Shown: positions 1 through 64,000 of the stretch, piece after piece | Layout: each line of letters begins with the position of its first letter | How positions within the stretch are numbered: the stretch's first letter is position 1 | Origin: Blasia pusilla | Taxonomy: Eukaryota | Assembly: GCA_050084515.1 (NCBI GenBank) | Contig: CM114271.1 | Span: forward strand, 26,660,001-26,724,000 | Reading direction: 5' to 3' | DNA length: 64,000 bases | Made by a program: the position numbers and the translations under genes | The notes under the pieces: model-generated | Told to the model about the DNA's origin: nothing | Seen by the model: the letters and a program-made list of their open reading frames with translations, nothing else | Databases searched by the model: none

Positions 1-1014
1 GAAAGGATAAAGGAGGGTTGGGTTTAAGAAGGAGGTGCTAAGGTATGAATAAAATTAAGGGTTTAGATCAGGGTTTTAAGAAGGAGGCGCCAAGGGGATT
101 ACGAGTTGGCTTGGAAATTGATTGAGTGTTTGATGGTTCTCCTTGTTTGAGGTCATGATGGCTGTATCCAAGATGTTATTGGGATGAATAAGGCACAATT
201 AGAAAGCTTGTGGAAAGAAAATTCCAACGCACTAAAAATGCAGACAATTGCTCGAGCATAGATCTAGACATCATCCCCAAGCTATCAGAATGATAGTTGG
301 GTTGAAGGCCACACGGAGCGGCCCAATAATATTTTCCTAGAGGTAGGGAGGGGTGGGGATACTAAGAACTATATATAAGGGGGAGGGTCTCCAAGGGTGT
401 TTGGAAACCTGAATCCCATCTCGGGGAACCATTGGGAGAAATCAAGGGCATGAAGTGGATCAAGAGATTAGCTCCAAGGTTTGGACACCAAGCCGAGTCC
501 AAGTGAGCTTGTTATGGACACCAACCTTGATATGTGACTCAAAGATTGAGTCCTAATTAGAGACTTTTTTAGTTTCATTAGGAAATTGGGACTGCCACAC
601 GCAGTAGCGCCGTTTTAGGTTTCTAGACTATCAAGAAAATATGTCTCAAGTCTTGAAGAAGATTTTTTTGTTGGGAAGTGAGGGTTAGGTTGAGCTTGAA
701 GGATGACCCTAGACCGAGACTTGGGAGATATAATGGTGGTTGATCCAAACCATGGCTAATATGAGTGTGTTTTGGTGCAGATCTAAAAGGAGAGTGTGAC
801 CTACTGAAAGCAAGTTTCCACAACATATAAGATCGGCGTTCAGGGGATTGGAGTAGGTACACGATAATAGATGGAATCATGATTAGCTTGTGGTGTAGTG
901 GTATAAAGAGTTTGGAGTTAGGGAAAAATAAATTACTTGTAGGGGTTTGCATATGGCTTAATGTTTTTTAGATGATGGAGAAGGAAAGAAAATTGACTCT
1001 TTGTTTTGTTATCT

Positions 1015-1241
1015 TACTTAGGTTGATTTTAGATTGCGGGTATTTGATATTGAACATCCACTTCTTCTTTTGTACCATGACTTTGAATGACTTCCTTGAA
1101 TGAAGAGAAGCCCAACAAATTTGTAATTTATCTAACTTAGGTTGATTTTAGATGATGGATGTTTGATATTTAACATCCACTTCTTATTTTGCACCATTGC
1201 TTTGAATGATTGCCTTGAATGAAGAGAAGCCTACAAATTTT
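1015..1241. repeat. Two imperfect tandem copies of a ~120-bp unit
   Basis: ACTTAGGTTGATTTTAGAT...AACATCCACTTCTT...CCTTGAATGAAGAGAAGCC occurs at ~1016 and again at ~1136. Confidence 0.85.
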
Positions 1242-1989
1242 TAATTAAAAAAATTATATGAATATAATTTAAGAAAATAGGGTAAATAATCCAATTCCTT
1301 AAGTATTAAAATTGTCGAGGATAGGTTGTGATAGGACATTGTCATATGTTGAGTTTTCTGTGTGTTCAATTTTCTCATACTCATAGACATCACTACACAT
1401 TCTACGTCATTATTCACATCTATACAACAAAAATATCGATCTTCCCTACACACATGTAGATCCTTACATATATTAAAATATACATACACATATATACCAA
1501 TACCACAAAATCGAAGTAAAAATGGCTCACATGGCCAACTTGACTCTCAAATCTACATGTAGTCTTCAAGCCAGATCCATCCTCCGTGATGAGGGAATAT
1601 GGACTCTTACACTTAAGCTCCTACCAAGGTTCAAACAAAAATTTAAACACAAAGTTTTGAAAAGGGAAATTTTTGAGATTTTTAAATAAAGTCAAAAAAT
1701 CTTGGCATCAATTTTTTTTCTCAAGCGCAAGGGTATCAGCGCCCGTAGTAAGCAATGTGGAGGGAGCCCACGCACCCGACACTATTTTATAGTGATGCAT
1801 AAGGCACTACGCGTTGTATCATGGTGTAAGATGAGGTCAAGTGTCGCAACATGATATCGGGTGAAGTGACAAGTGACGCATCTGGGCATCAAATGAGGCT
1901 TTGGGTTATGTTTAGGGCGCCCTACGAGCTTGTTAAAAGTTACAAGGCGCAAAATGTATTATCAAGCATGTTTAAGAGAGCCCAAAAAA

Positions 1990-2930
1990 CCATATCCTCA
2001 TCACTCTCACCATACAAATAAGCTCCAACTACATCTCGCTGACTTAGACATGGGTTCTGACTCAAACCATATGCATCTTGGTTGAGCCTCCTAGGTTGGT
2101 TTACCACTTAAAAATAATACTACTACAATAATAAATGTCACATAGCAAGCTTTCCCATAAGGTTTTTTAACTCCATCAACCATTTTAATGGTTGATCATT
2201 AGTGAAGAGGGTGAAAGGATTGTCGAATAAATAGCACTTGAATGGGTGATGACCCATACGCCAACAAAGTACTCTCCCTTATATGAGATATACTTTGACT
2301 CTGCAATATTATTTGAGTGGCTAGCATAATCTACTATAAACTCTCTACCCTCACCATCATGTTGGGTGAGCATCGCTCCAAGATCCAACAAACTCCAATA
2401 AGTGTGTAGCTTATAAGGACACCCCCTAACAAGTCTCCTCAAAATAGGTGCAGACGTCAATCTATCCTCAAGCATCTGAAATTCTTTCTCTTGCCACTTA
2501 TGTTCCACCTTCATCACCAAGGTCAATGGCTTCGCAATCGTACTAAATCCCTTGACGTATTGTGAATACATGTTCGCCAATCTCATGATACACAAACTCA
2601 ACTTACATTTGTAGGACGTGGGATACATGATATAGCCTTTTACTTTGTCTGTTGTACACCAAGACCTCTAAGATATATTGTATGATCCAAGGAATCAATC
2701 TAGTCAAAAAGAACTTATACTTGTTTGGATGTAGCTTGAGCCCATGTAACTGCAATCATCATAACAAATTTGCAAAGTGTTCCTCATGCTCCCAAACTTT
2801 GGGGTTGAAGACTACAATATCATCGATGTAACATCTAGAAAAATCCAAACCAACCAAGATCCTATCCATGATCCTTTGAAATTCAATGGCACAACAATAC
2901 ATTCTCCAAAGTGTAGTTTGGAGAACGAGG
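1990..2930 (-). mobile_element. Decayed Ty3/gypsy pol fragment (RT-RNase H), copy 1
   Basis: Minus ORFs give EFQRIMDRILVGLDFSRCYIDDIVVF (RT YxDD) and FSTIAKPLT...LTSAPIL...GAMLTQ...YASHS (RT/RNase H linker). Frameshifted, with stops. Confidence 0.9.
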
Positions 2931-5900
2931 TTGGCGCTCTTGGAAATTTGATATGAAGAACATATTATCGATGTTATAACCATATGCTCTCTCCAACCTT
3001 GATGAACTCAACATCAAGGAAGTACTTGAATTCTCCCAAGTCCTTCATATCAAATTTTGCGTGTACCTTAAGCTTGACTTATTATACCATATCTTCATTA
3101 CACCCAAAATCAAGAGGTCATCAATATACAATATAATGATAACCGTATGATTTTTTCATCTGAAGACATATAGCGAGGAGTCAGAATCACATATCCTAAA
3201 GCCCAACTTTTATAGGACGTATGTAATATTACCAACTGCTTCAAGCTTGGATTGAAGATATAGAGGAAGAGCTTATTGCATTAAGACATCAACATACCTG
3301 GGGGATGGTTAATATACCTTCCGGTAAATTTTGTAAACCCATTTGCAACCAATATCTTCCTTACCGGAAGGTATATCAAACATCTCCCAAGTATGAGGAT
3401 ATGGTATAACAAGTCAATAAGCTCATATCAATAGCTACAATAAGCTCTTCATTTATAGCTTCAACTTGGTTCTTATTCTTGAAGGATAGTTATCGTATAT
3501 GCATGATGTCTTGCAAGGAATCCTTCATTTATGAATCTATGAACAACATGTGTGACTTTGCTTGATCTACGAACTTCACATTATTTAGAGGTGGATGTCT
3601 CTAACATCATACTTAAGCTCTGAGTAGTGTCAATAGACTAAATACACACTCTTTCCAATCATAGATTGACTGATTTAACTAAAGAATCTATGACTTCTAC
3701 TAATCTTGCACTAGTATTTGGAGAATTTGTAGGCAATATCTCTTGGTTTATAGTCATATTCTCTCCCTCAACAACGAGTTTAGAGATGGAATAGGCTCAG
3801 ATGGAGCATACCGTGATATTGTGACTAAGAATAAATTTCCCAGATGATGGAATGTAGCACTTATATCTTTAGTTCCATCAATAGAGCCAATAAAGATATA
3901 TCTTTCAAATTTGGGATCTAATTTTATGCGTCTTTCAAAAGGAACATGAGCATAACAAATATAGCCAAGTACTTTCAAGAAGGAGAAATCAAGTTTACTT
4001 TGTGTAAAGATCTCGAGTGGAGTCTTATCATGAACTCTTGCTTTTGGAGTTTGGTTGATTTAGAAGAATGTGCAGGCTACATCCTCTACCAAATACACCT
4101 TAATTAGGCATGTTCTTCTCATTCAACATAGCGCGTGCCACCTCAACAATATGTCGATTCTTCCTCTCAGCCATTCCATTTGTTTTGGAGTGTAACACAC
4201 AACCACTTGTCCTTGGATGTTATTATGAGGTAAGTAGTCATCAAACTTTGTTGAAAGGTACTCTCCTCATCCATCACAACACAATTTGATAATATATTTT
4301 CCAATATACTTCTCTACCGCAATTCTCAATCTTTGGAGTATTGAGAAAATCTCTAACTTTGATTTCATAAAGTATAGTCATATATACTTAGAGAAATCAT
4401 CAATAAATGAAAAAAAGTAATAGCAAGTACTCATGTTATGTTGTGATGTTATCCACACATCATTACGATGCTATCATAGTCCGATCATGCATTGTGTCGA
4501 TGAAACAACCATCTATGTTAAGCTTCATCTGATAATCTTGTTCTACTGTCTATCTTACAGAGAATTTTTTTTTTGCATTGGCAGGAACATAGAGAATATT
4601 TCAAGAGCACAAAGACCACCTAATGCTATTGGAACTTTACTAGTATGCTTGATTTGATGTTGATTATCATCTCCTGTGAGCACTATTGTAGGATCTTTCA
4701 CCGACTCAATACTACTAAACCATATAGCTTGTGAGATCGTATGATTTGATGCACCAAAGTTGATGTATCAATCTTATGTTGAGTCTTTCTTGACCATTTC
4801 TCCCATATGATGAGTCATGACCAAGAGATGCTTAGTTTGTAAATTTTTTTGTTCAGGATATTGCCCATGATGTTATTGCTTCATATAGTTTTGTTGTTGT
4901 AAGACGCTTGTCTCATATCTATCTTCTTCTTGAAATAAAAATTTGCATGGTAAACCTTTATCCCATAGTAATTGCAAGATATAGGGACCCTCTATTGTTG
5001 ACCTTGATCCCAACAGTTTGCATCATTACCACCTCGTGATTGTGTTTGGTATTGGTTTATAGTTGATTGAGTGAAGTTATGTTGAGTCTCTCTTCCTCCA
5101 TATGCATGACATCCACTATAACCAAGGAAGCTTCTACCACAACCTGTGCCTCTATTTAATCCATTACCTACAAATAGCGCACTCTCTTGAGTACTAGGCA
5201 AGCTACTACTGTGTACTAGGCACATCTTCACACTAATTAAAAGTGAGACTAACTCTTGAAAGGTTGGATACTTCTCTCTCACATAGATAAAGATCTCAAA
5301 AGACTTGTAATCTTTTGGAAGGCCTTGAAGAGTGAAAAAAATTATATCGTTATTTTCTATATTGACTCAAATGTTATTCAACTGATCAACAATATATCTG
5401 ATATTCAAAACATAATCATTAATGTTTTGCGATTATTGCCTCACTTCAATTTTTGTTTCAATTGAAGCTTTATGGCCTTTGTAGATTTCTGGAATAACTT
5501 GCTAATGCATTTTAGGCCTCCTTTAGAGTATCAACATTTTGAATGTGAACAATTATTGGCAACTCATCGTTATTGAAATGTAGTGGATTACTTGCCTTGC
5601 GCTCTTGTTCCAAGCGCGAACATTCAAGTCTGTTGAGTTACCTTATAGTTTGGCCTTAGCACCTCTAAGAAAAAATTTTCATGGGCCTACATCTATATGG
5701 TTGAATTGATTGGGAAAGCCCTTAAAAATGTCTTCAAAGTTTTATCACCGTCATAGCTCCACGTGAAATCTTATGCCACTGAGCTGTGATTGAAACTTCC
5801 TTCTCCCAAATTGGAATTGTGCCTTCTCTTGCTTCTCTTCTCTTCTCAAACACCCATAATTTCAATTGATGTTTTACTATCAACAGCTAAAGAAGTAAGT
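2930..5900 (-). mobile_element. Decayed Ty1/copia internal region (gag-PR-IN-RT), copy 1, abutting the gypsy fragment
   Basis: KVLGYICYAHVPFERRIKLDPK...IFIG (post-integrase motif, 3754-3978), NGMAERKNRHIVEVARAML-like at ~4120-4185, FDMKDLGEFKYFL at ~3020-3055, gag-like KYPTFQELVSLLI (4992-5282). Confidence 0.9.
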
Positions 5901-5909
5901 GATGGGATA

Positions 5910-6152
5910 TAATTTTCGCACTCACACGCCACCACGGAGAAGGAAATTTTACAATGAGAGAATGAGTGGAGGCTCATCCCTTTCTCAATCATATAAGGTA
6001 TGTCCAAGAAACCCTTAGCCTAATCCTAACCATAGTCTCGAGTTAAGATAATTAACTTAATTAACTAACCAAGATTAAGCATTCATACTTCGTGTGAATA
6101 CCAAATATAACAGTTCGGATGTCCGATGAGCTTGACTATAATTGAGTCTTCA
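5910..6152. repeat. LTR-like segment of the copia family; second copy at ~16905-17180
   Basis: AATGAGAGAATGAGTGG...TTCTCAAT...CAAGAAACCCT...GATTAAGC...GTGTGAATA is shared with 16950-17130. Boundaries approximate. Confidence 0.7.
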
Positions 6153-6656
6153 ATATCTCTAACTCAAGATAACACACATAACATCTACTACTCTCACCAA
6201 AGTGAGGCTTGTTATGCTACCCTATGCACACATACATGCAAGACGTGTGCTCATTTAACCATATGAATAATTAATAATCATATGTCTATTTGGTATTTCT
6301 TTTCGGAACTTCATATTTATGATTCATTTTTTAGGAACGGAGTAATAGCATTATATGGATTAAAAATTTTTAAAATCTAAAGATCATTATATATGGAAAA
6401 TATTTAAATAAATAGTAAATAATTATAATTATATTTTGGAATATCTAAACCATTCAAAATAAAAATCCATATTTGGTGGTTTGTGCAATTAAAAGCCAAA
6501 TAATAGATAGAAAAACATATAATTTCAAATCTTATGAAAATAAATACATGTTTCACCAAAAAGACAGTGTGAATTTCATTGAAATAATTATGGTAAATAT
6601 TTATTCTTTTTAAACTCATAGTTGCTTATTTTTTCCTTCAAATATGTAAAGGCTTA

Positions 6657-6790
6657 TTGTCGTGCGTCTACTCTCCTTGAATGTAAATCATTAATATTGC
6701 GGAAGCGTGCTTTCACTAGAACACGCTCTTAATCTTGATTTGCATCCAAACACGCGCTCACGTTAGTCTGGTCTGGGTCAATCAGCGTTC
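6657..6790 (+). repeat. LTR-like repeat with an inverted copy at ~21850-21968
   Basis: TTGTCGTGCGTCTACTC...GGAAGCGT...CATCCAAACAC matches the reverse complement of 21850-21968. Confidence 0.75.
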
Positions 6791-7386
6791 TAACTTTTCA
6801 AGTTCTCAACTCGGCCTCTAATCAAACTCAACTTTCCTAGTTTCGAGGTCTTACAACACAGGAAAGTCTTTGAAGACTTGGGACATACTTTTTGGCAAGT
6901 TTAGGAACCTCAAACGCCGTTTGAATAATTGGCAGTTCCAACTTTCCGAGCAACTTTCCAATGGACATCTAATGAGCCCCTAACCGTGAGTCACGAAAAT
7001 GAATCGCGGGTTGGAATCCAAGTGTGGCTTACGAAATCCACTCCCTTGGATAAGGTTTGGGTTTCAAGTTCCAACACCAAACTCCCGTTCCATCCCGTGC
7101 CCTTGAGACGCCAATTGGTGCTCAAAGTGGGGGTCGTGTTCCAAAAATCCTTGGAGACACTCCCCCTTACTAATACTTTATGGGATCCCCGCCCTCCCCT
7201 AACTTTAGGGTAAGATAGTCAGACCCCTCAAATTGGCCCTCAATCCAACTACTCTCACGATCGTTTTTGGCAAATATCTTAGCCTCTTCTTATGCGTTTT
7301 CTAAGATCTTTGGTGCGTTGGAATTGTCTCGGTGTAATATTTCTTATGCCATCTTATTTGTACCAAACGAATATTGGGACTTAACG

Positions 7387-7687
7387 TTATGGTCCGAAAT
7401 ACAGTCAAAATCCCCAAACGCTAGTCGTGTTCAAAAACTAGTTCTCGCCTCTTTGGCAACCAACCTTCCTAGACTCAACTCATCTAAAGTCTTGGTTCAC
7501 ATTTGGTCAAGGTTCCGTGGTTGCGATCACAAACGCATGAAACGCAAAACTCTATTATCTTGGACTTTTCCAAGAGATCTTTCCAAAAGCCTCTCCAAAT
7601 CGCGATCATCGTATCGTGAGTCCACGAGAGTTCTGATGTTCCTCTTGGCGCATGTTTGGTGTTTGTTTGGTTATGAGGGTTGCAACA
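7387..7687. repeat. ~300-bp LTR; second copy at ~21472-21761
   Basis: GTTATGGTCC...CCCCAAACGCTAGTC...ATGAGGGT(T/C)GCAACA in both copies. The 21.5-kb copy is followed by CTCACCCCCT, a polypurine tract on the minus strand. Confidence 0.75.
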
Positions 7688-8339
7688 CTCAAATGGATGG
7701 GAAAATTTATAAGTGATTTTCTTGAAAGAGCTGAAATAAAAAATCAGAAATCCATAATAAAAAATCAAAATATATAAGGAAGTCTGTTGAAAATAATACA
7801 CCAAAAATTATGGAAGATATAATTCATTCAGGTAGAAAAATAAATTGTACATTTTAAGAAAATAATGTTTCTAATGATTAGTAAATCTAGTATATCTCAA
7901 AAAATATTTAAATAAATTTTATTGATAAGAAATTGAAAGTGAGCTTTGTTGCATTGGTTTTGATGAATATTTATTTATTATTCTTATTTTCCTCAAATTC
8001 ATAATAATTATTTTTTGAAAATACAACAAATCCTTCATAAATGGACTATATATATGTAATTAAAATTTTGAAGGAAATAAAAATAAAGAATTACAATTTG
8101 AGCATAGAAAAAAATCTATATCTATGAAGATATCAAAGCAAATGAATCATTCATTGAATAGATTATGTGAGTATTCAAAGTAAAATTACCTCCCTACTAA
8201 AGTTCATACCATGTACGTTAAGATCATTTGACTTAAATCATGTTTCCCATATAATGTTGGATGAAATTCATACTCTTTCATGAAAGTCATAATTTGAGTC
8301 ACTTTGTACAATAGACTTCAATGGCGAGTTATAAAACGA

Positions 8340-9040
8340 TAATTTTGTTAGTATCATTGGCCTATTCTCTATCTCTAGGCTCTGAGGGTTGGTCGTTTGT
8401 TGGTTGTGGATAAGCCTCCTTCACATGTCTGCCCTTTAGCTATTGGAGATGTTTTATACCGCTTCATTATTCAATGTTTGTGCTTGCAATTTCGCACTCA
8501 TTTTAGTGCCCACTTATTTCTTCATCAATTTGGAATGGCAACCCCTATAGTTGTGAGGTTGTGGTGCATAAGATTCACTCCACTCTTGATATTCATCTAG
8601 AGTGGGTAGCAATTCAGTTTCTCGTGCGACCATCTTTGAGGAGTTACGTTGTCTAGAAGGACAACTTGCGAGTCTTATTCCAATGTTCCGCTCCTTCTAT
8701 GCCTATGATACGCCCATTCTCTATTCTCATCATGCTACTTCGAGGTAATATAGTATTCTCCAATCAGCGTATGGCATGCGTCAAGGTGATCCCATGGATG
8801 GCCTCCTCTTTGCCCTTGCAGATTTTCTTGCTCTTCAAGCATAAACCCAAGCATTTCCATCTTGTATTTTCCCTTCTATTGCTGATGATACTCACATTAT
8901 AGATCCTCCTTTTGAAGTGGTTCCTACTTATACCCATTTTATGGAACAACTGTCTTTCTTAAACTTTATAGTCTAACCTAGTAAATGTCGAGTATGGTCT
9001 CCTTCATGCCTTCCCTCAACATTCACCCCGCCTACTCTTG
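8340..9040 (+). mobile_element. Decayed non-LTR retrotransposon reverse transcriptase fragment (CRE-like motif style)
   Basis: Across frames: PLAIGDVLYR, HQFG, GMRQGDPMDGLLFAL and ADDTH, matching RT motifs PIAVG / QFG / QGDP / xDD. Frameshifted. Confidence 0.75.
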
Positions 9041-9054
9041 AATTTTCCATCTAT

Positions 9055-10280
9055 ATCCCTCATGTTTCACGTCCATCTAATGGTGGAAGCTTTGGGTGGA
9101 TGGGTAATACGAGTAAATTTCAAAGGAGACTTGGAACTTTACTCCTACATCACTCATCTTCCTCTTTCTTCGACATTTTTTGGCCCCCCTCTTCTTTCGC
9201 TGGCCCATAATTCATGAAAACTTTTTGGAACATGCATTTCCGCGTCACGCTCCCAACAGAAAAAGAAAATCTCCAAATGACTACCCATAGAAGAAATTAA
9301 AAATCAGACACCCTAAGTGAGGTTTTGGAATTTTAAAGGGAGGATGGAGAGTGATATCCAAGATCCATACCGTCCAAGGGCAAGAGGGCATTGCCAACCC
9401 CACATCCTTTGTGTTTCACTCCATCCAACGGTGGGAGCTCGGGGTACGTGGATAAGATGAGTATAATTTAAAGGAGACTTGAAACTTTACTCCTACATCA
9501 TTCATCTTCCTATTTCTTCGACATTTTTGGGCCCCCCTCTTCATCTGTTGGCCCATAAATCATGAAAACTTGTTGGAAATCTATGTCATAGAAAATCTCC
9601 AAATGACCACCCATAGAAGGAATTAAAAATCAAAAACCCTAAGTGAGGTTTCAGAATTTTAAAGTGAGGATGGAGAGTGATATCCAAGATCCAGACTGTC
9701 CAAAGGCAAGAGGGCATTGCCAACCGCACATCCCTCATGTTTCATATCCATCCAACAGGAGGAACTTCAAGTGCGTTGGTAAGAGAAGTAAAATTCAAAG
9801 GAAACTTGGAACTTTACTCCTACATCACTCCTCTTCTACTTTCTTTGACATTTGTTTGCCCCCCCTCCCTCCTCTTCTTCCGCTGGCCCATAAATCAGGA
9901 AACCTTGTTGCATGCTCTTTCGCGTTATAGAAAATCTCCAAATGACCACCCATAGAAGGAATTACAAATCAAAAACCCTAAGTGAGGTTTCCAAATTTTA
10001 AAGTGAGGATAGAGAATGATATCCAAGATCTACACCGTCCAAGGGCAAGAGGGCATTGCCAACCCCACATCCCTTGTGTTTCATGTCCATCCAACGGTGG
10101 GAGCTCTGGGTGCGTGGGTAAGACGAGTAAAATTCAAAGGAGACTTGGAACTTTACTCCTACATCACTCCTCTTCCTCTTTCTTCGACATTTTTTTACCC
10201 CCCTCTTCGTCCGCTGGCCCATAAATCATGAAACCTCGTCGGAACATGCACTTCTACGTCATGCTCCTGGTAGAAAAAAT
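9055..10280. repeat. Tandem array of ~3.6 copies of a ~340-bp unit
   Basis: ACTTTACTCCTACATCA at 9136, 9484, 9811, 10150 (spacings 348/327/339). GAAAATCTCCAAATGAC at 9265, 9591, 9930. Confidence 0.95.
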
Positions 10281-11084
10281 ATCTCTATGTTAACATGAAA
10301 ATGACACAACGACTTGGAAGAATGCTATTGAAAGTCCTCATGATCCTTCTTGGCCCCCCTTTTTCTCCCCTCTACCCTACCCAAGGGTCCAAAAATCATA
10401 AAATGTTTCCCAGAGGTGCACTTTGATGACACAAACACAAGGGAAAAGACAAAACTACAAATGACCACTCACCCTCTCCCCCTTCAACCTACATCATACT
10501 ACCTCGATGGCTCTCCTAGCCACATGGAACTCAACACCATGGTTGGATTGAAATAGATTTTGTCCGTCCATGGAGCAGACATGCCCAATGGGTCCACCAC
10601 CCAAGTCTTTTTGGTATCTCAATCGCCTGCGTGGGTTCGGGTTGCATGCTTGGACTAAGGGAGGCAAGTAGGGATCAAATAGGTGTCTGCATTAGAAGCC
10701 CTCGCCTGGTCCATATCAAACGTATATGTGGCCCGCATCAAGTCCACCTAGCATGCATTCAGCGGCCTGAGAGCTAGTACCTAGTCGATGGCTGCTCCGC
10801 ACGTCTGAAAATAGCAAAAAGTGGGGACTTGTGAGAAAAGCGATTGCAACGCAATAGAAATATTACCAGCTTCATCTGACATCTGAGGACAAAGTAACGC
10901 CCAAAGAACCTATTGACCCTCTATATCATGTACACGCTAGAGCTCTACCTATCGGCTAACTAAGATGTGACATCCTACATACTAAATATTATGCCATGAA
11001 CAACCTTCTTAACCAACCAATCGGATGAGTACCACTAATATGCAAATTCAAGACAAACGAGCAATCTTCTTGATCAGCGCGAGA

Positions 11085-11409
11085 CAAGGTTGCATACGGA
11101 CAAAGTCTGTGTCCGTGGATACGTCCATCTTTTAGAAGGATGTGTCCATGTGCACCCCATATCCCCCTTCTTTTTCATCCCCCCTCACTTATCTTCGTGA
11201 TCCGCACTTTCTTGTTTCTCCCTCCTCGAGCTTCCACCTTCATTCCCCCCTCCCTCCCCTCTTATTGCCCCGTCCGCCTTTTCCCTCCCTTCCACCATCA
11301 ACTATAAACTGTGGGCCCCATCTTTTGCAATCCATGTCGGAGGACATGTCCAAACTTGTTTGTCTGTGTCCGTCCTAGGGAGAGACTTGTCCGTTTTTGT
11401 GCATTCATG
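11085..11409. mobile_element. hAT-type MITE, copy A
   Basis: Ends CAAGGTTGCA...TGCATTCATG; 8-bp TSD GCGCGAGA/GCGTGAGA; internally homologous to 32721-33032. Confidence 0.85.
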
Positions 11410-14400
11410 GCGTGAGAGTACCATTGACATAGAAGAGGATGAACATTGAACACTCCAACTTTCTTGGCCGCTCCCATTTTGGAATTAAAAGTTGGTTTAA
11501 ACATATGCGCTCGCGCTTATAAAGTCCTCCTCCTCTCTCTTCTATCTTCCACCCCTCTCGTCTAGGCTCGCTCCTCCTGTGTGTTGAGCTATTTTGTCCT
11601 TGGTGACTGATTGATGAAAAGAAACCTCTTTGGTTGAAGAAGATAATTCCTAGAATCACCTTACACTTATTGAATCATGTAGGTTTATAGAATTAAGTGA
11701 ACTGAAAGGATTCAAACTCTCAACTTTGTACCGTCTACAAACAAGTTACTCACAAAGGGACGAAGATTGACCAAGCGTGAAATTCCTTGAGGAATTGAGA
11801 GACACTTGAAAGTTTTAACTTACAAAATCCGAAATTGAAACGTAGCAATTTAGAAATTGCAAGAGGGAAAACTAGAGGGTCGGGGGAGATTAATTACTTG
11901 TTGATAAAGGACACATTTGTTGGTATCTAATTGAGTAGTAATCGATAAATATCAAACCACGTTAGGGTATCCCAAGCTTAGATTGCAATTTACAAGATTA
12001 GGGTTCCACAATGGAATTTGAAATGTTGTAGTTTTGATCTTTCTTCACACATTAACACCCCACATCGATCTTATACAATATCAAATATTCAATGGTGGAC
12101 TTAGTAGCAAGAATTCATAGAATCATGAAAAATCATGCGAAGCTCTGAGTTGGGCAGGGCAGCAAGTTCAGTACGATTGTGGGGATTTGGGCATGAGAAG
12201 AAGTCTGAACGTTGGCAAAGAGAACATGGCAAGAGATGTTGTTGGGTACACATCCATCTCCCTCTACAAGATCACAGAATTGGATCGTAATAAAACTAGT
12301 GTAAGCGATGCATGGATTAAAATTACATCCATTAATTTTAAAAGTTTTATTTTAAATTAATTTCAAAAAAATTTAGTGGCTCAAAAAACAAACAATCCTA
12401 TTGGAGCAAAATTTGCAAAATGAAAGGGCATTCTCCAATAAGAATATTAATACAGATTACGGACTCCTTCTATCCAACCCCGTAACCTAATTTTGAGACA
12501 CCCTACTTCAACATCCGGCCCTACTAGTTAGTATGCCTGTGCTTGAGCAAAAAAAGGTTTTTTTTAATAATTTAGAAATATTTTTCATTTCAAAATCTAA
12601 AAATAAATTTCACTTAAATCTAAAAATAGAAATAACCTTTCACTTTTGTAAATAATTCCACTCTTAGATTAAAATTTAAATATTATCCGACTCCCCTAAA
12701 TAATTTAACCCCTCCATAAAAGTTTAAACAATACTTACTATTGCCTTTCCATTGTTCTCATTAAAATAACATCCACTAACTAAATCATTATTTAATTTTA
12801 ATTAATAAAATTATTTTATTTTTGAATTAAAATTTATTTTATTTTCCCAAAAGATCAAATCTGAATAAACACAGTTTTTTAATAATTAAACTCTTTTAAA
12901 ATTAAAGTTTTATTATAAAAATTCAAATATAGATTTTTTACTAAGATATAATAACATTCCACTCTTCACTCCTTGATTAAAATTTAAATAATACCCCAAT
13001 TTCCTAGATAATTCCAATTTCCATAAAGCTTAAAGAATACCTATATTTTCCCTCTTTTCTTTCCATCAAAATAAATTTATTATTTATTTTCAATAAATAA
13101 GATTATTTTCCTAGTCTATTAAAATTTATTTGATCTTCCCATCAAATATGAATTAAGGAATCTCAGTTTTTTCCTATTATCCCATTGTTTTATCTTATTG
13201 TATAAATATAAAATTCCCATTATATTATTAAAAATAAGATATTGTAAAACACCATTTTTTCATTCAAATTTTATTCTCATTAAAAAAATGTAAAAAAATA
13301 TCACTATTTTATTAGAATATCCCAAATTATATATTATTATACATATTAATATAAATATTCGTACTATTAATTTAGTTATTCCATTAATTATTACATTTAA
13401 AATCTAAAATGCCATCCTATTTTAATAATATAAATAAAATCCAATTGACTTTGAGACCCCTACCGTGAAATGGCGTCCGATTACACCTTTCTCTCCGACG
13501 GGGTTAGAAGCCGAAGTCTTACGGCGTCCTAAATGAGACGCCCTAACGTGGGCGCCACGCGGTAGGAGAAGCGGAGATGTGTGTGGGGATGAACCTTCGC
13601 ACGCCTTAGTGCGTGTCGTGCTTGAGTGCCAGCCCGGATTTGAAAATGTGGTGGACGGAAATGAATAGGTGCAGGATCACGGCACATGCGCGAGTGCGCC
13701 TGAGACGTATTCGCATTCGACGATTTTGACTCCTACGGTACGAGCTCGCTTTCAATGCGAGAATATCAAATCTTGAGCGCAGTGCAGGTTCAGAACTGAA
13801 CATCAAATTGCGGGCGCATATCAGTTACGATACATGTAGCACTTTTCTAAAGCCAGGATGGCATAGGATACCGAATGGACAAATTTAGAATCTGCCACGT
13901 ACCAAATCTTTGGCTCACGACATCTCTGAGGACATCACCGAGTACCCCGACGATACTGCGATTGATGAAAGATGATTGTGATGGAAAACCCATCGGAGCG
14001 AGGGGACTCAAAGAGTCAAAACCTGAAGGCCACTGCGATTGTGAGAACCGGAGCGAGAGACTACTCTAGCAGCCTTTGTGAGCGTTCGTTGGGAATTGCG
14101 ATGCGGCGATGGACCAACTTCGGCAGTGCTCGCGGCGAGCCTTAATGAGGCCCGAACAAGGAAGGATAAAAGTATGTAGAGAGTCCATAGTATATACATA
14201 TGGCCGTTAGATCTCACACTCAAATTATACGACTCGAACACTTGGGCGTGCTCGAGAGGGCGCTCGGGACTTGAAGATGAGAGAGTCTAGGGATATCACC
14301 CGTGGCCGCTAGATCCATGGTGGCGGCGGCCGCTCTGACCTCCGAGGTGCTTTCGTCTTTTCTCTTCTCTTCTATTCTATTAATTATTAGTAATGCCCTG

Positions 14401-14648
14401 TCCATCCGTTTCCCCTTCTGTTGAGAGTCGAGACTCGAGAGCGAAGCCCAGCGTACGTTCATGAGTGTGCCACGGTGAACGAGTCGTCGGAGAGAAGAAG
14501 GATAGCGGGGTTTATCGAGAGGGGAGATGTCCCCGTGTACCCCTATCCGTGAATCGATCCGGATTTGCGAAGTACCCTCTGCCCTACGAAACGGTTGGCT
14601 GTTTTGTGCGAATCTACTCGGTCGTTCGTGTACAATGCCTACACGCTA

Positions 14649-15135
14649 CACGTGTCAGGAAGGAAGGAAGGGAGGAAACGAAGAAGGTGTGGTCGGCGAT
14701 CGGATGTGGATTTTCTTGCTCTCTTCGCTTACCCATCAAACAGTATCCATTTTATCCCCTTGCAGGGTTCGTTTTCCCACTAGCAGTTTCCGCCCGTGAC
14801 GCACCACCATTGTCAACCGTCCGTTCATGTAACTCTCCCACGATCACGGAGATGAACGCAGGCCCTCGGTTCCCGCCATTTACGTGACCCGCCTTTTATG
14901 CCAGTTCCGGGATCATTGATGAAGTTCGACGAACTGCTCTTATGAATGTAGCCGACAGTAGCTGCGTTCCACGCTAGGCTTCCCACTTGGGTATACACAC
15001 GTCGGCACGCTGCGTGTGCACCCAAGTTCCACGCGTCACGAGAACTTCAGTCTCTTCCCATTGCCGCAATCCACGCGTCAAACGTCTACTCCACCGTAGC
15101 CCTGTATGGCACGTGTACGAACCCACCGTTCACGT
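14649..15135. promoter_or_regulatory. Cluster of G-box/ABRE, CE3-like and DRE/CRT motifs
   Basis: CACGTG at 14649 and 15110; TACGTG at 14881; CCACGCGTCA at 15029 and 15071; GCCGAC at 14951 (+), 14692 (-) and 15001 (-). Confidence 0.45.
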
Positions 15136-18100
15136 TTCGCACGGTCCCGCGCACATCCCAGTTCATGTTTCAGCACGCGGCTCGATGTTTGGGTCAGGCC
15201 CATTAGGGGGGGTGTCAAGGCCCGGATGGCCCGAGCGTCCACTCTCCTTGGGAAGGAGGCGGGAACTTTGCGAGTAGACTATCCGAAATAAAATGAACTA
15301 GTAAAATGTTTTCTCCGGAAATGAAATTATTAATCATGATGACTAGTTTACATGTGTACATGAAAACTACTGAATACCATCTCCGTTTGACATGGGAGAG
15401 AAAGTAAATAATAAATAAATGTGAAGGATATGTGAATAATCTTAATGGAAAAGAAAAAAAAAAAGGGAATGTATGTAAGTGTTGTAAATAGTTTTTAATT
15501 TTTTATTAAAAAAATGTACGTGCACACGACATTAACCTCATGAGATATCAATGAAGCCCGCTCAAATGCAACCATGTCATTTGATCTCCTCGTTGAAATT
15601 TTTTTGCATATTTCTCTGACCAAAAATTGCATTTAGTTAGAAGTTTCAAAATCGAATTGCAATGTAAGTAAAAGGCATTTATAGAAATAGACCACATACA
15701 TACTATTGTGCATTTCTAAATTCGCAGAAACCATAATGGAGTTAAAATGAGATGGCATATGCAACCCTCTTGATGTGTTGGTGCCTTCATCATCACTCAC
15801 CTAAACATCTACAATAGACTTCGCCTCAACCTTAAAGTCGTACTCCTTGGGAATCACGTACAAAACATAGCGTGGGTCCGAGTACATAGTATTTCCAAGT
15901 TTGAATCTCCATTCCATGCCGCTTTACAGACCCACCAAAGTTGATAGTTAGAGCATGCCTCACGGGTTCAAACATACAAATCTAAACCATAAAGGAACTG
16001 AACGTAGAGGTTCTACAAATCCTCTATCACTCATACCAAACATCAAACTTTCGTAGAAATTTATACAGCTCAATCTTACCCATAATTTATGGAATTTTCC
16101 TCTAGCCCCTCATGGACTCATGCACCTTATCCTTATTATCATGTAACAACATGGTGACAACACATCTTTAGCATCAACGAGTCTTATATTCCCACATATC
16201 AATTTGGATGCTTGGACTCTTCCAACAACACCACACACTCGAACATCTAAAGTATTAGATCGTAACGCAATCGTGAGTTTGGAACGTGCTCCACATATCA
16301 CATGGCTTTGCATCAAGAGGGGCACAACCCACTCAAGCAATGGGTTGCAATTTCCATGCAATCATTGGTTCATGTGTATACTTCTTGAATGTGTCTACAC
16401 TGGTGCCCCAACAAGCACTTACTCAAAGTACCTTCAATTTTAGCTTTATTAATTCAGTTGGATTGCCACTATTTATACCCCACAAGCTAATAGCTTTGGT
16501 TATCATGAGTTGGAAATTCCCATCATTTATTTTTATTTTTTTGTTCTTTTCACGTGTCTCCAATCAACCTTGCTTCTTCTTAAATATGAACATACTTCTC
16601 CATTTTTTATCATTGCCAGACCCTCCATGCAATGTAGTTGATATGTCCCCAATTCAAAAAAAAATTTAATCAACTATAACTAGCAACAAATTATCACGTG
16701 CTTGTAATCTAGTTGCACCAATATCTTGAGTCTATGGGAATGCCATCGTGATATAAACATATGAATACAATGCTCATTAACTACTCCATTGTGAGCAATT
16801 CCATTTAAAAAAAAATTTATGTCTAAGTTTATGGATTTCATGCAAAAGGATGAGCCCAACTATGAAGTGGTGAGTGTAGAAAATTGCTAAAAAAACATGA
16901 CTAATGAAATACAACTCACACACATACCACCATAGAGAAACAAATTTTGTAATGAGAGAATGAGTGGGATCTGGTTCCCTTCTCAATTATATAGAATATG
17001 TACAAGAAACCCTAAACCTAACCATAACCATAATCTTAAGTTATATTAATTATGGTTAACTAATCCTGGTTAAGATAATCTTACTTAACTTACTAACACA
17101 GATTAAGCTTTCCTACTTTGTGTGAATATTGGATAGAGCAATTCGCACGTGCAATAAGTTTGACTACAACTTAATCTTAAATATCCCTTGAAGTTCATAT
17201 CGATATTTCTAACACCTAAATAATTTCTAAAAATCCTAATATCATTAATTTGCTAATTTGTGGTTATGTATACAAGGTGAATTTCTCATGCAAGCATTTT
17301 CTCTCTAATAAAGTGGCAATGCCTATCTATATGTTTTGTTCGAGCATGAAACTCATGGTTATTAGCAAGCTTAATACTATTAAAAGTTTTTGCATCTATT
17401 ATACTAGGTATTGAGTTACTAATACCAATTTCAATAAATAATCGTAGAAGGCACATGGCCCTATATGTTCCATTTGTTGCTCCTCTTTACTTAGCTCCTA
17501 TTAAAGATAAAGCAATTGTAGGTTTCTTTTTTGAAGCCCAACTTATATTTATGCTTCCTAAGATGAAGGAATAATCATACATAGAATTTAATTAAATACA
17601 CTTCATGTCCAATTAGCATATGTGAATCCGTGCAACCATAAACTCAAAGAAGTTTCAAATTGAAGCCCAAATTGAAGAGAGAATTTCACATACCATGTAA
17701 TCCTCCTCACAACATTTAGGTGAGATTTATGAGGTTCTTGCATGAACTAGCTCATTGAGCCAATTTTATAGCTTAAGTTTGGACAAGTTATATTCAGATA
17801 GATCAACTTCCAACCATACATATGGATATATTAGAATCTGCAATCAACTCTTCTTCGTCTACTCTTAAATTAATATTTTGGTCTAATGACATAGAGATTA
17901 GATTACAAGCCATTATACAATATTTTGAAAGTATGTGATTCAAGAGTATATTACCGTTATAATAACTATATATTTTCTCCAATCTTGATAAACTTAATAA
18001 CAATGAAGCACTTGAGTTCTCCTAAATCCTTCACATCAAATTCTATCTCTATCTTTAGCTGAACTCGTTGTACCATATCCTCAATACTCATATTAATAAA

Positions 18101-18161
18101 ACCATCACCAATATACAATATCCTCTCAAGATATATAGCAAGGAATTAGAATCACAAACCC

Positions 18162-18826
18162 TATTCGCTAAGGGAACGTCGTCCGCATGTGTGATCCTCT
18201 CCCCGAACCCTCTGGATCAACTAACACTACTTGTAATTGTTGCCAACGTGGTCACCGTATCCTCACGTGGTCGACCACCACTACTCCATGCAAACTGCAC
18301 CGATAAATGACTCACCCGGCCTAAAACTCCACCCATGAATCTACATTGGCATATCGAACCACATCCACCCTCTGGTATGAGGGAATCCGGACGCTAGCAC
18401 CTTAACTCCTACACATCCACACACGTCTATGCAAGAGACGTTCTCCTAAGGCTCAACATGAGAAAGATGGCTTGAGAAAGCCATCTCTCTCACTCTTATA
18501 CCCTTGGGAAGAGCCAAAAAGCTCTTCCCCCAAAAATAGCCCTACCAACGGTAGCCTATGTACACAAGTTACCGGATGACCGTTGACTCGGTCAATGGGT
18601 CACCTGACAGACTAAAACCAAAATAGGGCAATCTCCATAAATAACGTTCCCAACACAACGGACCTGTCGCCAACCTCATCCGACATCTCGTGACGAAGTT
18701 ACACCTAAAAACCCGTTGACTCTCCATGTCGTCAATGTGATAGAACTCTACTTACGTCAAAGTAAGATGTGACAATAGCCCTTGGCTCTAGCCTAGGCTA
18801 CCAACCCAACTTTGTATTTCCTAACA
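18162..18826. mobile_element. LTR-like insertion inside copia copy 2
   Basis: Interrupts the alignment to copia copy 1. AATCTACAT...ATCCA...ATGAGGGAAT...GGAC...CTCCTAC is shared with ~1550-1625. Ends in ...CTAACA. Confidence 0.6.
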
Positions 18827-20846
18827 ATACCATCTTGATTACGCTTGCTTGACCTTGTAAATCGATGTGGAACCAATAGCTTTCTTATGAAAAGGTATAT
18901 CAACAAGCTCTTCCTCTATAACTTTAATCTATTTCACCTTGTATGCAACTTCTTCAAGATAACTAAATTCTTGTTCTTAAAAGAAAATCATCATATATAT
19001 GGATAATCTATTGCAAGAAATCCTTAATTTATGAGTCTATAAACATAATATGTGACTTTAATTGTTCTACGAAGTTGTTTCTTAGAGGTAGATGCCTCTA
19101 ACAGTTGACTTGAGGTGTAACTAGTGTTAAGAGAACAAATAGGTACTCTTCCCAACCATGAATTGACATATTTAATTGAAGAGTGTAGGACCTCTCCTGC
19201 CCCTGTACTAGTACATGGGAATATATAAGCAATATTTGCTAGTTTATAATCATATTTTTCCCCTCAACAAATATATTTAGAGGTAGAAGGGATTCAGATG
19301 GAGCATATCATAACTTTGGAAAATAATATTGCGACTAATAATAAGGTGTCTATAAGATGGAATGTAGCAATGATATCCCTTACTTTCATTTGCGTAGCCA
19401 ATGAAGATATATCCCTCAGACTTTGGAATCTAATTTGTGATGTTTATGAGAAGGAAGATGAGGATAACAAATACAAACAAAGACTTCCAAGAATGAGAAA
19501 TCGAATTTACTTCGTGCGAAGACTTTGAATGGAGCCTTATTTTGAACTCTTCTTATTGGACTTCGGTTGATTAACAAGACCTCACTCTTTACAACCTATG
19601 CCCAATAAACCTTAAGTATGTTCATCTTATTCTATTGCCTATGTGTATTTAATTCTATCACTTACAAGAGTGACAACATGAAAGCCCCCTTCAAGATAAA
19701 GCTTGCTTAAATACTTAGGCTATATTGTGATGATTTACACATATTATTATGGATCAACTCCAATATATCTTAAATGCTCTTTTACTTTGCTTCAAAAATA
19801 GAAATCTAGCTTGTTTTTCAACTTGGATAGCAAGGCATATCTCTAACATAGTAGGTTTTGATAATTAACAAAGTCTTATTAATATATTAGAGGATGAAAG
19901 ACTATTTAGTCTTGAAAGATTCATATGCCCAATTCTATTATGCCACACACCAAGATCTGTGACTTGTTGGCTAACCGTCGTAATCACTCAATTTTTATAC
20001 TACTAAGTCTTATCTATCCAACTAATTAGGATTTTATATAGGAGGAGGAAAACCCTATTCCCATGGATAAATTTTCTCAAGAATTCCTTTGATACGTCAG
20101 ACCATGAAGTTATTGCTAACACCATTAGGTCTACTTTGATGACTAGCCTTATAGTTTCCTTAACCTTGGCTAGTTTGAGCATATATTAATGTTTGAATCT
20201 CTAGCATAGAAATTTATAGTTTAAATGTTATGCTAGATCTTGTTCCTTTGGGTGTTATAGTCTGGTCATCAATTGTTTCAATGAACCAACCATCTTTGTT
20301 AAATTTTATTTGATAATTGGATTCTATTATTTGTCTTTCAAAGATTAAATTTATTGTAATGGTAGGAATATAGTAAACATTTCCAAGAGCACAAAAATCA
20401 TTTGATACTTTTGGAACTTTACCGCTATGCATGATATGATGTTGTGTATCATCTCTTGCGAGCTTATTGCTAGGTCTTTCATTGGCTTCATTCTATTGAA
20501 CCATTTAGCTTGCGAGGTCATGCATGTGATTAGATGCATCAGAATCGATGTACCGATCTTCTATAGAGTCTTTCTTGACCACATTCCTCCCGTGTGATAA
20601 ATCATAGCCAAAAGATGCTAAGTTTGTGATTTTATTTTTTTTATATTGCACCTGGTGTTGCTGTTCCACATAGTTTTGTTGTTGTAAGACTCTTGTTCTC
20701 ATATCTAATATCTACCTTCTTGAACCAAAACTATGCATAGTGATCCTTCATCTCACAATACTTGCAAGGTTGAGGGACCCTATAATGGTGATCTTGATCC
20801 CAATATTTTGCCATCATCACATGTAATTGTGTTTGATATTAATTTA

Positions 20847-20956
20847 TAAGATTGCATGTGGAAAAAGTTCGTATCCATGGACATGCCCAAGTCTGTGGGC
20901 TTACCTCCATCCGTGTTCGTCTTAGGGACGGACTTGTTCGTTTTTATGCAACCATG
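20847..20956. mobile_element. hAT-type MITE, copy B (internally deleted), inserted in copia gag
   Basis: Ends TAAGATTGCA...TGCAACCATG, flanked by TTAATTTA/TTGGTTTA. The homologous site in copia copy 1 (~5053) has a single TTGGTTTA. Confidence 0.85.
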
Positions 20957-23849
20957 TTGGTTTAGAGTTGACTGAGTGAAGTTTTGTTAAATGTCTCTTC
21001 CTCCATATCTTTGATATTTACCATGATCACGAAAGCTTCTACATGACCTCTATCTTTATTGGATGTCATATTTGCAAATAGAGCATTCTCTTGTATATTA
21101 GGCAAGCTATTGATGTTGACTAGGCGCATCTCCTCACTAATTCACAATAGGACTAACTTTGAAAAGGTTGGATAATTCTATCTCATAAAGATAGAGCTTT
21201 CAAAAGATTTGTTAGCAGTTGGAAAGACCTTGAAGACTAAAGATAATTAACTCATCTTCTATAGTTATTGCAATGCTATTCAATTGATCAACAATATGCA
21301 TGTCTAATATTCAAAAAATATTATTGATGCTTTGTGATCCTTTCTTTATTCCATTTAATTTTGTTGCAATTGAAGCTTTTCGGCCTTTGAAGATAGTCAT
21401 AGCAACTTCTCCAACACATCAGAGATCTCCTTCGAAATCTGAAAATCTTGAATGGGACCAATCATTGACAAGTTATGGTCCAAAATATAATAAAACCCCA
21501 AACGCTAGTCACGTTCTAAATCCGGTTCTCAACCTCTTTGGTGATCACTTTTCCTAGACTCGACCCCTCTCAAATCTTGGTTTATGTTTGGTTCACGTTT
21601 CCTTAATCACGACCATAAACGCAAGAAGCACTCAACCTTATTTGCATCTTATTTCTTGTATTTCTTTCAAGAGACCTCTCCAATACACAACCATCCTAGT
21701 GTGAGTCTATTAGAGTTTTGATGTTCTTCCTGGGTACACGTTTGGATATGAGGGTCGCAACACTCACCCCTCTTTAGAGATTGATGCCCTTATCAACGCA
21801 AACCTTCTAGTGCTTAGGACCATAACTCGGGGAGTTGGAAGGATGAACGACTCAGACTAGATGAACGTGAGTGTGTTTGGATGTAGATAAACAATGTAAG
21901 AGTGTTCTATTGAACATACGCTTCCGTAACACTTGAGATTGACATTCAAGAGGAGTAGGCGCACGACAATAACGCTCTAAAGCAAATAGATGGAGCCTAG
22001 CATGCCAAAACATTTGCTCCATTGTCGATATAAGAGTTATCCATGGTGATTAATCCTTGCTAGCCCTTCTTAATTACCATTGAAATCCATATCACTTTTT
22101 GGTTATAAGAGAAAAGAAAGCCACCACAACTAAAAACTGCATTGCATGGTTATTGAATTTAATGCATCAAGCAATTGACACATAGATTGGTCCTTGCTAG
22201 AACAAAAAAACTATTTGAATTCAAGCAACAATTTCTACCATTTCTAGAGCAAATAGAAATGAATTTCAAGAGTGAGTCCATTTAGTAACTCTAGGATTTC
22301 ATTTCCCAATCCATCTCCACGGAGCTCCAACAATAAATCAAACAAAGGAAGTCAAAGAAAACTCACATCCAATTGGACGCTCTGATTGTCTCCATCTCAA
22401 TTGGAGCTATCCTTCCACGCAGGTTGGTACTCTTAAGCCATTTGTAGCTATTGTTACCATGCTGGTTGATGTTGGTTTCTGCTTCACCTCTTCAAATATG
22501 CAATACGTAAATCCATCTATGCCATTAAATTTTAGTCCTAAATGGGGAAATGGCAAAAACTAATATATCTCAATACAAGTATGTAGACGTGGCACAACAA
22601 ATTCAATTTTTTCTTGACAAAATAAGCCTTCCAATTGTGGCCATCCCTCTTATTTGCCATACAGTGACATTCTGACGAGCTACCCTTTTTGAGTATGATG
22701 AAAATCATGCTTGGAGAGTCTTGGATGGCTAGTACCACCCTATTTGGGGAGTCTTCTATACCCCCTATTATCCATGGTATATGAAAAATCTTGAGGATCT
22801 AAGGAGGTTGCCCAGAATTAAGGTAAAGGAACATCTTTCAGGTGGTTTTGAATATTTTTGTTTCGCAAAGTAGTGAATAAATTAGAAACTAGAATTTATC
22901 TTAAGGTTATCTTGAGCATAAAAAGCAAAAAAAATGGAAATTTTATAATATAAATGAAATTATAAATTAAATATATATCAGCATTTCAGAGTACCCTTCG
23001 ATTTTCAAACACCTCACCTCGTGACGCTTTTAATTTTTTTGCAATTTTAGTCAATGTTCTTGACTTATTAGAATCGATTTTGGGGGCAACCAAGTAAGGC
23101 GTCGAATTAAGATCTCGATTCAAATTAGGGATGTGATGTGTTTGGGATAGGTTAAAATCGGACAATCCAAATCCAAATGATCTATCAATAAATTTTTCAT
23201 CATATTCATAAATGATTTAAAAATGTTTCTTTAAAGAGAAATAAAATGATCATAAATCATTTAAATAGAAACTATATTAATTTAACATAAAAAATGAAAA
23301 CGCGCTCCGAATTTATTCCCGGGAAAACCTTGCTTATCACGATTTCTGTGTGGGAGGCCGACAAGCATGTCCATAGCGACCCGATTAGTACCAAGAGCAC
23401 GGACTTTAACGTGTCCGAATGTGAGCCTTCCCGAGAAAGCATTGGTCCTTTCGTACCATCGTCTCAACTAATAAGCGAATTGGAGTGCACACTGCACAGT
23501 CCAGCGGGTCTCTCGGAGTCCCCCCACGCAAGACCGTGTGGCGAACGCACCTCACCTGACGAGTGATGAATGAGTGCTGCCGCAACCGATTGTGCGGAAG
23601 GCGGTTCCTTCCTAAGCGCTAGCTAACTAATGACGATTGACGGTCGCGCGCAGTTGGCAGCAAGCCTAAACTTTGGCGGCGGGCGGCTGAGCTTGGTTCT
23701 GCCGGAAGTCGAGTTTACTCTTCCTGGCAACGCGAACAAGGCTGACGCGGGCCTGACGTGCCCTCAGTTGTCTCGTAGAAGTCGGGCCGGGCAGACGGAA
23801 TAAACTTTCTGGACCTGCCGCTCGCTCCCCCGTCCCTGCTCACACGTCA

Positions 23850-23856
23850 CTATAAA
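23850..23856 (+). promoter_or_regulatory. Candidate TATA box for the TIGR01589 gene
   Basis: TATAAA at ~23851 in a GC-rich island, just after CACGTC; would imply a long (~0.8 kb) 5' leader. Confidence 0.35.
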
Positions 23857-24670
23857 GGCCGCACCTACACCGCCAGCCGTAGCAGTTACACATAGGACTA
23901 CGCAAGTGACGCCGGTCTTCTGGAGTCTCGGTGCCCTGCACTGAATATCGTCCATCGCCAACTTGTCGTACTGGGAAACTGAAACTAGACGCTCCCCCCC
24001 GCCTGGACTAGAAAGAAGTCCGCTACATCCTGCCATCAACAACCTGCCTCCATACATTCCCCTGCCGCCTCCCTAGGATTTTTCCCCTAACCACCTAGTC
24101 GAGTACAGACAGTATCGGCGGAGGGAAAAGTGAATCCATTCGGAGAATCGCACTGTAGTTGTCTCTGATGTCCTGGCTTTCGGTACGGTTCTCGTCGCTC
24201 CTCGCGCTACGGCGGCCGTTCTCTGGACATTTGCGTCGCTCTGGTATAACATCCGTCCGCTTGGCGAGGTGTGTACGAGTTGGGTACGCCTGAAGCGTTT
24301 CTACAGATCTACTGCACCGGCGGAGCGATTGCGCATGCAGACAGCGAACTTGGGTCGGATTAGGGTGAAGGAACGAGAGGCTTCTTATGCGATCTGGGAG
24401 TAAGATTTCCTATCAGGCTGAGGAAAGTCGCATCTGGTTGCTGCACTGTGTTAGCCGACCCGAGCTTCCGGCGTTAGTGGAAGATGTTTCAATTGTCGAG
24501 GCGGCTTCTGCTTCCGGAGTTCATCTAGCCCCTGGAATCGTTCCTCGTGCGATATAGGTCTCCGTGATAAGTTCGTAGCGAGGGACTCGTGCTTCCTCGT
24601 CGTTCGGCGGCCACTCCTTGCTGGGGTCGCTTGCGGAAGCTCTTCGCGATCTCGGCACCGGTTGGCAGAA

Positions 24671-26502
24671 ATGCGGACTCCAGTGCCGGCCAGTCCTGGC
24701 GTACCAAAGCAAAAACCAGATGTATCGTGCTCTTACATTCTCATGGTATGGGAGCTGGTCCGAACTATAACTTTGATCGGATGAATCTCGCAACTCCACT
24801 CATGACATGAGGGGTGTAATTCCCTTTCATAGGAGTTGGAAGCGCGATGTGTTCAACCTCGGTTCTCGGTTTTGGATTGTTGTGTGGCTTTTTTTGATTT
24901 TGCTTCGCGACTAGAATATGAAAACGTCTATCCCCTAGACGACTTCGAGAACTTCTGCTTAGGTGTTTCTGAAATGTTTGTAGGTGCAGCACCTGATTGA
25001 GAGATGTCTACTCCTCTCTATGGACCGAGAAGATTGTGTTTGTGCCCTCGCGAAGTATGCGCGCGTCAAGCCTGTCATTACGCTCACAGGTTTGCTCCGT
25101 CCCCTTTACTGTCCCTTTCTTTTTCTCTCGAATATTGATTTAACGCCGAACTATGGGCGTGTGGAATGTCAAATTTAATGTGGAACTACTAAGGGGCCTA
25201 CTGGTGGCTGCGGTCTGAGTATTGTGCTCATTCCCTATCTTCGTAGAAGGTCGATTCGCAGAATTATTGGGCATGCAACCCTCCACGGTAGGTTTGTTTT
25301 TTTCTTGTATCGCGCGGTATCCCCAAATTATCGCTATCCTTACTCATCGCATCGGATAATAATGCTTGATGATTGTTCCTGAAATATTTTCATGAGCTAG
25401 ACCAAAACGTAGAGTTAGGATGGCCACGAAGCCTTCAACTACCAGTTTCCGTTCTTCGTCACCACTGCGACTCATTGTGTGCAAGTAGTCGGCGATTTTT
25501 TTGGGTGGTTTTGGCATCGTTACCCCCTGCCCTACTCCCTGTTAGCCTAGGGTCGGAATTCACTCAGACTTGTCGATGCTAACTCGTAACTGTCTTTCAC
25601 ATCCATCCAAAATCATTTCATTTCCGCCCTTCTTCATACTCGTTTCTTGTCCCTTCAAATCGTTCTTTTCAACGCGGGGCTCCATCTACTATTACCAGCT
25701 CTAAACATTATCACCCTAGCGCCTTGACTTCACCCCGTTTCACAACAGTTTGGAGGTGGCGCAGACATGTTCGTAGGGTGAAAATTCTTTTAGTGATAGT
25801 TGGTGGACTAATGTTTCAGGGTTGGGCAGTTCAGCTTACATTTACACCCGATTCAGTCGCATTGGAGGGCACTAGACGCTACCTACGTGTTTGGGAGCTT
25901 TGCAATGTGAAGGTTTCCGCATAAGTTTGCACGTATCGCATGTCACCCGTCATACGTTCTTGGTAGTCTCAATCGTTTTTTCATCCGTGGGTTTCAATGT
26001 GGATCTCTGGGTACACAGTTAACGAATAAACAAGTAAAGATGGAATGTTTTTAAGTTCAGCTTGTTTCACGATGGTACTTGGCATCTCAAACATGTATCT
26101 GTAAAATTGTAAGGTCATATTGAGTAAGTTGAGGACTCTCGTTGTAATGCTAATGATCGGATTGGGCTTGCAGTATGGAAAGAGTTGGAGAAAGAGAACA
26201 AAGAATTCTTCTCCGCCTACTCAAAACAGAGAGCCGCGAGGCCTGCACGAGGTTTCAGTCAAGTTCTGGAGGAAGCAACTACCAAACTCTGCTCACAGAA
26301 ACTCGAATGCCCTGAAATCATCCGGGGGGCGAGCGAAGCGCCACTCCAACCTTGTAAGCTTTGCTCCTTCACCATTACGCCGTTGGGGTTCCGAATAGTC
26401 TTCCCATCGTCTACATTTCCCATCTTACTTTGTCATTCTGTGCTTTATCTAATGTAATACGACTGTGTTTCCTCGACAGGTCCTGCTGCCGTGTCCTTGT
26501 AA
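24671..26502 (+). CDS. Plant-specific TIGR01589 / A_thal_3526-domain protein, ~127 aa, 4 exons
   Basis: Exons 24671-24745, 24984-25089, 26174-26353, 26480-26502 with GT-AG introns and consistent phases. Translation MRTPVPASPGVPKQKPDVSCSYILM|VQHLIERCLLLSMDREDCVCALAKYARVKPVITLT|VWKELEKENKEFFSAY matches the family signature VQHLIE.CL...VWKELEKEN.EFF.AY. First and last exons are less certain. Confidence 0.88.
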
Positions 26503-29500
26503 GGACTCCTGGGAAAGACAGCAGCGTAGAGTTTCGTTTGACAGGAAGACTTGCCCCGAATATTAAACCAACTTCGAAGTCTTCCCCTCTCCCCTTCCCC
26601 CAATGGAACCTTGTAAATGACTACCTTGTTTCCTGGGAATGGTTATGCACATCGTGACCATTTATTTCACGGTTGCGTGACCGACCTGCAATCCCGCTTC
26701 TCCATGGGTTGAGTCGTTCCTAAAGGAATTTCAGTGACAACCCTAGCTAGCCAGTGGTTGTAGGTGGATCTTTAGTGTCGCATGCAGTTTGGCCTGGCAG
26801 TGTCGTTTTTGTGTGGACCTCGCCGGCACCCCTTTGTAACATTGTGTATACGGAAGACACCACAATTTTTTACCCGAGGTGGCGTACACCTGCGGGCCTG
26901 TTATCATGTATTAATCGAAACGGGACTTGGATCAATGCATCCTCCTCCTGACCTTATGAAACATCTACGATGAATGTGTCCTTGCATCTCTCTTCTCCCT
27001 GGGTGGAGTCTCAATCAGACGAAGTTTTCATCGCGCACCGCTCTCCGCCGAGTATAGGGGAAAATCGTTTGTCGCAGTAAGAAGGCGAAGAATCGCCGTG
27101 CACCGAAAAGTCGCGAAATGCCGTGTCGAGTCTTTACTCCACGTGGCTAGCAACGGATCGAACACGTAAAAATATGTTGAAAGTGCAGCCAGGTAGAGAA
27201 TATGAGCTGGGCACTTTGAGCAAAAGGACTGCGCCCGCGCAATCTTTCTAAACGTATCTCCCTCCCTGCTTTCAAAATGTCAGATATGACTTTTGTGATG
27301 GTTATAGTGCTCGGGAGAGTTCTATTCAACGAATCCTTCAATGCGCGAAGGTGTGACCTCAGGGATATGCATTAAGGTAGAAACCCACCGTAGCACCTCT
27401 GCAAGCGGTATTCCGGTAGGTTTCCATCCTAGTAGGACTTCCTCACACACCGGAACAGCACCGTGAGCGCTGTTCCGGTGAGTTTCTTCCCAGATGGACA
27501 TCATGGTAAAGCTGGCGAAGTGTAAATACTTCAACTTTAGAAACCTGCAACGTGGGCACTCTTGGGTCTTGACCCTCTGGAGTAGAAACCTGACCGTCGA
27601 CCATTCCTGTTCCGGTGTAGATCAGACACTCCTTCCCGGTCAGAACACGTCGCGTGTCGTTGCCCGATTCTCATCCCTATCCCCTCAGTTCTCATTCCTG
27701 ATTGTGTACCACTGTATCCACGGGGGTAAGCGTTGGCAATAAAGTTCATCATTGGCACAAGTAGATGGAATCCCAACTTGACTAGTGCGGATAATAGGAG
27801 GCAGCCCTATAACTTTTAGGTGCCCACGTATGTATAAATTTTAATTGCATAATTGGATTCGAAAAATCCTGTTAGTGTAGGTAATAAATAATTTTTTTGG
27901 TTAAAAAGATGTGATCTCAAAATGAAAATTATTTTCCAATAAGAATGTATGAAGAATTTCAAATATGTGGATACATTTATAAAATGATTGTCACATTTGA
28001 ACCTAAATTCAGTGGACCTTTAGATGTCCATTGTGGGACAGAATATTATGGTTTAAGAAGTACCCAAATTAACATAGATTTTTTGTATTAAGGAGGACAA
28101 ATTTTTTTAAAGAAATATGGTTTCATTATAAACTTGAAAATCTAAGGAGATAAACTTGTGCATGTGCATGGTTCACTCTCAATCATTCCATATTCTTCTA
28201 AGATAACAACATAATCCTATTTGTATTCACAAAATAATTTTATTGGTATAAGATTAAAATTATATTTGATTTTAATTAATTTCAGTTAATAATGATAATA
28301 ATAAAATATATTATATTTACCATTGATATGATTAACTAACCCCTTAAAATATCAAATATTTAACTTTGAATCCATTTTACTTAAATGCCATTTATATATT
28401 TATATTTGATGATATTTATATTATATAAAATAATAATAATTAAAAATCAAATGAAATATTTAGATTACCCTTGATATGATAAATTAAAAGGATATTTATA
28501 CTACCTTTGAAGTAATTAACTAGTCCCTTAAATTATCTTATATTGTGTATATATGGAGCATATTTAACAAGAAATGACATCAAATATATATGCCATCCTT
28601 TTGAACATCCATTACATACCAACAATATGAATGCCCTTCTAGTAGATCTATACAACATATATCAAACACTTATAGATATCATTTTCAAGATTTGATCAAC
28701 TGTACCATCGATATTGGTAAAGAGCGTAAGTTAATTTGGAGCTCGTCCAAACAACAAAAAGTAAGTTTAAAAAGATGCTAAGGATGGTTGATTCCTAAAC
28801 TTTTACCCGATAGCCAACTATGGCAGTTTTTAGTCCCAATCTCCCAAGGAACCTTCCTACAAGCCATATTTGCGCAAATTCCCCTTCACTACCTAGAGAA
28901 TACACTTTGTTAGGCAATGTGCCTCAAGATGATTTCTCAATGTGGTATGGTGGTTGAACAACTCCATATCACACAAGGTCTAAAACTCCTTGGGAACTTG
29001 GTGCCTAGATCTTTCAACACTTCTGTTGGTACGCCATATTAACTCAATGCCACATTGAGGAATGCATTTGCTGCTCCCTCACTTTCTTTTTCAGGAAATG
29101 GAACCAATTATAACCACTTCAAGAAGTACTCGACCATCATCAACATGTACTTGTTATGGCACTCTGTTAATGGTAGAGACCTTGCAAAATCCAAATTCCA
29201 TGGGTAGCCAAAAACCATTGTTAAGACTTAAGTCAGACTTCATAAAAGGATCCGTGGATATTAAATGACATTTGATTAGCAAGTGTTAAGCAATACCAAA
29301 TTCACAAGTATCAAATGACAGTGGATCTGTAGTTTCAAGCAACACCGGATCCACAAATTTCAATGGATATATATCAAATTTGCAAGTATCAAGGGATATT
29401 GGATCTGTTGGTGTCAAATTGACAAAGGATTTACACCAGTCAGATGACACGAGTTCAAGAGAACAATAATTGGAAGTGATAAGAAGTATAGGTGCCACAT

Positions 29501-31731
29501 AACGACAAGTTCATGGAAACATGTGAATCAAGTATAGCCAAACAAAGATAAGTGTGGATATCTTAAATAAGTCACGAGTAAAGGTGTTGCACAGCAAGTC
29601 AATTTGGATTACAAGACTGAAAATAATAGGGCTTAAGAAAAGGAATAATTTTTTAAAAAGAAGGATAGGTGAAAGTACAAAGTGAAGGAATAGGAATATC
29701 TATACTCTTAATGAAACATGGGGGGTTACTATCTGGGGAGAAAAAAAGTAAAGGGATTCTTAAAGAAGTGAAGCTTGCAGTAGAATTATGTGTTACAGGG
29801 CTATTTTCTTTAGCGATTGGATTTTACATCGTGCCTTCTTTAGCTCCTTGTACTATTTACCTGGCTAGTTTCCGTCGTGCCTTGGTTGGCATCAGTTTGA
29901 GACATATGTCAAAGAAATATTAGAGGCAGTGCATGGACACGTGTTATGTATAGTGAGCACATGTTATGTGCAGATACCTACAGACATTTGGCAGACATTT
30001 GAGGCTTTTGAGTGTAGATAAATATTTCTTACTCTCCTTCGAGTGTTTAATCTGGAGAAGGAAGAGGTGGGCCAACTACTATTAGCGGGGGGAGGAAGAT
30101 CCGAGCATCGAGTGCATTCCTAATCTGCAGTCGCGTCAAATTTTGAGTGTGTAGTTTCAAATCTGAAGCCCGTAGCTCATGCTGTTGTAGCGTTCATCTT
30201 CTCATTCACAGTAAGCAACATTGAATTCATAGTAAGAAGGTCTTTCTCTCTACATTATGTTCTCTCAATAAAAAAATGACTCAATCGTTTGAGTTTGAGA
30301 CAAAGGCCAATCCTTGGATCTCTCTCGATTTTCTTATCGCATCAAGGTGCTACTAAGATACTAAGATTGAAGCTGTGTGAAATTTCCTAAGTGAATGAAA
30401 AACTAGAATTTTCGTTTGAGTTTGAGGGAGAGGCTCATCTTGGTCGCACTATCTGTCTGAGAGCGCACCACAGATTGTACTACCCATGATGCACGATCCT
30501 ATTTGGGGTAGGGGCGGACCATCTGCTCTCCAATTGTCAGAGGAACGAGGAATCCGACTAAGAAGGGATGGACTTCTTACAGATTTTTGATGAGATAGCA
30601 TGCTTGCTTTCTCTCTGGCCGATTTCATTTAGGGCTCTTGTGAACAAGAAATGACTTTATTCATTAATGAATTCATTTAGTCTTTCTCCTTTGCGGGACA
30701 TTGCCCACTTCACAACACTCAGCCCCAGGGATGCCAGTCTTCCTCTCATTGAGTCTTGTAATGGTGATTTCTGTCCAACGCATTCTTAAGCTTGTATATT
30801 GTAAAGTAATCGTGGAGTTCCAATTCTTCCTCCACTGCTGACTTTGGATCTCTTTCTCTCGAGATTGGATGATGAGCGTGTATGGCGACGGGCAACATGA
30901 TCGGATATCCCATGAGAAGAATGAGGATAAAGAGCAAGTTCACATCAAAGCATATGCATGGGCAATAAATCTGCACAAAGATGCTTTGAAACACCCCTAA
31001 GATCCAAACCACAGTGACCACTTTGGTGAATCGACGATTCATTTCGGAGCTGATGACATCGTATTTGTGTAAAATCTAAAGCAATCAAAATCAGTGTCGC
31101 TCTCTATGAGTCCTAAATTGCGGAGATCCCATCCGCTCACATTAGTTACATAGGATTGATTAGATGATGAAGGTTTCATTCAATCGGAGAAGCTCAAGTT
31201 TTAAGCTATGTATATGAGCGAGATAGATGAATTCCTAAACTTCTTTTGTTTTCTATCCCATTTATAGGCGCACGCGCTTGTACCTGGGCCAGTTCTTGTT
31301 CTTGTTCCTGTCCATGTCCAGATTTGCGCACCGACTTGTGGGATTCATGGATTCATGTCTATCATGCGGCCATGGATGGAACATACAACCAAATGACCTC
31401 CTCTTGCACAAATCAGTTGCTTCTGCTTCTTGCGAGTCCTACCCCACCACCTAATCATTTTCCTCGACCATTGCTGCAGCAGAAGCATCATCTCTTACAA
31501 CCCCTTGACTCCTTTCCTTCCCTCCATGTACCAATTCCTTTGCACCATCTTCTCTCCACCCCACCCGCTCTCCACTCTCCACTTTCTACCATCCATGTCT
31601 CACTTCTCACATCCGACCATTATCATTCCACCCATACTCGTGTTGGAGAACCTCGTGGGGGTGCCCACTGTTGCCATTGATATGGATGTATGTAGCCGAG
31701 TACGTACTCTATAGGTTACCGAGTACGTACA

Positions 31732-31820
31732 TCCTCTAATTAAGAAATTTGAATATTATATATATTAAAATTTTTATTTGTCAAATTTGAGTCTCGTGCA
31801 TCGTACGGGCATTTTTACTA
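31732..31820 (+). mobile_element. Helitron-like 3' terminus, possibly a ~90-bp mini-element
   Basis: CTCGTGCATCGTACGGG hairpin followed ~8 nt later by CTAC (canonical CTRR is imperfect); possible A|TC start at 31732. Confidence 0.4.
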
Positions 31821-32720
31821 CAATATATAGAGAGAGGAGAGATACATAATCTGCTTATAATGGAAGTAGATTTGATTAATTAAAAGAATAAATACCCTTA
31901 GAAGGAGGGGCTTCATGTTGAAAGTCCAATTTGTGTGGAGTTTGTGTATATATACCTTAGCACATGATGAAGTAGAACTTAGATTTGTATGTCTGGAAGT
32001 GTTACGAATCAAGCATAACACCCATTATTTGTAGTGGATGCTAATGTGGAGTTGAAACACTGAACAATGCTTGAACCTGATCACACACCATGCACCAAAC
32101 AACAAATTTCTCTAAGTCTATCTTCATGCCTTATCACCATTACTATAATTGGAGCAAGAATATGTTTGATTTATCCCCCAATGTCCCAACTCCATGTGGT
32201 TATGCTTTACCAATTGTACTCTATATGAAGGATGAGGCACTAATCATACTCTACCAACCTTCTAAACACGTTAAACATGTGTCTCCTCCCACATGAACTA
32301 TCTAGCTGGTTGTAGGATCTGATCCCACTCTTTAGCACCACTGCGTCTGCTATAATGCATCATAGCCTCTATTGCTCCTAGCTTCATCTTGAAGCACTCA
32401 AGACCTTCAAAATTTGCAAGTGGAAGATTTAGGTTGAGTCTTAATTAAAGAGTCAACCAATTGCACGTTTCTGTAAGTAGATGAGAAACCACCAGCGCTA
32501 ATTGGCTCAAGTCTCCCCAAGTGTGTACCATCTCTCCAAGAAATCCTCTTCCCCTAGCCTTGAAAAATGTCCCCAAGTCGATTGCCTATATTGGAGCGCG
32601 TCGGTTAATTCTTCAAGTTCAGTCCCTTAGCTCATGACCAAGCATATATCATGGTTGGTTGTTTGTTCAAGGACTTAAGTGGGAAAAGAGGGAAAGTGTC
32701 CCCACCTATAGGTTCTTCTA

Positions 32721-33032
32721 CAAGGTTGCATGTGGACAAAGTCCGTGTCCGTGGACTTATGTCCGTCTTATGGAAGGACTTGTCCATATGGGCCCCACCT
32801 TTCCCTTCTTTCTCCTTTCCCTTACTTGCATTCGTGTTCTATACTCCCCTGTTTCTTCCTCCATCCACTTCCACTCCCTCCTCCCTCATTGCTCCACTCA
32901 CCCTTGCCTTGCCTTCCATCATGGACTATAAGTGTGGATCCCACCTCTTCGAACCCATGTCCGTGGACATGTGTGGACTTGTCCGTCCATGTCTGTCCTA
33001 AGGAAGGACTTGCCCATTTTTTTGCAACCATG
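32721..33032. mobile_element. hAT-type MITE, copy C
   Basis: TIRs CAAGGTTGCA / TGCAACCATG with a perfect 8-bp TSD TTCTTCTA (32713-32720 and 33033-33040). Confidence 0.92.
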
Positions 33033-33779
33033 TTCTTCTAGGATTCACCATAATAAACCTAAGTTCCTAAGTTTCCTCCTAGGGCCATTGATTTTGGCCC
33101 TCAACCCAAACGTGTTTCATAACCTGTAGCTATATGCTTGACTAGCTATCCATCAAGATGGCTTCGCAGAGGTTTCCTACAACTTATACAACTCGTGGCT
33201 CCCCAAATACATCTTGGGGTGTTGACCCAAATTTTATGTATCTCATAGATAGCGCTTGACTTGACTCCATGTTTGGTGTCCTATGGTTGTCTTGTCGCCC
33301 ATCACGTTTTGTGATTAATTAGTCTCATGGCGTCTTGCTCGTCTTGACTACTCGCATGTTCATTGATTATCAACTTTTCTATCGCCCTTGACTTGACACT
33401 TGGCTCCAAGGTCCCAAAACTTTCTTGCCTTGCCTTTGTCTCAATGAGTAACTACGCCCCTTTCCCGCCTAACGCTAGTCTTTAGATATATTGAAGTCTT
33501 TCCTCTTGGATAGAGGATGATGACCCGCTTTTTGGGTCCCTGCTAGTGTGAGCGCCATCGAATTAGCTATTTGCAACGTTAGGCAAGTGCATAGGTACTC
33601 CAAGACTATCCCAATTTTATGGATATCTTGGTCATCTATCGGCTCCTCATTGGCCTCTAGATTTGAGGACTCTCCATCTGATCTTGTTGGCAAGGTTGAT
33701 GCTCTCCATGATACTTAAACCAAATTAAAAAATTCATGCCATCCAGGAACCATTTCCTTGTCATCCTCCCAAACAACTC

Positions 33780-34620
33780 CAATTGTGTCTCACTAACTCA
33801 CACATGGGTTTTGACTCAAATCATCTTCATCTTGGTTGAGTCTCCTAGGCCGATAGGCCACTTGAAATCATACTCTTGCAACAAAAAATCTACATGGTAA
33901 TCTTTCTTGTTATCTTGTTGGACTTCATCAACTATTTTTATTGGCTAATAATAAGACATAACCCTTAATTCTAAACCCTTAATCTTCAAAACACCCATGT
34001 AGGATGTTGCTAATGCTTCTCTATCGTAGCATTGAAGACTATGATGTCATCTATATAACATTGAGAAAAATCCAAGCTTCGTAAGATTCTTTCCACGATC
34101 CTTTGAAACACCGTCGTGGGGATCTTTAACCCTCAAAACAACCATTGGTACAAAAAATCCTTTCCATGAGAATAGAATCCCCAAGATGTCATCTTTTGTA
34201 TATCCTTTAGTCTCATAGGCAATTGATCATATCCAACTCAAAAACTAATGAAAGGAAGACCTTGGCATGACTCAAGAATATATGGGCATTGCATATGAGT
34301 TGAACCTCGTCTTCTAGTTGATAGGTGAGAAGTCTCCACATATCTCTCCATTTGTCTTGTTGCCATGCATATCTTTTCTCATGAGCATGACGATGGCACA
34401 TGCATACACTGCATGTGACATCTCCACTTGCCCTACTTCAACCAACTCCAACTCTAAATCATGGCGGTCTCCATATCATTGTATCTTTAAAACCCAAAAC
34501 CCCATTTCATCATTTGATCAATCTTTGACTCCTCTTTTCACCTTCAAATGCAATGTTCCTTGCTTGTTCCTCCCTTCCTCACCTCATTTGTTCACCTTTG
34601 ATTCTTGATCAATGAAGAGA
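33780..34620 (-). mobile_element. Decayed Ty3/gypsy pol fragment, copy 2 (same family as 1990-2930)
   Basis: CATGGGTT(C/T)TGACTCAAA...CATCTTGGTTGAG at ~33803 matches ~2049; the FQRI...CYIDDI-like RT segment at ~34035-34110 matches ~2810-2882. Confidence 0.8.
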
Positions 34621-34648
34621 TAATGACAAACTCTACATGAGGAGAGTC

Positions 34649-34651
<3 letters not shown>

Positions 34652-34688
<37 letters not shown>
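34652..34688. repeat. (TC)n microsatellite
   Basis: Uninterrupted TC run of about 18 units. Confidence 0.95.
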
Positions 34689-34691
<3 letters not shown>

Positions 34692-35379
34692 AAGTCCCAT
34701 GACCTAGTGTTTGGGGAATAATTATATGTAACTATTTCCTTCTGAAATGACTTGAAGGTGGTGACAATATATGGCCTCATCTGAATCAAAATACATACCT
34801 TTCGATAACAAGCCTATATCATCAACAATTCGATATGGAACTTTGGAAGAGGAGTTAGAGCTAGAGAAGATCAAGAAGTTTGAGGCAAACTTAAAGAAGA
34901 CCAACCATGGAAGGAGGAAGAGTGGGTAACAAAGAACTAAAGAAGTGGTCACCTAAAAATTGAGGATTATAGTAAATACCACATTTGATGTTAAATTAAA
35001 TTTCTTAATATAATGGTGCAATATTATTTTGATATAGTGCATAGTAGAGGTATGATTTAGAGAGATAAAGAGATTCCATTTGAGGGGGAGAACTCAATGT
35101 TTGTATTTGTTAATGTTTGCAAAACAAGTTATAGTAGCGAAGAAGGTTTAAGGGCTTACTAGAAGGGTATATAGTGAAACCACACACTTTTTCTACAATC
35201 AATAAGTAAGTAACTTTGCATGTGGACTTATGTTGGTGGTATTTTTCACATGAACTCCTCTTAGCATAAATATATTATACTATTGGAAACATATGTATCA
35301 CCCTAAAAAATATAATCTTACAACCAAACAAATTTCCTTACAACATGTGTTATTTTTTTTCCCTACTTCTTGTTTGGTT

Positions 35380-37560
35380 TATTAGAATGTAGAGAGTGGG
35401 ACAATGTCGAAGAGCTAGGCCAAGTCTAAATGATGTCGGGAGACTTATTTCCCAAGATGAAAATTTCTTGCGTAGAGAGAAGGAAGCAATTAGAATCCTT
35501 GGACTTAGGAAGTTAAGGTGTCCATGTAACGAATGTAAGGGAATTAAACTAAGAGAACTACAAACCATGTAAAGAAACCTTATTTTGATTGAGAGATACC
35601 CTCTAAAGAGAATTTGGATTAATCACGATGGGTATGATTTTTCCCATGAGGAATAGGAATTAAATCGAGATGTAGTACAAAATGATATAAATCAAGCTAT
35701 CCTTAACTCAAGAGAACCTAGGGCAAGGAGAGCAATAAGATCATGCATCCATCTAGTCTTCCTCCTCTAGAATTATAACAACACTCTGCTATAATAGTAT
35801 AGATGTCAGGGATAGTCCAATTTATAGTTTTGAAGAAAAGTTAAGTCGTAGGAATTATCCATGCATATTTAAGTTATTTTTACTCGTTGGCAATTTGTGC
35901 CATGCACGGGAGTGAAGGGGCTAATGATGTTACACACAAATGAAGGAACTAATGATGTTTATCCTTGCTACCTGTGGACGGAAAAACATTTTCTTCCTGC
36001 CTAGTTGCCACATGTCAAGCAAAGAGGTGTTTGCAAATAAGAAGGCGCTCTCCAATAATAATATAGATTACTTACTTATAAAACAAAGTTTTAAAAAATT
36101 TTACCATTAGAATAAAGGTAAATTTTAAGATCTGAAAAATCTAGGTGGCTTAGCAAGGTTTAGGTTTAGGTCTCTTGTAGAAATCACACATGTACCACAA
36201 AAGTACTATTAATTTATTAAAAAGGACAATGAGGAAAGAAGAATTTTTTTCACAACACAAATAATCAAAATAGTTTCCGATGAAGTTTAGGCCAAAACAT
36301 TTTTTTTAGGTGTGTAGGAATTCTCACGAAACCCTGTTGAATTCCCAATCAAATTGAGTAGAAACCAGTGTGTGGTCTTTGAGGTGGAGAAGAAAATAAT
36401 TAACATATATATGCATAAGACACATGAATAATCTAGATGGTAGGAAAAAGGAAAACTTATAAAAGTGAAAGGGAAGCACCAAAAACCATTACATTTCTTA
36501 AAGGTTGATAACTCAGGTAGGTTTGAACTACATACAAATCTATTGTTGCCCTAATCAAGGACGGGCTTGGCTATGGGGTGCGAGTAGAAGATGGTTGGGA
36601 AGAGAGAAGTTCTTATTGAGAGTCATGGTCATATGGACTATAAGTGACTCTCTTGGGTTGGATATTATATCCGGTGAAGCAACTAATGGTAAACTTACGT
36701 GTGTGATATGTGGGCCAAAGAAAAGATTCATATTATTCCGAACCATTCCACAAGCAAAAATTTCAAGGAAATTGGAGATACATAGATACAAGATATCCTT
36801 ATAGAAATAGGCATCTTGCATACCAATTTGATCAAAGGGTTGAAAGTCGTTCAACTCCCATGTGTGAATTGAGTGAGGACATTTTGAGGTGGGTAGAGTT
36901 GAATGGTGTATTTGATGAGATACCAAAAGTTTGGCTAAGGAGGGGTGATCAACTTCCAGTAGCCCCATACAAAGTTTATGGTCCAACGACAAAGCATTAT
37001 GCTTGAACTATCTTATTGGAAGGTAAGTCCTGTAATTTGCATTTTTGGGTCTTTTTGTAACTTTTAGAGTGATTGTTAGTTCTTCATATATTATCCTACT
37101 TTGGTATTTTCCCAAGACTTGTTGATTCATTACACTTGATGTCATGTATTGTGAAAATAATGTAGTGGAAAACACCCCAAAAACCATCTCTATCTTGAAT
37201 AATAAGGATTTTTTTCAAGTTAGACCACACCTAGAGGTTCGGGAAATTTGGCGCCATTTATGGCTCCAAGCTCCTCTCAATAGAACATCGGTAAAGCATA
37301 AACCCAAGGAATATTGTGTACTTATCCTTGAAAAGAGATTAAAGTTTTCAACCATAGAGTAGAGATATTAAAAGTCCCAAGTGGTTATGTTGGGGCCTTA
37401 TAGAAACATATACTCCAAAAAAGTTTGGGTGCTCTCAAGTCACATGATATACATGTATTCATGCAACAACTCCTACCATACTGTCTGCATGGTCTAATGA
37501 ATTTTTTTATGAGGATGATCATAATGATTATGTGAAGGCCATTTAAACGTCTTTGTTGGA
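35380..37560 (+). mobile_element. Decayed CACTA (En/Spm) TnpD-like transposase
   Basis: Fragments LTCVICG, DVMYCENNV (cf. DVMHIEKNV), KVPSGY and LKSHDIHVFMQQLLP (cf. LKSHDCHVLMQQLLP), in the expected order, with stops and frameshifts. Confidence 0.85.
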
Positions 37561-38956
37561 GATTAGAGTGTCATTTGACTGCTCAATGTGAATCCCTCGG
37601 CCCTTAAGCATATGCACATCGTGCATTGCAAACAAAAACACCTCTTATGACTCCTTAGGAATTGATATACCTGATGATGCTACTCTCCTCTTCTTAACTT
37701 AGGCTTCATATTTGGCTCATGATTAATTTTCCATTGTGACTATGGTAGGACTCTCCCACATAAGGGTTGGTTTCTAATGTGAAACCTCATTAGTTCCACT
37801 TCTACTCGGAATAAACCTTGCTCGACACCAAGTGTCATGGTTGCCATCTCTTGATGTACCTCCAACACTTCCCAAGAGGTCCAAGGATGTCTCTCCCAAT
37901 CACCTCTCATCTTTAGGTCTCCTCTCGCTTTGCTCCTAGCCACAATCTATACCATCTTGGAAGGCATGGGGATAACTAGTGACTTAAAGATAACATGCCT
38001 CAATTACATCCAATACTACTCAACCACTCCTAGATTGATCATCCATGTCACATAGTTCAAGACTATATCCTAACTAGGTTCATGATGTTCAGACGCCTAT
38101 GTCCAAGATGGTAATGTCGTCATTCCTGTGGGAATCCCCATGACTTGTTCTCACTCATTGCGATTCTCACTCATTCCTTGCCCAACTCTAGATTTGGATT
38201 AACCTTAGCATTTCCAACTAGCAATCATCAAATAAATGGTTCCCTTTTGATGTAAATCCTATACTCTCAATAGTAAGATGTCCTTTGGCAAGGAATTTAG
38301 GTGCCTTGCGTTGCTAATGTTGACAAGATATCATAATTTTTTTTTCTCAACTTGGCCATTTTTCAAAATGAGGCTCATCGAGCCATCTCATAACACTCTA
38401 TATACGAGGAATTCAGCTTGCGAGCTGCGTCTAATAGAATAGCCAAGCCAAATTTGATCCCTCCAAGATTTGTTGACCCTATGGGGGTAACAGCGGCTTC
38501 AAAAGTCCACATTGAAGTGGTGTAACTTGGTCATCCCCATGACTCTTAAAAACCTATATGGTCCATCTCATATGCCCATTAGTCAAGATGAGTCAATACC
38601 CTACGTGTTGCGGCAGGGAACTCCTTCTCCAAGATCTTTCCTCTGATTCAGGATGATATAGAGGAAGGTCGAGACAATCCCCCATATGAAAACCCTTGAT
38701 TTTCCACTCAATTCTGCATAAATCCTTTGGTGCTTCTCTCACCTCCTTGAAAGGACATCGTGGTAGCACTCGTGTATCTCTTTTACAATCAGTCTTATGC
38801 TCACTAGCTCAACTCTCTGGTACTTGGAAAGTAAGTATGCAGTCTTTGAGCTTACACTCTCTTACACTTTGAGATGAGTACAATGCAAAAACATACAAAA
38901 TAGTGCGACAATAATCTATATTGATAGATCAATATAGAGTATATACTCTAGCCTTG

Positions 38957-39011
38957 TATGTGGGATATCCAAGTTGACATTGGAAAACTGTCAACTTGGA
39001 TATCCCACATA
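38957..39011. repeat. Perfect 23-bp inverted repeat with 9-nt loop
   Basis: TATGTGGGATATCCAAGTTGACA-TTGGAAAAC-TGTCAACTTGGATATCCCACATA. Confidence 0.95.
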
Positions 39012-42000
39012 AGTCTTTGTTCCCTACTCTCATAATCAATAATGATGTGAATATTTCTACCCAATAGAATATTGAAAAGGTTGGTAATAGTTACGGGTTG
39101 CGGTCGGTTCCACATTGGTATTGTTAATGTAGAGGTTGGGAATAGTTTGAGAAAACATGACAGATGCTAAACGCGAGGGCCAACGAAAGTGCACGATCAT
39201 TGTTAGGTCTAGTGGGCGCACTGGGTGTTGACTGTATGATGGTCTAGCTTGGCCGAAAATACACGATGTCAGGGTTGGGACGGCCATCCCTTGAATGCCA
39301 CCTCTTTCCCCTCCTTTTGATTTTAAAATTAGGAAATGATTTTTTTTCCCCATTTGACTTTAATGCCAATTTTTAGTTCTCGCTTAATGGCCCCCCAAAA
39401 TTTGGGGTTCAACTCCCACATAAGAAAATTTGATACTTACTAGCACTCCCCAATTTTTTTCACTCAACTATCCTCTGAATAAGGGAGTTTTCACTCAACA
39501 ACCTCCCAAATGATTATTACCCACAAAGAGTGTAAATTCTTATATCAAACAATAAGGATGGCACTTGTTTTACACTCAAAAGTCAAAATAACGTATTGTT
39601 TGAATGATTTCATGCGTGGCTTTGTGATTTACAACTTGAATATTTTTGGAAAATTGGAAAAAAAAATCTTTGGAGAAAGGACATTGAGTTTGGTGAAGTT
39701 CATGTTAGTTCTACTTTTTATTGGAGGACACCTTTCCAATCTATAACACAATTTTCAATCCCTAGTATCTTTGATTGTTTGTAAAGTGAGAGGTTGTAGA
39801 ATAAATTTAAGATCATGAAAAGTTTCCAACCACTCACTTTCAAGTTGAGCCTTGTTCAAGGTTTGTTGTATATCTACCATCTAAGACAACCTTATAAGGC
39901 TACAAGTGTTACTTCGCAGTGAGTTCAATGGCCCATTTGCTATGACCTAATTTTCAAAGTACATTTACGACTCAAAGTTTAAAATTCTCACTATTCATAT
40001 AGTTGTATCAACAAAATAGATAATATCAAAGAAAATTGTGCAAAGTTTTCCACAAAAGTATATTTGAAATCGATGGATTTTCTTATCTTATTTTATCCAT
40101 TGGTTGCCTTCATTATGCAAAGTGATATCTCATTTTTAAGTGCCAACATATCAAGCCGGATAAAATATTATGTTTAAAAAAACAACATTTTAAAGTAAAA
40201 CCATGCATATCTTAAGATGTTCTAGAAAGAAATAATGAGAACTCCTGGAAATTTCAAATTTTAATTTAGAAGTTTACATCCCTAAATTGTTGAAGATTTC
40301 CAAGTTTCTAAGTAGATGATGTGGTGATTGAGGTAGAATCAACATTATGTTCTCCTTGATAAGTTTGAGTGTAGAACCAAATTTGGATGAAGTCTCCATG
40401 ACCCTATCGGATCTATTAGGAAAATAATGCATCATTTGAGATTTAATCATATATTGGCCTCACTACAAGTAAATTCATTTTTTATATGTACAATATGAGC
40501 AAACAACTGAGTTACGTGAGGAGTCTCCTCGCGGTGACAAGTTTCCTTTGAGGCAATGTATGGAAGTGATATGTGTCTATTTACAAAAAAAAAGAATAAA
40601 AGGTAGTGAGGGGTAAGTTGAGTTAAGGTAAGAGAGGGAGTAAAAGGAGGGGAGGGAGGATCTTTACAGTTTAAATTTGAGGCCTTTAACGAGTATAGGT
40701 TAAATTTATTCATTTTTTCAATTTCTTCCTCTTTCTAATGAATTCATTTTTCATTCTAAAAAAATTGGGGGATTAGATTTAAATAAATAATCTGGATTAA
40801 TTATTCCTAAAATTTAATAAGCTTAAAATTTAAAAGGAAAAAATTCGACCATTATTAGGGTAAGATAATTTTATTTGAAAAAAAATAGGACATAGAAAAA
40901 AGATTGAAAAATTCAAGAAGGGGTACCAAATGATGTTTCCATGACTTATCATAAATTCTTACAATTTTTCAATGGTCTTAATTTTCAATTTTCCAAAAAC
41001 TGTTTTATTTCTTTCCACAAATTTTTAAAAAAAAAGTATCTATACTATAATGTGAGGAGAGGGAGGTAACTTCTTTTGGTAACTTTTTTTCCCAAAAAAT
41101 GAAGCCCCTCTAAAAATAATCGTTTCAAATGTACCCTTGTGAGAAAGAGTTAAAAACTCTCCACGACCTTACATTTGCAAGAGATTTTATTTCTCTAGCT
41201 TGTATTTGAAACTTTATTATATTTGAAGGAGAATTTTTTTGATCAGATCCTTTTGAACCAACTAGCCGTGGTAAGACACTTGTTAGTTCACTAGCTTTAG
41301 AGGTGTAAATAAAAGATTTTCTCTTTCTAAGTTGGAGCAGACTTGTCAAAGGAACCCAAGAAGAAGAGGCATCGTCAGATTGAAGGTGGTCAAAGCGTTA
41401 TCAACATAAGATTCCGTATAGAAATTGAGACGAAGGGTATTTCAAGGCAAATCTAAAATGTATGCCCATCTCTGTTGCGGTCCTTGGTTGCAACTCTTGC
41501 AGTCGATTGTTGGTACGGGGCTCTTGGGATTTTCCGCAAGGACACGCTTTTTGTCATTATCCATGATCTCTGGCTTTGGATTCCCGGGGCCCGGACCATC
41601 CCACAATTCATTATCTTACAATGAATTTTCGAATTGAAACATGGATATTGTTTTGAGAGATTGAAGAGAAGAGCGTAGTGCAATTTCATGTAGATTGGAA
41701 AAATGCTCCCTTTGGCTCAAAAATTACTCTTCCCTTGCCGTTGCCTTTGGGACCCCGACTTTTGCTCTCAACCTCTGAATGTACACAAGAAAAAGGGCGA
41801 CACACACTCTCTTGTCTAGACACACTACTAGCGAGAAGAACAACAAAGTAGAAATAGAATTCGAGATTCTGCATCTCCCGATGAATGAATGAGTGACACA
41901 CGTTTCAAGATTCTACATCTCACGTTGAATGACTAAGTGAGTACGTGTTGCTATTCTCAGATGAGATCTCATCGAAGTCAGACTTTGGGAAAGCAGTCAT

Positions 42001-42124
42001 AATCGCAATCATCTACCAAGATTTGGTTCACCCTTCATTTTTGAAACATCCTCTTAGCGACAGAATTTCAGACTCCGGAGTTACAAATCGAATTTACCAA
42101 ATTTTCAAGAGGTAGTAGCGGGAA

Positions 42125-43219
42125 TCCATTGAGGCAAGGTCGGACATTGGAGAAGTTAAGGATTATGAGAGCAACCGCTGCACTTACGGCACTCCATGAA
42201 AGATCTAATCCGATCAAGAGGGCTACCAAGAAACCTGCGGTGATTGTAAACACGGAAGCCTTACACAACCTCGACCTCAAAATTCAACGATTTACTCCTC
42301 CCAGTCTTCCAATCCCATCAATGGATTGCCTCAGAGAACCACTAGCCATTTTGTTTGGAGATGGACCAAATGATGCTACATTTGCTTCATGCGATGGAAC
42401 CTCCGGCTGTCCAGATGATACATCTCCATTCGGCACCACTGATGCTTCGATGGAATGTTGCTCGAATCGATCGGGACGAGGTAAAATGGTTGCACGGATT
42501 GTGGAGAGTACCTTGATTTTGACAACACTATTGATACTAGCAAGAGGATATTCATGTTCTGCGTGACCATCTCCGACGTCTGAATCCGTCGACAAACGCT
42601 TCAAATAGAACAACAAAAATAAGACCATGTTCGCCATGGTTCCCACCACAATCTATGGAACGACTCTTGCTATAAACTTCCCGAAGCTAATTCCACTTTC
42701 AGCTGCAATCATAAGATTTTGAGGGTTTCCAATGGGGGTTTCCGCAAATCCTATGTTGGCGCTAATAGGCAAGGCCATGAGGAAAGGCAATGGTGGGATT
42801 GGAGCTTCTTCTTGTAGCAAAGCCTTAGTACAAACTCTGTGAGAACCTCACAAGTGGAATCGTTGGTGAAAAAAGCACTAGATAAGGATGAAAGTATACA
42901 CTCGACACAAAACATTCTTGCCCTCTCTACTTTTCCACGACAAGATAGATCCCAAGTACTTGTATATGTCAGCTCGTTCCAAGTACACACTCAACACCAT
43001 CGTGCCAAAAAGAAGGGTAAGAATAGGAAGATCTATCGCTTGAAATGCAGCTTTTGGAGGAATGACTTGGAAAATCACCATAAGGACAACGCCTAGAAGA
43101 GATCCCGCAGTTTTGCCGATGGGAAGACGTGTCACTGATGGAAACATTGTTAGAATCCACCAGAGGATGAAAGCTACGCATCCTAGAGCCACCTTTCATG
43201 GGTCCGCCCACATAGTCAT
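42125..43219 (-). pseudogene. LSI2: Lsi2-like silicon efflux / ArsB-family transporter pseudogene, 3'-truncated
   Basis: LPIGKTAGSLLG...AIDLPILTLLFGTMV...FTNDSTC.VLTEFVL...PFLMAL..SANIG...TPIGNPQNL...GLDLSWSA. Premature stops at 43196-43198 (TGA) and 42653-42655 (TAG); frameshifts near 42895, 42810 and 42283. Similarity ends after VRPCL. Confidence 0.92.
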
Positions 43220-45126
43220 GATGATTGCAAGCCTAGTGGCTCACAGCTGATGGATTTATAGGGTTGACTAATAAGAGGCTACGGAGTTCAATTATGAATT
43301 TTAACTGTTGCATCGTGACAATTGTGAATTGGGAGCATCGAGGTTGAAAGAGAACAATCAACATGGAGCTAGCAATGACGAGTGATTGAGGAATAAGTGC
43401 TAGAAAATAGACGTTGAAGCAGTGCTCGGGTGGCTCCTTTACACATATTGGAAAATTACCGACATTCAATCATCTCGGTTCAACAATTTTCAAATCCCCG
43501 TTGAAAATTTCATAGTTTTAAAATTTGCCCAAACTTTCAGACTCGCCGTTGTTGGTTCAACCGCAAGTCTATGTCTTTCCGAGAACGTAGAACGAGGATG
43601 GGGAGTGGTAAGATGGAGAAGTGAGTGGTAAGGGGATGGGGCTCTCCTCGTGTCTATAGTTCATCCTCTTATATTCATAATTTAGGATTTTTTATCAACT
43701 CAACTTGGTAGTTCTTTTTAAAGAATTTGCAATAGCTTTACTTTCTAAACTTGGTTGAATTATTAATTATATTATATTTATGTTTGATATTGAAAATTTG
43801 ATTATCATGTTTTCATTGCATCCAATCATATTGCATCTACGAAGTGAGCCTGATTGGTGTAATATCAACTCTCTCATCGAGATGCAAGAGGCCTTTAATT
43901 GCAAAAAAAAATAGTAGAGACTGGGAGTCTTGAATGTATACTAGAGAGAGAGAGATGAGGAGCTCAAATTTTCTTTAACTTGCTTGCAAAGAAAATGAAA
44001 ATTATTTCATGTGGTGCCTACTTTGTCAACTCCTTCAAATGTTTTCAATGAGGCTGAGGAGGTTAGGGAGGTTGGAAGAGGCCAAGAAGTTTTGGATACT
44101 CTCTATAGTGATGAAAGACGCTCCATAGATTTAAGCCCGGGTCTTGAAGAACATGACAATGTAGATTACTCTTCCACTTCCCTTTATGATTCCTAGGGAT
44201 GGTATGTCGGTGATAAGTTTGATAGGGAATATAGGCATATCGATTACATGGATATCGATAATAGTGGTGATAGTAATGAGATTGGAGATTTGATGTTTGA
44301 TATTCTTTCTCCTAATCATCATGACTAAAAATTCCCCATTTTTTTTTTTGTCTATTGAAAAAATTCTAATTCATCTGACCAAAAATTGGACATATTTTCT
44401 TATATTAAAATAAAATATGTAAAATTTTCATGGTAAAATTTGATGCCCGTGCATTCTTACCGGTTTTCATTATTTTAAACTTACATTTAGAAAACGTGCA
44501 TCTTACTTTACTATCTAGTCAATAGGAACATGCCAAAATGAATGAAATGAATTCATTACAAAAACAAAAGTTGCACATTGAAATCTTACAAGTGGAAGAT
44601 TTTAATGTCCACATTACTCGCTCCATTTTACCAAGAGTCCAATCGGCCCTTTCTTTTCCATTTACAAATAGTGTCACTTAATATAAGAAATAAAAGAGAA
44701 TACTCCCTCTAAACCGTACAATGGCGCACAGTGTCGAACAGTCGAAGTTTGTTATGCAAAGGCCTGCCCGTGCGCGGGGATCGCTTAAGTCGAGGTTTGT
44801 CCTCAAGCGGTCCGCGTAACTATTCATACGGGAAATGGCGTGGTGTGTCCCGCACATGTCTACAACGGGAGCGTTTAAGTCGAAGTTTGTCCCGTGTGCG
44901 TCGTAGTTGCGAAGTTGCGGGGAGACGAGAGCGCAGCGCCGCTGACAGCATGACGCGATTGACAGGTGGGCATGGCGTATGTCATATTCGTGACGAACGG
45001 CGGAAACGACCAGCGAGTATCCTCAGGACTAATAGGGCGTCTCAGAAATGTGTTTGTGGCTCGGACGTACGAAGCCATAACTCTGCTGGGGTGTAATAAA
45101 AAAAAAATATATATATACAGAAAAAG

Positions 45127-46497
45127 GATGGGAATCCCATCATGATACAAAAGAGGGGGCATGAGATCCAAAAAATAGATCTCAAGAGGCCCGAACCAGC
45201 CTTTCTTCTTAACGATCAAAAACAACGAAGCCAATATCAGCAACACTTAGAAAACTATGATTACTACTAAACGGGCCTCTAGCATTGGGGTCTCCAATCG
45301 CCTGAGCCCGCCGCATAAGCCCATTTGCTCGGGTGCGGGTCACCATCGTCGAAAGTGGACGCTCACCTCCTACGGCCGGACGTCCTAAACATATTCATAA
45401 GTCGGAGGTCTTCAAACCTACGGAATCTCTCAATATAAACGTTCCAGGGACATAAACGAAACCGTCTCTGTTTTATGGTCAAGAGCTCGAAGGACGTCTA
45501 AAATTCTACGGCCTCCAAGTGAAGCGCCCTAATGGACACTTGCGCCGATTGCATCCACGGTCCACTGGACTCTGGAACGAATTTCTTCTTCCGGGTCGAT
45601 GGGGGCTCGGACGTGTCCGCCACTAGCGAGCGCTTCGGATCTTGCCCAGGGCGGCGGCAGCGGCAGTGCCCGCGTAGTTTTCCCGAGAGAACCGGTACAT
45701 TCCAGTTCCGCTCAAAACGGAACGGTAAATTCTAAAAGTTTCCTCATGCCGGTCGGCTACTCTGTCAGAGACGAGGACAAAAGAAAGCCTGTTTACGCCG
45801 TCGGGTTTTGGCCGGTGCTGGGAAAAACTGAATCCTTATAAGTTTAATATTATTCCGGCTATGTCGACATGTAACCCCGGTTCTCCCCGGGGAATCGCCT
45901 CTCCCCTCTCCCGATGTTGGGCGTTCGCGTGAGCGTAACGACTGCTTCAGACCCCCCGGAGTCCGGACTGCCAGAGTGATTCGAGGAGGTCGCTGACCGA
46001 GTCGGTTGGACGGACCTACAGGAGGGAAGGAAACTACTGAACCGGCCCCCGTCCATCTAAAGCCGATCGGAATCCGAAGGCGGGGCTCGCGCGGCCCTAC
46101 GATTCGCAGTGATTATTAACCGTCGGCCCGGAATCCAGGACGGGCCTGGGTGAGGTCGGATGAAACCATCGCCTTTTTAGACACGATGTGGAGTCCGTTG
46201 TTACTTGAATTCAATGCCCTGTTCTTAGTTTTCTAAAGCAGATGAGTGATCCTGGGTGACCTGCGGGAATCATGGTGAAGAGCAGTGGAACACGCCGTGG
46301 GGAGACTTTAGAGTTCAGATTCGGGTCCGCTTGAAGTCGAGCAGACTCTCCCTCCCTTTTGGGGGAGAGTCTCTGCTGTTGGTGAGTTTCGTCGTTAAGG
46401 GGGGAATGCCCCTTCTTCCTTTTCTGGTCCTGTTGTGGCCTTCAGGTTTTGACTCTTTGAGTCCCCCTCTTTTGTACTTCCGATGGGTTTTCCATCA
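45127..46497. repeat. GC-rich ~1.37-kb element bounded by imperfect inverted repeats; related segments at ~13978-14033 and ~63317-63930
   Basis: Left end GATGGGAATCCCATC...TACAAAAGAGGGGG versus the reverse complement of the right end GATGGAAAACCCATC...TACAAAAGAGGGGG. No TSD found. Confidence 0.65.
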
Positions 46498-47007
46498 CTC
46501 GTTTTTATCGAAGTGCATCTTTGTTCCTTTGGGGGGTCTGGACTCTGGAGACGAGAATCCGTGAAGCGCTTGTCGCGTAGTGGGGCAGGACAGGCGGTGT
46601 GACCGAATCCGACGGTCGTTCATTAAGGTCAGTGATCCTCGCACTCCAGACGGGAAGTTGGAAACGACCTGCGGCCATGAGCCATAACGGATCGGTCATA
46701 AATGCAGCGGGTAATTCTCATGTATGACCCATTTGGGGACCGCTTGAAAAACGGCGAAAGGCGATCCGGTCCCTTAATGTGACAGATTCTTGAAACTGCA
46801 AGAAATGCGTCGAGGCCACGATGCAATATTCCTGTTCCGCAGTTTGGCCCGGAATGCTAGAAAGTGCACCGGAAACATGAGATACAGAGGATGCCACGAA
46901 ATTAACAGCAATCAGGCGCGTGTAGTCACTCGGCACGAGAACACAGACGTGGTGAAATGGACTTTGTCATCATCGACGAGCACAACAAATAATTCCGTGG
47001 ACAAAAT

Positions 47008-48249
47008 CTACATGCACGTCCTCGTACATAAAGCACGGGTCAGGGAATCTGTTGCGTTGACGGCGTTGGGCCAATCTTTGTACTGATTGGTTCTGGAGCA
47101 GACCAGTCGAAGGGAGCCGTGGATGGGCGAAGTTGAGACGGTGCACTGGGAGATGTCCAGTCCACTTTGACAACGCCAGAAGTTGGAGGGGATGCAGCTC
47201 ATGTAGTGGCACCACCTGCAAGTTCTACGGTTGTCGAAGCCAAATCCCTTGAACAGACTGAGAATGGCGGCCGTGTATCCCAGGAGCAAGAAGACCAACG
47301 CCAAACTCCATATCAGTACTTGTAGTCGGGTGTGCTTTACAGTTCCAACCCGCCCTCCGTTCATCGAATCCTCCGTGTGCGAATCGTGAATCATCGGGAA
47401 ACAGCACCTCTGCTTGATCCACGCAAACCTCGGCCTCACAAGGAAGATGAATCCCAGCAGAAACCCGGCGACGAAGCCGCCGACGTGAGCCAAGTTGTCG
47501 ACATGAGGCATCAGACCGAAGCTGAACGAGAGGGTCACGGCGAGAACTAGAGCTGCCAGCGAGCGGCTCCGATGCCTGTAGTTGGTCCAATTGATCAGCA
47601 TTTCTGCCACCGTCGCTCCTAAAAGTCCCATCAGAGCGCCGGAGGCGCCCACCGAAATCTGATTCTGCATGAAGAGAGCCGACAGCAAGCTTCCCCCGAA
47701 GCCCGACATGAAGTAAATGATTCCCACTCGTAACCCTCCGAAATCCCGCTCAAGCCGCATTCCCAGTGACAGGAGTCCGATCATGTTCGCAATTAGGTGA
47801 AACAGGCCGGCATGTAGCCACACACAAGCTGCGAGCCGCCATCCTTCTCCTCCGTTTGTCACTAGATTCGACTCCAGAGCCCCCATATGCAGCAGCGATC
47901 GATACGAAGGTCCCAGCAACGGATTTTCATTCAGCGGTTGGAAGGACAGGCGGCCCAGGAACTGAAGAACGCACTTGTCAGGCCGGAGCGAATTCGCGGG
48001 GCAATCGTTCTCGTACATTGTGATGATGAACACTATGGCATGGATCACGAGCAAAGTTGGGACTATCCACGGAAATCTCGGTCTGTCCACCCGGTCGAAG
48101 TACGAGATTCCACGCCCGTGGTAGTGGAGTCCGTGCGCTGCCGGATCAAAATTGTAGTACGGTGAAGGTTTCGACGAAGGACTGCTACCGAAGGATGCCT
48201 TTCTCGGCACAGTTGTGGTCATGGTACCGAAGATTTGTGAAGGGTTCAT
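47008..48249 (-). CDS. Rhomboid-like intramembrane serine protease (plant RBL1-type), single exon, 413 aa
   Basis: SFQPLNENPLLGPS, EGWRL, WLHAG..HL..NM, catalytic VGASGA and DNLAHVGG; C-terminal CRWCHYMSCIP. First ATG at 48249 (the track's 48252 is TTG). Confidence 0.95.
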   Translation of the reverse strand: MNPSQIFGTMTTTVPRKASFGSSPSSKPSPYYNFDPAAHGLHYHGRGISYFDRVDRPRFPWIVPTLLVIHAIVFIITMYENDCPANSLRPDKCVLQFLGRLSFQPLNENPLLGPSYRSLLHMGALESNLVTNGGEGWRLAACVWLHAGLFHLIANMIGLLSLGMRLERDFGGLRVGIIYFMSGFGGSLLSALFMQNQISVGASGALMGLLGATVAEMLINWTNYRHRSRSLAALVLAVTLSFSFGLMPHVDNLAHVGGFVAGFLLGFIFLVRPRFAWIKQRCCFPMIHDSHTEDSMNGGRVGTVKHTRLQVLIWSLALVFLLLGYTAAILSLFKGFGFDNRRTCRWCHYMSCIPSNFWRCQSGLDISQCTVSTSPIHGSLRLVCSRTNQYKDWPNAVNATDSLTRALCTRTCM

Positions 48250-50336
48250 CAAAGGAATTCCGGGGCTGACGAATCCAAATTTGGTTGCGGATCTAGATTC
48301 CTGTCTCGCTCGCTCCAGTCTCTCCCCACCTTCATGTCGGCCGATTCGCTGTCCTGAATCACCACGGCAGGTGATTGTGTTAATGGTGGCGGTGGCGGTA
48401 ACGCCATCTCGATCCCAGCTTTGAATTTTGATCCTTCGAGCCGGGTGGAGACACGATCTTCCGCGGAAGATACATGTGGCGAAAATGGTTCCGGGCCGTC
48501 GTTGAAACGTTCGCGTTCTCTCACCCCCTCCTCACACTCTTCGTCTGTCTAGGGATTTCAAAGTGCTTGTGTTTCGACGACGACGACAGATCGTCCCTCG
48601 CTAGAAAAGATCTGTTCGGTATTCCAGCATTCTGCAAGATGCGAATCGCAATTTGATTTGGACGGGTAAATCGTAGGAACCAATGATTTCCTCAAGCGTT
48701 TCGCCTTTCTCGATGCCGACATGTCTCCATCTTCTTTTGGAACAACTTTTAGTTTCAGCTCTCCCACTGGGATGCCGTCTCAACTTGTCTCTCTCCTAAT
48801 CGAATGGGGCGTGCTCTCTCCGATAATCGTCGCGCCTGGCAGAAGCACGTCTCTGAATTTATTGGTGTTCCGCGAGTAGGACGTATGCGCCTGCTTCGAT
48901 CGAGATGGATCTACAATCCGGTGGTAGCCAGCGTCTAGCTAGTCCGCCAGCTTGAGAGCCAAGCTATGGTCTTAAGAACCGGACTTTTAAGCAGTTACGT
49001 GAAGAGCTAACGAACAAGAGCAGTCAGCCCCTTCTCACCCACATCCGAACTCGCGTTTCGTCCACCGTCTGAAAACTGTCACTAAACTCTTTCGCACCTT
49101 TCCTTGAAGATGCCTCCCAAAGGCCGAACCGACATAACGTTCTCCTAATTTAAGCATATTCCGCTTCATGTGACGACCCATTTTCCGTGCTTAAAGCTCG
49201 TACACCATCCCCATGGACGCAAGAAGAAGCGGAAACGGGGCGCGACAATGCTTCTCGGGCCCTGGCTCTCACTCGGTGTGAAATGATTGCGGTGCTACTC
49301 ACTGCTTTATCTTGTCGCGTACATTTCACACGATTACTCGGTGCTCGTATCGGACACGTCGTTTCCAACTCCCCACGACTGCTGTAGATTAGATAAATTA
49401 ATTCCTGTTGATATTTATTTACCTTGAAAATTCTGTAATTCTATATAACTAAAAAATCCTTGTTGAGATAAAAAACTTTGAGACCTTTTTGTTCGTGGTT
49501 AAATATTAAAATAATTTTTAATCCAAATACATCGATTGAAGAAACTATTCAAAATCATTTAGGCGATGGGGAGGGATGGAAGAAAAACCCACTTGTTGCG
49601 AGAGGGACCTGACTGAGGCTCATGAGGAGTGCACCGATTCCCGTGAAAACAGGGAATGCAAATCAGTGAGCAATGGATGATTTCAATCAGAGTGCACTTG
49701 GAGAATATTGTGCGGAATGGCTACAAGCGATTTGACATAACACGAAGGAGAATAAAAGCTTTTCAATAGAAAGCCTCCTTCGTTTTTTTTGGCAGTAGAG
49801 CTCGTTACGCTTTCTGTAAATTGTGATGATTATATGCAGCATTGCATTTAATCATCGCCTAAATTGTGATGCACAACAAGTGCGGGAGCCAGTAAAACTC
49901 ACCTGCCTAGTTTACGTATACAGGGAAGTTGAGGTCTCCAAAATCCTGAACTTCACCTTTAAATGCCAGCTAGGAAGATGGTCATTTATGGCCCATGTGT
50001 GAACTTCTGTTGTGGCAGCCGAGGGCAAATTCTGGTCTACGAAACAGTGAACATGGTCGAGAGGGAGGCGGCGATCAACGTATGAGACGCAAAGTCGGAG
50101 AAGACTGCTGGATTAGGTCGTTTATACTAAGAGACAAGTACAATTCGAGGCTCGTGGGGGAGGCTATGTCCATGTCCGACCTTTCCAATTTTTATTTATC
50201 GTGAGAGGACGTTTCTCTCCACTGAAGCGGATTGCAGGAGGGAAACTGAAGCTATCTGTGGCAGTGTAGGAAAGAAATGAGGTTGTGAAAGAAGGAGGCT
50301 GATCTTCAGACTGGTGCTGCGCGAAACACTTCCGCA

Positions 50337-53300
50337 TCACGAGAAAAGAATCTCAAATTCGTTCAGTCGCAAATTTTGCTTGTCAGTGCGGATGCAACCA
50401 GCGACGTCCGTCACTCCATTCTTCCCGCTCTTGGCAGGCCTGCGTCAAAATCCGAGAAGACTGCATCACTTTAATGTTCACCGTAAATGCAGATCCGCGC
50501 CATGAAACTGGTCGCTGCAAGCTCACTTTTTGCTCAACCATTAGTATGTACAGACTTCATTAGACCAAGCCAAGACATAGAATCTTGTCATCGCTTGCAG
50601 GGTGCCTATGTAGAAAAGCGTTCTGAAACAATGAAGTCCACACTGCAGACGACTCCAAAAGGACTATGGGGGGAAAGAGTGGCTCTCACTGACTCAGTAC
50701 AACGGATGTCAGAATGGGCGACAAAGCAGGACACCTAGGCTATACAAACGAGGAATCTGCTCTCTGCTGCAGCATCTGTGTCTCTGATCGACGCAAATTG
50801 GGCGGCTGTTGACAGAATCAACTAGAAGCCACCATGGAAACTGTCTGTCCAATTAACAGTCAATCATCGGCATCCACTTCGCGCCGACTCTATGTTTTGA
50901 CAAACAGACAGAGACTTTTAACATAAAGCAGTGTCTGTGATAGCGTTGCTACCATCGCGTAGAACCCGCTCACAAACAAACAGGGGAAGATTGAGAACGA
51001 ACGAGTTCGTCAATGTCTGAATGAGGCCGACCATCAGACCTCAAATAATGAAATGAACGACGGAATCATTTTCCACGGTGACCCGTGTGAGACTTCAGAG
51101 AAGATAGGACTACCTAGGTATATCAGATCATCATGAAAGGCCAGTGACAGCAAAAGAAAGCGGCCTTATTCGAAGAAGCTAACCGTTATTGAAACATGTT
51201 CGATTCTACCAGCTACTCGAACCTGGTTCCTTCTGATGATTACATGCATTGCATATAATCATCGCGCTGACAATACGTTATGACTACGGATGACTCAATG
51301 TAATATGTATAAGGTAAGAAAGCATCAGTCAGAGGAAGAGGAAAAATACGAGAAATACCTGGGTGCTGAATCTGAATCCGGAGAGTCTGAAGTATTTATT
51401 GGGGCAGAACGACTGCGGAGGAGTTTCAGTATATTCGCTTCTACGGAGTTTTCAACATAGAGCCTGTAGCACTAAACAAACTTGCATTACATCTCTCAGA
51501 AATCTACAAGCAAATCACAACCTCTGAAGGTGTCTCAAAAATCTAGAACCAATTCACAACAGCACATGACGGTTGACGTAGTACAACAATATATCGCGGA
51601 CATCGAGTAAGAAATCTACCGTAATGAAAAAGAAGATGAAAGTCATCGTGCTTCAGGTGAGCTCACAACAGAGCTGAAAAAGTTTTTTGTAACTGGGTCT
51701 CAACAATCCTTCTTAGATTGTTGTGTCAACTTGTAAGACGCCAAGAAATGACTAGCAGTGATGCCCCAAATGAAAACTAACGCTCTCGACTCTTGATTCT
51801 TACTACTACAAAGCGCGATGATACATGGAACAATTCTGTTTTGAATAGACATCGAAGCAGGAGTTAGCAGTTCAGAGACCATGAGAAATGACAGGCATCA
51901 CCATGAAGTGCATTCTGCGGTGCTAAACCTCCCATGCTGCATGAAGTCATCCTTTTACAGCCATATTCTCTAACCTTACACCGCCGGTGCTAACAGAGAG
52001 GGCATGCGTGTTAGCTCTTGATTTCGAATGCAACTCTAGCAATATCGTGCCAGTCCCTTTCGAATGATTGAAGTGTTATCCACTTTACTATTTGTGCAGG
52101 TCAGGTTCCTCGCTTTCCCATCGTTACCTTAGACAGAATTTCGTAGAGGTCCAAGTTTGAGAAAGCGTCTGGCGAGCAACTACCCGCGATCATGTCTTAT
52201 GATACTGGATGTAGGGACGTTTGAGTATGCGAGACAAGGAGCTGGAGTCTCTGCATCCTTCCTTCTGGGTTTGTGTACTTTGCTGACTACCTGGACAGAG
52301 GTCGACTCGGTTAAGTTTCCAGTGTAAACTCTTAGTCTATTTGCTTTGAAGGGTTTCAATGAATCACTCACGTGCAGCATCTGCACCTGAAATGGTTCAC
52401 GAGTTTCAGCTAATGAGAAGTTCTGATCGGTTAATTTGACGCACTAGCAATACCTGCAGATGCTAGGTAGTTACATGGAGTATCCAGGGCAACTTGGAGG
52501 GGTAATACAGGAGAGATTCCATGTGGGTATGGAGTTTTGCCTTCTCCCTGTATCGATAGTGTCTGCATGAGGTGAATCGTTTGTGTCTCTTCGGATTCGT
52601 GGGGTTCAGGACGGCGACTTTCAATGGACTTACCTTCATTGGGTTTCATTTATTAGTTCCCCAAACTTGTATATAAGCCCTATCACTATTGATGTTCTTA
52701 CAACAACCATAGATCAGTCATGCACCATAATATTATCTTTCGACACCTACAGCACTTACTGGACATCCCGTTTCTTGCCAAACAGACAAAGGAAAGTAAT
52801 AACCGGTGCAAGTACGCGACATGGCCAGCCTTTCATACCAAGAGGGGACCCAATAATTCTGCGATTGGTGCTCGTCTGTTACAGTAGTACTCAGAGACGA
52901 TGAAAAATTACCTTTTGATCACGACAGGTCTCTCCTGACCCATTCTCCAGCATCGACCAACCGCTTGCTCCTCAAGCTGTCCATTGAAACAAGAGTTAAA
53001 AAAAACCAACCGGTCAGAGAATTCCACAGAACATTTATTTAAAATTTTTTTTTCTGCCCCGCAGTTTTGTTTTCTCTCCTCTTCCACTCGTGTGTAATAA
53101 TTAATTTCTTCCCCTCCTCTCAAAGGACCGCAAACTGGATGATATAGAACTCTGTAAGCACTTCACAACTAGTGTATATCTCTCAATATATTCAATTTGA
53201 CCTCTAGGCATCTTTATTCTTGCTTGGAAGACGCTCAGTGTTCAAAAGCAGGTAGTTGACGGTTCGTATAAGAGAAGCAATAGACGTACTGCGGGATTGA

Positions 53301-56300
53301 GGCATGGCTCCAGCTGATTAAGATACGTCGAGACACCACACGTAAGAGAAATGTCAGACGTCCGGAGCCACATCCAATAAGCAAGAAGAGGATGAAAGAA
53401 TAAATTAACAACTTATTCTCCATGGAGAGTCTAAGGCCAAAAGGGCGAGATTCTTGCTTTCACTAAAATATCGATTCATTAAACAAGCAGAGATTGCAAT
53501 ATCATGGCTCCTTTCTAACACTGAATTCGACATTTAGCTGTCAAGTCATAAAGACCTCTCAATATGACTTTAACTCTCCATATGATCAAGTCGTCTGTGG
53601 GTGGGTGTGCTGATGAAAGATACCGAAGTAGATCTAGTGAGTACAACCAAATCATACCATGTACACATGAGAGGCAGCTGTCAAAGTTATCCCTACAGCT
53701 CCAGTCCGTATAGATAACAAAAATACTGTTGTAGGTGGATCCTGCATCAACATACCACGAAGTTACCTCAAATCCTGTACTGTTGCATGAAGCTGTAATA
53801 ACTAATGGGATGGTTGCAGATGATTAGCAGTGAGGTAAAGAAGTCTGGAGGTGAATCCAGTCGGACATCGAAGTCTCGTTGAACTCGAAATAACACCTAA
53901 TGAGAACTTAGGTGACATCTCGTTGGCACATTCAAAGGGCTTGTAAGTTTTGAAACGGCTGCGCAGGTCTTCCTCAACGAGAGCTCTTGTACAGAAAACA
54001 ACCTTCTGGAAAGCCTCAATGGCCTGAGCTCGTTTCTTCATTGGCATGTCTCCACTGATAAATCTGTATGTAATATTCTGCTTTTTGAACTCTGTCTTGA
54101 GCCACGCAATGGTTTGCATAAACTGACTGAATATGAGCACCTGCCAAAACATTAGGTGACCACCCTTAACTTGGCATCCTTAGTTACACAATCAGAGAAG
54201 ATGTTCTTCGATACACCAAAATACAGCAAGCTTGAGACATCTTCTTGTCATAATCACGAATAGATCCTCTGATCAGGTTCATCGAATTTCTTGAATACCT
54301 CAGCTGAATGTATTCGAGAAGTATAGAGGTTTGGGACAACTCAGACTACTGATAAGGACGAGCTTCATTCCACTAGTGCTCACCTTTGCGCCTGGATTTT
54401 CCTCCCTAACTTCATCTAGGTCTGCAAGCAAGGTTTTCAATTTGGAGTTCATCTGTACTCCTTTGGTGCCGGCAGCATCGTCTTCAGATACAGTTCCTGT
54501 CGACATTGAAGTAGGATCGAAAAGAGATGCCATCATCATCCCCTTCAGTTTCGACTGAAAGGTCATTAGCTCGCTAACTGTGACAGAACTTCTACAAACG
54601 GGACACAACCCCTCTGATCCTAATCCGATAGTCGACATTACGCACTCACAGCAGAACCTGCACAAAAGAGAGCATGTTAGGATTACTATGCTGTATGATA
54701 GCAAACCCATTCAAACTGCCATAATTTACCCCGTAGCATTACCGGTTATATCGACCTTGAAACTCCATGTATGAGCTTATGACTAATCTACTACTGACTC
54801 ATTTGAGGTTTTGGCACTCCCATATGTTCATGGTTGGTTTGGTTGTGTTTACTTGGTACATTATCATGCATGAGATTTGCATCACAGCATCTCGTCATTC
54901 ACTCGGGTACTAGAGAGTGCTTGGTCTCAAAGTCAGGGATAGAGCGTGAAACCAGAATTTACCAGTGGCCGCATGGTGTTTTCGTAGGACATTCCATCAG
55001 ATCAAAGCATATTCCACACTCTCCTTCCATGTCATCCAATCCGTCTGGATCGGTCGTTGATATTAAATTACTGCTGCTGTGACTGTTTTCTGCACCACCG
55101 TTAGGGCTCTGTTCTCTTTTGCTCATATTTAAATCAAAGTTTGAGACAAACCCGCCACTGCAAAGCCTGACAGATATTGAAAAGATAAGTCATGCAGTTT
55201 TTGACTGCTTTCCTGGGTTCTTTCCATCTTGTTTATCTGTTTGGTTTTGAATTCTCAAGACCTGTTACAGTATCTGGGAATAGGAAGCAAACACTTATCC
55301 GAGCACCATGTATGGCGGTTTGGATTCTCTATGAGTGAACTAGTTATTTCTCAGTTTTCTCCACTAAGATTCCATCCACGTATTTGAATGATATGAAAGA
55401 ATTTCGGAAACGGTAAAGTCTTACTCACTGTGAAGGCACATCAAGCCAATGTAAGGTGAACACCAGAATACTTAACAAAGGCAAGACATTTAATCTTCTC
55501 GTTTCCGTGATGGAAATCGGACCATTGTTCATTACTAAGTGCAAGCCAGATTAGATAACGTCCACAAATGGAGCATACCTCCGGAGAGGTAGTAGAAGTG
55601 ACATAATTTGGAGGATATTCTTGCTCACGACAGTCGGGCCCCAGCAACGGAATTGCTCAAACTTTGATATGACTTTCTGGTAGACGGCTGCGTAAGCACT
55701 GCGTTCTTCACTGGTGAAGAACACTGGTATATCTTGCTCAGTTTTAGGGGGAAGACTGAGGAGCTCTCCTCCATTGAACTTTTGCTGCTTTGTGTGTCGT
55801 ATCATCATCTGATATGGTGCCCACTAATCACTGGTCATCCACCATACCAGTTGTCTAGATGCAGCGTGCACCATGAGAATGGCGCTATTTTCTGGCAGTT
55901 ACGACTATCGAACTTCTCAAAGATAGATTATTTTCTGTCTGAGCTGCCTGTATTCCGTTTCTTTCAGAGAGTATTCAATCTATGACGGCCGTTTCATAGT
56001 TTGTAGGTTCCGGTTTCCTGACGACGTCTTCAAGCTATCTTTTCTATACCAATATTTTCATGATTATATTGTGTCGTCTTACTTTAGATTTCTGTTGCTG
56101 TGGTGTCTGACATTTCAAATTTATTGTCAGAACAAATCTCAGAACGTGCCTTTACTCAGGAGTACGTCTTGTGGTCGGTCTTACCTTATTCAGGGTCCAA
56201 AGGAGCACTGTTTGATCATCACTCTTACACTGCCGTTCATAAGGTCGGCCTATTCTCCTCCGAAAGATGCTCTTGTTATCCAATGGCTCCAGCTTTAGAA

Positions 56301-59300
56301 ATAGGAACTGCGCCGTAAAGAACGCAGAAAATGTAGGGACTATCACTTTCTCAGTCACTGAAATTGAACTGTTTGATCAATAGGTGATTTGGGATCAAAC
56401 AAGCATGCGATACTAGCTAGAGCAGTCATTGGAGAGCCCCATCAGAACGAAAAAATTTGATGTGAATTGCAAAGTTTTTGATGCACAGAAACGGGCTCTG
56501 GTGGAAGTAACTAGTTTTGATTCCAACAGAAGTGATTTTAAGGAAGCTTTAAAAAATACGCAAGCTGGACTTAGTGCGAAACCGGATACTCACGAGAATG
56601 TCACTGACATACCTGACCGTAGAGATCATAAATATTGTTGTTGATTGGCGTTCCTGTGCAGCACCACCGCCTCTCAGCTTTCAACTTGGCACATGCTCGG
56701 GAATGAAGAGGTGCTGGATCTTTGACCTGTTTACACAGAAATCATGGCAGTTCTCAGTTTTGCGTATCAGTTATCATTACTTCTTAGGTTAGCATCTTCA
56801 CCTTTGAGAACGGTGACTAAAGCTTTACTGAGATTGGCATGGACTTCGTTCCGGGTTTATTACTTGGCTAAATGCCACAAACGGAATTGGAAATTCATGG
56901 ATCATATTTGAGGTTAATAGGCAAGCGCTCAAGGTACTCGATGAAAGTTGTGTACACTGAGTAATGCCGGCAGCTCATGTTGTGATTTGATTCATCGAGA
57001 TGCAGACAAGGCGCCCATAATAGGACGACCGTTTCCGAAGAAATTCCAGACATGTCAAGTTCCTAATAGCAGAGATTGAAACCTCAAAGTGAAGATGGTA
57101 CAGAGGTTTGACGCCAGGGGAGGCTCTTAACAGTATGCGATTCGTCTAGCACCACTCGCCACCACTTCACTGTAAGCAGTGGGCAAAATTGTTCTGCGAA
57201 TCCAGAGCCATGTCTAGTTGCTTGAGTCGCTTTGCTGAAATCACTTCCAAGAGTAGCATACGTTGTGATAACCTACAATCAAAGTTTGTTACGATTGAGA
57301 CGCTGCTGATAAGTAGCACTTTCGTGCAACAATAATTTCGCAAGAAGATTCAAAAAGTTTCGGAAAGTAAAACTGGAATGCCTACTTACTATGTCATACT
57401 TCGCAAGCTTCTTCGGATCCCGGATCCTGCGAGGTGAAAACGAGTGACTCTTTTAGGCGCATGTAATATGTAGGACTTTTCACAAAAGAACTTGTAATAT
57501 GCACGGCTTATCATGAAAGAAATTTCTCTGCTGATCACAATTTCGATGGCCGTCTAAACTGGAAAATCACCTCTTTGAACCGTGATACATGTATATAGTC
57601 AGATTTGCTGCTAGCTTGGTCTTCACCTCGTTCGCCCACTGCCCAACAATCGAAACTGGGCACACAACTGACAACCCACATTCTAGAAATGAACTCCAGT
57701 ACTACACAAAGTCATTCCTAATCTGGCCAGTAATTGTTTGTCAATCTCCCTTAAAAGATAACCCACCCGCCAACTCGACACTAGCTTTCACAAACTTAGA
57801 CTTGTATGCTTCTCATTGAGGTAGTCCAGTTATAGATTTGTATACGGGTACGGTTCTTGGCACGTTGAAACTTGAATCGGTGAAGCAAACTTTGAATCTT
57901 CCATCTTGTATAGAGGTTTTTTCCGATTTTTCCTTTTAAGTGCCTACCAAGAGTGCCTTTCGAGGACCCAGGGGGACATTTCTCAAGTGTGCAAGGGTTC
58001 GCAAGAATGAGCGCCAATATCTGCAACAATAGAACTTGGGTCACTGAGACAAGTCATGAATGCAAATTGCAAGAACCAATTACAAAATACGAGGAAAAAA
58101 TCGAAGTCTAAGCTTTCAAGACGCTGCCAGATGTTGCAGTGGACGAAACCAACTGAAACTGACCTCAATGGTCTTCCCAAGTCCCATCTCCTCACAAAGA
58201 AATCCTCCTCGAACAGTACCACTCTCTTTAGTTTCGATCAAGTGTCCCAGAGTGGATGAGTACATTAAAGAATGACCAGACGGAGTGGTGGGGAGCCGAT
58301 GATAATTCAAACTAAGTAAACCGCCTTCTCTATGTTCTGCATCCAGCATGAATTGTAGAGACTGTTTCTGGTAAGGTCGCAAAGGAACTGACAGTCCAGA
58401 CGGTTGGGGTGCTTCACTGTAGCAATTGCTCTCTAAATCTCTTAACAATCCGGGAACTGATGTCCAATCGTCACAGCTTTCAGCCCACTTCCGCATTTCA
58501 TCCACTTCTAACAAGTAGCTCTGCAAAGCAGTGTCTTCGGGAAAGACTTCTCTTAGAAGTTCTTTCAGGAAGAACAGCTCATCGCCTCTAGTCTTTTTCA
58601 GGAAAACTCGAATGTGAGCGCTTCCGACCTTTCTATCTTCTGCTTTAGGAGTTATGTTCATAATCACTTGTAGCTGCCCTTGTGCTTCATTAGCCCTGCG
58701 CCAGAGAGAGGAATAACGCTTTAATTTGCATCAGATTCTCGAAACTGAATATCTTTCTGACAACATACGTCCTCGCTAAAGAGGACACCGCGAATGAAAT
58801 GCGATCGCACGTACGACCTCAATCCGAACGCAAACTTACATGAGTTCGCCGAGCAGAGCTTGATGTCTGACTAATGCGCTCCCCTCCTCAACAAGCTCTA
58901 CGTGCTCCGCTTCAGACGCCTTGCCTTCACCCACTGCAATGTGTAGTACATTTGATCACGCATGTGATTGAGACAAGTCACGTACAGCTTATCTGGGAAA
59001 TCGCTAGTCAGTCGTCCATGATGCAAAACTGGACTGACGAGTTTGAGTTTAACGTACGATTTATGTAACATTGATGCTGAAGTTTTCCTCAAGAAGATCG
59101 ATAAAACAATGCTCTCCTAGTGCTTTCTGATTCTTGGTTTTTTTCTTGCTATCACAACATAAAAGTGTCGTTGGCTTCAACTTATGAAGCCTTAGAGTGA
59201 CGCATTGAATCTTCACCTCACCCCAGACGCTTCCTCCTACGTTTATCAATTGTAATGAAGAAAGAAAATGTTAAAGCGGTCTGCCTTACAAATCTGGGAG

Positions 59301-59405
59301 AATATGTCGAGAGAGAATTTGTCAAAAGTTTCAATTAGATCATCCAATGTTCTCTCGGACTGCCGCAACCTCACCGGAATATGCGCAGCTCCAAACTCAA
59401 ACCAC
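50337..59405 (-). CDS. RAD5/HLTF-type SNF2 helicase with RING finger, multi-exon, intact frame
   Basis: Exons (-): 59405-59290, 58933-58840, 58695-58164, 58020-57948, 57667-57571, 57426-57390, 57272-57132, 56726-56613, 56307-56185, 55808-55579, 55166-54963, 54657-54384, 54140-54003, 53741-53658, 53313-53290, 52976-52912, 51463-51359, 50439-50337. All GT-AG and phase-consistent. Motifs LRPYQ, GGFLCEEMGLGKT, VVCPVS, RVVLDESH, CTGTP, RING CGIC..CGHWFCCEC..CPVC, LIFSQF, GAVGITLT, QAVGRCWRMGQ; ends LRLNEFEILFS*. The two 5'-most exons are less certain. Confidence 0.92.
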
Positions 59406-60672
59406 CTGTCATGAAACAGGATACGCAATAGAGTGGTGGTGGGTCACTGTCAGCCTGAATCAAATTGGAAAAAATGCTAAGCATTGCAGTTTCTTAGCAA
59501 ATCCAAGCATTGAATTGGACTATGGTTGCTTCGAGCAAAATCACGTCCGCCAACAAGGGCATCCACACTTTCAGAGTCTGCATCGCTGCATCGTACTTCA
59601 GGCCAATTACGTTGAAGTGGCTCAAAAGAGAAACACCACACATGACTGTTTTTCCAGGTGGTTCCCGTAATATTTGTTCATGATATGTGTCCCTTGGATT
59701 GATTGACTTCAGACACGTTTGCTGTTTCGTAGGCACAGCAGGACTCTGTCCATAATCCCAAGAATTTCAGAAATACGGTAGCTGTCTCACCCATTGTGGC
59801 ATATTAGACCTTTGGCACTGTAATTTTAGGCTGGTGAATCGCCAGCATCTTCTCTCGAGTGCATGACATTAAATTTTGAGGAAGCTCCAAGGTCTAGGGT
59901 CCTATCATCCTCTTTCACACTTATTGCAACGAAAGATTTAGTTGTGGTCTGCGTATTCTGCTTGGCTAGAGGGCACAAGGTAGAGCGAAACGAAAAACTC
60001 TTGAAATCGTACTACTCCTTTTCATTCTCTACGGGGAAACTGAGGACCCGCGAGTGACATGATGCCTGAATGATGGCCACACGGACATTCCCCACTGAGC
60101 TCCAACACATCATCCGTCCAAGTTCTCTAGTCCGGGCAGAGGGCAAATACATCGGGCCCAATTTCAGGACTGGACGATGCCGTTGTCAGTCACCGGGTCT
60201 TGGCAGCAAGGAAACAAACAAAAGTAGTTGTCGATGTCCAAACTACTGTTGTGGAGTGTGAAGTGTATATGATCGAAAGGAGGAAACTACACTAATCGCC
60301 TTGTTTCTCTTTCAGTGTCTCTCGTATATATTCGGGACCAGTCTCTGAGAATATTCGAATCTGCACACGTTTAGGGATCGATCGGATGAAAAGGTCACCT
60401 GTGACGCTGTCAGGTGAATTGGTGGTTTGACTATTCATAAGGTGATCGGAGGAAAGAAGTCCGGTAAGGCGAGTTTCAATTGCAATAAGTGCGCTTCGAT
60501 TTTCGCCACTATGCTGAAAGTTTTGAATAAATACATGGAGTTTCAGATCTCCAGGTAGGTAACCTTCGTGTTTGATCTAGATATAGTTCCCCTCAATTAT
60601 CAGAGTACAACTTCACTCACGCGCAGTGGCTAGTCTAAAACAAGACGGGAAATGGTGAGTAAAGAACCTTAC

Positions 60673-61889
60673 TGGGGATCTCCGGAGGGATCTGTGCGTG
60701 GTCTGTTGGCGACCAAGATGATGGATGATGACGGGCTGCAAGAAGGGTAGCACTCTGTATCGGGAGACTCGCCGTGTAGTAGCTTGTTGTCTCCCAGGTT
60801 TTCAAGAGTGCTACTGAGGGTAAGAGGGGATATGGAGGGCCCATAGAGGCCATTTGAAAAACCACTCATCGAGCTTGGGCGCTCTGGAAAAGCCATCAGA
60901 CCTTGATTGTCTGCTTCCCCTTGGCTCCCGCCTCCCAGTATCTTCCCTTTGGCCCAGAACCAGCTCGTGGCAGTCGCATTGCAATGATCAGAGCTGTTGA
61001 GTCCTCTACCCCACAGAGCACAAGGTGCCAATTCTTCGCAAGAATAGCACCAGCACTGTTGCACCTCACACGGACATGAACAAGTGTCAGAAAGCTGTTA
61101 TCACATTGACAAAGTAATAAAAGGATTCGGATCTTTATTTTGACATGGATTAACTTTCACAGCAGCTTAGTAAGAAGCCGTCCGGGTTGTTTCAACATTT
61201 TTGACGATTTAATTTCGAAAGGAACTGACGAGGCACGAGTTGATGGTAATATAATTCGTCTCCCTACGAGCCAAGTCTAAGGACGCCACACATGGATTTA
61301 GATACAGTATGTAGTGCAACAGTTATGGTATCTTCACGTACGAGTGCTTTCAGCTATTCTAAGACAGACGGATTTACGATGGCAACAAAAGCACATTGGG
61401 ATCGGATTTGAGTTATCTTGGACGAGAGATCATTGTGTGTACATCCACCTTGTTGCAATGGGCACTGTTGGATAGGCACGGCGGTGGAATGAAGGGGAAA
61501 ACGACACACATATGGCGAGGGTGCGGGGAGTCCCGTGAGAGGTGATTGTCATCGATATCACAGGTCCCAATGCCATCAGATGGACTGTTGGAAAAGGTGC
61601 TGGCGCGACATTGCCCGTCTCGACTGCCAATTGAATCGTCGAATGTACAAGATAGCATAAGCTTCTGTCGCTTCTGCTGCGCGTACTCCTCGGTGTTATC
61701 ATCTCCTCCGTCATAAAGCAGATCAGACTGAGATGGTTTTTTCCATAGATAGAGCATGTCCTCCTCTACTCGCTTCTGGTGACCCTCCGCAGCCTGGGAA
61801 TTCACCTTCAAATGCAGGTCCGAGCTCGACTGCAAAAGATATTGTTCTCCGTTGGTGCACGGCCTGAAATTTGATTTATCCGTTTTCAT
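60673..61889 (-). CDS. Two exons encoding a RIN13-like Cys/His-rich module; either the N-terminus of the helicase or a separate small gene
   Basis: Exons 61889-61449 and 61055-60673 join as RDSPHPRHMCVVFPF...HCNK|CWCYSCEELAPCALWGRG....DHCNAT....W, matching my recollection of the RIN13 pattern RDYPHxRHxCxxFPF...CxxCxCYVCDxxAPCxxW...HCxA. Confidence 0.75.
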
Positions 61890-63639
61890 TGAGCTGGACT
61901 TAACGTAGTCTTTTCCGCGTGAAGGGTGGCAGCAACTGTCTATGACTAGATTAATTGGTGCAGAGAATTACTACAAACCAGGAACACTCGGCATCGAGAT
62001 TTTGGTTTCACAGCAGACGATGGATATCAACGCATCAACCGTTATTTGATGGATATCTCGTTCTGGAGAGGAGCGATCCGCAATTCCGTCCTCTGTGCTG
62101 TACTTCTGTTGTCCCCTACTGCGTAAGACTCGGATTCCGTCACGGTGCCCAGCAGATCGGAGGAGCGTGGCTTCCGAATCGAAGCTCTACTAGTTGCTTC
62201 CATGCTGACCTTTAAGGACCGCGCATGCAATCGCCAGAAATCACGTCCACCGGAGTCGGAAACTCAAGACTCAGTTCTCGATGTGAATTGTGAGCGGTGC
62301 ACTCATACCGACTTCTGATTCAATGAAACAAAAGAAGTCCTGAAGATCAGCGCGAACTCGCATCAATTTTCGCCGGCTACCGCTCGTGCTCAGAACGAAA
62401 TGCCGCGACGACAATCGACGCGCTACTCGAGCTCGCGGGACGACGCATGCATGTCCACAAACTCCAAAACGCACGAAGCACGGCAGGAGCGCATGAAATA
62501 TATCATTATCTATCCGCAAACACGTACGTTGTCCCGCCCCGAGCTTCACCGCGCACGGGCAGGGCGAGCTCGTCGACCGTCGACGGCCGATCAGCCGGGA
62601 AGACAGTAGTGTTGCACGTGGATCCCCGACCGAAGAGACGCTGCAGTGGCTCGACTGTCGCTGCAGCCGGAATCCCAATCGCCTCATGGCAAAGAATTCC
62701 TCGTGAACGAGCAAACGGCCATGGGAGTTCTTGCTCTGGAATCTTGGGCCTGTTCAAGCCAAGACAGCGGGGCCGTTAGCAGCGAGGGAGGGCATCGCCA
62801 CAGCTCCGCAGGTCGCGATTGCCAGCATCTCCAGACCTCCCTCCTCCTCCTCAATCAAAGAAAGAACAATCTCCTGGCCGTTCGGCATACATCTTCCTCC
62901 TCCTCATCGCCGTTCTTCTCCAATCACCCCATTTCCGCTACTCTCGACACCTTCACAAATTCCACGGCGAGCCTGGCAGGCCAGTTCACGACTCCAGCTA
63001 AAACGGAACGCGCGATTGATTCGGACCTACACATACCACACACACATGACTGTTTTCATTTCATTCTACGACATTCGGGACGAATCGCGCCTCGCGAGCG
63101 AACGAACGGACGACCTTCACGTCTGGTGAGCGGGGGGTCTGTGTGCGGACGGGAAGACTCGGGAGAACCGTTGACGGAAGCTGCGGCAATGATGCCGCGG
63201 TGATTAGCCGTCCTTTCCGTCCGTCGTCGGCGCCAGCCATGATGATGGCGGTGAAGCCACGGACGCCGGCAGAACGACCGGAGCCAATGTTCGGAGCCGT
63301 TTCGTTTCGAAATAGTCGGCCAAAACCTGCCCGGAAGGGAGCCATTTCTGAAAACCGGCGTACCGTTCCCGGCCGTAAAATACCGGGAACTAACCGGTTC
63401 CCGTGGAAAAACTCCCCGGGATCCTGATCGGAGCTCCAAACTCGGGGCTCGGCTCGTGCCGTTGCTGCTCGTACGTAACGCCGTCATTGCGCTTCGCACC
63501 ACTTATCGTTTCGTAATCATTTCCCGCTACTGGCAATCACTGCGATTCCCAAACCATCATTGATCCCCCCCCGCCTTCACAAAGCACCCCCTTTCTCGTC
63601 GTCACCGTCACGCCTTCACAGTGCGCGTACGTGTCCCTA

Positions 63640-63669
63640 GTTCCGTTCCGTTCCGTTCCGTTCGGTTCG
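63640..63669. repeat. (GTTCC)n pentanucleotide microsatellite
   Basis: GTTCC x4 followed by GTTCG x2. Confidence 0.9.
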
Positions 63670-64000
63670 AGGTACCCATCCCCCGGTGGATATAAATTTT
63701 AATAGAAATTTGGATGGAAAACCCATCGGATGCAAAGGTGGGGGAATGTAGAGAAAACAATTCGCGGGTCAAAACCGGCCCTCGAGAGATAGAAGGGGGT
63801 TTCTCTCCTAACAACCAATATCTCTAGTGACACCTAGAGAATTATGGTAATTATTTAGTGGGCTTCTAGCATTGGCGTCTCCAATCGCCAGAGCCGACCG
63901 CTAAAGCCCATTTGCTTGGACACGATACAAAGTTATGGAGATCCGTTGCCTACAATAAAGAATCGCAGTGGGTAAGGATCACCCATTTCTCGACTGTAGA

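What the first reader, a model, noticed from the sequence alone, without database searches (positions are those of the whole stretch)
50337..61889. Candidate RIN13-like Cys/His module fused to a RAD5/HLTF-type SNF2-RING helicase
Seen: exons 61889-61449 and 61055-60673 encode RDSPHPRHMCVVFPF...HCNKCWCYSCEELAPCALW...DHCNAT. The donor CA|GTAAGG at 60673 (phase 2) fits the acceptor GACAG|G at 59405, and all later exons stay in phase: 20 exons, 3378 nt, 1125 aa, no internal stop. I found no convincing separate start for the helicase and no recognisable HIRAN domain. Established: RAD5/HLTF proteins are fork-remodelling ubiquitin ligases that usually carry an N-terminal HIRAN domain; Arabidopsis RIN13 is a stand-alone nuclear protein that interacts with the NLR RPM1 and whose domain function is unclear. 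Inference: a Rosetta-stone fusion suggesting the RIN13 module is a metal-binding DNA/chromatin-targeting domain, linking an immunity-associated protein family to DNA repair. I cannot tell whether this architecture is already described.
Basis: partly seen in the sequence, partly recalled or inferred. Interest (0 to 1): 0.8.

Follow-up and report, generated by a model that had tools for sequence, protein, structure and literature searches.

The report
RIN13-type zinc module on SNF2-RING helicase
This liverwort gene encodes a DNA-repair-type SNF2-RING helicase that carries at its front end the small zinc-binding module otherwise known from the plant immunity protein RIN13; the fusion looks real, is old and is widespread in algae and early land plants, and is already present in public annotation.

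Summary
It is 82% identical to Marchantia polymorpha 'MpRAD5' (P0001, 1123 aa).

The N-terminal Cys/His module is homologous to RIN13. A profile of it hits proteins named 'RPM1 interacting protein 13' at E 5e-18 and 8e-42. Pfam 38.1 already has it as PF27679 'RIN13_N'.

The rest is an SNF2 ATPase with a RING inserted before Helicase_C. Its best solved relative is yeast Rad5, and Pfam finds no HIRAN.

The fusion is not a local oddity. Of the 120 closest helicase relatives, 49 (precomputed Pfam) or 52 (my HMM) carry the module, always at the N-terminus. They come from bryophytes, a lycophyte, Klebsormidium, green algae, brown algae and transcriptome-derived protist ORFs.

Close orthologues were not seen in angiosperms, where the module stands alone as RIN13-like proteins.

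Eight invariant Cys/His residues imply two zinc sites. No solved fold matched. A chromatin- or DNA-targeting role is inference only. No RNA evidence could be obtained for this species.

The parts
61449..61889 (-). Exon 1 (ATG at 61889; 441 nt, ends phase 0). Encodes a low-conservation N-terminus and the first half of the RIN13_N module (H123, R125, C128, C145).
61449..61535 (-). RIN13_N zinc module, first half (R119..K147)
   Evidence: Alignments A1/A2; residue check
60673..61055 (-). Exon 2 (383 nt, ends phase 2; donor CCCA|gtaagg). Holds the second half of the module plus a Ser/Pro-rich linker with land-plant-conserved motifs.
60942..61055 (-). RIN13_N zinc module, second half (C148, C150, C153, C159, W162, H171 and the following aromatic/basic stretch). 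The end is approximate.
59406..60672 (-). Intron 2 (1267 nt), the junction in question. If it were retained, an in-frame TAA follows at 60671-60669.
   Evidence: no Rfam family in it
59290..59405 (-). Exon 3 (116 nt); start of the conserved pre-helicase region (WFEFG...)
58840..58933 (-). Exon 4 (94 nt)
58164..58695 (-). Exon 5 (532 nt): the rest of the pre-helicase region and the start of the SNF2 domain, up to motif I (GKT)
57948..58020 (-). Exon 6 (73 nt), SNF2 domain
57571..57667 (-). Exon 7 (97 nt), SNF2 domain
57390..57426 (-). Exon 8 (37 nt), SNF2 domain
57132..57272 (-). Exon 9 (141 nt), SNF2 domain with the DESH box
56613..56726 (-). Exon 10 (114 nt), SNF2 domain
56185..56307 (-). Exon 11 (123 nt), SNF2 domain
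55579..55808 (-). Exon 12 (230 nt), end of the SNF2-related domain
54963..55166 (-). Exon 13 (204 nt): linker and the first half of the RING finger (about 55021-54963)
54384..54657 (-). Exon 14 (274 nt): second half of the RING (about 54657-54591), a linker, and the start of Helicase_C
54003..54140 (-). Exon 15 (138 nt), Helicase_C
53658..53741 (-). Exon 16 (84 nt), Helicase_C
53290..53313 (-). Exon 17 (24 nt micro-exon), Helicase_C
52912..52976 (-). Exon 18 (65 nt), end of Helicase_C
51359..51463 (-). Exon 19 (105 nt), C-terminal tail
50337..50439 (-). Exon 20 (103 nt, including the TGA stop at 50339-50337); conserved C-terminal motif

Best explanation
The locus is one gene: the orthologue, in a liverwort close to Marchantia, of the protein that NCBI lists as MpRAD5. 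Its product is a 1125-aa nuclear-type enzyme of the Rad5/16-like group of SNF2 ATPases. It has a DNA-translocase motor with a RING E3 ubiquitin-ligase finger inserted between the SNF2 and Helicase_C lobes.

In place of the HIRAN domain of RAD5/HLTF, it carries at the N-terminus a module of about 70 residues, Pfam RIN13_N. This is the same module that sits near the N-terminus of the stand-alone angiosperm RIN13-like proteins.

Shown here:
- the gene model;
- the homology of the module;
- the domain order;
- the wide, ancient distribution of this same architecture.

Inferred:
- The eight invariant Cys/His residues (H, C, C, C, C, C, C, H) bind two zinc ions and build a compact finger.
- That finger, with its invariant Arg and Trp and a following aromatic/basic helix, is the targeting or substrate-recognition part. 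It would bring the motor and the RING to a nuclear substrate (a DNA structure, chromatin or a modified protein), as HIRAN does for RAD5/HLTF.
- I put about 0.35 on DNA/chromatin targeting specifically. The confidence below is for the identity and architecture claim.
For: Gene model: 20 GT-AG exons, 3378 nt, 1125 aa, no stop, 82.1% identical to P0001 over the full length.

Orthologues with the same N-terminal module and the same junction sequence (...RPRxDPSxDxQ followed by WFEFG...) occur in Marchantia, Calypogeia, Riccia, Sphagnum, Ceratodon, Physcomitrium and Diphasiastrum.

Domains: SNF2-rel_dom 450-793, RING 841-882 and Helicase_C 940-1046 on P0001. The window's own exons hit the same families. 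The best solved relative is K. lactis Rad5, 6l8n, E 1.3e-50 over 540-1072.

Module homology:
- A profile of 9 module sequences finds 1414 proteins at E<=1e-3 and 383 at E<=1e-10 among 1.84 billion.
- The 150 listed are mostly 400-650 aa, with the module at about residues 100-200.
- Of 20 whose names I looked up, 2 are named RPM1 interacting protein 13 (Nyssa P0094, Striga P0035). Nine more are unnamed or 'uncharacterized' angiosperm proteins of the same type.
- BLASTP of P0001 against P0094 gives 48% identity over 67 aa, E 8e-18.
- The Atlas names the family PF27679 RIN13_N, feature score 0.92.

Ligands: invariant in 34 of 34 aligned modules are H8, R10, C13, C30, C33, C35, C38, C44, W47 and H56. 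All ten are present in the window's product.

AlphaFold2 on that alignment gives mean pLDDT 85.9, and at least 94 for residues 11-60.

Spread of the fusion:
- PF27679.1 is precomputed on 15 of 28 and on 49 of 120 (hand count) of the closest SNF2-RING relatives.
- My own HMM finds the module in 52 of 120, always starting within the first 170 residues.
- These include three transcriptome-derived MMETSP ORFs (P0207, P0239, P0240), so one mRNA encodes both parts in other lineages.
Against: No transcript evidence for this species. No RNA holder was listed, and three RNA-seq runs under the same species label laid 2 reads in all. Splicing of intron 2 therefore rests on comparison with gene predictions in other plants.

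If intron 2 were retained, an in-frame TAA follows at once, so a short RIN13-like isoform of 274 aa is possible.

The local Pfam copy lacks PF27679. The spliced product itself could not be scored against the curated model, and I rely on the orthologue's precomputed hit and on my own profiles.

Zinc binding, DNA or chromatin binding and E3 or translocase activity are untested.

The module model matched no solved structure, so its fold gives no functional hint.

Within the land-plant clade, 4 of 11 rows (Selaginella, two ferns, Ginkgo) lack a recognisable module, so the helicase can evidently do without it.

Known RIN13 partners from the literature are proteins (RPM1, PAD4, ARF1; passages in PMC6640183, PMC8831314, PMC10706244). 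This fits a protein-binding role at least as well as a DNA-binding one.
Confidence: 0.85

Rival explanations
1. There are two genes. A stand-alone RIN13-like gene (exons 1-2) ends at the TAA at 60671-60669. A separate helicase gene has its own promoter inside the 1.27-kb 'intron 2'.
For: An in-frame TAA lies directly after the proposed donor. Intron 2 is the second longest of 19 (1267 nt). No RNA data could be obtained. Stand-alone RIN13_N proteins are common elsewhere.
Against: Exon 3 has no in-frame ATG. Its frame is closed by a stop 13 codons upstream, and the first Met after the junction is M345. A separate start there would discard 70 residues that are conserved from liverworts to Ginkgo.

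The junction peptide is colinear with full-length orthologues in at least 8 bryophyte and lycophyte species. In a Sphagnum read-through fragment, the residues after the donor are not a stop (P0029).

The same N-terminal module plus helicase lies in single transcriptome-derived ORFs of other lineages. Introns of 1448 and 919 nt occur elsewhere in the gene.
Confidence: 0.05
2. The gene model is the same, but the RIN13_N module is a protein-protein interaction finger rather than a nucleic-acid or chromatin reader. It could bind ubiquitin, SUMO, PCNA or an E2, or regulate the motor or RING within the same protein.
For: RIN13 is reported to act through protein partners: RPM1, PAD4 and ARF1 (passages in PMC6640183, PMC8831314 and the reference list of PMC10706244). 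Many small binuclear Cys/His fingers on E3 ligases are protein binders (general knowledge, not tested here). The module shows no sequence or fold similarity to any solved DNA-binding finger.
Against: It is not known which part of RIN13 makes those contacts; the original papers were not held. The module takes the position of HIRAN, a DNA-end binder, in the nearest characterised enzymes. A conserved aromatic/basic helix follows the last ligand.
Confidence: 0.3
3. It is simply the plant RAD5 (post-replication repair, PCNA polyubiquitination, fork reversal), with a lineage-specific N-terminal decoration of little consequence.
For: NCBI names the orthologue MpRAD5 and UniRef names the Sphagnum one 'DNA repair protein RAD5'. 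The best solved relative is Rad5. Four of 11 land-plant orthologues lack the module.
Against: No HIRAN was found by Pfam in 4 of 4 orthologues tested. The one HIRAN-annotated relative among the 120 (P0254) falls on the other side of the tree, with fungal and amoebozoan proteins (the deep branch is weak, support 64).

The module is under strong constraint: ten residues are invariant from brown algae to liverworts. No angiosperm protein is closer than about 32% identity, although angiosperms have RAD5A/B with HIRAN (PMC10893944, passage read).
Confidence: 0.15

Closest known systems
Marchantia polymorpha MpRAD5 (P0001, 1123 aa) and its bryophyte and lycophyte orthologues
   Same: Same gene. It is 82% identical over the full length, with the same exon-junction peptides and the same order RIN13_N - conserved pre-helicase region - SNF2 - RING - Helicase_C.
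   Different: Only species-level differences, for example a shorter Gly run and small indels in the poorly conserved first 110 residues.
Arabidopsis RIN13 and angiosperm RIN13-like proteins (Pfam PF27679 RIN13_N)
   Same: The Cys/His module of about 70 residues, with all eight ligand positions plus R and W. It is 48% identical to Nyssa RIN13 over 67 aa.
   Different: RIN13-like proteins are 400-650 aa with no helicase and no RING. Outside the module there is no credible similarity. In angiosperms the motifs read CHCYVCD and DHCHA, against CWCYSCE and DHCNA here.
Yeast Rad5 / human HLTF / Arabidopsis RAD5A,B
   Same: An SNF2 motor with a RING inserted before Helicase_C. Rad5 is the best solved relative, E 1.3e-50.
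   Different: Those carry an N-terminal HIRAN domain that binds DNA 3' ends (established knowledge; HIRAN/SNF2_N/RING/HELICASE_C is stated for RAD5B in PMC10893944). Pfam finds none here, and RIN13_N stands in that place. Orthology is not shown.
RIN13_N-SNF2-RING proteins of Klebsormidium, chlorophytes, brown algae and marine protists (e.g. P0190, P0013, P0198, P0245, P0207)
   Same: The same architecture with the module at the N-terminus. The helicase part is 35-50% identical.
   Different: They are usually much longer (1300-1900 aa) with long low-complexity inserts. Some have a shorter loop before the last His, and many chlorophytes have DHANA instead of DHCNA.

Membership tests
Pfam PF27679 RIN13_N | Significant sequence similarity to the N-terminal domain of proteins named RPM1 interacting protein 13 | tested here: met
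   Profile A1 hits Nyssa P0094 (E 4.7e-18) and Striga P0035 (E 7.7e-42); names come. BLASTP of P0001 against P0094 gives E 8e-18. The Atlas feature hit to RIN13_N clusters scores 0.92.
Pfam PF27679 RIN13_N | Score above the curated gathering threshold of the PF27679 model | not testable with these tools
   The local Pfam copy does not hold PF27679: no hit, although the orthologue carries a precomputed PF27679.1. The spliced window product could not be sent to remote tools.
Pfam PF27679 RIN13_N | Conserved Cys/His pattern H-x4-C-x(n)-C-x2-C-x-C-x2-C-x5,6-C-x2-W-x(n)-H (my derivation from 34 sequences, not Pfam's text) | tested here: met
   All ten invariant residues of alignment A2 are present in the window's model: H123, R125, C128, C145, C148, C150, C153, C159, W162, H171.
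Pfam PF27679 RIN13_N | Zinc binding | not testable with these tools
   Inferred from eight invariant ligand-type residues only.
Rad5/16-like group of SNF2 ATPases | SNF2-related domain and Helicase_C with a RING finger inserted between them | tested here: met
   P0001: SNF2 450-793 (E 2.7e-57), RING 841-882, Helicase_C 940-1046. The window's exons hit the same families in the same order.
RAD5/HLTF proper | N-terminal HIRAN domain | tested here: not met
   No PF08797 hit at E<=0.01 in 4 of 4 orthologues or in the window's exon translations at E<=0.1. At fold level the test is inconclusive: the exon-5 product was modelled at pLDDT 69.7 and no match exceeded Z 3.1. Exons 3-4 were not modelled.
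RAD5/HLTF proper | Orthology to RAD5/HLTF in a phylogeny with the other Rad5/16-like subfamilies | tested here: inconclusive
   The tree of 106 relatives holds no bona fide RAD5A, HLTF, RAD16 or SHPRH. The only HIRAN-annotated row lies outside the module-bearing side, but that branch has support 64.
RAD5/HLTF proper | PCNA polyubiquitination and fork-reversal activity | not testable with these tools
   Biochemical.

The most novel reading that the evidence does not exclude
RIN13_N is a previously uncharacterised binuclear zinc-finger fold. It is the ancestral substrate-recognition head of a distinct, ancient subfamily of Rad5/16-like SNF2-RING enzymes found in green algae, brown algae, other protists and bryophytes, functionally replacing HIRAN. 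Seed plants let the module on the helicase decay (Ginkgo, ferns, Selaginella), and angiosperms lost the helicase. The module survived on its own as RIN13 and was drawn into NLR (RPM1) and EDS1/PAD4 immunity. RIN13 would then act on chromatin or DNA, or with a paralogous SNF2-RING enzyme.
Probability: 0.25. Interest if true: 0.6.

Novelty: new member of a known kind. Interest (0 to 1): 0.4.

Why it matters
RIN13 has been a protein 'of unknown domain function' in plant immunity since 2005. Its only conserved module is, across algae and bryophytes, the N-terminal head of an SNF2 motor/RING ligase. That gives a concrete, testable lead for what the module does: nuclear targeting of a DNA- or chromatin-directed enzyme. 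It also offers a tractable system, since Marchantia appears to have a single gene.

The finding also flags that 'MpRAD5' and its relatives are probably not plain RAD5 orthologues. They lack HIRAN and form their own group.

Against that, the gene and its domain make-up are already in public databases. The present window adds only another orthologue.

Tried and rejected
RNA evidence: the look-up of sequencing runs listed no RNA holder. Three RNA-seq runs with the same species label laid 2 reads and no joints, so this gives no test of the junction.

Whole genome: none is held for this window, so I could not look for paralogues or a stand-alone RIN13 in the same genome.

Local Pfam on the two module exons and on four orthologues gave no hit for the module. 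This is because the local copy predates PF27679.

A word-based search for short proteins with the P0001 100-290 region returned 6 proteins, all broken or read-through gene models of the same moss and liverwort gene, and no RIN13. The exhaustive profile search was needed to reach RIN13.

PDB sequence search with the module profile: 0 hits at E<=10.

Fold searches with the module model: Foldseek found 0 matches at E<=10, and VIA-align wide found 0 chains of 48,161 at Z>=2.

Fold of the exon-5 product: pLDDT 69.7; best Foldseek E 0.12; best VIA Z 3.1. Nothing is usable, and HIRAN is neither found nor excluded at fold level.

Similarity of RIN13-like proteins to the liverwort protein beyond the module: the HMM alignments that run on to profile position about 150 are low-complexity and low-confidence, so I rejected them as homology.

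Looking for stand-alone RIN13 in bryophytes: the 20 names looked up were angiosperms, green algae or unnamed metagenome proteins. This is inconclusive.

Fusions of the module to MIF4G (Dioscorea P0047), RRM (P0090) and Dof (P0174) are single gene predictions and may be merged models. I did not pursue them.

Rfam: no family in 49500-64000.

Papers:
- 'RIN13' is in 27 papers, none with it in the title or abstract.
- 'RIN13_N' and 'PF27679' are in 0 papers.
- 'RIN13' together with 'SNF2' is in 0 papers.
- 'RIN13' together with 'zinc finger' is in 4 papers, none about the domain by listing.
- The original RIN13 paper (PMC1069715) is not held.

Full report
**What is there**

The window is eukaryotic DNA with short GT-AG introns. 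On the minus strand between 61889 and 50337, stop-to-stop frames carry pieces that Pfam recognises as an SNF2-related domain, a RING finger and Helicase_C, in that order.

A word-based search with the largest exon returned 28 proteins at E<=1e-3 among 1110 candidates. The top hit was 'protein MpRAD5 [Marchantia polymorpha subsp. ruderalis]' (P0001, 1123 aa, 89% identical over the exon). Next came Calypogeia, Riccia, Ginkgo, Diphasiastrum, Ceratodon, Adiantum, Physcomitrium, Ceratopteris, Sphagnum and Selaginella. The window is therefore from a liverwort fairly close to Marchantia.

**The gene model**

tblastn of P0001 against the window covers residues 1-1123 in colinear pieces. A script that picked GT/AG pairs keeping the frame open and best matching P0001 gave 20 exons, 3378 nt, 1125 aa and no internal stop. 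All introns are GT..AG, and identity to P0001 is 82.1%.

**Is it one gene?**

I could not get transcript evidence. No RNA holder was listed, and three RNA-seq runs with the same species label laid only 2 reads. The case rests on comparison.

- The peptide across the exon 2/3 junction is colinear with full-length orthologues in liverworts, mosses and a lycophyte.
- Exon 3 has no in-frame ATG, and its frame is closed 13 codons upstream.
- The first Met after the junction is M345. A separate start there would remove 70 residues conserved from liverworts to Ginkgo.
- Intron 1 splits the zinc module itself between K147 and C148, so exons 1 and 2 must be joined to make the module.
- In other lineages the same two parts lie in single ORFs from transcriptome assemblies (P0207, P0239, P0240).
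- Introns of 1448 and 919 nt elsewhere in the gene show that 1267 nt is not out of range.

Retention of intron 2 would give a 274-aa stand-alone RIN13-like product, because TAA follows the donor in frame. That isoform cannot be excluded.

**The module is RIN13-like**

The local Pfam copy found nothing on the module. The precomputed annotations, however, carried an accession absent from that copy, PF27679.1. It was on P0001, on its bryophyte orthologues, and on long SNF2 proteins of Chlorella and of metagenomes (15 of 28 rows). The ESM Atlas names it 'RIN13_N', and its nearest clusters are 'RPM1 interacting protein 13 N-terminal domain-containing protein' (score 0.92).

I tested this independently. 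A profile of nine module sequences (A1) was run against 1.84 billion representatives. It found 1414 proteins at E<=1e-3, 383 at E<=1e-10 and 4 at E<=1e-30. The 150 listed are mostly 400-650 aa with the module near residues 100-200.

I looked up names for 20 of them:
- Two are named RPM1 interacting protein 13: Nyssa P0094, E 4.7e-18, and Striga P0035, which has two modules, E 7.7e-42.
- Nine are unnamed or 'uncharacterized' angiosperm proteins of the same type.
- One is a Dioscorea MIF4G fusion.
- Five are green-algal proteins.
- Three are metagenome proteins with no informative name.

BLASTP of P0001 against Nyssa RIN13 gives 48% identity over 67 residues, E 8e-18, and nothing else of note. 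HMM alignments that extend past the module are low-complexity. Homology is therefore real but confined to about 65-75 residues.

**Anatomy of the module**

In 34 diverse modules (A2) ten positions are invariant: H8, R10, C13, C30, C33, C35, C38, C44, W47 and H56. All ten are present in the window's product: H123, R125, C128, C145, C148, C150, C153, C159, W162 and H171.

Eight ligand-type residues fit two tetrahedral zinc sites. This is an inference. The Cys after the last His, and the His residues in 'RH' and 'HC', vary and are probably not ligands.

AlphaFold2 on A2 gives mean pLDDT 85.9 and pTM 0.72, with residues 11-60 at 94 or more. It predicts little regular secondary structure before a C-terminal helix.

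No solved protein matches:
- by sequence profile, 0 hits at E<=10;
- by Foldseek, 0 matches at E<=10;
- by VIA-align against 48,161 chains, 0 at Z>=2.

For so small a metal-held domain this is weak evidence of a new fold. It also means that structure gives no functional hint.

**The helicase part**

On P0001, SNF2-rel_dom covers 450-793 (E 2.7e-57), the RING covers 841-882 and Helicase_C covers 940-1046. This is the RING-in-motor layout of the Rad5/16-like group (grouping recalled). The best solved relative is K. lactis Rad5 (6l8n, E 1.3e-50 over 540-1072).

Pfam finds no HIRAN in 4 of 4 orthologues. A fold-level look at the conserved pre-helicase region was only partial. The window's exon-5 product, folded with 19 relatives, reached pLDDT 69.7, with a long beta-hairpin followed by helices. 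It matched nothing better than Foldseek E 0.12 or Z 3.1. This is inconclusive.

**Distribution**

A search with the helicase part of P0001 returned 381 proteins at E<=1e-30 among 7009 candidates, of which 120 were listed.

- Orthologues at 72-87% identity over the full region occur in liverworts, mosses, Diphasiastrum, Selaginella, two ferns and Ginkgo. The partial Riccia model P0003 is 92% identical over the 40% it covers.
- Klebsormidium is at 50% identity.
- Many chlorophytes are at 37-47%.
- Brown algae, MMETSP transcriptomes and metagenome proteins are at 31-46%.
- The nearest angiosperm rows are CHR28-like proteins at 32% identity.

PF27679.1 is precomputed on 49 of the 120 (my hand count). 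My own HMM from A2 finds the module in 52 of 120, always starting within the first 170 residues.

I built a FastTree tree of 106 of these. Fourteen rows covering less than 80% of the helicase region were dropped: P0003, P0013, P0016, P0228, P0258, P0259, P0272, P0274, P0276, P0279, P0280, P0282, P0284 and P0285. The results were:

- 48 of the 49 module-bearing rows fall on an 89-row side. That branch is weak (support 64) and the root is arbitrary.
- Land plants form an 11-row clade (support 100), and with Klebsormidium a 13-row clade (support 100).
- The single HIRAN-annotated row (P0254) groups with fungal and amoebozoan proteins on the other side.
- The label needs at least 24 changes, against 35 in shuffles (0 of 500 shuffles as low). 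It is clustered but patchy, probably through truncated models as well as real losses.
- Within land plants, 4 of 11 rows (Selaginella, Ceratopteris, Adiantum, Ginkgo) lack a recognisable module. In Ginkgo the region is present but has lost its cysteines.

The apparent absence of close orthologues from angiosperms is suggestive only. Just 120 of 381 rows were listed, and candidates were chosen by shared words.

**How it most likely works**

Shown: one polypeptide combines a conserved Cys/His module, a conserved pre-helicase region, an SNF2 motor and a RING.

Inferred from the families: the motor translocates on double-stranded DNA, and the RING recruits an E2. The N-terminal module then decides where the enzyme acts, as accessory domains do in related enzymes (HIRAN in RAD5/HLTF).

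Two things favour a nucleic-acid or chromatin target: the invariant Arg and Trp, and the aromatic/basic helix that follows the last ligand. On the other hand, the literature's RIN13 partners are proteins. Passages read report that RIN13 enhances RPM1 resistance (PMC6640183), drives PAD4 into the nucleus (PMC8831314), and is nuclear and interacts with ARF1 (the title cited in PMC10706244). That favours a protein-binding finger. I put about 0.35 on DNA/chromatin targeting and 0.3 on protein binding. The rest is undecided.

**Novelty**

The gene and its domain make-up are already in public records. The family RIN13_N exists in Pfam 38.1 and is annotated on these helicases.

In the searchable literature I found no paper that holds 'RIN13_N' or 'PF27679', or 'RIN13' together with 'SNF2'. 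The functional implication therefore seems not to be in print there. Subscription papers and the original RIN13 papers were not searchable.

I rate this a new member of a known kind. It is a useful lead for RIN13 biology and a caution about the name 'RAD5', but not a discovery of a new architecture.

Noticed in passing
window 47011-48531 (-): A 507-codon open frame with a Rhomboid domain (PF01694, E 7.6e-36). This is a neighbouring rhomboid protease-like gene about 1.8 kb downstream of the helicase gene's 3' end.
   Followed up: partly
window 2188-2667 (-): An open frame with RT_RNaseH_2/RT_RNaseH hits (E 2e-12), a fragment of an LTR-retrotransposon polyprotein.
   Followed up: no
window 60669-60673 (-): The phase-2 donor CA|GTAAG puts TAA in frame right after exon 2. 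Intron-2 retention would therefore yield a 274-aa stand-alone RIN13-like protein from the same gene.
   Followed up: no
P0004 (Ginkgo), P0008/P0010 (ferns), P0012 (Selaginella): Orthologues with a 73-75% identical helicase part lack a recognisable RIN13_N. In Ginkgo the stretch is still alignable, but the cysteines are gone. This suggests decay of the module in vascular plants before the apparent loss of the gene in angiosperms.
   Followed up: partly
P0035 (Striga), P0036 (Chlamydomonas), P0037, P0047 (Dioscorea): Some stand-alone proteins carry two RIN13_N modules. Single gene models fuse the module to MIF4G (P0047), RRM (P0090) or Dof (P0174) domains, and these may be merged predictions.
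   Followed up: no
window 63640-63670 (-): A short (GGAAC)n-like tandem run (cggaacggaacggaacggaac) lies in the GC-rich region upstream of the gene.
   Followed up: no
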